Below are positions 1 through 64,000 of a DNA stretch of 64,000 bases, piece after piece; position 1 is the stretch's first letter, and every line of letters starts with the position of its first letter. A program made the translations under genes and the position numbers. The notes under the pieces are model-generated. The model made no database searches and had not been told where the DNA came from. It saw only the letters and a list, made by a program, of their open reading frames with translations. The DNA is from Lama guanicoe (Eukaryota), in NCBI GenBank assembly GCA_013239625.1, contig MU053629.1:1329567-1393566 (forward strand), in the 5' to 3' direction.

Positions 1-429
1 GCATACCACCCTCCTGGGACTTAAAGAGGCCAGAGATTTTTTTTTTAGAGAAGGAAGAAGAGAATGCCTGACTGGCTGCCCACCCGGTACTCAAAAGAGC
101 AGGCTGATCAAGTCAAAATTTTCATGCCCTGGGCCTTTCCCAACTCCACCCCAAGAGTCTATCAGAGTGTGAATCTACCGTTCACACAAGTTCCCCAGGA
201 GAACAAGAAGCTACAGGAAGTCAGGCAAGGAGTAAGTTGGGGCTCCAATCTGTGATTAGAACAAGTAAGATTCATACTTTCTAGTCACCTCCAGATTTAT
301 CAGCCACGTGATAACATCTGCACGGTACCACACCAAAATGTCCTCTTAGGGCTCTCATAGAGAAACGAGACAAGAAACCCTGGACTGGAGATGAGGAGAC
401 CTGGGTTCTCATCCTGGCTTGGCTTCTTT

Positions 430-545
430 TTTTAATTCATTTTAATTGTAATTTATTGCTTCAGCCTTATTAAGGCATCATTGACAAAAATATAAGCTAT
501 TTAAAGCGTACGTTTTGGTGATGTGATGTGCGTACACACTGCAAA
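430..545 (-). mobile_element. Short L1 3'-end fragment inserted into a MIR
   Basis: T-rich tail plus L1M-like 3'UTR; flanked by 16-bp TSD CTGGCTTGGCTTCTTT (414-429) / CTGGCTTGGTCTCTTT (546-561); MIR halves on either side (CTGGGTTCTCATCCTGG ... CAGTTTCCTCATCTGTAA). Confidence 0.7.
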
Positions 546-2042
546 CTGGCTTGGTCTCTTTAGGTGTCAGTTTCCTCATCTGTAATAGGGTAATTGGATG
601 ACATGATGTCCAAAAGACATTCAAGTGCCAAGATCCTAGTCCAAGGTCCTGTCTCCAAGGAAAAGTTTGCCACGTGGCATTCAAATCTTCCCACAGTGAC
701 TACTCTGCAAACGAGGATCACCTCCATCCTCCACTGCACAGCACTGCCCCATCACAGGGAACTCTCTTTTGGACAGGCTGGTGGGGCTGGTGCACAGAAG
801 GAAGATCAGCTCATCCATGGGAACTCAGCCCTGAGAAGTCTCAGGAGACTGAAATGTATCAAAACGCCCATTTAATACTGTGTACTGAGAACCACAGGGG
901 CCGCACAGAGGACATTGCTGTTTCCTGCCCCACCCTTCTCTGCCCCACTCTAAACCTTGCCCTCTTCACTTCTTCCCAGAATGGCTGCTCCTGAAAACCC
1001 AGGTTAGCAATTGGTTTGGTATGTGTGAGTGTCTCCATGATGACGGGGCTCCCTGGTCCTATCGAGTCCTGTCCTGCTAGGCCTCCGTTCCCCTCGCCCT
1101 CAGTGCCAGAGACATACTGGCCAAGTTCCTTTGGAAATGCCCTTTTTCCTTGCTCCTCTCTGCCTTTCCTACCTCTGATTATGCAGGCTCACGTTAAAGT
1201 ATGGAGATGGCTTTGGGGAGGCTCTCTAGCAGATGCTAATCTCTCATAAATGAGACTGGAGGAGCTGATTTCCTGGGAAGTGCCTGACTTCATTCGTTGG
1301 GAAGGGTATGGCCCACCTCCTACAGGGCCCAGGGCTGCCAGCTTTTGCCACTCCCCTCTTTCCTCAGGATGCTTTCAGTCTTTGCCATCCTCTCTGACCT
1401 CCTTGCAACCAGGCCCGGGTTGCAAGGTCATTTTCATCTTCCAGTGTGAATATTCTAGTAGCCTTCTCCCCAGATATCCACTCCAGGGGGTTCAAGACAA
1501 GAGTAAAAGCTTCAAAAGTGTGTACCTGATAAAGGTGGTGACTCATATTTATCAGGAACCTACTTTATGAATGGCAAGAGTGGCACGTTCTATGTACATT
1601 CTCTCAGTCATTCTCTACCACTCTATGGGGACCTATCATAGTCCTAGGTACTATTGTAACCTCCAGTTTATAGGTTTTGGACCTAAGAGATTCGGGAAGA
1701 GTAGGCCGCTTGTCCAAGATCACACAATTATTAAGAGGAGGAGGGGCACTCACACTCAGTTCTGTCCATTGCCAAAGCCAAGGCTCTGTCCATCAGGACA
1801 CTGTCTCCAAGGACCAAGCATTTGTTAAGAACCTCCTGGGGCCAGGACTATGCTAAACATCCAGGTGAATGAGGGTGGGTAAGCTCTTGCAGTCCAGGGA
1901 TACCAGAGTCCTCCGAGATTCTAACTGGGAGGTGCTACAAACAGGGAGAGTTCTACTCCAAAGCAGACTGAAGTAGATGCTGCTGCTAAGGACAGGCAGG
2001 GTCCCATGGGAATGTGGTGAAGGAGGGAGGTCACTCCATGCT

Positions 2043-2252
2043 GCGCGAGTGGCGGGGGGGGGAGGGAAAGAAGACAGGGAGGGGGAGACGAAAGAGAGAG
2101 AGAGAGAGGAAATATGAATGGCCCTTGTGCTGACTTTGGTAGATGGGAGAGCGCGAGTGGCGGGGAGGGAAAGAAGACAGGGAGGGGGAGACGAAAGAGA
2201 GAGAGAGAGAGGAAATATGAATGGCCCTTGTGCTGACTTTGGTAGATGGGAG
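2043..2252. repeat. Two near-identical ~108-bp tandem copies containing a G-run and (GA)n
   Basis: GCGCGAGTGGCGG...GGTAGATGGGAG at 2043-2149 and 2151-2252, differing essentially only in G-run length. Confidence 0.9.
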
Positions 2253-4479
2253 GACTTCCATAGGCTGGAGTGAAACAGGCCGAGTAAAGAGCTGGGGGAC
2301 AAAGCCAGGGCGAGAGCACTGAGGGTCTGCTCAGCCTTCAGGCTTGTGTGGGGTTGGGGAGAGAACCAAGGCTGGCAGGTTGGTCAGGGCTGAATTAGAG
2401 GGGGCCTTGATGCCACAGAAGGGCCTACGCTTGCTTCTGGGAGCAGTGAGTAGCCGCTAAAATCTTCTGATCGGGCACAGGCAGGAAGCGATGATGCAAG
2501 TTGGAGACTTGGCAGGGATGTGGCCTTTGGGTGGGTCCTCCCTTCTTTGGCCCACAGCCACTGCCAGGCTGGCCACTCAGGGGGCACCAAAGAGGACTAG
2601 TTCCAGCGGTGGGAGCTCCCAGTCTTAGCAAAGGCACAGCATGAGGCCCCTTCAGGGCCTGTGGGAGGGGTTCAGGGAAGGAAGTGTCCTATTTTTTTTT
2701 TTTTGAGAGAGAGTGGTCCAGTAGGAACCACTGATGGTCCTGGAGTAGGAGGAGGTGGTGGGCACGGGCAGAGGAATTGGAAAGGAAATGCATTTTAAGA
2801 CATGGTAAAGAAGCGTCTTTTCAGCTCAGCCAATGCAAAATAAGTGTCCTCACCCCTTACAAATTCAGGCTCACTTCTGACTTTGAAAATCTTTTTTAAG
2901 GAAGTGCGGATGAATTTTTCTTTCATGTGCTGTAAAAACTCAGTGAAATTGAGAGTGCAGTTGCCTGGGCATTCAGTTCAGCAGAATGGTTGTTGTTTTT
3001 TTTTTTAAATTCAACTATAAGAAAAGGAGGTAAATGACTATAGACGAGTTCATATCAGGATGTCACATAAAAATGCCTACTGTGGATGACCACAGGCAGA
3101 ATCAGTGATGCAAGCAGAAGGTGACAGCCTAGGACCCATTTGAGGGGTACAGGAGAGGCAGGCCTGCCTCCGGAGCCATCTCTTTCCCCTAAGAGAACCA
3201 GCGCATGCATCCTGCACACAGGAAAGGCCAAATGATGTGCACGAAAAACTCTTTTCTAGGCATCGCAGTGCAGACTCTAGCAGGCGAGGAGCACTCTGGT
3301 GTCAGGAGATGCCCAGAGAAGTCTGTGTTGCTAGACAAACATATCTCTCTGGGACCAGTTCCCTCCTTGTGAAACTCCTGGCCCTTCCAGTTTTCTAATC
3401 ATTTCTGTCCTGAGGGCTCTCGGTGTAATTTTCCATGAAGCCTTGCTGCTTCTGATCTCCATTTCCAGCCTGAAAGCACCAGCCACTCCACGGGTAAACG
3501 AGAAAAGCCAAAAGGGTTCTAAGGCCCTTTCCATACTTCTCCAGCACTGTTCTTTGGATGGTGATAAATGTTAAAGACCATTTTTTTTTCTCCTGTTGCT
3601 GCCAATTGATAACTGGGTCAACCACAGCAGAGCTTTGTAGATGATGTAATTATAAAATATGCTTATAACCTTTGGTGTGATTACATAAATGCATAAGTTG
3701 TGGATATTGGCGACTTCCGATCGTGGCACATGGGTCTCTGTTCTCTGTTTCCACACATTAAGTGTTTGGCTAAGGGAGACAGAGCAGGGAAGACACCATT
3801 TTGGAAGCAGCTATTATTTTTCCTATTTAATAGATGGAGGTTCCAGAGAGGTCATGCTGCTGGCCCAAGGTCACAAAGCCGACCAGTGACAGAAGCAGGA
3901 GCCCAGCCTAAAGCCCCACCTCTTTCTAGTACATCAGGCACCCCGCAGAAGGGTCTGGCACTATGTTCTGGTTGTATAAGGAATTCATTTTCTGCTTATC
4001 TGAATATCCCGGATAGCTGAATTGTCAGGTTAAATCAAGGTTAGGAAGGCAGGGTGGGAAGGCAGAGATGGAGGTCCTCTAAGCCTAGGATCCTTTTCCC
4101 TACTTCTTAAAGTGTCTGAGCCTCTCCCTCTCAGTGGGCTTTAAACTCCTCAAGGTCACCGTCTCAGAGATCTGGTCAGATTACGGCCAGGGGAGTCCCA
4201 GCTGCATTTGAATGGCCCCGATTTGTTTCTAGCTAGGTGTGCACTGTGGTTTTAATTTGCATTTCCCAGATGACTAATGCAGTCAAACATCTTATAAATG
4301 TTAATAATTCTTAGTAGTTCCTTTCTTTCCTCTGTCTTATCTCTGATCTTTCTGCATCTTTGCAACCTTATCCCCTCTCCCAGGGCCTGGCAAAGTGCAA
4401 CCCGGAAAGATTCCAGCGTCCTGGGGACCCAGATTTCTCTGTGATGATAGTTCTCTGCTATAGCGAGTCCACAGCCCTT

Positions 4480-4940
4480 TACCGTCTTTCTGTTTTCCTT
4501 GCCAGCCTCATATTTCACCTTTCTGTCTCCCTGCACATGACTCTCCAGCCAGACTGGCCATCTCAGGTCTCTAGGCCTCTGAGCCTTTGCAGATACGGTT
4601 CCCTCTGCCTCTCTCCCCCACTTTACCTGGTTAACTTCTAGGTATCAATCAAGTCTCAGGTCAGATGTCACTTCCTCCAGGAAGCCTTGCCTGATGCTTC
4701 CCCCACCCCCCACCCCCAAGCCTGGGTGAGTTGCTCCTTGTTTGTGGCTAAGCAACATCCTGTACTTCCCGTCGTAGTAGCATTTGTCACGCTGTGTTGC
4801 AATTGCCTGTTTGCTGGTCTGTTTGGCCCTTTTGTTCATCCCTTTGAGGATGAGACTTTCTGTTGTTTCACTTGTATACCATCAAGTAAAACAACAGAAA
4901 GTGAGCCTTGATCATCAGAGATATCTGTTGAATGAATGAT
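4480..4940 (-). mobile_element. L2 LINE 3' fragment (approximate)
   Basis: L2-like motifs ATGTCACTTCCTCCAGGAAGCCTT and terminal TGTTGAATGAATGA; orientation uncertain. Confidence 0.55.
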
Positions 4941-5369
4941 CTGGCCTGGATCCCTTTAAAAGGATAAAAATCTACCTTCTGGGCCAGCTATACTAAAATC
5001 AATTACTTCAGGCCATCATTCTCCACCTCCCACATCAGTCCTCCTATGTGACAAAGTCTTAAGGAGATGAACATTTATTGGGGGTCTACTGCATACCAGG
5101 CACCAAGCCAGGCCCTTTATGTGTGAAGTCATTTTCACAATCTAAAGTGTGAAAGCTCCCTGTAGAGATAGCACTTTGAAACTCAGAGGCTCTGATGTCC
5201 AATCAGACAATGAACAAGCAAGGGGAAAGGAGTGACGTCACAATTTCCATCCCAATAGTGACAGAGATGTCAACAGAGGCGGCCCCCACATAGCATGGAG
5301 CTCTAAGTCCCTGTACCTTCAGTGCCTGGTGTGTGGCAGGAGTGCAGACAGTGGTTGTTGAATAAATGA

Positions 5370-5662
5370 ACAAATGATTGAAGAGGAAACACAGAAAGAA
5401 AGAGTAGAAGACCCATGTTTCTTTCTGGACCTGACCTAGTATATTTCACCCACATGTTGATAAACAAAATTGGACATTGGAGTATTTTTGTCATGGGCAG
5501 CTGTCCACAGTGCCAGCCGAGGCTGATCCTTGTGATTTCTGCTCACTCTATTGACGAAAAATGACTATGCTCAGCTGCAAAGGAAGCTGAGACATTTCTT
5601 TTGTGAACCCGGGGAGGAAGAGAAAACAGATTTGGGGTGAATAGCTGGCAGTCTCTGCCACA
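5370..5662. mobile_element. MaLR MLT1-type LTR fragment
   Basis: CAGCTGCAAAGGAAGCTGAGA and terminal GGCAGTCTCTGCCACA typical of MLT1J/K-type LTR ends (from recall). Confidence 0.6.
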
Positions 5663-7457
5663 GGATACAAGGACGGTGTTGCCTCTGCCAGTGTCCCTGG
5701 GTGGCCATGAGCTATCATTGGATCGATTGCTGGATGTTCACTCTAGAACAGCCCTTGGGGGCCATCAAGGCCTAGGTTCAACCCCCTGATTTTGCAAATG
5801 GGAATCTGGAGCCCAGAATGTTAAGGGACTCCTTCACTTGACAAAGAGTTGTTTGGTGGTAGAGCCCTAAGATTTTGCTTAATTGGTCCCATGCTTTAGC
5901 TGCAAAGCGGATCTTTAAACAAGAAAATCTTCTCATCTCCTTCAGAAAAGTGCTGCAAAGTTCACATTTCAATGATAAAGAAGAAAGTATTAAGAGCAAT
6001 ACAAATTAAGATGATGATATAATGATAATTACAATGGTACTGATCCTTTCTTTAGTTACGCAGAGGCTCCTCTGTGTCCTCTGCTCCCTAAGATTCTTCG
6101 TTATTAGGAACGTCAGCTACCACCCCAAAGTATTGCAGGATCATTTAGCTGACCACATGTGTGAGGAGTGAAAGTTGTGTAAATTTGCGCAATTATTTAA
6201 GTCTTTGAGCTTTAGCTCTTTCATCAGTAAAACGGAAATAATACCTCCATCTCAGGTTTGTTGTGGGGATTAAAGAAGAAATGAAAACCACTTGATACAG
6301 TACCTGGTTGGGAACCACTGAATGTCAATTTCTTTTCTTGCAAAGTTGAGGTCCTTTCTGTGACTACCCAGGCGACCATTACGCAAAATGACTGATGCAA
6401 TCACTCTTGAAAGGGGGCACTTCCAACAACATTTAATCAACAAATACAATCTTTTTCTAATATCTGCAATTGCTGAACTTAGGATCCATAGATGAGAAGA
6501 AAAGCATCTGCCCCTAAGGGAGACTGAAACATAAACAAAAAACCAGCACCATGTGACAAGCTGCAGGGACAGAATGGGTGATGGTGAGGTGGGGGGAAGC
6601 TTAGAAGTTTGCTTGCGTGAGTGATGGAGTGCTTCCCTGAGGAGGTTATATGCTTCACCTGGAAGGAGTCAGAGCCAGCCAGGTAGAAGGGAAGGAAGTG
6701 GGGGAGGACACAGAAGTGTGAGGAAGCACATTTTCTATAATGAAGGAGCTATTTTAGATATTGCTGGAATAGCTTTTTTTAAAAAGCTTTAATGAAAGAG
6801 AATGGACAGGTGACCGTGATGGCAGAGAGTTTCCAATTTTAGCTTGCCATACATGGGGAGTCACTGAAGAATTTTGGGCAGCAAGATGATGCAGAAGGGG
6901 TGAATGAAAAGAAGTGGGAGAATGACAGCCAGTTGAGAGCTAGATGGCTGAAACCCACACCCAACCCCATCACTCATTTAATCATTTAACAAATAGTTAC
7001 CGAGGACCTGCCATGCACCAGGCTGAATTCCAGGAGCTGGAAATCAGGCAATGAACAGGACTAGCAAGGTACGGTTCTCATGGAGGAGACTGACAATAAA
7101 CAAACCAGTAAACAAGCAAGGAAGTATTAGATAAGTGCTTCTTGGAAAATTAAACAAGGTGAGAAAAGAGTCCCTGAGCGGCTGCTCCTCACCCTCTCCC
7201 CCTCCTTCTGAATACTCACCAAGCCTCCTCTTGATGGAACTCTGGTTTCCCAAGGAGGCTTTGCTCCTAGAAAAATCTCTAAGGTCAATAATTAACCTAG
7301 CTCTCTAGGCGCTGCCAATAAGACTTCTTCCCCAGGGCCTGGTCAGCTTGTAATCCATGCTTCGGGACCACCGATTCTGCCAGAAATCTCAAGTCTGAAA
7401 GCTAGGGGAAGGTCGCAGCAACCTTGAAACACCCCCTCTCCCCCACCCCCGCCTGAG

Positions 7458-7471
7458 GTTCCCATGGCAAC
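7458..7471. promoter_or_regulatory. RFX X-box motif GTTCCCATGGCAAC
   Basis: Near-palindromic match to the GTTNCCATGGNAAC X-box consensus, next to a GC box and a CpG islet (7590-7790). Confidence 0.55.
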
Positions 7472-8262
7472 GTATGACCCACCCACTCCCAGCACAACCC
7501 TTCTCCCCCCTTTTATTATATGTATACATCCCCTGAAGAAGAGAAACGTTTGATAGTATGGCTAAAATTGTGCCTTCCTCTCCTCTGAAAAACAAACTTT
7601 TAAAACGCGGCCACCGCTGCTGGCAGGAACGGTCCCCCTCCCCGGTCCCCGCCCCCGGGACTCCCGGAGGCCGCGCGTTCCCCAGCACGGCTGCCGGAGG
7701 CTGCTTCAGCCCCACCCGGGCTCACTCGCGTGTAAGTCAGAGCTCCTCAGCGCCAAAGGGATGCGGGCCAAGAACCAAAAAGCGAACGTTGGTTGTGTTA
7801 AATGTAGCCGAAGAAACGAGGGACTGGAAAAGCAGATTTCCCAGCATGCCCCGTGGTCTTCCCCCGCTTGACACATTTGCTTACCGCGAGGGTTTTTTTT
7901 TTTTTTTAACCACGAAAACTATTTTTTTTAACTACGAAAACTTTCAGAGACACAGGAAAGTTTTAGGGAAATCTAGCAGAAGTCTGATTTTTGCCCAGCT
8001 TCTCTGGACTGCCTGATAATCACAGTTCGCCCTCTGCGGTCTATAGCAGTCAAGGTGACTAATTTAGGACCCCTGTTCGGAGGGGGTTTTATTCTAGTTA
8101 GGGAGAGAAGACTCTAATAAAAACATTTCTTTTTTTTTCTTGTCTTAGCAGCTTACACCTTACAAGGTGTTTTCACATTTCTGATGCCGTTAAAAATCAT
8201 AAACTCAGAGCTGAAGGGAAATTAAGAAATCAAGGACGGGGGGGGGCGGGGTGTGGGGGGGG

Positions 8263-8290
8263 NNNNNNNNNNNNNNNNNNNNNNNNNNNN
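8263..8290. other. Assembly gap (28 N) flanked by duplicated ~80-bp contig ends
   Basis: GATGCCGTTAAAAATCAT...GGGG at 8183-8262 repeated at 8291-8370. Confidence 0.95.
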
Positions 8291-10479
8291 GATGCCGTTA
8301 AAAATCATAAACTCAGAGCTGAAGGGAAATTTAGAGATCAAGGACGGGGGGGGGCGGGGTGTGTGGGGGGAGACAATTACCTGGCATATACCAGGCCACT
8401 TCCCAAACGCCTGCCCATGGTAGACATTGCTAATCGATCACTCATTCATGATTGAACACTTAGTTATTGGACGCCCTCCACATTCCACATCTTATGTTAG
8501 GAATACAGCAGGAAACCAGACAGACTTGTTTGCTACCCTTATGGACCTCCAAGGGGAAGACAGACATTAAACAAATAATTACGGGCCTGAACAGTGTTTG
8601 GAAAAGGCCGAGTGTGGGGGCAGATAAGGGCATCACACACCTGGAGGTAATCTGGGGGTGGGGCAGGGGCAGGAAAGGCCTCCCTGAGGAAAATATATAT
8701 ATATATATTTTCTTTTTTTGGGGAAGTGATGTTTTAAGCTGAAGTCTAGATAATAAGGAAAGTGAGTCTTTGCGAGGGTGAAAAAAGAAACATCACATGC
8801 CAGGATGAAAGATGGCGTGAGTCAGGGCAAGTTCCACAGCTAAATGAGGGGGCATGGATGATAATTAGGCGTAGGTGTGCAGAAGGAAACTGAGGTTGAT
8901 CCAGCCGGGCCTTGAAAAAGAATCAGTTGATAGGAGGAGAAGGTTGGGAGAGCCTGATCAAAGGTCAGATTTACTGTTTATTCTCCTACTTCCTAGGAAT
9001 TATTCTCTCACATGCTGCCAGTTAAGAAAAAACAAACGGAAAAAAAAAACTATAAACGATCCACTACCTACTACGGGGTGGCAAGTCTCATGAATTGTCA
9101 CATCTTCCTTGCGGGATAAATATTATTTTTCCCGTTTTACAGATGAAAAGTGCATGGGAAGACACTTGCCAAAGTTGATCATCTAAGCAGAGCTAGGATT
9201 TGAACAGCTGCACTTTCCACAATTCGTCACTGACATAAAATCTCAAGAAGGAGGCTTGCTCTAACAGCAATCAAACAAAACTCGGGAAGCGACGGAACAA
9301 CTGTTCGCTGAGGAATCGTAAATACTACTTGGGGTAGGGGTGGGTGGGGAAGGAGATGCGGCAGGTGAGTGAATGGACACGGTTAGGCAGAGAGGTGCAA
9401 GGAGGAAACCGAGCAGTGGCGGGTGGTGTGGGGGATGGCGAGGCGTGAGGAGTGACTGAGAGGGGCATCCCTGGACTGCTCCGGGACTGCACCGCGGGGA
9501 GGTGCCTTGCTCTAACCACCACCCGGCCCAGCCCGGTTAATCATTTCCTGACCTTCCTTCCTCCTCTCGCCCTGTCCGCAGGATTGCCACATCAGCTCCC
9601 CCCTCCCCGTTCGCCTCCTGGCCCTGCTGCTCCTTTGCCGGGTTTTACAAGGAGCCCCAACTTTGAGGCAATGTTTGTAATAGCCTCGGACATCCTCAAG
9701 GCCGTGCCCCTGAGAGATCGCAGGTTCGCTTGGGTGTAACGCCTGCCCTAGCGGCCACTTGAGGCTTGCCCTGTGCTCTTTCTACGAAGAAGCCAGAGAG
9801 GCGGGCATCCAATCCTTGCACGGATTAACCAAGTACAGACTCGGTTTCCCCAGCGGTAAATTTACAAAGGGGATGGTAAAAGCAGCTGGCGGGGTGGTGC
9901 AAGGTTTAAAGGAGGTATTGTGGGTAAAGCCTGGCTAGGAGACAGTAGTAGGTGTTAAACAAATGTCAGATGCCTTCCCTTTTTATCACCTGGTAACTGG
10001 GACCTCGCGCTAAGCAAACCCAGGTTTCAGCTATCTCACTTAAGAGTTACACCTGATGGTGAGGTAAGACTGTCCGACCACGCGCTGGAGGTAACGCAGA
10101 TGGTGAGTCACAGTGCCAGGGTTTGTTCATGAGCGCCCCCGCGGGCCCAGCCATTCAGCACCCAGATGGCTGGCTAAGGCCACTTGTTCAGAACCTAGAA
10201 TCCGGTCAGTATCGCACCTGCTGCAGGGAGAAAAGCACTAACGCTGTACTGCTCTGGGATCTACGCAGCTCGCTGGGCCACCAGGGGCCAGGCCCTTAAC
10301 TTCTCTGAGCTTGTACCTTCGTGTGTAAAATGGGGGCTACAGTGCCTGTCTGCCCGAGTGGTTTTTACTTTCTGCTTCACACTTTCCTGTGTGGCCACAT
10401 TTGCTACCATGGTGTAGTAAGACCACCCCACACTACACAGAATCAATCTTCTATGACTGCGAGCAATCGCTGGGCGCGG

Positions 10480-11640
10480 TAAAAGCAGCAGACTGGCCAG
10501 GCGTGCCCCAGCTTGGCGCCCCACCCTTCTCGGGGCCGGGGGAAGCCGCGGGTGCTTGGCGCAGCGGAGTTGGGAAAGTCACTTCCGAGCGTACCCTGAC
10601 TCCGCGCCACCCGCCTGCCAGCACCGGGACCCCACCCCCGCGGGAGAGGACGGGGGCGGGGCCGAGACTGGAGGCGGGGCCTGCTCAGGGGCGGGGCGGG
10701 GCCGGCCTGGGAAGACGGAAGCCCCCAGCCTAGGGGTGGCGGCAGAACCCGGATTCCGGACTACCACGTTTTCCGGAGCCGGGCTCCTGGAGACGGCGGG
10801 CAGGAAAACCCGGCGCCCGGAAGCTTTTGCTTTCTTTGACGCAAGGGCTCGGGACGCAGCCGCCGTCGGCCGAGCGCCCGGCAAGGAGCGACCCCAGACG
10901 GAGCCTTCAGAGTCCCTCCGTCCCCCCCCCCCCGCCCCGTCCGGGAGCCTCAGTCCCTCTCGCCGCCCTCCTCGTGGCCATGGAGTGTCCGCACCTCAGC
11001 TCCAGCGTCTGCATCGCTCCGGACTCAGCCAAGTTCCCCAACGGCTCCCCGTCGTCCTGGTGCTGCAGCGGTGAGTGCGGCCCCAGGCGGCCCTGCCGCG
11101 CACCCGAGGCCCCGGCTCCGCCGGGCCTGCCGTCTAGGGGCCGCGCGGACTCGGGGAGGGGTGAGGGCGAGCCGGGCTCGGCGGCTGGGGAGGGGGGGGG
11201 CCACAGCGCGTGGGGGCGGCGGCGGGCGGGGACCCCGGCCCGCGCGGCTTGCGCCCCCGCGCCGCCTTCCAGTGCCCGGGGGCTGTGCTGGCCCGTGTCG
11301 CCGGGTCGGGGGCGGCGGGGGTGGGTGTCCTGCCCGCACAAGGCGGCCGCACGTGTGGCGGGGCTCGAGTTGCGTCTCGTCCTCGACCGCACGAGAAGAG
11401 CGCCGCTCTCGGGGCGAAGCTTTGTCTGGGCTGCGGGGCGCGCTGGGGCCCTTCGCTACCTGCCCCGGCCCCGCTTCCTTTCCCTTCCCCGCATGCTCCG
11501 GCAACCGGATCCACGCGGGGCGGGCGGGAGCCCCGAGCCCCAGGAGGTGCTCCGAACTCAGGCGGCCGAGGTCGGAGTCTTTCATCAGCTAGGGAGGGTG
11601 AAGTTTGAAAACAGGCTTCGGGCTTAAAAGCTCGGAAGGC
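10480..11640 (+). promoter_or_regulatory. USP3: CpG-island promoter / 5'UTR of USP3
   Basis: Very GC- and CpG-rich; several GGGGCGGGGC GC boxes (about 10653-10703); ETS cores (ACTTCCG about 10581, CGGAAG about 10716 and 10818); TGACGCA about 10837; no TATA. TSS not determinable from sequence, likely 10800-10900. Confidence 0.9.
10980..11070 (+). CDS. USP3: USP3 coding exon 1 (91 nt): MECPHLSSSVCIAPDSAKFPNGSPSSWCCS
   Basis: ATG in strong Kozak context (GTGGCCATGG) inside a CpG island; the peptide matches the USP3 N-terminus as I recall it; donor GCG|GTGAGT at 11071; ends in phase 1. Confidence 0.97.
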
Positions 11641-13922
11641 TGATTGAGCAGCTGCTTTGGAGGGGCGGCTCGAGTCGCCTTTCAGATCTTTGGGGTTGTC
11701 TGAAATTGCTTTGGGATTCCCGAGTTCATGTGCTTTAGGACAGTTGTTAGGTTTATGTAATGCTTTTGCGTTGTCTGAGCATCTTAACTCCGTCTGCCGG
11801 GTCCCTTGGAAGCCCCAGTGCCCTCTTATTGTCTGCTCTAGCGACTTAGGGTCGCACCGGCCACACTGCTTTGATTACTTCCTGGTAGGGCCCTGGTGCC
11901 GCCGGCAGTCTTTGTTTATTAGCTTTGAGATGATCACTGGTAGCGTGGGTTGCAGTGTAAAATTCGACTTGTGGGGTTTTTTTTTTAAAATCTTAAGTTC
12001 GTCTGACGAAATAAAGGCAAGAAAACAGCAATGATACGATTTAGCTGTGTGACATTTCTCCTTGTGGGTTGCAGCAGGGAAGATACTTTAGAGAATGCCT
12101 TAACACTTTTGACAGGTTACTTCAATATGATGATTATGTCCTTGGAGAAAAACATAGGTAACGCCACAAAGAAAATTGTACTGTAGGATAAGGAATAGAA
12201 ATAAGTGCGGTTTCCTTGAGCTCCCAGAGGTTTGAAGCTGTGCTTGCCTTTGTAAAGTCAGATTATCTTTTTCTGCATGAAGCCTATAAAGATTAACCGG
12301 TTAATTGGTTTCACAGTGCAATATTGCAGTCCTTTTATGAGGGTGCAGAGATTTACCTACGAATGTTTCTTCCACTGTAAATGTTGAGCATGAAACAACA
12401 AATAAGGTGTATCAAACTGCTTTACAAATTAGTTGGTGTTGCATTAATTATAATTGTAGCTATAGCTGTGGTGCTATAACTGTAACTTAATTTTTCCAAA
12501 AGAGATTTGAAAAGAAAAATGACCAAAGTAAACACTAGGAAACGCATACCTCATGAGGAATGATGAAATTACTCTTGATCATCTGAGATTAAACTACAGG
12601 GATACAAAGCCGACAGCACACTTCTGCCTTTTTCTGGGTAAAAATCACTTCAAATTTTAAAATAGCCACACTGGACACATGCATTTAAAAAAAGGAAAGA
12701 GTTTATGTAAGTGGCAGATACCCTGTTGTGAGTCAGTCTTGCCTTTGTCAGTCAGAGTGTCCACTTGTCTGTGGAAAGAAAATGCAGAAAATTGAGTGTC
12801 TCTTGTGGAAGTTAAGTGAAAATGGAGCATAACCAAGAGGTTTCTTCTGATAAAAAGAACAAACTAGTATGTCTGGCCCTAGGGGACTAGTGGTTTGTGT
12901 CTAAGGGGTAAGATGGCATCTTTGCATCTTGCGACAAAGTTTGTGGCATTGCTTTGGGAGGGTGGTTTGGTCATGTGCTTGGGTTTGTAGAACCAATAAA
13001 GCTAGTTTCGCACCTTTATGTGGGTTTTCCCCTTCTGTTCGTGTGCTGTGAATTGAACCCATTTCGTGTGGGCCTCCCATTTTAACCTATTGGCATCCAT
13101 TCATTGATGTAATCTCATGTTTTTGTATTGAGCTTGATCTTGTTCTTGCCTGCCTGTTGTTTCAGTGACTAAATGATTCTTAAATCTGTGAGTCCTTAAG
13201 TAATTCATCATCTTGGAATATTATGTATGCTGGTATTTATTCTCCAACACTTGGATTTCTTCCTTTCTCTTTTTCTTTTTCTTTTTTTCCTTTTTGGTAG
13301 GGCACCAAAAGTGTAGCCAGTGTGTTGAATAATGTGGTGACCGGGTATTGAGTCTGACTGCCTTCTTATTAGGGAGGGGGAAATCTCTGTTTTGGCAGGG
13401 GGACCATAAAAGTAATGCCCTTGCCTTGTGTTCTTTGGGAGCTTGCAGTCACACCACAGCAAAACAGCCTTGAGGCGGCCAAGCAGATTGCAAAAGACCA
13501 ACATCCTAGGCTCTACGAGGTAGCAGTACATCCTTGAAAAGTAGTTCTGTTTCCTCTGAGTGTCGGCTTGGTTTCATTATGTCATCTGTTAAAGAAAACG
13601 TTTACCTCACAGGTTGCTGTTAGGATGAACAAGGTAATGTTTGTGAAAACTTTGAGAAACTCCTACACATTGTTCAAGTTATAGGTGGTCTTATGGATCA
13701 GAACATCTTTATAAAGCGGACTCTGGATCGAAAAATCTAAAGCCCCTTAAATAGGGCCTAGGATAGACTGGTTTTATGCTGAATTATGTTTTACAAGGAG
13801 ATGTATTACTCAACAAGATTAGGCGGTGTAAGAAGTAATTATGCCTTAGAATTAACTTGAGCTTCTTATCTATGGAAGGCACTGGGTACATTCTGTTGTA
13901 TTTGCGGTGTAATTGTGTACCA

Positions 13923-14434
13923 CAGTGGTTCTCAAGCTTTTTGTTTTCAGGGCACCTTTATGCTCTTAAAAATTATTGAGAACCCAAAGAGCCTTTTGTT
14001 TGTGTGGCTTATATCTGTTGATATTACTGAACTAGAAATTAAAAGAAAAAATTTAAATATGTATTTATTAAATCATTTACAGTTAACAGTAGTAAGTCCA
14101 TTGCTTGTTAACAGAAATAATACTTTATATAAAATAACTACTTTCAGAACAAAAATTTGGTGGGAAGAGTGGCAGTATTTTAATTTTTTGCAACTTTTCT
14201 TTGGTCTGGCTTACTAGAAGACAGCTGGATTTTAATATCTGCTTTTTGCATTGTCTCTTGAGATGCCATACATCATGTAGCTTCTGGAAAACTCCGTTGC
14301 ATGCTTGTGAGAGAACGAGGGTAAACAATAAAAATAACATCAATACTGTTTATGAAAATAGTTTGACTTCATGTACCCTCTGAAAGGGTTTTGGAAACTC
14401 TCAGGGGCTCAGGACCACACTTTGAGAACTCACA
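13923..14434 (-). mobile_element. hAT-Charlie non-autonomous DNA transposon (Charlie4a-like, about 510 bp)
   Basis: Terminal inverted repeats CAGTGGTTCTCAA ... TTGAGAACTCAC; internal sequence resembles the Charlie4a consensus as recalled. Confidence 0.7.
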
Positions 14435-17400
14435 AGTAAACAACTGTAGTAACAGTTAAGGACACCTGCTGTTATCAAACTAGCTTTAGAATATTAAAGA
14501 ATTCCTTAAGGCCTTAAAACTAGCAACATTTATGTGTATATGGAGACTTAACAGAGTTTGTGAAATATATTAGCTAGAACCAGATCATGGGGTCCAGTAG
14601 TCCTTTGCTCTCAAAAAAGTTACAGTGTAACCTAGTTGGGGAGAGACAGGAAGCTGACTGGTTAGAAGATAAATCCATGTTGTGGTTTAAGGTAAATGTT
14701 GAAAATAGCAATTTCCTAATAAGGTAAAAGTTGATTTATGTCTAATTTTGCTAAAGGCCTTCTTGTTTTAAATGAAAACGTTTTAAATAAAAACTAGGAC
14801 ATTCTCTCAAGGTTTTTGTTAAGTGCACATACCAGATGTTATTTTCAGAAGCTGGAGGTTTGGGCATTTATTTTTATGGGTAAAAGAGTTGAACCAGTGG
14901 CAAAATACTGATGGAAAAAAAACACAAATTTTTTAAAAAGATGCCCTAAATACAACTATTTTAATAACTAAGGAAAGCCAAAGACTTCAAGGATTTGGGT
15001 TGAATAGCCAGTTAAATTGGAGATATTTAAATAGCATAGACATGAGAATTTTCCCCTGATTAGTTCTTCAAAGAGTTGAGAATGCCTCTTAAATTTTCCA
15101 GTACAGCTCTCCCTCACATTACCTAAGAAAAGTAAGTGTAGATTAAGTAAATGTTTTGCAGTTTTGGCTGTATGGAGAGTAACTCTTTTTTTTTTTTTTG
15201 AAGCTTCATTTAGTAGGATGCAGTTCTGAGTGTTGATTCCTTGTCATTGGTAGTAAACTTGAAGTTTGTGATAAAGGTGAGAAATCACTATGATGGAGTG
15301 ATGGGTTATTTTATATTGTATTTCTCTCACAACCTACATCTAAAGAACATGTTTGTATGCCCAGGAGACTACCTTTTTCTGGATAGGATCAGTCATTTGT
15401 TCATCATTAGGTCAAGTGCACTTATTGCTTTTTAGTAACCCAGTATGAAATATTTATTAAGTAACTAGCACATAATAAGACACTCAGTGAACATTTGCTT
15501 AATGAATGAACTTTTCCCCATTTAGATGGTGGTTGGAATGGCCTTAAACTTTATATTGAAAATAAATGAAAAGTAAGAGAGCTTCTCCCCAGAATGCTTT
15601 CACCAGTCCTCACTCCCGGTTTTCAGTCTGTAAACTTTGGATTGTGAGCAAAGGACCATCTGTGGTGGTGTTACCACAATGAATTTGTATTCTTTTGACA
15701 TTCTGTGTTTATAGATGGGTAGGTGGACATTTTAGTAATAAATGTGGATGGGCCAGTTTAAAAAAAAAAGTCAGTGGACAGGTGATCCTTTTTTCACATT
15801 GATTTGGAAGATTAGTATTTGAATTTTATATACTTTTCTGGGGAATGTAAACTTTTTTGGTAATGTTTGTAAGCTTAAGTCAAATGTAATTTGTTTTTCT
15901 AGTTTTTCTGGCAGTATTCCACCCTCAGCTCCAGCTCCAGAACCTTAAAGGAGCCTCAGCATATTTCCAGGGTCTCTGACTAATTGGTAGAGATGTGAAA
16001 GGCCTGGGATTCAGAATGTGCTCCATGTGTGTGTGAAGAGGCTGCAGTCTAGGGATTCAGCCTCACATTTTGTTGTTGTTGTGAAGTTTTGACAAATGGG
16101 TCAAAGTTATTTTCTAAATGGTATTCTTAGTAGTGTATGAGGAACATCCTTCATGGCCTAAGAAGAAAGGACGAGGTGGAGGGAAGAATTCAGACTCTTT
16201 TGTTTCGGTTTCTCCTTTATTCTCAAAATAATTCGTTCTCATCATTAGCCTTAGGCTCTTATAACATCCCACTTTTTCCTCATTGAAATTTATGCAATTT
16301 CCTTCTTTGCTGGAACATAATAGATTAATTTTGGATCCTTCAAACCAGATTTAGAAATACTAAGTTTCTTCTAATGTTTGTAGCTCAGTAAGCAGAACAG
16401 TGAGTAATTTAGTTTGTAGCTCATTGAGAAACTTAAATTCCTGTTTTAAAATGTAATTGAGTCCCTCTTCCATCAGGGAGTAATTTACAATTATGTTTCC
16501 CCCAGCCTACTTTGTTTTTGAATTTTCTCCCTCTTCTTGAGCTGTATTATGTTTTTTTCTTTGAAAAAAATGTTGATCTCCTTTGATTAAGTTTCTTAAC
16601 CTATGGGTTTTGTGTTCAACCTAGGCGTTCAGACAGACTTGGGTAGTAGTTTATCAGTGTCCGAAGTGGAAAAAATGTCTATGGCTTAGTGTATTTTAAT
16701 ATTTTATATTTATTCAAAGCTCCTTTAAACGTGAGAGCAAATGCATTCTAGGTGTTTTAATAGAGCTTTTCTGGACAGATGGCTTAGAAGGAAGTACTTA
16801 GATTCTCAGCAGGGGCTAGTACTTTTTGGAAAGTGTATTTATGATGAAGCTTACCTTGATTGACAGCTTAGAATGCTGAGAATACCATTAACAACAGTAA
16901 CAGCTTGTTCATCTTTCCTAGAATTGTTTTGTGCCAAGACCTCTCAAGATGCTTGGTGATTTGTAATAGTCTGTTTTGAGAACGTAGGTAAGGGCAGGTA
17001 TCTTTCAGAATGAAAGGAAATTTATCTAAAAACTGTTCATTGCGATTGTATCCTGAAATCCTTCCGGATTGTTGAATGATCTTTGGCTTAGAAATTTGTA
17101 AACACAGATCATCTTTTAACTGCTGTGAGTCTGCAGATGTTAATATATATAGTAATTCCAGATGTTTTCTCATCTCTTAGTTTTACTGAGTAGGAGGAGA
17201 ACTGAGAACAATATAAAGTAACTTCAAAGCCATTTGCTAGCATTTAATCCTGGCTAATTAACTACCTATCCTTGTAGTTTTTCCTGTTTCGTGCATTGTG
17301 AAACTGAGACAGAGATTAACAGTTGCTTAAGATGCTTGGGGGTATTAGAGATAGCCCAAAGCTTAAATTCAGTTACCATTCAAACCATGTGTTTTAGCGT

Positions 17401-20400
17401 GCCTTTGTAAAAGCAGAGGCTTAATTTTGTCATCTAGTCACTTAATGTCTGATAAATTTAAAGAATCCCAAGTGTTTGGAAACATACATGAAATAATTCC
17501 TTTGAAGATTTTTGATGTGAAAGTACATTTTAAATTCTACATTTTGAAAATAATTCATTTTAAAATTCTGTATTTGATTAGTGCTTCCTCCCCCTGTTTG
17601 ATTAAAATGCCAGCAAGTTGGAACAAGATGGGTTAGTACAATTTGGAAGAGAACTGTTTTTGAATGTTTTAATTTCAGTTCAGATCTAATTTTTTTTTTG
17701 TAGGCTGAAATTCACATTACTTTAGTGTAGATAAACCAACCTTCAGTTAGCTTTTGGGTGTTTTATAAACGTGTCTCTCTTCTTGAAGTTGCCCTGTCAC
17801 ATTCCTTCATTTTGTTTCCGCTAGAGGAGATTCTTCTTGGAGGTGGTTTGTTATGGGGTGGGGGAGGGAGAGAATTCTTAAGACAGGAAATTTTGCTTTT
17901 GCCTCTGGTAGCTCAGAGGTTATTTGAATCTTTGCTTTTAGGCAGTATACTTTGTTGATTCCATTTAGTTATATTCTAAGATTTTCCAATTGCATTTCTT
18001 ATAAAAGTTAATTATAGTCTTTAGACTGCAGTGCTTAAAACAGACTTCCCTCCCTTCTTTTTTCTCCCCCTCCTTCTTAAAGACATACTGAAGAGTAGGT
18101 ATATGTGTGCTATTTACAGATGTATAAAATGCAGATGAGTTTAGGAAAGCAATTTCACACTTTGAAAACTATTGAAATTAAACTTGGACATTGAAAAATG
18201 AAGTTCATAGTTGTCTTAGTGTTTGTGTTAAATACTTCACCATTAATCAGTGCTAGCTAATTACATTTTATAAGACTTTTGAGGAGGAAATTGAGAATTT
18301 ATTTTGAATATGAACCAACTTGTGTCTTTGAAAAGATATAACCAACTGGATTTTATTTGGAGACTTGGTACTCTGCTTTAGGGTTGAGTAGCTCTATCCA
18401 TTTTGAGTTGATGTTCTTTCCTGATACTTGTTTCTTTGTTCTTGTTGGGTTTAAGGCAGCCTTGTAGAAATCGGCTTGCCTATTTATCCTAGACCTGCCT
18501 TGAAGACCTTTATGGACTGTTCTTGTACTATCTCATCACCAGGACGAGCAGGCTGGTGATTAGCTGTCATGTCCCTGCAGGTTTAATGTAACTGGCTGTG
18601 ATATTACACTTGTTTTAGCTTCTTTAGATCTTTGTCCTTACTGAACATGTTCAGATATTCTTCTTTAAATAATAGATTATTGTTCATTCCTTTGTTTTGA
18701 ACATCTGTTGCACAGTATTGGGATAGTAAGATTTTTGGTCACAGTTTGTGAAGTTCATGCTGAAATTTCTAGGGAGCAATTTTTTTTCTTTTTGCCACAG
18801 ATTGTTTCCCTGGGATAATTGATAGATAATATGTTGGAGAAATATTCTCATATAATATTTTTAAAAAGCAACTTAACTTAGGTCATCTGGGGCTGACACT
18901 TATATTGTTGATTGATATTTTTTATTTTAGTGTCACACAGTAAAATTGAGATTAGTTTCCATCTGAATTACTTTGAATGTTAATTGTGAGATGGATGCGA
19001 ATGTGGATTGGGGAAATTGTTAAATGTGGATGGAAATGTTGATTGGAGAAACTGTTCTCTACAGCTAAAGACTCAAGCTTCACCTTAGGTGTATGAAGCA
19101 GCTGCCAGAGCTCTAATTCATGCTGTGAGAATTTAATTCCAATTTAATTTAACTGCATCAGTTTCATTTCAGTTATTTCAAGTGTTTTGTTTGTGTATAG
19201 TTTTTTAAGAGCCTCATTTAAGAATTTTTTTCAGGCTTTTGTGTATTTTTTATTTGAATAATTAATAGATATTTTGGGGGAAGTGTGGATCAGATTTTTA
19301 AATTGTACCTATTGGTTGTAAAAAAAAAAATTCCAACTCTTGGTTTTTGTTAAATAATTAGAACAGTTACTGGAGTTTACAGGTGCCTATTTTCTGTTAT
19401 GTTGGGTTTCTAGCCCTTTAAGCAGAGTATAAACATGTGCCTAGTTTATGTTTTTTCTTTCCGTATCTTCATAAATAGACCCATTGATTTTAAAAGAATA
19501 GCTTCCCAGCACACCAGTAAGTACAACTGTGGTAATTCCCCGCCCCCTCCACCACCACTTTGTGCTTTAGTGCAACCTTTATTATATAACCACAAAAAAC
19601 TGGGAAGAGAACTGTGCACTGCAGATACTAGACCTGCACTCTAAGTGAAGTCTTTGATAATAAGAGCTCCCTAACCCTCTTGATTGTTTTATTTATTTAT
19701 GGAAGTGAGTGCTTCCTCTAAAATGTATATGTGCATCTTTTCTTATATTGCATACACTTTTGTTTTGAAATAATAGTTGTATGGTGTTTACATTTATGGC
19801 TTGATTCATTTCTTTTGAAAATCCCCCTGCTGTTTAAACATGGATTCGCTTACTCAGGTTGTTGGCAAAAGCATGGAATTGCATCAGATCTTGCTGTATT
19901 AAATAGATGGGAATATTAGATGCCAGAATTTTTCTTAAGTGATTCATGGCTTTTGTGTTCATTCTCTGTATCATCAGCTTCCTAGGGAGAGTTCTTTTTG
20001 AAACAATATAAACTCCTGGTAATTTTTATGTAGTTAATTTGTATCTGGTCATTTAAAGGCCAAAGTGGTCCATTTTGACTCTGATTTAGTCATCTGCATT
20101 GACTTCAGTAGTTTTAATCCTTGTCCCCACTACCCTTTCCTCTTTTGGAGTTCGGGGCACAGTTCCAGCATTTAGCAGAAGACTGCAGAATAGACAAAGC
20201 ATACTAGCTTCATTAGATGTTTTTCACCAAAGTGGGTCCGAACAGGTCTGAGTTTGTGATAGAATAAATGATTACAAATGTGTTTAGTGCTTTACAGTTT
20301 TTGAGACCATGAAGTTTCACATACCTTCTTTCTATATTTTATTTTCATTTGATGTTGAAAACTGATCTCAGAAATCCGTTTCAAAATAGAATAGAATGTT

Positions 20401-20759
20401 TGAGCCAGTGAGGGGACCAGTCTTATGGGTCAGAATTTGCCTCTGTGTAGGAAATCAGCAGGACCAGATGCCCTCTCTTTTCTGGCTCTGTAGGTATCTG
20501 GATTTGTTAACATATAGATGACAAATTTTGACCAGCTTTGAAATTACATTCTTTAGCAGAGGAAACATATCATTAGCTCTGCAAATTAGCCTTGTAGTGT
20601 TCAGGGAATTCAGTAGCTGCTTGGCCCCAGATGATAAACTGCTATTGTAATTTTTATTTCATGTAATAGAGTTTAGGCATTTTTTTTAAGATGAAAAAAA
20701 TGGTTTGGGCAACTTCATGAATTGATATGGCTGTTACATCAATCTACTTTTTAAGATTA

Positions 20760-23700
20760 ATTCATGTTTTCAAAAAGTTACACACACACACACACACACA
20801 CACAGTTAAGTCATAGTATCAAATGGTTTAAAATAGAACAGCAGTCTCCTCCGCCACCCCCAGTCCTCCTGTCCACAGACAACCACTTTCAGCTCGATTT
20901 AGTTTTCTCTCTCATATTTACCTACATGCATCTAAGTAATATACTGTTATTTCTTAATTTATCCATTTTAGGTATCATCTCTTGACATCTTGCTATGGTA
21001 AATGAGGACATTAGTGTTTGCATTACCCTCCCCTCTGCCCCTCTCTCCATTTCTCAGTATAATTAGATTACGATTTTTGATTAATATGGTGACTGCTTTT
21101 TTTCTTGCCTGGCATTTTATTTTTCCTTGAGTTAATAACTGCTTTTTTTAAAAAATTGCTTACTTTGACTTCTACACATTTTCTCCTGAATGTAACCTAT
21201 AAATCTGTCAAATGTCTATGAGTATTATTTTCCAAGCACTTTAAACATGTAATCTCTTAGCTTTTTTTTTTTTTTTTTTTTAAGACCTCCTGTCCGGGGC
21301 TCTCTTTATTATCTTTTTTTTTTTTTCTGAAGCCCTCCTGTCCGGAGCGCTCTGGCTGCCATCTGAGCTGAGTCTTCTCTGGGCCAGCTGGACAGTTTTT
21401 ATCCTGTGATTCCCTTGCTGTTCTCTTGTATTGGATCTCCCATTTCCTAGATCCCAGGTCTTTCTTTTCCTTGGTTTATTAGACCATTTTGCTGGAGTAC
21501 ATCATTTAGCTCCCTTCTCGGGGGAGGCAAGCTTTTGACCCCATGCAAGTCTGACACTTTGAATTTACCTTTACTACTTGATTGCTGGACTGACTATTAG
21601 TTTGAAAAGATTTTCTTTTAGAATTTTGAGAGCAATGTTCCTTTGTTTTTAGGCTTCCAGTGCTTCTGTTGAGAAACCTGATGCCCTCCTGATTACTGTT
21701 CCTTCGTGTGGGTCCTTTTACTGTTTTTTGCTGGAAACTTTCAGGCTCTTCCCTCCAGCCTTGGTGGTCTGGAACTTCAGAACGATGTGTCTTCGCATGG
21801 TTAGTTTTCCTCTTGTTGCCATGGGTGCTCAGGGGACTTTTCAGTCTGCACATTGGAGAGTACACTCATCCTCCCATACTTAATCTCCTCGTTGCTGCCG
21901 TTCTCTTTGTACAGCTCCTGTTAATTGAATGTTGAGCGCCTTGGGTGGAACTTGTAATTTTCTTATCTTTTTATTTCTTTGCCTTTTGGTTCAAGTTCCT
22001 GAGCTACTTCCTTTTTTTTCCCCCTTCCACTCTTTCTATTGAATTTTGATGATAATATTCTTCATTTAAGGGCTTTTTCTCATTTTTCTGACCATTGCTG
22101 TTTCGTCCATTCTGCTCCTGTGGCTTTGCTATATCTTATTACTTCTGGGTTTTAGAGTTTGTTTTGAAGCTTTTCTGTGCTCCCTGCATTGTTCCTGTTT
22201 CCTCTGGGTTCCTCTGTTTCTTTTCAAAATGTTTCTCCCAGACGAGATGTTTTCTTCAAGGGTCTTGTTTTATCTTTGTCTATCTTTTCATAGAAGAGTG
22301 AGGCACTGAAAAGCTCTGTAAGTTTGTAACATTTGTCTGTAAGGGTGAGGCTTGTCTGCAGTGGGCTTCACTGTGAGGTTGGGGAGCAGGCTACCTTCTT
22401 CAATGGAGGAAGACATCTTTGTGGAGTTTTTTTGTTTTTTGTTTTTTGTTTTGCAGCATTTAGTTTTTCAATTTTCCATCTGGCGGCTGTACACTTGGCC
22501 ACTGATGTTCTGACATCAGGACGTAGGAAGTTCTGTGAATCAGTCGTTCATCACAGCCCTTGGACCCCCTTGTGTTCAGTCCCATCCGTACCTTTGCTGT
22601 CTGCTGTGCTCAGTGTCCCTGAGCCCAGAGCCCCCTCCCGCCTGCACTTCCCTCTGCCAGCACTTAGGTTGTAGCTTCCTTCACGCTGCTTAGGTTGTTA
22701 CTGCTCCTCTAACTTCTTCCTGACTCTCAAAAATGTGTTGAAATCTTTTATCTGCTTTGCTGGCCTCACATGTTCTCTTTATCTTTGGGAGTTAATATCA
22801 ACTTAATTTCTTTATTGTCGGGTTTAGTGGGAAATTAGGATGGAGAAGAGAGGGAAGCAAGAAGTTGGTCTGCCATACTTAATTTGGTGTCTATTTTTAA
22901 ATGAAATATTTTTAATCTGGTTTTTAGGGCAAAGTGCTGAGAAATGGATCTGATTAGTTACCCTCCAGAGAGTTAAATCACTCAAACTGAAATTTTGCAG
23001 TACCATATTTGAGTAAAAGTTCAAACTCAGATTTACCTTCCCCAATGAACAGAGCAAAGTATTGTTGCTATTACCAGAGTCAGCAGAGAGAGCAGATAAG
23101 CCCAAGGGTTTGACTCTGCTTGGGAAGCCAGATCACAAGCCAGACATTGGGTATGTAAAAGAAACATAGTTGTAAAGCCACTTGGACTACTGCAGTTAAT
23201 ATGTTGTACTATTTTTACTAGATTAGTTCATCATCCATCAATAAAGGGAAGTTAATGTCAGGTTTATAGTACTCTTTGGCTCTGCACGATAGTAATTTAA
23301 CCTTTTCCCTTGTGTTTCATAATGAAAAAAAAACATGTTCTTAATTGGAAGTAAAGAATAAAATTTCTTTAATCTCAAAAAACCTTTTTATTTTGATACA
23401 GTTTCATACTTAAAGAAACATTAAGAATAGTCAGAGAACTCCCATCCAGTTGTCAACATTTTTCCACACTTGTGTTACGTGTGCATCTTCTTTTTATCCA
23501 CCCTCTTCCCACCCCCCAGCCCCTGACCAAGAACAAAGACTTTCTTTTCAGTAAGTACAGGATATTGGTCAAAACAAGGACATTTAATAACTAGTACAAT
23601 AGTATTATCTAATGCACATTCCATACTCAGAGTTCTCCAATTGTTCCAGTAATGTCCTTTATAGCTATTTCCCGTTTTTTGCCCCCTCCCACCTCCCACA

Positions 23701-25420
23701 GATCTAATCCAGGATCATGCTTTTCATTTAGTTGAGATCAATCTTTAGTCTCCTTTAATCTGGAGTAGTTCCTTATCCTTTCTTTGTCTTTCACATCTTA
23801 TTTTTGAAGAATACAGGCCAGTTATTTCATAGAATGTACTTCAATTCGAGTTTTCCTGATGTTTCCTTATGATTAGGTTGAAGTTATGCATCGTTTGGGT
23901 GGCAGTACTACAGAAGTAATGTGTCTGCTCAGAGCATCGTGTCAAGAGGCATGTGAGGTTGTTTGTCTCCGGTGATGTTAACTTCTGTCATTTTATTAAG
24001 GTAGTATTTGCAAGGTTATTCCACTGTAAAGTTACTCTTTGCCCCTTTATTATTAATAAGTAACTTGTAGGAGATGCTTTGTGATTTTATGGATGTCTTA
24101 TTCCTCATCAGACTTGCACCCAGTAATTTAGCATCCATTGATGGTTCTTAACTGAATCAGTTATTACTAGGATGATTGCAAGATGTAGATTTTCTATCTC
24201 TTATTTCTCCTAAATATATATAGGGAAGAGCTTTCCTTTCTCTCCCATTTGTTTATTTATTCATTTATTTTATTAACATGGACTCATAGATTTTTATTTT
24301 ATTCTGTGATCTCTGTTACTTATTTTGAGGCTCAGATTGTTTTAGATTTGGCTAGTGGGAGTCCCTTTAAGCCATAATTTTGAGATGCCCCCATTGTTCT
24401 TGGAGGCCATTCTTCCTGGCACAGCAAGATGCTCCAGGCTCGGCCTGCCCTAGTCCTGAAATCAGTCATTTCTCCAAGTAGCCCTCCTTCTTTCTAGTGG
24501 GGAGTAAGATTTATAAACTAAGATTTCTCAGCAAATAAGAGCTAAGAAATATAAATAAACAGACATGTCTGTATCTCTGTGTGTGTGTGACCATGAGTTC
24601 GTACAGATACCTGAACTCCAGTTCAGCACTGCAGGTCTAGTCTTGCTCTTTCTGTCCCCATCAGTGGGAATCTGGTTCCCATTATCCTCAACATTTGTAC
24701 TTGTTCGCTCAGTTCCATAAGCAGAGAAATTAGTTCCGAGCTGCTAACCCATACCTTATAACTAGAGATCAATATTTGTTTATAGTTCTTTTTGTCTGTA
24801 TACTGACAGTATATGAAGTATTATGTTCAAAAGTTGTTTGGGTTAGTTTCCTTCCCTCTTTTAATACACTTATTTACTTGACATGCAGTTAGCTTCACTT
24901 GTTTGTGTTTGATTTCCATTTTAGATTTTTCTCCCACCTCATCCTTGCTGATTTTACTTTTTTATGTGTGTAAAACATGAGTATGGTCCTCAGAGTTAAA
25001 ATGATAAAGAGTTAAAACTATAAACTATTATACCAAAAAGTGTCACCACCTGATCCTTCCTCTCATTGCTACCCATCCCTGTAGACAATCACTTTGATCT
25101 ACCCTTCCTGTGTTTCTTTTTATTAAAAAAAAAAGTACATGAGTATTTTCTTATTTTTTCTCACAAAAGGTAGCAAACTAAGTATATTCTTTTGGAATTT
25201 TCTTCTTTCATTTAATAATATATTCTGTGTATCACTCCATGTTTGTAGTAATTTTCCTTATTATTTTTAACAGCTTCATAGTACTCCATTTGTGATGTCA
25301 CAGTGAATTCAAACATTCTCCTATGTTTGGGCATTTAGGTTGTTTCCAGGATTTTACAGTTGCAGACAGTGCTGCAGCTAATAGCCTTACACAGACATAT
25401 ATTTGTATTATTAGGTCTCA
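20760..25420 (-). mobile_element. Patchwork of ancient antisense L1M fragments
   Basis: T-rich degenerate L1 segments, e.g. L1MC/MD-like 3' end from about 23385 and GGGCATTTAGGTTGTTTCCAG at about 25330; boundaries approximate. Confidence 0.55.
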
Positions 25421-27644
25421 TCAGGGAAGAAGAAAAGTTTAACTTTTTAATTGAGCAGTAATGAGTAAGTGATTTCATAACAATACTTCAAACTATTTGT
25501 CTGCCAGTCCTATCTTCCCACCTACTGTGATCTTACAAATGTATTTAAGGCTGTGGACATGGAATAATTTATTGTACTTAGATTTCTGCCTGGGAAACCT
25601 TGAAATTCGAGAGCTGGAAGTGGCCTCGGAAGCGTTGTTAGTCTAGGTCCAGGTTCATTTTAAGCAACTGGCTATTCCTTTTACATGCTGATCAGTGCTT
25701 TTTACCACCTAGTACTCAGACCCAGCTGTTTCTAGTGCTTTTCTCTTTTAATTTAATTCGTGTTGGGTTCCTTCCTGTCCTGCTGTTAACTGGCTGCTCC
25801 CTGGGGTTATAGAATGGCAGTTGGATAAGATAGTTACACATAGGGTAGAAACAAGGGTTTGGGCGTCCATTTTCTCTGGTAGGTCTGAGCACATTAGTGA
25901 GTAGCATAAACTCAGGGGCGCATCTTGGATTCCTAGATAATGCTGCTGGCTCTCCAGCAAAAGACTCCCAGTCTTTTGTCCTAGCAAATGGGCATTGAGG
26001 TGGTGGTGGGGGACCTCCTCCTGCGTTGCCGGATAACCAGGCCAACACAGCTTCCCTTCAGAAGGGCCGTGAAAGGATTATGTATATGTTGAGATAATGA
26101 TCCCCTCAACCTAGGGATGCCTGGAGCCTCCAAGCAGGTCACTTCTGGCCCCGAGATGACACCACAATTTATGCACATGCTCTATTCAGATGTTACCATT
26201 TTTCATGCATGTCCTGACATGGAAAAGGTTAGGAAAGTAGGCTAGAGCAATCTCAAATTAGCCTCTAAGAGCCAAGGACAGTGCCTCTTAGAGAAGAATT
26301 GACTTATTTAGAGTAGAAGGTTAAACCTACTGTCTGTAAAAATAAGCTGATCACCATATCTTAAATCTGGTGTGATTTGAGATCATTTCTGTTTACTTCT
26401 TTGCTAAAACAAAAGTTATAAATTGAAAAAAAAATTTTTTTTAATGTCTTGGCCTGAAACCCTGCTATATGGATGTTGCAATACCCAAGGTATATTTTGA
26501 TTTTTTAGATTGGTGCGCATGATTTAATCTCTGTTCTGAATACCTCTCAGTTAGCTGTATTTCAGTATAGTTCTGACACCTAAGTTGCTTCTCTACTTAC
26601 ATGTTTTATCTGAGTAGTATCTCATTAAGTTGTCTAAACCTCCTTGCGCATCTCTCAAAATGTGCTTCTGAACTATTTATTTTACTTAAAATATATAAAA
26701 TTTAATGATTCTGACATTAAGGTAATTATTATAGTTATCAATTTTGAAATAAGCTTATTAAAATAGACTATTTTATCTCATTCATTTAAATGTTTTAAAT
26801 ATAATTTAATTTAAGGTCAGATAAAAGAGGAGTTTCTGAGGGGTTTTTGCTGACTTTGGCGTAGATATTTGGAATGTTCTCTGAAGAGGAATTGTCAGCT
26901 GCAGGTCCTTTTAATGAGTGGAAACTCGGGGGAAAAGTTCTGAGAATTAGTAGTCATGGTATATGTGGACATACGTTAACTGCTTTGTATAGAATCGCAG
27001 TCGCCAGAATTAACCCCTGGCAGCCGTTTTACTCTCTTTAGTATATGTTTAAGGGAAGGGAACTGAGCGTCACTGGGTGCTTTCTGTTTGCTAGGCCTCT
27101 TGTCGTGTACGTGATACCACTTGTCTCATGAACCCCTTACCGTAGCCGTGCGAGGTGGCGGTGGTGTCTGTCCTCTGTTGACAGATGAGGAAGCAGGCTC
27201 TGGAACCACCTCCTTAAGGCCGTAGAGTAAGAGACTGGCGCAGCCAGCAGGTGAGCCTCAGACTGTTAGTTCTGGAGCCCGTGCTTGCTTCATTATGCCG
27301 CATGATCTCTGACGTGTTCCTTTTGGGTCCACAGATTAACAGTTACATCCCTAGTAGGGTAACCAAGTCAGTTTGGTACATTTTTGTATTAAAGAAGGAA
27401 GGAGTTTTTTGGCAGGATCAGAGGCCAAGGGCAGGGATCAAGTCTTCGGTGTACTTGAACCAAAATGACATGGAGCATAGTTCTGGTCACCGTGCCCATC
27501 TCCTGCTTCCTCCTTTGGGGCTAGCTATGCACCATTTTTCTGAGAACTTTGAAAGTGTAAGTACTTCCTCAGAAATCCCGGGAGTCTGGTTAGGATGTGG
27601 GCTCTGAGCCAGCTACGGAGGCCTGGGATCAGACATTGCTGATA

Positions 27645-27963
27645 NNNNNNNNNNNNNNNNNNNNNNNNNNNNNNNNNNNNNNNNNNNNNNNNNNNNNNNN
27701 NNNNNNNNNNNNNNNNNNNNNNNNNNNNNNNNNNNNNNNNNNNNNNNNNNNNNNNNNNNNNNNNNNNNNNNNNNNNNNNNNNNNNNNNNNNNNNNNNNNN
27801 NNNNNNNNNNNNNNNNNNNNNNNNNNNNNNNNNNNNNNNNNNNNNNNNNNNNNNNNNNNNNNNNNNNNNNNNNNNNNNNNNNNNNNNNNNNNNNNNNNNN
27901 NNNNNNNNNNNNNNNNNNNNNNNNNNNNNNNNNNNNNNNNNNNNNNNNNNNNNNNNNNNNNNN
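27645..27963. other. Assembly gap (319 N)
   Basis: Run of N. Confidence 1.
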
Positions 27964-28413
27964 CTCTGAAGCATGAAATGAAGAGAAAAGGAATTCCTGC
28001 AAGTGCCAATGACACTTTTAAAAGAATCTTTATCAAGAATTTGGGAATAGTGTCTTTGAGATTTTTGAAGGTTGTTTTTACAATGTAGGCAACATTAGAA
28101 GTGTGGTTTTGCTCAAGAAAGAATTGGGTTGTCATATGGTACTAAAATCTGGGTTTAAAATATTGATGGGATAAAGAAAGAACCGTTTCAAAGGATGGTG
28201 GCAGCTTAGTTGATGATGGGCTGCCATGCTTTACTCTCGTTACCTCTGTTGCAGAGAGGATAGTCTAGACTTCAGTTTTGATTCCTGTAGGGTAGAACCT
28301 CTTGAAGGCTCTCATTCTCACTTCTACTAAACAGCAGCGTCAGTCATTCCAGCGAGTTGTTTGGCAGAGGTGAATGCTGGAAGCTCTATCACTGATGCCC
28401 CTCCTTCTCCAGG

Positions 28414-29060
28414 TGTCCTGTTATCTCTTGCTGCATAACAAACTGTCTTACACCTTAGTGACTTACAGCAACCCTTTTATTTTGCTTATGATCTTAGGAT
28501 GGGTCAGGAGTTCAGGAGGAACTTGGCTGGTGTGGTATCGGCCGGAGAACCTGAGGCTGGAGCATCCACTTCCAGGATGGCTTCTTAAGTCACATGTCTT
28601 GTGCCCCTGTGTCCTGGTCTCCATTTCTGCCCCTCTCCCTTTTCCACCTACCCCTCCCCTCCCCAGCCTCTGTGGTATCATATTCTGCAAGGTATGTGCC
28701 TGTGTGTCCTGGTCTCCGTTTCTGCCCCTCTCCCTTTCCCACCTACCCCTCCCCTCCCCAGCCTCTGTGGTATATTCTGCAAGGTCTCTCTGTGTCATTT
28801 GGTTTCTCATAGGATGTTGGTCTCAGGGTGATTAGGCGTCTCACGTGGTGGCTGGCTTTCCCAAGAGCAAGCATTCCAAGCAGTAGAAAGAAGAAGCTGT
28901 CATTTTCTGAAAACCTAGACCTGCAAACTGACACGCAGTCCCTTCAGCCATACTCAGTTGGCCAGGGCACTGACAGAGCCTGCCCAGGTTGCATGGAAGA
29001 GGACGCAGATGAGCCTCTGATGGGAGGCGTGTCAAGGACTTTGAGGTCATCTTTAATCTG
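28414..29060. mobile_element. MaLR MLT1-type LTR with an internal ~95-bp tandem duplication (28600-28784)
   Basis: TTATCTCTTGCTGCATAACAAA..CTTAGTGACTTA start and GGCTGGAGCATCCACTTCCAGGATGGCTTC motif typical of MLT1 LTRs. Confidence 0.65.
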
Positions 29061-29854
29061 TAGTAGGGCCTTTAAACAGAGAGGGGAGAATGGCTATGAG
29101 AAATCCTGAACTGTGACTTTACCAGAAAACAATTTACTCATCTAATGATTCAGGAGACATTAACATTGCTCACATTGAAGAAGAATGGGACCAAGGCAAG
29201 AGAAAACTGCCAGAGGAGGAAGGTGGAGAAGATTGCCTTTCCTACAAGATAAGCTTTATTTCACCACTGCCTTCCTGCCTTGGCCCTGGACGCTGGGCTC
29301 TGTGATCTCTGAGTCCCAGCCGGCCGCTTCTGACCGCTGTGGGTGTGGGGCTCATGCTCAGTCTCCCAGCCCTGCCTTGGCTCCCTTCCTGGGCCCTGGG
29401 CACCTCCAGTTGCTCTGTATGGGAGCTCCCTTGTTCCCCTGATCCAGACGGTCATCTTTGATCTATAGTAGGGCCTTTAAACAGAGACGAGAGAGTGTCT
29501 ATGAGAAATCCTGAACTGTGACTTTACCAGAAAACAATTTACTCATCTAATGATTCAGGAGACATTAACATTGCTCACATTGAAGAAGAATGGGACCAAG
29601 GCAAGAGAAAACTGCCAGAGGAGGAAGGTGGAGAAGATTGCCTTTCCTACAAGATAAGCTTTATTTCACCACTGCCTTCCTGCCCTGGCCCTGGATGCTG
29701 GGCTCTGTGAGCTCTGTGAGTCCCAGCCGGCTGCTTCTGACCACTGTGGGTGTGGGGCTCATGCTCAGTCTCCCAGCCCTGCCTTGGCTCCCTTCCTGGG
29801 CCCTGGGCACCTCCTGTTGCTCTGTATGGGAGCTCTCCTGTTCCCCTGATCCAG
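29045..29854. repeat. Tandem duplication, period 405 bp (29045-29447 / 29450-29854)
   Basis: GGTCATCTTT...CCCCTGATCCAG present twice with scattered substitutions; duplicated ORFs 29185 and 29590 in the ORF track. Confidence 0.97.
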
Positions 29855-30797
29855 GGAACCCAGCGCCCACTCCCAGAACGAGCAGCCTTGGGTTTGGCTG
29901 ATTGAGTGATAGGCAGTGGTTCTGGCTGCCCTCGGGCTGCTGTGGCACCTCTGGCATTGCTCAGTGTAGCTGGCTTCCCTGGACTACATTATGGCCGAGT
30001 CCCTGCTCTCTCTATGTGACGTTACCACTCTTTCCCCCTGTGATTTCAGAAGATTCAAGTTGAAGACAGCAGAGACTTCAGAATTTTCAGCATAGAACAG
30101 GCTTGTGAACATTTGGTTCAGAGCATCTGTGGTATAAAGAAGATTACATGCCTTTCTCCCAAACATTTAAAAATATGTCAGTTGGAGTGTAAGCTGGGTT
30201 ACTTCTGGAATATGTTTCTACTTACGTATGTACTGGAATATTTATAGAATTGTTACGCTAATTCTGCCCTGTCCTCTGATTTCAAGAGGGATAACTGTTT
30301 TACTACAGGTTGCTCTGTATGGGAGCTCCCTTGTTCCCCTGATCCAGGGAACCCAGTGCCCACTCCCAGAACGAGCAGCCTTGGGTTCGGGTGATTGAGC
30401 GACAGGCAGTGGTTCTGGCTGCCCTCGGGCTGCTGTGGCACTTTTGGCATTGCTCGGTGTAGCTGGCTTCCCTGTACTACGTTATGGCCGAGTCTCTGTT
30501 CTCTCTATGTGACGTTATCACTCTTCCCCACTGTGATTTCAGAAGATTCAAGTTGAAGACAGCAGAGACTTCAGGACTTTCAGCATAGAATAGGCTTGTG
30601 AACATACAATTCAAAGAGCATCTGTGGTATAAAGATTATATACCTTTTCCCAAACATTTAAAAATATGTCAGTTGGAGGGTAAGCTGGGTTACTCCTAGA
30701 ATATGTTTCTACTTACATATGTACTGAAATATTTATAGAATTTTTATGCTAATTCTGCCCTGTCCTCCAGTTTCAAGAGGAATAACCATTTTACTAC
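29816..30797. repeat. Tandem duplication, period 493 bp (29816-30306 / 30309-30797)
   Basis: GTTGCTCTGTATGGGAGC...TTTTACTAC twice, with many substitutions and small indels. Confidence 0.97.
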
Positions 30798-31021
30798 TGA
30801 TGCTTTTATGGAGAGAGAGAAAGAGAAAGAATTTTGAATAACTGCTGCAAACATTTTTTCATTGATCATGTTTTTACAAACCTGTAGAGCTGTAATCTTG
30901 GATTTTGGTGGATCTTACCACATATTTAATAATTTAGAATAAGTTTGTTTCATTAGGACAACATTTTAATACCAGTATCTTTAAATTTAAGACATTTAAA
31001 ACAATTTTTTATTATAGAAGA

Positions 31022-31891
31022 AGTAATGCTTTTTGAAAAAATTCAAACAGTATAGTTGAAAGTAGGTCCATGTGGGTCTAATCCCCATCCCATTCTTTTT
31101 TACGTGGCTGTTAGCATGTATACACCCTCCTAGACTTTAAACATTTTATATACAAGTATATAGTATACACAGAAGCACATAGTGTGGAATCTTTTTGAAG
31201 CAAAATGACAACTTTCTGGACTTACACTGCTTCGCAGCAGTCCATACCTTCAGACACCAAGTTTGAGTCCCAGTTCCGTCACTTACTAATGTATTAGCAA
31301 GGCATATAACCCCTGTGCCTCAGCTTCCTTACCTATAAAACAGACCAAATAATAGTACGCACTTGCTTGGGTTGTAGAGAGTTAAATGAAATAATAGTTA
31401 TAACAGTGTGTAGTGGTGGTTGGCACATAGTATGTACTAGATAAATACTAACCAGAGTAATGCTTTTTGAAAAAATTCAAAGTGTATAGCTGAAAGTAGG
31501 TCCATGTGGCTCTAATCCCCTGTCCCATTGTTTTTACGTGACTGGTAACAGTTACTATACACCCTCCTAGACATTAAACATTTTATATACGGATATATAA
31601 TACATATACAGAAAAACATAGCATGGAATCTTTTTAAAGCAAAAATGACAACTTTCTGGACTTACTGCTTCGCAGCAGTCCATGCCTTCAGACACCGAGT
31701 TTGAATCCCAGTTCCGTCACTTACTAATGTATTAGCAAGGCATATAACCCCTGTGCCTCAGCTTCCTTACCTATAAAACAGACCAAATAATAGTACGCAC
31801 TTCCTTGGGTTGTAGAGAGTTAAATGAAGTAATAGTTAGAACGGTGTGTAGTGGTGGTTGGCACATAGGATGTAAGAGAGAAATACTAACC
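31022..31891. repeat. Tandem duplication, period 434 bp (31022-31453 / 31456-31891), each copy carrying a MIR
   Basis: AGTAATGCTTTTTGAAAAAATTC...AAATACTAACC twice; MIR core CTGTGCCTCAGCTTCCTTACCTATAAAA in both. Confidence 0.97.
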
Positions 31892-32167
31892 TTTAAAACA
31901 AACTCATGTTACGGATGTTTTCTTAAGAGTTGCTGATCTTTTCGAGTGTTGCACTTTAAAACATTCTCTGTGTTGCGGGTTGGGTAGTGTTCTGAGCCTT
32001 ACTGTTGTAGCAGCATGTCTGTACTGGGTTTGTACAGCGGTTCCACACGCTTCCCACCCTCGCTGTTGCAGTGAGTTGCTGTTTCTGATGGGCAATGAGA
32101 TGGGGATGTGTTTGCCTTTAGATTATACTGATTAGCAATTAATCTTTTTGCTAAGCCTTGAAAGAAA

Positions 32168-32184
32168 NNNNNNNNNNNNNNNNN
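32168..32184. other. Assembly gap (17 N)
   Basis: Run of N. Confidence 1.
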
Positions 32185-33509
32185 ATGCACTATAAGTGGC
32201 TTGCCTGTCAGTGCTGTGTGCTTGAACTGTTTTTCTGTAGAGACAGTGACTAAGTTGTGTCATAAGCACTAGTGCGTGGTGTTTTACAAAAAAAAATTCA
32301 GAATTCCAGGAGAATTGTTGATGGGCTTTGACTATCACATGTATTCTGTATTATTTGGTTCTGTGTAGTGAATACTAAGGATATTGAAGACCAGTGGTTA
32401 TGTGGGGGGAACATTACACTCAGTGAGGGTGCCGCTTCATCTTGTGAACACCACTCGAAAACGTTCGTGGCTAAATAGGCCCCTTTCAGCACGGAGTTCC
32501 CTGGTTTTCTGCCCTTCTCTATCTCTTGATGAAGAAGCAGACTGCTGTTCTCTGGAATGTAGATCACTTGGTTGCCTTCCCTCTGCCTCTGTGCCCTGTC
32601 AGTTCTCACCCCCAGGTTTCCGGGAGAGTTAAAGCTTGGGGGGGGTGCGGGGGGCTTTAGGAAAAGGACATGAGTGTGAGCGTGTTTTGCAGGCTGGGCT
32701 CCTGCTCCTTTGTGGGGAATGGCCCTCGCTCAGGAGAGGATCAGACTCTCCACTCCCTCCCAAGGGGCGCTGCCGCCCACTTGCAGGGCTTGTGAAGAGG
32801 AGGGGAGGAGAGCAGGGCTGGGGAGGCTCCTGAGGCTGAGGCTGCAGCAGGAGGAGGGGAGATGAGGGAGCTCGACAGCACCAGCCTCCCAGGCTGTGAG
32901 GCCCTGGGGGCTGAGAAGGGAGACACCCAGCTGGGGTTGGAAGAATCTAAGTATATGGGAGAGATGGCTGGAGGAGAGTAACTTTGAGGACGTTGTATAA
33001 TCTGAGCGAAAGAAGACAAGACTGTTTATGAGATCCAGAACCCTGCTATGGCCACATGTAACTTGGGTAACTTGGGAGAAATACACTGCATGGCTTCCTG
33101 GCCTTGACGTCACCTTGAAGTGTAATTAGGCATAATAAAAAGAGCCTTTATAAGTTTTCAGACTTACCTTTTTGAACTTCTACAAGGTTCCATCCTTTTT
33201 ATCCTCTTTCTCTCATGTACCAGCATTTAAGATTAAAACAATAAAAAGCTTCAGTTTAATATTTTTATGTTTTGCTGAATAGATAGTATATTTATAACTT
33301 AAAAACATTTTATTGCCTATGGTTTTATTATATACACACACATGCACACACAATATAATATTTCAGTTATGCTATGATTCTTGTAGTGTTTTATAGAAGA
33401 GCCTGGAAAATTCTAAGGCAGTTTCCATAGGAAATGTGTTCATTCTACAGATAAACTTGGAACTTGTCTGCCTATAAATTGAGACTACCTTTTATACTAA
33501 AATATTTCC

Positions 33510-33775
33510 TCTGGCTCCAAGTCTGGCAACACGGCCTCCCTGACCGTCTCTGGGCTCTGGTCTGAGGGCGAGGCTGATTATTACTGCGCCTCATATAGAA
33601 GCGGTGGCCCTTTTGCGCAGTGGTCCTAGTTCATGGGGAGGTGAGACCAAAACCCACCCTGAGCTCACTCAGCTCTTCTCTCCCAAACTCAGGCTTTCAT
33701 ATTTTTCTTATTAGTTTGTTCTGAAGTAATTAGAAAATTAAATAAAAATTTAAAGATTTCATGAAGGAAAAAAAA
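33510..33775 (+). pseudogene. 5'-truncated processed orphon fragment of an unrearranged immunoglobulin lambda variable gene (IGLV2-like FR3-CDR3 + RSS + 3' flank + A-tail)
   Basis: 33510-33614 translates [35 protein letters not shown] (V-lambda FR3 with YYC); RSS follows directly; AATAAA 33741-33746; A8 at 33768-33775; flanking direct repeats AAAATATTTCC (33499-33509) and AAGATATTTCC (33774-33784). Confidence 0.93.
33616..33654 (+). other. 23-bp-spacer recombination signal sequence (degenerate heptamer)
   Basis: Heptamer CGCAGTG (consensus CACAGTG) 33616-33622, exactly 23-nt spacer GTCCTAGTTCATGGGGAGGTGAG, nonamer ACCAAAACC 33646-33654 (consensus ACAAAAACC); V-lambda genes use 23-RSS. Confidence 0.92.
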
Positions 33776-34306
33776 GATATTTCCCGCTAAGGTGATTAAA
33801 ATAAATGATTTTAAGATTATTTGTAGTATTCTTTTATTCATGCTATGCTCTGTTCTATCCTTAGTTTTTCGAGATTTTAAAGTAAAAAGATAAATTTAAG
33901 AATTGAGGGTTTAAAGCCAATATTTTTCATTCTGTTCTTGGGCACATCTCTGGCTAAGGTGTGTGTACACAGAGTGAAAATTCTCCAAAGCAATGTAACG
34001 AAGGGCTTCCGAATGCCCCCTAATACCCATTGCTGTAGCTTCCTGGCCTTCAAGTGTTTCTGGTGGGAAAGTATGAAGCTCTCAGAGAGTGCTGTCATTT
34101 AAATAGCCAAAGTCAGTTGTCCTAACACACGTCGTCTTAGTTTTCTTTCTGTAAATATTTGTGATAGAAGAAAACGGGTTCCTTAACTCAGAAAGTGAGG
34201 CCTTTTTTGAGATTTGGTAAAAGGCACACTTATTTCCAATGTTCTGGAAAGTCAGTACTATTTTATTTCCTTTTATTCTTTGTCCTCATCCCTGTCTTAA
34301 GTGCCT

Positions 34307-34495
34307 ATTTATTTATTTATTTGAAATGCAATTCACATAATATAAAATTAACCATTTTAAGGTGAACGGTTTGATTCAGTGCATTTAATACATCTCCACC
34401 TACCACCTGTCTTGTTCCCAGATATTTTCATCACCCCAAAATAAACCCCATACCTGTTAAGCAGTTGCTCCCCATTCTTTCCTCCCCTCAGCCTT
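34307..34495 (-). mobile_element. L1 (L1MA/MB-like) 3' end fragment
   Basis: (TTTA)n tail then CAATTCACATAATATAAAATTAACCATTTTAAGG..CATCACCCCAAAA, typical reverse-strand L1M 3'UTR. Confidence 0.65.
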
Positions 34496-35260
34496 AGGGT
34501 ACCTTTTTTAAAATTTGAAATTGAGAAATTAAAAAAATTAATGAAACTTTGTGTTATAATTGATGTAAGGCTAGATTTAGTCTGTTCTAATGGTTGTAAA
34601 ATTAGATCACAAAACTGTATATAATTTGTGTATATTTATAACCATAAGGGGGAAAAGGAATACTTGGTAGGAAACACACCAAAGTAACAGTGATTTTGCT
34701 CTAGATTTTCTTTTCTTCATTTAAAGGAGGGGGAAAAAATCTTCCCATAATTACACAACAAAACAAAAATAAAAACATATTTAAAAGCTTGGGCCTAAAC
34801 TTACTATTATTATAACATAATTATTTCAGGATAATATTAAACTTCTTTTGGGTTGAGTACAATTTTATTTTTAGTATTTTTTGAAAGAAAAATATTTGCT
34901 GGAGGAACAGAACTACATAATATTTGTAGTTTTTCAACCCTCCAGATTATCTCAGATCATGAATTGTTGTTTCAAGTAAGCTGTGTTCTAATTTATTTTT
35001 CACTTAAAAATGAATTTCATGGGACTTTGTTTTCAAACTATAAAAACATCATATTCTTGTTGATAGAAATTAAATACCACAGGGGTATACAAATAAAAAG
35101 CTACCAGTCTCCCTTCACAATAGTCTTCTTTTGTATCTGCTTAAAATAATTGTTAGCAGTTTGGCAGTCTTATTAGCCTTTGTCATGTGGCTTACACGCA
35201 CATATAATAAAATCGGACCTAACTGAGTGAAAATCTCAAAATGCCTTTAGGGTGGCCCCA

Positions 35261-35282
<22 letters not shown>

Positions 35283-35291
<9 letters not shown>

Positions 35292-35375
35292 TTTTAATGG
35301 AGTTACTGGGGATTGAACCCAGGACCTCAGGTATGCTTGGCATGCACTGTACCACTGAGCAGTCCTCCCCACCTC
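35283..35375 (-). mobile_element. tRNA-derived camelid-type SINE, with adjacent (TC)n at 35261-35282
   Basis: Reverse strand reads GCTCAGTGGTACAGTGCATGCC...GAGGTCCTGGGTTCAATCCCCAGTAACTCCATT-A(n): pol III A and B boxes plus A tail. Confidence 0.85.
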
Positions 35376-37094
35376 CCAACCCTGACTCCCAGCCTCCCTC
35401 CACTCCCCCTTTCTATCAGTTAATGTAAATGTGTGAATGCACCCGGGAAAGGCAAGGCCCCAGGCTAACTGCAGGGGGAATCTTACCACGGAAAGCTTTC
35501 TTATTGAAAAATAGTTAGTGCCCTGTTCTGGCCAGACAGGCAGTGCATCACTGCACTCTCCTAGCCTTCCTTGCCCTCTCCTTCCTCTCAAGCATAGAAT
35601 GAATGTATGTCAAAAATTGATTCGTCTCCTTAATGAGGGAACCAGCAGGATGGTAAAGCTGATTCCAAGAGCGTTTGAGAAATCAAGTGTATGCAGACAC
35701 TGAAGAATGAATGTTGAAATAAATTGCTAGACTAAATAAGTTGCTAGACTAGATACAAAATTGGTTAACGTCCTGCAGGTAGTAAAACCATAACCTTTGG
35801 AGTCTGCTGGACAGAAATTATCTCTACCAAATAAAATATACAAGTTTACCTGTAACGTTATGGAATTTGGGTCCTAATCAGTAGTAAACAGCAGGCCAAA
35901 CAATGGTATTTTAACTAAATAATCTTTGGGATATTTATTGTACAGTATGTTTCATTACACACTGAAAGTGCTTGTAGTTCTTGATTCACTTTTTTTCCAG
36001 GTTTGGCTGATTTTTCTTAACAATGAGATGTGTGATTAAGCAAGACCAATATAGTGTAGATCAGATCTTGGAAGAGCTTGGTATCTTAAAGTAAGGAATT
36101 TAAACCTCCATTCAACAACTGTTTATTGAGCACATACTGTGTGCCCGGCAGTGGACTTGTCGTAGTCCCGAGTGTGTGACTGTGCTTTGGTGCCCCTCCC
36201 GTGCCCCTAGGAGGCCCACTGGTGGTTCTCAAGTGGTTGCATTAGGGTGTCACCTGGGAAGTTGCTTTTCTCAGAATAGACATGTCCTTTGTCCTTCTGT
36301 CCCAACCTCAATGTAGATGTCCCTGCTTGAGTAGAGCATATGTGTTTAGAAAAAGCTTTACAGGTGATTTTTATATCCCTTTCCTTTAAAAAAATATTGT
36401 TGTGTTTATTGGGCTTTCGTTAAAAGGAATCGAATGAGTAAACAGCAAGCGAAATTGCAATCAATATTTTTAAAAGTTTCCATACCCCTTCTTGGCTGCC
36501 CCATCTCTATAATAAAACTAAAATATTGTCCTGATTATACCCTCAGCAAGAACTACATGCCATTGTCATATTAGAATTACATTTAATCCAACTCAGACAT
36601 TAATTTGGGAAGAACTGGGCTTAGTCTTCTAATTGTATCCTTAAGTTATGCCTCTCGCTGAAGAAACTGAAAGAGTTGTCATTTGTTTGTAGAAGTATAT
36701 GATCTGCATGGCAAAGACGTGATTGAAAAATTAGACTTTAAAATGTTTTTAATGAGGAAAAAAGACTGTCATTAACTTATTGGAGACTGTGGTAAAAGGG
36801 AATAAGTAATAGAGGAGAAAAGTGTATATGTGTTTAACTTGTGGTGAAACTATTTAAGTCAACAATTAAAATGAGCAGCTGTTGTGGACATGAGTTTAAA
36901 TTCTCTTTGGTTTAACTTTAATTCGGCAGCCACTTTGTGTAAATGCACTCACACAGCAGGGATTTGTGATTTCACTACGCCTCAGCAGCCATGGAATTTA
37001 TAACTTAATCACAGGATGTGATATTACAGATTAGTGGAGAAACTGGGAAATAACATGATACAATTGGTATATTGTGTATTTTTCTTTTTATTAG

Positions 37095-37155
37095 TGTGCC
37101 GGTCCAACAAAAGCCCCTGGGTCTGTCTGACTTGTTCAAGTGTCCACTGTGGAAG
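37095..37155 (+). CDS. USP3: USP3 coding exon 2 (61 nt): VCRSNKSPWVCLTCSSVHCGR, ZnF-UBP part
   Basis: Acceptor tttctttttattag|, donor AAG|GTAGGT; frame continues from exon 1; W-x-C-L-x-C-x3-H-C-G-R motif of ZnF-UBP domains. Confidence 0.97.
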
Positions 37156-39563
37156 GTAGGTGACATACTTATTCTTACTTCACTACCCAGCTTGCTTTTT
37201 TCAATTTACCTTAAGCTTTATGTCAAAGTTTTATTGATTTGGGTTTATTTAGCACCACTGCTTAATCATAGTGTGTACGTAATTCTCTGTAGGGCTTCCC
37301 TCTCCTAACAGAATCCCTGTTCGGTGATGGAACTGAGGAAAATCTGGAGGGGGGACCCCTTTTTTGTTGGTACTCAGAAGAATTAATTTGATGATAAAGA
37401 CAATCTACTAGTAATATGTGACAGTCTGCTAGTAATAAAAGATGAAATAAGGAACTCTGATGTCTTATGGTTGTTTTAAGTACCTTTTATTAGGGTAAAT
37501 TTAAGCATGCTCAGAAGTAGAGAGTATAATTAATTGAACTCTGTATTTTTACCGCCCAGCTTCAACACTTACCAACACGCGGCCAATTTTGTTTCACCTA
37601 TTACCTATGCCAGCCTTACCTTTACTGACTTTTGAATCAGATCCCAGATAACACATTATTTTTCTAACAATAAAACAAAACACTAGAATATTTACAGATC
37701 GTTCTCCCTTGAGAACGATCTCACTGTGGGGTTATTAATGCTGTCTCAAATGTACCACATGTTTCATTCCATTAAGGCTTAACACTCCCAACCCCAGTTC
37801 CAGCCTGAGCATTTCCTCCTAGGTCTTTGCTCCAAAATGATGTTACTTAAATATTAAGTACGTTAGTAACTCTTCTAACACAAACTCAAATAAATATCAA
37901 CCTTTGTGTGCCTTGTAGTAGCACATTTATTTCTGTCTCTCTTTTAGCTTGGAAAATCCACTTTGAATTTACTTTAGAAGTTAATAGCCCAGCAGCAGGG
38001 AGATGGGAAATCATACCAAGTGGCACAGGCTGAAATCTGTATTGCATTTATTTGGACTGTTTCCCCACTGTTATTTATAAACCTTCATTGACATACCTTC
38101 ATGAAGAGAGCATCTTATTTTCAGTCCTGGAATTGAGTATTTTTTTTTCATGTACACTTAAGAGTACCTTTGGAGAATGTTAACTGCGTATCTTAATTGT
38201 GGTTGTTGTGGTTTTGAAATCTCTAGGATTTGGGGAACCTGAGAATACTTTGTACAGATAACATTTTTTTAAAAAAAGAAGAAAAGTAGAAGCACTTAAA
38301 TACTGCACTTTGAAGAGACAGATTCCTCTCCTAGATTTTGAGAGGTGAGAGTTATAATGTAATAAAATTTATGTAATTCTATTCTCCAGTTGTCTCATAG
38401 TGCTCTACAGCCTAAATCTTGAAGGTCATATGTCAACAAAAAGACCTGACAAACTCTAAAAAATTGGAGACATTAATGTCCTTAACAGCAGACAACAAGC
38501 AGTTCTCTAAGCAGGTTTGGAGAGATAATCAAGCTGTGAAAATTCTACCTAATAAAACTGAAAAGGAAAAAAAAAAGAAAGAAAAAGAAATTGAAAACTT
38601 TCTAGACTCTGTAGGCAGTATGCTTCCAATTGTAAGCAATCATAAATTTAGAAATTTGACATAGGTTCAGAGAGACATGATTAAGTAGAGTACACAGATG
38701 AGAAGAGCCTGCATTTGGACCTTCATTTTACATAGCTGATTGGCTAATGTTCTTTTATCATGTAATCCTGGGTATTGACTGCCAAGGATTCTGGGTTTTT
38801 CATAGTGATTTAGCCCACTTGTCTGTAGGGAAGTCTTACATTTATTTTTTCCACTAGGAAACATAGTTTACCCATAGCATATTTGAGTTATATATCCTAT
38901 TAGTCTTCATGACACCATCCCATTTAAGGTATTTTTCCGATTTTTGCTGTTGTTAAAAAATCTGTGATGTGCATATTGACACTTTTCCTTTTTAGACCAA
39001 ATTGTCTAGTTTAACTAAAACTGGATGAGAGAAATGTTTATTTTTAAGTTGGCCAGTTTATACATGTCTGTTAACTTCCGACTGATGTTTTGAGTATTAG
39101 CCAAAGCATTGTTAATCTTAATGTCAGCAGTGAAGCAGCCCTACTGTGTCACTGACGTTGACATGTGAGCATTTAGTACATTTGGAGACTACAGTATGTG
39201 TGTAAATGAACTATATGTAATGTAACCAGTTTCCAAAGATTTGAATGTAGTAATGCCTTTATTATCATTCTCTATAGCCTTTTCTTGGATTCTGAAGGTA
39301 CTCCTCATTATAAATATTTCTTTGTTTTTCACAGCGCAGTATAAATACATATAAGCCTAGGAAATGAAGCTGTAAATACATACAAGCATAGGAAATTAAG
39401 CTGATTAGGTATTGAACCTATAGGCTCCCCTGGAGTTTATCTTTTAATTAGATATGGGGTGTTTCCTGACCTGTGCAATGTGTTATCTCAAAGTATGGAC
39501 TTAATATGATGGCTTTCTAAGCAATTACGTTGTTTGGATTCTGTATAAATAAGTAGCTAAGCA

Positions 39564-39701
39564 GGAGGCAGGGTATATAGCTCAGTGGTAGAGCGTGTGC
39601 CTAGCAAGCATGAGGTCCTGGGTTCAATCTCCAGTACCTCCATTAACAAAAAATCCCCCAAAAACCTAATTACCTCCCCCTCCACCACCACACACACAAA
39701 A
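39564..39701 (+). mobile_element. tRNA-derived camelid-type SINE (vic-1-like)
   Basis: A box TAGCTCAGTGG, B box GGTTCAATCT, tail with CCTAATTACCTCCCCC; TSD AAGTAGCTAAGCA (39551-39563) / AAGTATTTAAGCA (39702-39714). Confidence 0.88.
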
Positions 39702-41186
39702 AAGTATTTAAGCATATAAAGGAAAATACGAATAAAAATATTGCTAACATTCATTCATGCATGCATTCTGAGCCATGGATTATTTAATCACCTAACAACC
39801 AACAATATAAGTATTGTTACCTGCATTTTACAGATGAGAAAACAGAAGCACAGAGAGGTTAACTCACCCCGGCTCCCCTGGCCAGCATGTGACAAAGCCT
39901 ACTTTTGAATCCAGGCAGTCTTGTTTTTGAGTTTATACTCTTAATCATTTTTTAAAAATTCATTTTAGTCCACTTTTGTAAACTTAAGACCCTTGTACCC
40001 ACAAGTGTTGGTTATGTTTATTACAAAGAAAACAAAATGTGGGAAAAAACCATGATCAGAGTCAGAGTTGAGTGGAGGGTGGCAGTGCCTCTCATGCTTC
40101 CAGCTTTCCTGGGGCCAGAGGCTGGGCTTGCGGTTGGTCCTCCTCGCTTTCCCTAGCTTTCCCCAAGGTAAGTGTTGCTCCTTGTTCAGTTAAGGCGCCT
40201 TGTGACAAAAATGTCACCTTAACTCTCTGAGCAGAGTTATTTTGGTGCTGTTAAATCAGCATTCGTTTTGACTGTTGTGAGTTTTCCATTAGGCCTTGCC
40301 TTCTACAAGTTAGCTGCTTTCTAGGAACTGGGGAGTTTTAGTTTTTGTTTTGTAAGGGTCTTCAAGTAGTTGTCGGTTACGGCTTTGTACACTATTTAGG
40401 TGAAGATGTAGGTGAATTTGTGCGCACAGCATATGCATGTGAACCCTCAATTCAGTTTCATTTTGCTTTTTGTGATAGATTTATTCAATCTGAATTGGAA
40501 AGTGTTAATTTTTATGACTGTAGTCAACCTTTGATTATCTTAGTCCATGTAGAGAAAGAACAGTTTATATAAGGTTAACATGAGTTGTGTTTTGTTTGGA
40601 TTTTTTCTAAACAAAGCTATTCCATATGAGTGGAGTGATTGTGCAGGCATTCAAATAAAAGATTTGGAGCCATACTGATGAGAAGGAGATGGAAGGTTGT
40701 CCTGTTTCACTATCTGATTCTCATGTTTTTATTAAGCAGAGCCCGTGTCCCTGTGGGCAGTGACTGAGTAATTTAGTTTACAAAACCTGTCTTTTATAAT
40801 AGCCTGAGTTGGGGGTTAGCCGTCTGAGAAACACTTTAGAAAAGGAAAAATGCTGTAACAGAGGTATCTAGCAAAGGAGTTGATAAGTGATAATAACAAA
40901 GGTGTTGAAACTGATTTGCGTAGGTAACACCTTCCTTGCCTGGCCCCAGTCTTGTGTATAACTAAAAGCTGACTGTCATACGTGATTGCGAAAGAAGAGC
41001 ATATTTTAAGTACTCAGCTTTTACATCACTAAATGACTGGATGCTTTTACAGGATTGAATGCTTATTAGGAAGAATTCTTTCTCATTTCTGATTTGATAA
41101 CCATCTAATTTTATTATCATTTCCTACTACTTTACCTTCCAAAGCAGGGTTTAGACTGAAATAAATTTTCATTTGGTTTTTGTAAG

Positions 41187-41318
41187 GTATGTGAATGGTC
41201 ATGCAAAAAAACATTATGAAGATGCACAAATACCCTTAACCAACCATAAGAAGTCAGAAAAGCAGGAAAAAGCTCAGCACACGGTGTGTATGGATTGCAG
41301 TAGCTACAGTACATACTG
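41187..41318 (+). CDS. USP3: USP3 coding exon 3 (132 nt): YVNGHAKKHYEDAQIPLTNHKKSEKQEKAQHTVCMDCSSYSTYC
   Basis: Acceptor ggtttttgtaag|, donor CTG|GTAAGT; phase 2-2; GHAxxHY ZnF-UBP motif. Confidence 0.97.
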
Positions 41319-44300
41319 GTAAGTATTACTGTTTTCTGAAAATGGTGTTCCTTTACCATGTGAGCGCAAGTGTTTTCTCATCTTCGTCGCTCTTTCCGCT
41401 CGCCCCAGCCTCTAAAGCAGTCGAGCCGGCCACTGCTGCCTGTGAGTTCTGCGGGGACTCACAGAGGACGGGGCCACCAGGACCACGGTCCGTACTCATT
41501 CCGATTTCCTTTTCCTTTGCCCATTCAGCCTCTCCGCTGCCTCTTCTTTCCCACCCCGTAGGCTGCAGGGAAATGAAAAGTAACTATTATTGTTGCTCAT
41601 TATAAGTCCTTTTCTTTTTCTTGTTTTGTTTTTAATTGAAGAATGAAATGATTAAAAACTCATGCCCCACCTCAGGTAAAAACCCATGTTCCTATTGTCC
41701 AGTTAACATTTTGTTATATAATCTTAAAATTTTAACTTCTTTGTTTAAAAAATTATTTTGACAGTCTCCCCACTCCCAACACAGTTCTGGTCTCCTGTTC
41801 TCCTCGGTAGATACATGTCAAGAATTTTGCGTGTAGCTTTTCAAACCAACTTTTGTTTAAAGTATCATATCTTTTAAAAAGATATTGGGAGCCCTGTTCT
41901 CTCCTTGTAATATAGTCACGTGTCTGTTTCATATAAATGACAGTAAAGTGAGTATCTGTTTTTGTGATGACTTAGAACTAGGTTATTTGCATTACAAGTG
42001 ATCATGTCCATTTGATCTGAATAAATTCAGTGTGTTTTACAGTTTTAACTTTAGTGTGAAGCAAATTTCTTTCCTTGTCTAGTAAATTATGAACAATTCT
42101 TTACTTGTTTTAATCACTTTACTGAATTCAAAAGGTGTTTGATATTGAAAGGAGAAAAAAACCCAAGCTATTTAAAGGCTCTCTTTGGATGTGTTGTAGC
42201 TGCCACACAGCCCTTGAATCAATGTCACACAAAGGCCGTAGGTCATACTGGGCAGGGATGGGGATTTAAAGTCCAGACACCGCTTTTGATTCATACTTTG
42301 TACTGGAGTTGCGTGCTGGTCCTTTCTGCATTGTCCTTAGTTGGTTATTGTAGAAAGCTGTCCATCAAAAGGAAGGAAAGAAAGGTCGGTGGTTCAACAT
42401 TGCTGTGACGATTGAGTAAAGCCTCGTGAGGGCTAGCCATCCAGATCACTACCATTTCGGTGATCCTTTGTGCAGAAGGTGTCCAGACCTGGGTGAGAGA
42501 GAAGCTAGAGGCAGATGGCAATGTCAGTAGAAGTGAAAATCTTCTCAAGATTTTCGCACAAGGCCTAGTGCAAGTATTTCTCTTTAGACAGCAGAAATTA
42601 AGATCGTTCTTGAAGTATCTGTCTCACAGTCATCGGTGTAGGTCATGGCATCCTGTTCGTACCAGACGTTGAAAACATTGTCTTCTTGGTTTTCAGTTAG
42701 CAATGTGCATGAAAGGCTTAATGGGGAAGTTTGGAGATACAGCTAAATCTCTGTGTGCAGTGGGTTTTCTTGCTATTGGTGAGATTATGAGGAAATAGTA
42801 ACTCTTTGAGAAAATTTAAAGAATTACCTTAGAATTTTCTTAGAATTTTCTTAATGGAGTGGAATTCTATTCATAGGTCTCTTTAAAGATAAAGATTATC
42901 TACTTTAAAATCTTTGTATATTGCATTTTGGAAGAATACATTTATTAACTAGAATTGGAATTTAAATTGTTTTATGTTGGAGTAGCGTGCTAAAGTACAA
43001 GTCGTTTCACGGCTGAATTGGAATTAAATGGCAGATCTTGAACCTCGGGGAATAGACACCATGGCAGGGGCTTCTTGGCCAGTTGCCAGTCTTCTGTGTA
43101 AAGCTGTACAGAGCTGTGAGTGTGTGGACACCCAGAGCTTCTGAAGTGCAGGGAGCTGCAGCTGGTCACAGAACCATCCCATTTGTGGTTTTAGAACAAA
43201 GTGCTAGGGAATTTTGTTCCTGTAGTGTGATACTGACAGCCTACAAGGAACCTGTGAGAGTGGTAGACCCATGAGGCTGCAGTTGAAATTCACATTTCCC
43301 ACACCTCACTATGATGAAGAGACAAACAAAAAAGGCTTTCTTCTGCATGAGGTGTGTGTTTGTGTGTGTTGTTTTCCAGCGTACTTAAGTATTTTCATTT
43401 CAGTTTGTAAATTTTCCTTGTGCATAACTTTCTTGTGGTTAGACTGAATGGTTTGCTTCAGAGGTAAAATGTTGGTATATTAGGTTGAACCTATTTGATT
43501 ATTAATTATTATGCTTGTAGTCAAACGACTTTGACTATAGCAATGTTGAAGCACCTTTTCCAAGTGCTCTGTGCTCTGAGGAAGTTGAAACATGCTCTGA
43601 GGCTGACAGTTTTTCTGTCCTTATCTTCCCTTTTCCAAGAGGCCCTGTGCGTCTGTCTGTGCAGATCCTTTATGAAGTTATCACTGAGCTGTCCACACTG
43701 CGCCACCCCCCGCCCCCGTCCCCGCCTCAGCTCCAATTGTAGCTGGATGTAATCTCTCCTAAACTCAGAGTTCCTGAGATACTTGTAATTTCCTGCTGCA
43801 CGTTATTTATTTGTAAATGTCCCTGGGGCCTGCAGGAGCCATATGTCACATCTTTGTATCGACCACAGTACTCAGTGTCTGGTGCAGAGCAGGGCGTAGA
43901 TGTTTGAAAGATTGAATTTTGCTAACTTATCTTCCAAAAATGGGGAAGGTTATACCAAATTTATATTACTGTGCCCTCTTGATCCTCTTGGAGGACTGAA
44001 GGGCTGCGGAACATTTTTCCTGAAGATCTAAAATCATAACATGTGTGAGCTATTCCATATACCTCCCAAGAGGGACACCCTTGCAGAGCAGCTCGCTACG
44101 CAGCTCGCTTCTGATGTAAGGAGGGCATCCAGAAGAGAGGCACGTATCAACCAAGCAGAACAGCATAAAATAGGCCACTATTTCAGAAGAGGGAAAACAC
44201 CACCAAAGGGAATAATTCTGATTTGGCACAGACCCACTGCTTTGGGAATCAAATGAAGATTTCAGTAAAAATGAAAATCTCAAGATTCTCACACAAAGGC

Positions 44301-45709
44301 AAGTGTTCGGTTTATTGTGTATTCAGTAATATTTCCTTTCCTCTCACCCCAACTCCCCTCCCCCGGTCAACACAAATGGAATTGTATGTGGTGTGCAGTA
44401 CTGGATCAAAAAGAAAGACTAAAAATTAGGGACCTGGATTTCTTATGTAGACAGACTATTTAGAGTTAATATATTTAAAAAGTACGGAATAAATGATTTT
44501 TGACACCTGACATAGCCTTGTCAACTTATAATAGCTGAATTTCTGTGGATTCAAAAGTATGAAAGGAATATTAAAACTAAATTACCAGAATTTTTCCTTC
44601 TCAGCAGGGTAATGTTTTAAAGCACTCCTTCAAACAGAGAAATATGAAATGTGAGTCAACTCATTTGTCTAGAAAATGGACTTCTAGTTCAGATTTTAAA
44701 CACCTATAACAAGTAGCAGTTTTAATTAAAACGAATAAAAATAAAGCTTTTATTTGTGGGCTTAAATTGATACTGAATCGTTTTCAGAGGCAGGTGTGAT
44801 TAAAAATTAAAAATGGGAAGATCTTTTGTTACTAGCCTTATAAACTTTTGGGCACAAATTTTCAATGTTGTAAGGATTAGATAACAAGAAGAATTTTTTA
44901 AATTTAAAAACAGTATTTTGGAGTTTTAGTAAAAAGAAACCTTTTAGTGCATAGTCTGAAAACAAAAGTTCCTTTCTTAAGCTGGTGCTTGTCTGCTTTT
45001 AACAAAGGAAATGGATTTTCTCTGTAGGTATTCTCATTTTCCAGAATTGGCTTATTTGATGGCAATGCATTAGAATTAAATAAAAGAGAATTTAAAAATA
45101 AGCTCATTTGCTGGAAGAGTTCTTTTGATTTTAACTTTTCTTGGTTTGAAATAGGTGAAGTCATTAGAACATCAGCTTCTTTTGATTTTTTCTTTTCTGT
45201 GTCTGTATCTTGTCATTTATAATAAAACTAGAGGTCAAAGTTTCCTCTAGATATCCTATTATGATGATATTATCTATTAAACGGGAATGAAAAAGAATTT
45301 AAAACTTGATTTATTTACCCTTGCCTTTCTTGAGGGTTACTTTTTGCATAAAAGTTTGGTTTTTTTTTTTTATTAGTGTTACACATGACTTACTGTATAA
45401 AGATTGCTTTGTAGCCAGCAGATTAAAGGACTTGTTTCTTTACTCTTGCTTAAAATATCAGGTTAATTTGTACGACGATGGCTTCTTGTTTCAAGTGAGT
45501 AAGAAATGGTTTGGTCTGAGAATATTTTCTTAGTTCTTCGAGAATCTGATGTGGAGCTTTATGACTTGGGTAGCTTCAGTAGCATTAACAATAGGCACGG
45601 AAAAAGCTTCAGAATTTTAAAGCTGAGAAAGAGAGAGAGTTCAGTTTTGGGCATGACATCTGTGCCATACAATTTGGTAGCAGTTGAGCAATTAAAAGTT
45701 GCTAGTGGG

Positions 45710-46203
45710 CATTTACAACAGCCAAGACATGGAAGCAACCTAAGTGTCTTACCAACAGATGATTGGATAAAGAAGATGTGGTGTAGATGTAGATACAGTG
45801 GAATACTACTCAGCCATAAAAAGAATGAAACATGCCATTTGCAGCAACATAGATGGACCTAGAGATTATCATACTAAGTGAAGTAAGTCAGAGGAAGGCA
45901 AATATTGTATGGTATCATTTATATGTGGAATCTAAAGAAATAATACAAACGAACTTATTTACAAAATAGAGACTCACAGATATAGAAAACAAACTTACAG
46001 GCTACCAAAGGAGGAAAGGGGGGATAAATTTAGGAGTATGGGATTAACAAATACACACTACTTTGTAAAATAGATAAACAACAAGGATTTACTGTATAGC
46101 ACAGGAAACTATATTCAGTATCTTGTAATAACCTATAACAGAAAAGAATCTGGAAAAATAATGTTCATATAAATATGTATACCTGAATCACTTTGCTGTA
46201 AAA
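45710..46203 (+). mobile_element. 5'-truncated L1 (ORF2 C-terminus + 3'UTR)
   Basis: AGCCAAGACATGGAAGCAACCTAAGTGTC..GATTGGATAAAGAAGATGTGG; laurasiatherian-type 3'UTR; shared flanking core GCTAGTGGG at 45701-45709 and 46211-46219 (TSD remnant). Confidence 0.9.
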
Positions 46204-46359
46204 GAGGGTGGCTAGTGGGACTGAGGAATTGTTTTTATTTTATTTTATTTTAATTATTATGTTTAAATTGCTACTTGGTTGGTAGCTACTGTATCAGTGT
46301 GGCCTCAAACTTAAAATTTAACATTAAGTATATTACTATTACAAAACTTTCCAAACCTT

Positions 46360-47120
46360 AAGACAAAAATCGGATAGAAACTCCAAAAAGAAGTCAATTT
46401 TGCTAATTAAAATAGTTGTAAGTTTACTTAAAGCAAATCTGATCCAGTAAGATGTGTCAAAAAGACAAATTATATAATTACTGAATTAATTTCATAAGTT
46501 TGCATATTCATATTTATTCATATATTCATTTTCAAAGGAAAACTCAGATTATTGTACCATTAGAAGCAAAAGTACGTTTATAAATAAACCATTTCTGATT
46601 TTTGAGAAACTGATAGCATTGAAATAAAAGGAAACTATTCAAATATGATAGTCCCCCCTAGAAAGGAAGCAGCTGTCACACACTGGTTGGTGGAATATTA
46701 AAGCAAAGCCCTTTCTGTTACATCAGAAACAAGGCAAGTGTTTCTGTCATCGTTTACATCCCTGTCACTATTTTTAAACATCGCTTTGGCCCTTCTAACT
46801 GTTGAAATAAGGCAAAGAATAAGTAAACAATTGCTCTAAATATTGGAAAGGAAGAAAAATTATTTCTGCTTTCAAATTATATAATAGAATACCCAGAAAA
46901 CTCGAGGGCTTCAGTACAGGTAGAATTAATAAGAAATTTTGAAATAGTGCATGATAAATATGCAAAAACTAATAGTTTTCTCTTCATTAGCAGTCATTAG
47001 TTAAAATTGGAAATGACCAAACAAAAAAAATTCAACATGACAAAAACTATAAACTATATCTAGAAATAAATATAATAAAGACACAAAGCAAAGATACAGA
47101 TCCTTTATGAAGAAAACTCG
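46360..47120 (+). mobile_element. Ancient L1M ORF2 (RT region) fragment
   Basis: Degenerate A-rich L1 motifs (ATCAGAAACAAGGCAAG, GGAAAGGAAGAA, CTAGAAATAAAT, CTTTATGAAGAAAACT). Confidence 0.6.
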
Positions 47121-47295
47121 GCATTATAAGCAGTTTCTTTCTCTTCCCCCGGATTTTTACCTTCAAAACCTTTATTTGAGACAAGGTCCTCAAACATAAT
47201 GTGAACAATTCTTAAAATCAGAATAGTATATATTGTTTTTATTCAGTAAATATTCATTGAGAACCTGCTACGTGTTAGGGGCCTGCTTTTTAGAG

Positions 47296-48114
47296 CAGTG
47301 GTCTCTAAAATAATGTACTTGGGGGTATGGGAAGAAAATATCAGAATGTCTATTAAATCCTTTTATCTAAAGAAAAGAAAAAAAGGCTTTGCAAATATTT
47401 AGTCTGCCTACTGCCACTGGTCGGTAGGTGAGACGGTTACGTGGCGTGAACCAAACGCGGAGGGTCCTGACTCGGAGCTTCACGTGTTGTCCTCACCCTT
47501 GCTGCCGTCTGGCCTTGGCCAGTGTGTAATGGTTTCTGTCTGCCTAGTTATGTGGATTCACTTGATATTACCAAATCAACCCTCATCAAATGGATACATA
47601 TTTTTAAAAATTTGCACGAGAAAAAATCCTCCAAGATAACGCTAACAAGTAGTAACGCAAATACTGGTGAACAAGGAAGAGGCAAGCTGACATACGTTAC
47701 TGTGAGGCCATGAGACATACCGCAAAGTAAAGATACTGGCTCTCTAATAAAAACACAGACCAAGCAGATCTGATTAATGGGACAAAAAGTTCGAGAGATC
47801 ACATGAAGTAGGAAATTACATCCACTGTCATTTATGTCAAATATCACCCTATGTGTATATTGTATTTTGAGATAATAGATTCATAATGCTCTGAAGATAT
47901 GAATAGCAAGATATTTTAAAATAGTTTATTTCATCTCTAGATGATTCTTCTAAAATTTTTCTTTTTTAACTATACGTGTATTATTTTACACTTACTTGCA
48001 TATATAATTAATACAATTAATACAAACATATTGGGTGTGGTGGATGCTCAGTTTTGTGGCTTATTTTTTAACTTGATTAGGAGCCATTGACAATAATTTG
48101 ATTAGGAGCCATTG
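47296..48114. mobile_element. Probable hAT-Charlie-type DNA transposon remnant
   Basis: Imperfect TIRs CAGTGGTCTCTAA ... TTAGGAGCCATTG (right end present twice, 25 bp apart); family not determined. Confidence 0.4.
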
Positions 48115-50444
48115 GTGTTTTGTCTTTTATAATTAGAGGGGGCATGAGGTGCAGGGCAAAAAGAGAAAGGAAGCAAGTGCTTCTAAAATTAGGATTTTTA
48201 AAAGGAAGTAAACCTACATTAAATTGTAGGACAAGCAAGTGATTGAGCCGTGCTGCATGTTTTAATTTTTGGAGAACGGGGAAAGAGTACAGATGGGGGT
48301 GGCCACGTAGGAAATAGTTTTTACCATTAAAAGAACTAAGTGGTGCTACTTGGAAAATACTGAGGAGGGTAAGGGAGTTGGTGTATGGGACGAAAGCGTA
48401 TATCTAAACGTAAAGCATTTAATGCTGAAGGGAAAGGGAAGATTTGGGGGGAAAGGCGAGAGAGAAGAAAATTGAGGTGAGGTTGACATTGCGCAGACCA
48501 TCAAGTACTGTAGCTTAATTCAGATACAGGTATCTGTGGATTTGAAAGTCACTGTATTTGGGGGTTGGGATATCACACCAAAGGAAGTAACCAAGATATA
48601 GAACAGAATGTTAGTTAAGATTGAGGAGAAAGAAGATGAGTTTGGGAGAGATTATATAAAGAAACATAGAAAGGATTAGGTATGATTGGATGCTAGAAAT
48701 TAGAAAAAATCAAAATTAAAAATGTGCACATAAAGAAATTTCTTTTTTTCTTATTTCGCTTAAAAATTTTTTTTCACAATGTAATGAAAAAATTGGACAG
48801 TTTTGCTATTTATTAGAGTAAGCAGAATTTAAAATAACTTAAGCTGTGGTTTTTTTAATCAATTTTTAACCTAATTATATAATAGTATAAATAACTTGTG
48901 TTTCTTATGAAAATTTACCTGCTATCTGGTAGATAATCTTTCAGCACAAGGTAGTCAAATTAATTGTGCATCTTCTGCCCTTAACAGTATGTAATACTCT
49001 ACATTTGACTAGTTTGTTAACCTTTGGCTTAAAGTAATGTAGAATTACTTTAGGATCATATTTGGCTAAAGGAGTTTGGTTTGAGGCTAAGTTGCATGTA
49101 GCTAAGATGATGGTGTAGTTTGTCTCAAGGTGTTGGGTGTAGAGGAAGTGCCGGTCCTCCTCCTGCCTTTTTATATCTGATTGCCTCATCTAATGTCTCT
49201 AATATGTTGCCTAATATGATTTCTAAGTGTTTTTTTGTCTTTAGTGTTCAGTTTGCCTAAATTTTCTTACACAGTTCTCTCTTCTTACTAAATACAGAAG
49301 AAAATGTTTTCCTTACCTGACAAGTGGTCTGTTAGAAGTAGAGCTCATCTTTTCTGGAAGGATCACCTAAAATCACTAAATTAAAACTTGCCTAAGTGTT
49401 AATTTAATAGCCAAAATATTGGTTGTATAATATAGGTAGTTCCTGAGTTTTGTTTGTTAGACACATGAAGTCCTGTTTATATGAAGGGGCACCAAAACCT
49501 GGACGTCTGCTCCAGTTTCTCAGTGGAAAGAAGAAAAAGGGTAGCACTTTTTATAATATTATTTCAGTTACATTTTGGGAACCAGGTGTATTTTCACTTT
49601 ATGACATGTAACCATATTTTATAACCATATTTCTTTCAAAATGGGAAAAAGCATTTCACGTTTCAGAGGACAAATCTAGAAGCTTTTGAAACACAACCTA
49701 CAAGTTACGTTCTTTTTTTGTACTTCTTGTTCTGGTGTGACCTTTCTGAAGGGCAAACTAAGAAGAGTGGCTACATTTGTTTTCAGGTGTTGGAGGAAAG
49801 CATAATTCTGACTTGGTAGCTTCAACACAATGGTAAACCAGGAAGAGACTTTTTAGAGCTTTGTTTACTTTAAATCCTTCTGTTTGCCTTGAGACTTTTT
49901 AATACCAGTATAAGTAGGATAGTTTCCAGTTTAAAAATCAATGTCTCAGCTAAAGACAGCATTTAAATTCTAATTTATTTCCTACTTTTGTAACTTATTT
50001 TCTTTTGACCTCTGGGTCAGGGAGGAAGAAATCAAAACAGGGGGATGGGGGCAGCTAGAGGAGAGAGGGCTGTGAGGCAGCTCTTGAGTCCACCATGGAA
50101 GGGAGCTCACACGTATCCACCCTCTACCACGTGCCAGGCGTTCCTGAAAGTTTTGACCCTTAGAGGCAGGTGCTTTCCTTTCATTATCATCAGCCAACAC
50201 TTACAGAGCGCCGTAGATTCAGGCAGTGTGCAGTTTATAATCTTAGCAGGAAATGTCCTTCTGAGTGACTGTAAGAAGACCTAAAATTGACTCTTGACAA
50301 ACAGGGATAATTGCGAAAACTTAAATGTGTTAAGCCAGTGAAAATATGTCCAGTTAAAGTTGATTTCTTATAATTCAGTAAAGTTATAGTTGTTACCTCT
50401 TTATGATATTGGGCAGGTAGCGTCTTAGATGTTCTTTAGACTAG

Positions 50445-52909
50445 CAGTGCTGTCCAACAGAAATAATTTATCCCATATGTAATTTATAATTTTCAAGTAG
50501 CCACATTAAAAAAGCAAAGAGAAATAGGTTAATTAATTTTAACTGTGTGTTTTATTTAGCCCAGTTATCCAAAGTATTATCATGTCAACATGGTAATTTA
50601 TATAGAATTATTAGAGATAGTGTTTGCATCTTTTTTTATGAGACCTTCAAAATCCAGTGTGTATTTTATACATACAGCGTGTCTCCATTCAGATGCTAAT
50701 TTTTCATCCAAAATGCTTGATCTGTATTTAGTCATTAAAATTGCATAAAAATTTAGATTACAAACACTATTAAAGTTTTTCCAATTAATGAATAAAGTAC
50801 CAGAAAACCCCATTTTCTTTAGTATTTGCATCTGTATTGACAAGACAAGATGTGACTCATCTTTTTAGAATAATTGATTTGACTCTGAAGCAAGAGCATA
50901 TCAGTTTCAAAACTATCTAAGTTGAGTAAATCCACTAACTCTTGTAACAACTCAGTATTATTGAATTCAGAGGGCGATTATGTAAACTGAAAATCACCTC
51001 TAAATTTACCCATATCGCAAAACATTCTTCAATTTTTTGTAGGTTCTGCAGCCAACTTAATGCTTTATCATTAAAATCTTATGCATATTTGTTCATGCTG
51101 AAGTGTGTAAAAATCATTATTGATTTGTATTATGAATAGTTTAAATTTTAACAAAAGTTCTAGTACCTGTCTGTCTAGGTCACAAACAAGCTTGCTCTCT
51201 CCTGGGATTTGTAAACTGAGCTCAGGCGTGTGCGTTGTGATCCAGGTGAGAAGATGTAAATCCCGCTGTGATGTTTTCTCTCTGTCAAATACTGGCAAGT
51301 GCGCCTTTGGTTTCAAGAAAATCTTGAAGTAGAGTTAACAGTACAGTGAACTTTTGTTAAATTCTTCCATGACTTCCAGTGAACATTGGCAGAGAACACA
51401 TAGTCATTAAATTCATCATCTTCTATTTCTTTTAACAGCTCCATAAACTGGTGATGATTTGTAGCATTTGTACGTATGTACTGAACGATTTTCATAACTG
51501 CATCCATAATAGTCTACTTCAGAGCACACATATTTTCAATATGTTAACATGCACTAGAGCAAATAAGGGAAATAATTCCAGTAAATCTGGGTTTTTGATC
51601 CCACATGTCTGTCTTTTTTCTTTTAATCTAGCTGAAAGTGACAGATGTAAAAGATTAAGAAATATTTATAGCATGCGATTGATTGTTTTTAAGGTTGCAA
51701 ATAGACAAAGATCTTTCAGTTTGGAAGTCATTTGAGACAAACACCCAAAGTATTAATTGGCCACCATTTCTTGTCTTGTAAAAGTCATCTAAAGCTAAAA
51801 ATAAAAATACGTAAAAATTTCAGATGTTGAACTGATTGATCTTACTAGAAAGGTCTTTTATTCACTGATAGTTGCTTGGTGGATCAATTGAAGATCTTTC
51901 ACTTTTTATAAAATAGCCTTTTTAATCTTGACCTCAAAATTTTAAACATAATTCCTTTAGCTAAAATAATAATTTATTGTTCCATCTTGCCATCTGAAAA
52001 TGATTTTCTTTCTTGAGTAAGAATTACAAGTGCAAATCCTAAAAATTACTAAGAAATTTTTTTATTATACATTTCATTCTGATTTCTTTGTGAAAAACTG
52101 CATTGATTATATTTTGACTTGTAGAGAGGCAACTTCTCATTAAATTACTATGCACTTGCTGAAAATGACTCAATATTGTCTACTTTATTATCTTAAAACT
52201 TTTTTCCACACGGCTTGGTAATTTTGCTCCTCTGTAGTAAGTTGTAATTGCCATTCTTCGTAAAATTTGTGATATACCTTCTCCACTTGATTCTGCCTCA
52301 TGAGTGTGCCTTCATTTGGAAGTGAAAAAAATTTTCATTCTTAATTTTTAAGCCAGAAGGATAATTTGATTATATTATAATTAAAACAAGTGTTTATTTA
52401 TTTTTTTTAATGCAGGCACTGGGGATTGAACCCAGAACCTTGTGCATGCTAAGCAGGCACTCTACCACCCCCCAAATAAGTATTTTAATTTAACTACCAA
52501 TTACAGTTTACATAGGTGTCCCTGTAACTCATGCTGTCTGCATAAGATACGCAAATAAACACATGGTGCTGCATTATTGCATAGAAAAATAACTCTGAGT
52601 CGTTCTGTTGACACAAACTAGACTGGTGATGCGCTTAGGTACGGTCCTAGAAATGACACATGCACCCACCGTGTGCACCGCAGTACATCTTACACTGTAT
52701 AATCATAAAAGTGAAATAAATACAGTATTACCAAAACCATGAAGTTGTATTTAATGGAGAAGTATTGTATACTGCTTCAGTTGTTAAGTAAAATTTTGTG
52801 TCAAGTAAAATGTTTAAATTCAGCTTCTCAGTTGCATCAGCCACGTTAGCACAGCTCTAGAGCCCAGAGCAACTTGCTTGAATGGTGACCATTCAGAGAG
52901 TGGGAGCAG
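50445..52909 (-). mobile_element. Near-full-length Charlie1-like hAT DNA transposon fossil with decayed transposase
   Basis: MER33/Charlie1-type end CAGTGCTGTCCAACAGAAA...; minus-strand peptides MDAVMKIVQYIRTNATNHHQFMELLKEIEDDEFNDYVFSANVHW (51313-51507) and KYRSSILDEKL (50598-50843) resemble hAT transposase core and dimerisation regions; degenerate opposite end at about 52815-52909. Confidence 0.8.
52396..52473 (-). mobile_element. tRNA-derived camelid-type SINE nested in the Charlie element
   Basis: CTGGGGATTGAACCCAGAACCTTGTGCATGCTAAGCAGGCACTCTACCAC; TSD AAACAAGTGTTT (52384-52395) / AAATAAGTATTT (52474-52485). Confidence 0.85.
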
Positions 52910-54758
52910 CTAGACCCGGTTAAGCCAGGTTAGTTCAGAATGGAGCAAGCCGTAAATAAATCTGTATTTCAATGTATGAAAATGTTACTTTAACAAATGT
53001 TAAAGCCTGAGTCCATGTCACACCAAAAAGAACTACTTTAATAAGGAAAATATTAGTTATTTCATATCATGTGAAACAATTCGTTTCTTAAAGCAGCCAT
53101 TTCTTGGTGGAGGTTAACGTTTCAATCAGCTACTCCAGCAGCATGTAAATACATGAGAGGTGATCTGTGTTTGATCTTAAACTGCCTTTCCCAGATGAAC
53201 ATTAGCATTTGGAATTGTTTTTGTTTTGAATACTGAACATTGTTTTAGCTGAAATACATGCATCTATTTATGCAAACATAACATAAAAACGTGAGCAGGA
53301 GTTAGAGTAACAGAGCAGTTTCATTCGTCAGTGACGCCTGGGGTTCCTGGAGGAAGCAAGTGCCTTAAGCCCAGGTTTACAGAGCAGACCTTACCCCCTT
53401 CACATTTATGCCGAGGGGAAGCAGGGAATTAAACCTTTTCAGTAATTTAATTCCTCTGTGTATTTGTCATAAAACTGATAAGGGGTTATTCTCCTGCCAT
53501 TGCTGGTATTTGACCATAGAGAAAGGGTCCAGGATGTAAAAGGCAGCTTTTGCTCTTCGTGGAAATGTTAGGGGTCGAGCACAGGCACTGGGAGAGCACG
53601 TCAGGGGTTCTTGATTGCCGGCGCAGGTAGGTAGTTAATGGGGAGAGGGGGTGTTGAGTAATTACATATATATTTTAGTTAAAGATTTCAAAAGCATTCA
53701 CAGTTTGACTCCTGTGAATAAAAGATGCAAGCTGTGCTTTTGTGGGTAATTTTTTAAAAATTGCTTTCCCTCATCCTCTTTTCAATTTTTTTTATAGACT
53801 GGTTTCGGGTATGTAAGAAATGTTTTTTGGATTCTGCTAGAGATGACCTAATTTTTACTAATTGCTATGCATTCAAAGTTTTGTTTGCTCAGAATGGCAG
53901 TGTTAGTGTCATTATTCTTCGGTAGTTACAATAAGTAGTTTTGTTCAAAGCTGCAGTATTGGTACTAGCTTGTAAGTTGTTTCTGTTAAGACTGGGCTTA
54001 TTTCAGGAAAAAAAAAGAATGCTGATGTACAAGTTGAAGTTACTATGTGTGATTCCTTATATTAATTGCTTATTGTCTTGTACAGATACACACACACACA
54101 CAGTATCAGTCTTAAAGAATACCTTAAATGTCTTTCTTCAAAGCGGTTGTCAGTTTCCTGAAAGATGTAGCCACTCTTTTACAGTTTTGTCTTCTAACAC
54201 TTCAGAATGAAAAGATGCATTCTTCTCAGCCATCTGAATTCAATTTATTTAAATTAAATTATGGGTAAAACGTATAGCTTTTCATTTTTTATCCAGCTAT
54301 CCCCACAGGTTAATTGTCTTTACCCTGCTTTTCACTTAAACCTCTCCCTCCCCGCAAACCCCCCATTAATTTGAGTTGGGAAGGATCACGTGATGTTAAA
54401 GCTTCAGGCTTCATGCTCCAGGAATAGGATTGGAGGTTTGTGTTTCATTTTCCGTGTATTACACACCACTAAAAAGAATATAACACATGTAGCAGCTTAT
54501 TTCATTTTTGAAAGAGGAATTGGAGAGCCTTTGAATAAAAATGTGAAAAGAAGTTAGTGTTCATTGCCTACCTGGCTTTTTGAAAAGGCTCTGAAAAAAC
54601 ATTCCATTGTGAGTTCCAAGTCCTCTTTCAACTCACCAGCGACAGTAACTGCCTGCAGAGCCGTGTGATCGTCTTGACAGCAGCCAGGCCTTTCAGTGAT
54701 TCCATTACTGTGGTTTCCGCAAGCTCTGTACACGCATTGATTAATGTTTTCCTTGCAG

Positions 54759-54842
54759 TTATCGCTGTGATGATTTTGTGGTCAATGACACCAAGCTGGG
54801 ACTGGTACAGAAAGTCAGAGAACACTTACAGAACTTGGAAAA
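54759..54842 (+). CDS. USP3: USP3 coding exon 4 (84 nt): YRCDDFVVNDTKLGLVQKVREHLQNLE
   Basis: Acceptor ttttccttgcag|, donor AAA|GTAAGT; completes the YCYxCDDFV end of the ZnF-UBP; phase 2-2. Confidence 0.97.
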
Positions 54843-57605
54843 GTAAGTAACAGGCCTTGGGAGAGAAGGGGCGGAATGGGATTGAGGGGTCTTGTAGAAT
54901 TTCTGAGCAGGATTTTTGTTTATGAGTTCTGTATTTCATCATGTTTTTAGTGTGATTGAAACGTGAATGACTCAAACCTCAGGTATGGATGTCTGAAAAT
55001 GCCCATGGTTCCTGATCATAGCTCAGCGTTCATGTCATTTAACGTTTATATCCATATCCGAGGGCTCCAGAGCCCATTTTCTCAGTTATCACCCCACCAA
55101 CCTGTCAGCTCCCCAGTTTATTTGCAAGGGGAATTTTGGGACTGCACGGGACGGGCAGAAAACAAAATAATCATTATAGAGTTTCCTTTGTTATTAGAAA
55201 AACCTTGTGAAATGTACTATGAGGTCTTCGTAGAAGCTCTGAAATTTATCATTTTTAAGGGAAATTAGGATGAATTACATTGTTCTTCACTTTGCATCAG
55301 TGTTACAGCACAGGATCCTACTTTCTTTCCCTTTTTTGGTAGGGACAGTATGTATCACTTGAAAGTACAGGAAGCTGTGAAATGCTTTGTCATCATAAGG
55401 AAGTTAAAGTACCTATGTGCATAGTTTTGTTTGTTTGTTTGTTTGTTTTTGCTATGGCTAAATCGGTTAGTCACAGAAAACCCACTGGACCCAAAATTCA
55501 AGCAGTAACAAAAGCCCCAGTAGCTGTGGTCTTTGAAGCTGCAGTGGATAAAAGCATGGCCTAGAATGACCACTGAGTCAGGTGGAATTTGTGTAATTCA
55601 CTCCTAATTGTCAGGTGCCATCTGATTTATTTGGACACTGTTGTGAGATCACACCAGAAGTGAGGTCCCTTAGCAAACTTAAATGCAAAGCCAATAGAGT
55701 ATTTTGAAATTGCATACTGAGGGGGAATAACCCAAGTTCTTTGCATGAAACACTGTTCAGCATTGGTTAGCCAAAGTCTCTTGCATGTCTCCACCAGATA
55801 GGTTATAAGCTGATAAAGAAAGAACAATTGATTCTTTAAAAGTCTCAACCCGTTAGAACACTTTGGGTTTAAGTACTTTTTGGCTTGTCATCTTGTGTCT
55901 CCTCTCTTTTTCAAAGAGCCTCCTCCCTTCTTTTAATTTGAACAAAGCAGCAGGAGCCCTGTCTGGAATCAGAGTCACAGATAAAGATGCACAGATCCAA
56001 TACACTGCATTTCGTCTCAGATTGTCACAGTTACCTGCAAAGTAGGAGACTCCTGCAGTAATTTATGTAACATCACTCTCCGATGTGGTGATGTGGTAAA
56101 GATCTCACTAACCTGATTCTTTGTTAGAGGAGTGGGTAACTACGAGGTTATTTTTTCCTGCCACTTAGAATTTTCTCTAAGAAAAGGCTGCCATCTCAAT
56201 GCCAGATAACTTCCTTAGAACTAAGTCAAACAGAAAACAGGACATTCGGGAACCTGCTTGCATTTATGCAGTTATCAGATCTTTTATTGCCATCGATGAC
56301 GTCACCGGGTAAAAGATGTCACCGATCGCCTCGTCTACACTTCTACTTGGCCCCACTGGAAAAAAATCTACCTGCAGTCCTTTTCCTATGTCAAGGAACA
56401 TTACCTAGGTTTACTTTTATGTTTTTCAAATGCAAATTCAAATGGATCTGAAGGATTCTGCCCTTTTGAGAATCACTGATGGTAAAATTTAATAACTTTT
56501 CGAAAAGCTAAATGCTTTATTTATATAAGTTGAAACTGAAAGTCAACTATCAGGCATTGTCACTAAGTAGTATATACACAGTGCTTGTGACTCAGCTTCT
56601 TTACTGGCAGGATTTGTGAGGAAGTAAGTTAGCATCACAGTCCATGGGGTTGATCTTGTCTTGTCTTGTAGTCACCAGGGCACTGAGGGACACACACACA
56701 GTTCTGAAGACTTGTTTCCTAAGAATATTTTTAGATTTGAAGCAACTGACTGTCACTAGTATCTGATGCTCCAAAGACATTGTAGTTCCTGTGGAAATTC
56801 TGGAAAGAAAAATAATTATGTATTTACTCTGAATTAGCCTGGCACTTTTGGAATACAGGAAGGAGTTGGTAGACTTAAAAGTGTGTGTTGTTTAATAGTA
56901 GTTTTTACTTCCTTTAGATCAGTTCTCCTAATACGTAATAATTTGAAAGTGATGCTTTGAAGATAGGAATCACTTTCTGGTAAATTTCAAACAAAATCTC
57001 TTTCATCAAGAAAAATTAAATAATTTAAATTCAGGACTTATGTGCTAATTAGGATTTCTTTTAGAATATGCTTTGTACCATAGCTGAGTCAAATGAATTT
57101 ATATATGCCTATGACTTATTTATCATTCTGCAGACTCAGTATATCATCATCTATTACAACATATGAACAAAACATGATCCCTTTATTAAACTTAAGAAAG
57201 AAGTAGCATAGTGTCTGAGACTTGGTGTTAACTCTCAGAATAATCGTGTCAGACCAGGGCTGTCCTTTTGTTACAAGGAAGGCCTGTGCTCCTGTTGGAA
57301 GCTTCACCATCATTTAGATAGAGTGGTGGCGGCGAGGGACTGTCTCACTGGCCACGTGTACCTGGCCAGCTTTTCTGGGAAGCTCCTGCTGGAGGAGCAG
57401 CGGGGATTTCCAGGAAAGTGGAGCTCCTGCGTTACTTGAAATCCTTGTGGGCCGCAGTGGGCCCAACGCGTCCCTTCCTGGCCTGTCTGAGCAGCCAGGC
57501 TCCGCACCCTGGACGCTTCAAACAGCCACGCTTATTCTTTACCTTGTTGTGGAGTGTGTCTGTACTAATGTCTTTTTGACCATCTGTCTCTTTGTGTTTT
57601 AATAG

Positions 57606-57687
57606 CTCAGCTTTCGCAGCTGACAGGCATAGGAAAAGAAAACTTTTGGAAAACTCATCACTAAACAGCAAGTTATTGAAAGTAAAT
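57606..57687 (+). CDS. USP3: USP3 coding exon 5 (82 nt): NSAFAADRHRKRKLLENSSLNSKLLKVN (basic NLS-like RKRK)
   Basis: Acceptor tttgtgttttaatag|, donor AAT|GTAAGT; cumulative CDS 450 nt (phase 0). Confidence 0.96.
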
Positions 57688-58887
57688 GTAAGTAATTAAA
57701 ATTTATTCAGCTGTAAGAATTGGTTGAGATCTAGTCACTGTTTGATTACAGTTCTAACATTAATGTTGCCCCTTGTAAACTTTTGTAACTGCATGCCTTG
57801 GACTTGGATTATTTTACGAAATGTTTGCCACTTGTACTAATGATCCTTCATGCTACTCAGTTCCCCAGGGGGTCCGTCTGTCAGTGCCTTCCCTCTGTCA
57901 GGACTGCTGCCCTGCTCCTCCGCCTTAGCAAGCGTTTGTTCTTCACGCTTACTCGGCTGCCTTGTTACTCCGTTTCTGTAGGACCCCAGAGTTCTTGCTT
58001 CCTTCTGTTTAAGGTCCCCAGTGCAAACTCCAGGGGTCTGAAGTTTGGGTATGTTTTCTTTCTTAGGACTGCATTAATACAGTTTCACCATAAAAGAATA
58101 TGCTTTCTCATTCTGATATGCAGCTGTTACCAGATGTATGAGCCATGAATGGAGTAACAAAATGTAAAGATCACTAAATATTTCTAAATACAACAGTAAT
58201 TTCAACCTGCATCTACCCTTGTGCTGTCACGCTAGCTATGTTTATACACACACTTAGCTAAAGTGTTACAACTTTGTGGAAGAAAGCTGACATGACGCTT
58301 TGGCTTGGATTGGTAGATTGACTTCCCACGTGTAGTATTCAGACATCGTGGTGCATTTGTACAGCTAATCAGAAAACTAAACCTTAGTCTTTAAGGGAAG
58401 TCCAGGTGGTGTTTTAAGATTGGTGTTCCATTGCTAGGAAAACATGTATTAATTATTTCCGTGGCTTAGAATTAAAAGTTGGGGGACAGAAATACTTGAG
58501 ATGTACATATTTATACTTTTTCTGATTTGTAGTAGCTTTAATAGAATCTTATACAAGTATTAAGTCCTAAACGTATTTCTTTGAAGGACCTGCCTGGTTT
58601 CTGCAATGTGTACTCCACAGTAGTTAGTAATGCCGATCTCTCATAAGCTTCCATAAGATACTCCCATTTAGAACAGTTCTAGGATCAGAAACAGCCTTCT
58701 AAAAATATCCAGACACTTATACAGAGAATAGAAAAGGAATTTGAAATACTCGCTGGGCAGAAAAGAATCAGTTCCAAGCTGGCTGGATGCTAGAGTTTCA
58801 AGTCCAGCCCTTCGCTCCGCTTTGATGTTCGGAACAGTTGGCCTTCTCTTGGCGTTCCTGATGGCTGCCTCTTGTTCCATTTTACAG

Positions 58888-58970
58888 GGAAGCACCACTG
58901 CCATCTGTGCCACAGGCCTGCGGAATTTGGGGAACACGTGTTTCATGAATGCCATCCTTCAGTCCCTCAG
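58888..58970 (+). CDS. USP3: USP3 coding exon 6 (83 nt): GSTTAICATGLRNLGNTCFMNAILQSL, USP Cys box with catalytic Cys (codon 168, TGT at 58939-58941)
   Basis: Acceptor ttccattttacag|, donor CAG|GTAATG; canonical GLxNLGNTCFMNAILQ Cys-box motif. Confidence 0.98.
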
Positions 58971-59009
58971 GTAATGTTACAGCCAGAGCCTAAGTACCTG
59001 ACATCAGTT

Positions 59010-59235
59010 TCGAGTGGAACGGTTAAGAGCAAAGGCAGTGGGTTCCGATCCTGTCTCTGCCACTAACTCTAGGAACTTGGGGCAGGTACCCCAGCTCCCT
59101 GTGCCTTGCTTTTCTCATCAGTGGAACGGGGGATAGTAGTGAACCTCACAGGGTGGTTGGGAAGCTATTACACAATTTGTACAAAGTGCTTAGAACAGTG
59201 CCTGGCAGCTAATAACTGTTAGCTGTTATTATTAT
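59010..59235 (+). mobile_element. MIR SINE (representative; other MIR pieces at about 1540-1790, 6170-6330, 9090-9210, 27060-27300, 39770-39950)
   Basis: GGTTAAGAGC..GGGTTCCGATCCTGTCTCTGCCACT..CTGTGCCTTGCTTTTCTCATC..AAAGTGCTTAGAACAGTGCCTGGC. Confidence 0.8.
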
Positions 59236-59269
59236 TTGGTTCCTGTTGCTTCTCGAATAGGGTTGAGCA

Positions 59270-59464
59270 CAGGCCTGCAAACATCTGTAAAAGGCCAGGT
59301 TAAATACATCTTTTTAAGCTTTGCATGCCACATCCAGTCTCCTCCCTTCAGCAGCCCCTCCGTTTTACACAACTCTTCAGAAATATAGAAGCCACTTTAA
59401 AAATGTAAAAGCTCACTGGTGCAGGGCCAGATTTGTCCCGTGGGCCACAGCTTGCAGACTCCTG
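59270..59464. mobile_element. MER58-like hAT-Charlie MITE
   Basis: TIRs CAGGCCTGCAAAC ... GCTTGCAGACTCCTG; internal TCTGTAAAAGGCCAG and GGGCCAGATTTGTCCCGTGGGCC. Confidence 0.7.
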
Positions 59465-60190
59465 GGCTATAAGGAACCTTGTTCAGAGAACTTGGTTCAA
59501 TGATTCATTCTTAAGTATGGTCATAAGATCAGAGGTTTAGAAGATCTTGAAAATGTAAGATGAGCAGTAAAAATAAAACTGACAACAAGGCTGACCTGGT
59601 ACATAAAAGAAGTTATTTTGAAAGTTGTGTACTTTTAGATTTTTAATGTGGCATCAAAGACCAGAATAAATTATATTTTCCCAAGGCCACCTTGGTAATG
59701 AGGAGCAGAAGCCGAGTTCAATCTCTCCTTAAAGGTACTGACCTTTACTAGGTACTGACTTGCCTAGTCTTGCTCAAGGAAGAAGTTCTAGTCACTGCTG
59801 AATTCTCCTGGTGACTCTGTGGGGCGTATTTAAACAGCGTGGTTTGTGTCATGATTTGTTTTTATTTGAGGAAATTATTGAACGCTTGGGAGCAAACACC
59901 CTTAAAAGAAACGACCGCAATCTATAGATTGTGGGTGCGGGGAGGAGAGGGGCTTGGGGATTTTTTGAACAGAGGTTTTGCTCTGAGGTCTTTATTTCTG
60001 CAAAGTCATCTGCTTCTATTGTTTCCTTGGAGTAAATGAGGAGACTTAGTGAAGAGACTGCACTGAGGTACAGTTCTAATGAGAAATTGAAAGGTGACAT
60101 TTTCAAAGTCCGTATGTAGGTCTCAGAGTACTTTCTTCACAGTCTTAGTACATTAAAAAAAATAATTTTCTTCCCTTCCTTTTAAAATAG

Positions 60191-60304
60191 TAACATTGAG
60201 CAGTTTTGCTGTTATTTCAAAGAACTGCCCGCCGTGGAGTTAAGGAATGGGAAGACAGCAGGAAGGCGGACGTACCACACCAGGAGCCAGGGGGACAACA
60301 ACGT
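60191..60304 (+). CDS. USP3: USP3 coding exon 7 (114 nt): SNIEQFCCYFKELPAVELRNGKTAGRRTYHTRSQGDNN
   Basis: Acceptor ttcccttccttttaaaatag|, donor CGT|GTGAGT; open frame continuing from exon 6. Confidence 0.96.
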
Positions 60305-61729
60305 GTGAGTCTAAGAATGTGTCCTTTCTGGCTTTGAGCTGCTGAGCAAATGGCCCTTACTGGTGATTTCCATTGCATTATGCGAGTTAATAGGCACATG
60401 CATTTCAAAAACAGCCTCTTCTTCTAAAAATTGCATGTAAGTATCTAGCTGGCAGTCTTAATAATTATTGGGATTCTTTTGTGTCTATTTACCTAATAGG
60501 CAGGATAAATTTAGTACTCTGTCTACCTGCTGGGTCTGTGGATTTGGACATTCTAAAAGTGACGTGTGTATGAAATACAGTTATGGGTGTAGACCAGCAT
60601 GAGTATCATTAGGCTTTGTGAATTGATTTGTCTGATAAGGTTAGGTAAACTGGTCTTGGATAATTAAATTAATTTGTAGTTACCAAATTACTTGCGGGGG
60701 CAGTACAGTCAATTTTTATGTGAAGTGGAAGGGAAAAAAATTGACAATTGAACCAAACCAATATGCATTCAAATTCAGTGCAGCCATGTCCTCGTTTGGG
60801 TTTAAAGATGCATCATATTATGAAAGCCTTGATGGCTGAGGGGGAACAGGAGACCGTGCTAGAACAGTGTGCAGCACGGAGCGCGCAGCAGGCCAGGGTG
60901 GGCGGGAACCCCCACGCCGGGCACGGGAGCAGGGAGGGCGTGATCTCACTGGAAGCGCTGTGTCAGGAGCTTACTTCAGTAGCAGCACGTGGATGAGCTG
61001 GAGCGTGCTGTGTTCCAGGAGACTTCACACTTTAGAGTAATTGGTTAGAGGAAACGGTGAAATGACAAGGAAGAACTACACGTGCACAGAAGTTCGGGAA
61101 GAATTAGGAGCACTCGATGCATTAGCGTCGTTTAGGGTGTAGTTACACATTGCAGAAGTTGCCTCTGGCCATCTTCGGCAGAAAAGGAATGTCCGGAAAG
61201 CGTGTTGGTGAGCTCACCGTTACTGGATGGGTAGAAAATCGGGTCTGGAGTCCAGGCCTGCATAAGGATGTCTCATCAGGACCCCTGCCCAGGGCCGCAG
61301 CGGAGGTCCCACTGCCCGCACGGCTGGAGTTGGGTGCCGGCTGGATGCTGTCACTGCTGTCCCTGCCCTCCCGATGGTGCTCTTGGCCACCAGGAAGGAT
61401 TTGGCACTGTCTCGGCTTCTTTGCATCACTAACTCCTGCTTCACAGAGGCAGAACCCAGGCCACGTGCCCAAGTCCTGGCTGCCAGGGGTGCTGAGAAAG
61501 CAAGTATCTGGCCTTTGCAGCTTCCATAGTGGGAGGCAGGCTCGGACTCCCACAAGACCCTTCAGGTGGGGCTCCTCAAACACAGGAAGAGGGTTCAGGG
61601 GCTGGGAAGTAAGAGACACGAACCTGTTGGATGACGGGGGTTGAGAAAGAAGATGCCGAGATCCTCGGAGGCATCGGGCAGGTGTCCGTGAGTATGGCAG
61701 CTGAAGTGACAGACACGGTCTGAAGTGGA

Positions 61730-62110
61730 CGTTTATCAGTTGACCTCCGTGCACAGAAAACCAAGACTGACAGTGACTTCAACATTCGTGGTTTATTTTC
61801 TCATGTCAAGTTGGAGGTTATCCATCTAGGTTTATTTCACACGACCATCAGGCTCCTTCTGGCGCTCTGCTGCACTCTCCCTGGGGTGAGGCTCTCATCC
61901 AGAGTCCAGGGTGATGCTGGAGCAGCAGCATTTCGTCCTCATTCTAGCTAGAAGGAAGAAGGAAGGGCTTAACAAGAAGGGCTACTCTTTCTCTTTAAGG
62001 AAATTTCTCAGAAGTTGGACACGTTCAAAGGAGAAAATGGAAGTTGTATTCCTGTGAGAGAAGGGGCGATCGGATATAGAGGGACAGCAGGGAGGATGCA
62101 GACAGCAGGT
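61730..62110. mobile_element. MaLR MLT1-type LTR fragment
   Basis: ACAGAAAACC..ACAGTGACTTCAACA..GGTTTATTTTCTCATG and CTTTAAGGAAATTTCTCAGAAGTTG motifs, from recall. Confidence 0.5.
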
Positions 62111-62702
62111 TTAGTGCACACTGCTTCTCAAGAGACAAGAGGACATGCAGTAGAGAATTCCTGTTGGAACTGGGAGACTCCTGAATCAAAGCGGTGACGA
62201 AAAAATCTGGCTTTCAGATTTGGCTTTGAGAGTCATTGGTATAAACTTGAATGTTGATCCTTGAGTCCAGATGAACTCTCTGAGGCAGAGATGAGCAGAT
62301 GGTCACACACTGAGGTCTGGGAAGTGCTCCTAGTGAGGGCTAAGAAGGAAAAATGCAGGAGACGGAGAAAGAGATTCTGTTCCTTATTTTAAGTTTTTTA
62401 AAATGAACATTCTTAACTAATTGGTTTGTAACCTACCCATTGCTTTATTCTACAAGTATGACAGTACTTGGCACACTCAGAGTTCACTATGTGTTAAAAA
62501 ACTAGTTTTGTCAGTAATTACTGCTGTTTATGTGGGTTTTTGAGATGCTATTACTTAACTCTCAGACTTAGTTCAGAAGAGACCACACCCTTTTTATGTC
62601 TTCATTTTTTTATTATGAATTTTAGACAATTGAACATTGTGTATTGAAATACTAGCCTCTCACTGAATGCCAAGAGTCCCATCATCCCTTGCTCTTTTCC
62701 AG

Positions 62703-62816
62703 GTCTTTGGTGGAAGAGTTTAGAAAGACACTGTGTGCTTTATGGCAAGGTAGCCAGACTGCATTCAGCCCAGAGTCCTTATTTTACGTTGTTTGGAAGA
62801 TTATGCCGAATTTTAG
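62703..62816 (+). CDS. USP3: USP3 coding exon 8 (114 nt): VSLVEEFRKTLCALWQGSQTAFSPESLFYVVWKIMPNF; gene continues beyond window
   Basis: Acceptor ttgctcttttccag|, donor TAG|GTAAGT; leads into the F-x-G-Y-x-Q-Q-D-A motif expected in the next exon. Confidence 0.96.
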
Positions 62817-62971
62817 GTAAGTATTATTTAATGAAGGCTATTTGAAATATTAATACTAGTCCTTACCCTGTTCCTGAGACGATTTTCAACAAAGTGGTGG
62901 TATTCTAAACAATAAAGGCTAGTATTTGTTGGTTTTTTTTTGGGGGGTGGGTTGGACCTTTTTTTAAAAAA

Positions 62972-64000
62972 CATTTTATTATTGAGTTATGGTCATTTTA
63001 CAATGTTGTGTCAAATTCCAGTGTAGAGCACAATTTTTCAGTTACACATGAACATGCATATATTCATTGTCGCATTTTTTCTCTGTGAGCTACAAGATCT
63101 TGTATATATTTCCCTGTGCTACACAGTACAATCTTGTTTATCTGTTCTACATTTTGAAATCCCAGTCTGTCCCTTCCCACCCCCCACCCCCTTGGCAACC
63201 CACAAGTTTATATTCTATGTCTATGAGTCTGTTTCTGTTTTGTATTTATGTTTGTTTTGTTTTGTTTTGTTTTTAAGATTCCACATATGAGCGATCTCAT
63301 ATGGTATTTTTCTTTCTCTTTCTGGCTTACTTCACTTAGAATGACATTCTCCAGGAGCATCCATGTTGCTGCAAATGGTGTTATATTGTCAGTTTTTATG
63401 GCTGAATAGTATTCCATTGTATAAATATACCACTTCTTCTTTATCCAGTCATCTGTTGATGGACATTTAGGCTGTTTGCATGTCTTGGCTATTGTAAATA
63501 GTGCTGCTATGAACATTGGGGTGCAGGTGCCATTTTGAAGTAGGGTTCCTTCTGGATATATGCCCAGGAGCGGGATTCCTGGGTCATATGGTAAATCTAT
63601 TCCTAGTTTTTTGAGGAATCTCCATACTATTTTCCACAGTGGCTGCACCAAACTGCATTCCCACCAGCAGTGTAGGAGGATTCTCTTTTCTCCACAGCCT
63701 CTCTAGCATTTGTCATTTGTGGACTTTTGAATGATGGCCATTCTAGCTGGTGTGAGGTGATACCTCCTTGTAGTTTTGATTTGCATTTCTCTGATAATGA
63801 GTGGTACTGAGTATTTTTTCATGTGCCTATTGATCATTTGTATTTCTTCCTTGGAGAATTGCTTGTTTAGGCCTTCTGCCCATTTTTGGATTGGGTTGTT
63901 TTTTTCTTATTAAGTCATATGAACTGCTTATATATTCTGGAGGTCGAGCCTTTGTCGGTTTCATTTGCAAAAATTGTCTCCCATTCCTTAGGTTGTCGTT
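62972..64000 (-). mobile_element. Relatively young L1, 3'UTR and ORF2 C-terminus, continues beyond window
   Basis: ORF 63208-63651(-): [73 protein letters not shown], canonical L1 ORF2p C-terminal domain. Confidence 0.97.

Follow-up and report, generated by a model that had tools for sequence, protein, structure and literature searches.

Organisation of the USP3 locus and of the insert

The region analysed, referred to here as the window, is a 64,000 nt stretch of the Lama guanicoe genome (assembly GCA_013239625.1, contig MU053629.1, positions 1,329,567–1,393,566). It contains two exons of USP3 and, between them, a short stretch of immunoglobulin lambda variable (IGLV) gene sequence that includes a recombination signal sequence (RSS). 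The features are listed below in window coordinates.

10980–11070, forward strand: coding part of USP3 exon 1 (MECPHLSS...WCCS), then a GTGAGT donor; assigned by protein identity
33499–33509, forward strand: putative left target-site duplication, AAAATATTTCC; direct repeat seen in the sequence
33510–33614, forward strand: 5′-truncated IGLV V-exon fragment comprising FR3 and the germline CDR3; 35 stop-free codons
33616–33654, forward strand: 23-RSS read from the sequence, with heptamer CGCAGTG, a 23-nt spacer and nonamer ACCAAAACC
33655–33767, forward strand: 113 nt of germline IGLV 3′ flank carried by the probable retrocopy; germline homology stops at 33766
33737–33746, forward strand: overlapping poly(A) signals, ATTAAA (33737–33742) and AATAAA (33741–33746)
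33768–33775, forward strand: A8, the probable remnant of a poly(A) tail, which begins 21 nt past AATAAA
33774–33784, forward strand: putative right target-site duplication, AAGATATTTCC; direct repeat seen in the sequence
37095–37155, forward strand: USP3 exon 2, the start of the zf-UBP finger, with an AG acceptor and a GTAGGT donor

The identification of USP3 is based on exon 1. A 40-residue protein query was used, 30 residues of which are exonic, and all 30 agreed exactly with sequences from many mammals that bear the name ubiquitin carboxyl-terminal hydrolase 3. The exon 1 open reading frame falls in a CpG-rich stretch at 10–12 kb. Exon 2 alone gave only weak zf-UBP matches in the PDB (HDAC6 and USP49, E ~0.06), and this search was not used for the identification. 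The IGLV-derived sequence lies between the two exons on the same strand as USP3, which places it in intron 1 in the sense orientation.

Without its tail, the insert is 258 nt long (33510–33767). The components that the initial annotation had described, namely the V fragment, the 23-RSS, the flank, AATAAA, A8 and the flanking direct repeats, are all present in the sequence. A single base separates the end of the V fragment (33614) from the heptamer (33616–33622), which is followed by the spacer (33623–33645) and the nonamer ACCAAAACC (33646–33654). The two 11-mers agree at 10 of 11 positions. As an estimate of chance, repeats of 11 nt matching at 10 or more positions were counted across the window; at exactly this spacing they occurred at 3 of 62,980 positions, and with a slack of ±5 nt on both sides at 37 of 19,619 sampled positions.

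The translation of 33510–33614 aligned to residues 65–99 of lambda light chains in a PDB sequence search (E 1.9e-16 to 1e-10), the matches including IGLV2-14, the lambda V-II protein MCG and a llama Fab light chain; the 35-residue fragment alone was not recognised by Pfam. Rfam gave no match at E up to 0.1 across 31000–36500. No counterpart of the rest of the V gene or of its more distal flank was found in the window, where the best match had E 0.009 over 25 nt. Between 0.51 and 0.64 of the words sampled from 32200–35200 were recovered in 20 of 24 sequencing runs (five organism labels, nine studies), a proportion that does not imply presence of the insert.

Comparison with germline IGLV genes

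A search with 33499–33790 against the insert's own assembly (2.05 Gb, 55,231 contigs) returned 37 matches. Apart from the insert's own copies, these were found either on contigs that carry multiple V genes (C5414, C1705, C8178, C697, C6125 and C7253) or on tiny contigs. The germline V genes of this cluster are spaced 3–5 kb apart and share one orientation. One of them, L004 on C5414, is complete: this germline lambda V gene has a ATTTGCAT octamer, a leader, an intron, a V exon and a CACAGTG-23-ACCAAAACC signal. Its V exon was recognised by Pfam as V-set (E 1.6e-17) and matched lambda chains in the PDB. As L004 is complete and in germline configuration, the source family is real and unrearranged.

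The homology between the insert and these genes has narrow limits. It began at 33507–33509 in all nine germline IGLV loci compared from the same genome, and ended at 33766 in five, at 33765 in one and between 33753 and 33757 in two; in the ninth locus it was cut by the contig end. One base (C) at the 5′ junction is common to the target and the V gene, which represents a microhomology. Within these limits, 82–95 of the 105 nt of the V part and 30–34 of the 39 nt of the RSS were identical to the germline genes, and the heptamer was CACAGTG in all of the germline relatives compared. V homology ran through the germline CDR3 directly into the 23-RSS, bearing out the earlier description of an unrearranged V segment that has retained its RSS and has no J.

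At the 3′ end, all seven aligned germline IGLV genes continued past CATGAAG without an A run, into AACCCC-like or AACTCC-like DNA, and carried AACCCCTG-like sequence at the position of A8. The multiple alignment showed CATGAAGAAC... in 7/7 germline genes; the window here has CATGAAGG and then A8 and the second 11-mer. Neither AATAAA nor ATTAAA was found at the homologous place in any of the seven; three had AATGAA. Homology ends where an A run begins that the genes do not have, a poly(A) signal lies 21 nt upstream of this run, and a target duplication brackets the whole; in combination these are the signature of target-primed reverse transcription of a polyadenylated RNA.

The initial annotation had predicted a parent gene that matches through the RSS and flank up to the poly(A) point and has no genomic A run. 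This was true of the gene family, including the lack of an A run in 7/7 genes, but a specific parent could not be assigned. The assembly contains no close parent, the best germline match being 81% overall. The V part was closest to L012 and L014 (95/105 nt, 90%), the flanks of which are unrelated to the insert beyond ~15 nt past the nonamer, and the flank of the insert is of the type found in L004–L011, at 60–67% identity with gaps counted. When the RSS spacer, nonamer and flank (33623–33767) were searched separately, 12 matches were obtained; leaving aside the insert's own copies, identity did not exceed 80%, the value reached by L006 in BLAST.

In a maximum likelihood tree the two copies of the insert (see below) formed a pair with 99/98 support, its stem ~0.1 substitutions per site long, and the pair attached weakly (84/76) to the group of L012, L014, L015 and L017. 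The rows of this tree mix sequences with and without flank homology, and it was used only for the placement of the parent on a separate lineage of this subgroup. The parent would thus be a separate member of this IGLV2-like subgroup, and one that is now lost or unassembled. As both copies of the insert share AATAAA/ATTAAA, the parent itself probably carried the poly(A) signal.

A second copy of the insert on contig C5553

Positions 9707–67007 of the 101.9 kb contig C5553 correspond to the sequence from 18487 to 75265, in coordinates of the window plus its continuation. Over 53,952 aligned bases the substitution divergence was 6.9% (K2P 0.073); the BLAST identity of ~90% between the two sequences counts gaps. 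The match is sharp at both ends, and exon 1 and the promoter lie outside it. The next 6 kb of C5553 has paralogs of its own, at 92% on C1232 and at 82–86% on three other contigs. A fragment of USP3 thus appears to have been copied by duplicative transposition into a duplication-rich region. Exon 2 of the C5553 copy has four changes, one of which replaces Cys by Gly in the finger motif WVCLTC, and for this reason the copy is probably dead.

C5553 also carries the V-RSS insert, and both junctions are the same as in the window. The two inserts differ at 17 of 258 nt (6.6%), close to the 6.9% of the flanks, which indicates that the insertion is older than the ~57-kb duplication. AATAAA/ATTAAA is found in both, 21 nt ahead of the tail, and the A run of the paralog is AACAAAAA. 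Neutral rates in mammals are 1–2.2e-9 per site per year, and with these the duplication would be roughly 17–37 million years old and the insertion older still.

A further contig, C35253 (280 bp), differs from the window at four positions, at all of which it agrees with the paralog. We read C35253 as the other allele of the window locus. Its left repeat, AAGATATTTCC, equals the right repeat of the window at 11/11 positions; in the paralog both repeats are AAGATACTTCC (11/11). In C35253 and in the paralog alike, the base ahead of the repeat is T and the one before that is A. Since both carry AT/AAGA (the slash marks the nick), this would be the ancestral target, and CT/AAAA the derived state of the window haplotype.

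The paralog also bears on the later changes of the insert. Its heptamer is CACAGTG, compared with CGCAGTG in the window, so the RSS would have been canonical when inserted and CGC would be a later change in the window lineage. The odd W codon of the peptide, TGG in the window, corresponds to CGG in the paralog; all of the germline genes have CAG. One repeat position is T in both window copies and C in both paralog copies. This requires two parallel changes, for which our own rough estimate is ~5% by chance.

Origin of the insert

Taken together, these data are best explained by an L1-type, 5′-truncated retrocopy of an RNA that ran through an unrearranged IGLV gene with its RSS and was inserted into intron 1 of USP3, a reading to which we assign a probability of about 0.85. 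The initial annotation had proposed a retrocopy at this site, and the junctions, the A run and the placement between exon 1 and exon 2 agree with it. The leader intron, shown in L004, is the only intron of the source gene. It lies upstream of the truncation point in FR3, so intron loss cannot be read from the insert and the RNA intermediate itself is one that we infer.

According to this reading, a polyadenylated RNA would have crossed the unrearranged lambda V segment, the 23-RSS and then ~110 nt of 3′ flank. LINE-1 target-primed reverse transcription would have started at a nicked AT/AAGA site in intron 1 of USP3, and reverse transcription, or its resolution, would have halted within FR3. 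The last 258 nt and the tail would thereby have been inserted in the orientation of USP3, flanked by 11-bp target-site duplications. The ~57-kb duplicative transposition would later have carried the insert along, with subsequent decay that includes the CGC heptamer and the change from CAG to TGG.

The L1 endonuclease cuts sites of the type TT/AAGA or TT/AAAA. An L1-type nick at CT/AAAA had been suggested from the window sequence; the 11-bp duplication abuts the insert. CT/AAAA is the derived form, and the ancestral AT/AAGA differs by one base from the usual type and is an imperfect L1 site. The tail is also short, at only 8 A. The lack of a near-identical parent, the missing AATAAA or ATTAAA in the seven relatives and the two parallel changes required in the repeats likewise weigh against the retrocopy reading.

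The mechanism would be ordinary L1-mediated retroposition; it is the template that is unusual. The insert would be a rare type of processed immunoglobulin pseudogene. The insert is decayed and has no evident function.

Source of the RNA and alternative explanations

Two kinds of RNA could have provided the template. One is a sterile transcript that started at the V promoter; the other started upstream, read through the V gene and was polyadenylated past the RSS. The second could have begun in an L1, as an orphan 3′ transduction with extreme 5′ truncation, or at an intergenic promoter or that of a neighbouring V gene. The anatomy of so severely 5′-truncated an insert is equally compatible with both, and we regard the choice as one of about even odds that slightly favours the V promoter.

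In favour of read-through, the V genes lie 3–5 kb apart in the same orientation, so that upstream units could read through into them. A heritable insertion needs the RNA to be present in the germ line or early embryo, and V promoter activity is not known from either, which also speaks for this source. L1 transductions in the germ line, and orphan ones, have been described (for example PMC4862182). Against it, sterile V transcripts with exactly such a 3′ structure are known, as described in the relevant part of one study (PMC2190842). Reverse transcriptase and endonuclease domains were likewise absent from the 104 open reading frames of at least 70 aa in C5414:80001–100000, a region that includes ~12 kb upstream of L004, the sole domain matches being a retroviral env fragment and the V-set exon. 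This last point is weak, since the parent is a gene other than L004 and L1s that have decayed would escape such a search. The same retrotransposition from a read-through RNA is a serious candidate, if one to which we would give rather less than an even chance. It is with similar reserve that we suggest the fuller version of the V-promoter reading, in which the insert is the fossil 3′ end of a sterile lambda V-promoter transcript and the first processed V pseudogene of such kind.

A copy made at the DNA level, either by an orphon-type duplication or through use of IGL sequence as filler in the repair of a double-strand break, would need no RNA, and the insert offers no evidence of intron loss that would speak against it. 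In the section of the IMGT review that is cited here, most human V genes outside the Ig loci are orphons, and only IGHEP2 and IGLJ-C/OR18 are given as processed IG genes in human (PMC7555362). A DNA-level copy does not, however, predict the trio of an A run at the end of homology, AATAAA 21 nt upstream of it and an 11-bp duplication, and we consider it improbable. An Ig V orphon in particular was rejected, the homology being confined to 33507–33766 and an A tail and target-site duplication being present.

Misassembly had also been raised at the outset. Two very small redundant contigs, of 280 bp and 394 bp, overlap the insert and are a sign of assembler trouble, and reads from the IGL locus might in principle have been misjoined into the USP3 intron. 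Both junctions recur, however, in the second locus at ~7% substitution divergence over 53,952 nt, and the left junction is also found in the allelic contig C35253, at four differences. Independent diverged copies cannot have a common assembly error, and a chimera is accordingly very hard to sustain.

RAG-mediated transposition of an excised signal-end fragment would account for a recombination signal outside an antigen-receptor locus, but was rejected as next to impossible. The junction between the V coding end and the heptamer is intact, so no cut was ever made there. The single RSS is internal, whereas RAG transposition would leave two at the termini; an A tail is present, and the target duplication is 11 bp, compared with about 5 bp in RAG transposition.

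Implications

If the RNA started at the V promoter, an unrearranged IGLV gene was transcribed and polyadenylated in the germ cells or early embryo of an ancestor. The insert would then be a record of sterile V transcripts in cells with descendants in the germ line, and would define where such a transcript ends on its 3′ side. The insert is also a dated marker, older than the ~57-kb segmental duplication of USP3, and helps to order events in this lineage.

The insertion would also have brought a 23-RSS, at that time of consensus form, into the intron of a housekeeping gene with broad expression. The CACAGTG-23-ACCAAAACC signal kept by the paralog could be a cryptic RAG target in lymphocytes. 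Nothing suggests a present function, either for the retrocopy or for the RSS that it seeded.

Comparison with known systems

A limited literature search found no published retroposed unrearranged V segment with an RSS. The nearest known RNA is that of germline VH genes. In the part of the study relied on here, germline VH transcripts start at the V promoter and have the leader intron spliced, and the sterile VH RNA of B-lineage cells crosses the RSS and is cleaved and polyadenylated downstream of it (PMC2190842). The insert resembles the 3′ end of such a sterile transcript, as its lambda equivalent. The two differ in that the known transcripts are VH and come from B-lineage cells, whereas a heritable copy would need the RNA in the germ line or early embryo.

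The features shared with LINE-1 processed pseudogenes are a poly(A) signal, an A tail absent from the source, an 11-bp target-site duplication and a 5′ truncation whose junction shows microhomology; the putative nick site is A-rich, as in such pseudogenes. Such pseudogenes come from spliced mRNA, whereas the insert would come from the RNA of an unrearranged V gene and includes a 23-RSS and flank. Orphan L1 3′ transductions resemble the insert in that a short stretch of unique sequence, free of any L1 part, carries a poly(A) tail and target-site duplication; for these, a source L1 must lie upstream of the segment that is transduced.

V orphons, like the insert, place a V segment and RSS outside the functional locus, where they make no antibody contribution. 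Orphons are DNA-level duplications that include the promoter, leader and long flanks, whereas the insert is only 258 nt and has an A tail and target duplications. The orphons given for human in the cited part of the IMGT review are of IGHV on chromosomes 15 and 16, of IGKV on several chromosomes and of IGLV on 8q and 22q (PMC7555362). The Vmu-j segment of marsupial TCR-mu most likely arose via retrotransposition of a joined V, according to the passage cited (PMC7615758). In that case the source was rearranged, the RSS was lost and the product is functional in a receptor locus; the insert, in contrast, is unrearranged, truncated and inert.

The same section of the IMGT review names IGHEP2 as the only processed IG gene of the major loci in human, and IGLJ-C/OR18 (Hollis et al. 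1982) as the other processed human IG gene (PMC7555362). IGHEP2 on chromosome 9 and IGLJ-C/OR18 on chromosome 18 are like the insert in that Ig transcripts were retroposed elsewhere in the genome. They come from transcripts that contain C sequence (C-epsilon or spliced J-C) and are free of an RSS, whereas the insert is a germline V without J or C. If the interpretation given here is correct, a processed V pseudogene now stands beside the C-derived IGHEP2 and IGLJ-C/OR18.

Segmental duplication of USP3

Comparison of sequences within the same assembly revealed a second copy of a USP3 segment of ~57 kb on another contig, C5553. The duplication takes in part of intron 1, exon 2 and the sequence that follows, with these limits:

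Window 18487–64000, onward to C1293:1404831 (contig numbering of the continuation): duplicated USP3 segment, window locus
C5553:9707–67007: duplicated USP3 segment, paralog

An alignment of the two copies over 53,952 nt showed 6.9% substitution divergence (K2P 0.073). The C5553 copy is probably a dead partial copy of USP3, as it lacked exon 1 and its exon 2 was changed (R>Q, N>H and a Cys>Gly in the zinc-finger motif). The DNA beside it, C5553:70001–76000 (L038:1–6000), had full-length paralogs on C1232 (92%) and C5183 (83%) and also matched C7703 and C4240 in two pieces each (82–86%). On these alignments, the surroundings of the USP3 fragment on C5553 are best described as a mosaic of segmental duplications.

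BLAST analysis of window 28695–31460 against C5553:19579–21464 gave staggered, overlapping matches, which suggests that this block is arranged in tandem repeats; the window locus and the paralog appear to carry different numbers of them. The GC content at window 28001–30000 was ~0.50, above that of the neighbouring intron windows. Three N runs (assembly gaps) were found in the window:

Window 8263–8290: N run
Window 27645–27963: N run
Window 32168–32184: N run, 1.3 kb upstream of the insert

Alleles and origin of the IGLV insert

The insert, a retrocopied IGLV fragment in USP3 intron 1, is also present on the C5553 paralog. One position of its target-site duplication (window 33505 and 33780) was T in both copies at the window locus, whereas both paralog equivalents were C. 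To arrive at this pattern, the position must have changed twice in parallel, or one repeat must have been copied onto the other by a short conversion.

The redundant 280 bp contig C35253 differed from window 33481–33760 at four positions, all within its first 88 nt, and carried the paralog (ancestral) state at every one of them. Most simply, C35253 would represent the other haplotype. The window haplotype has a dense cluster of four derived changes in 76 nt.

The CDR3 end of the insert (33591–33614, beginning GGTGGC) resembled the germline IGLVs of the L012 group (L012, L014, L015 and L017), and its 3′ flank was of the type found at the germline loci L004–L011. By this comparison, the lost parent of the insert was a mosaic, or a lineage intermediate between the two flank types. 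A fragment of TLV_coat (retroviral envelope; E 5.3e-6) was located on the IGL-like contig C5414, which carries L004, at 80725–80985 (L047:725–985), flanked by lambda V genes.
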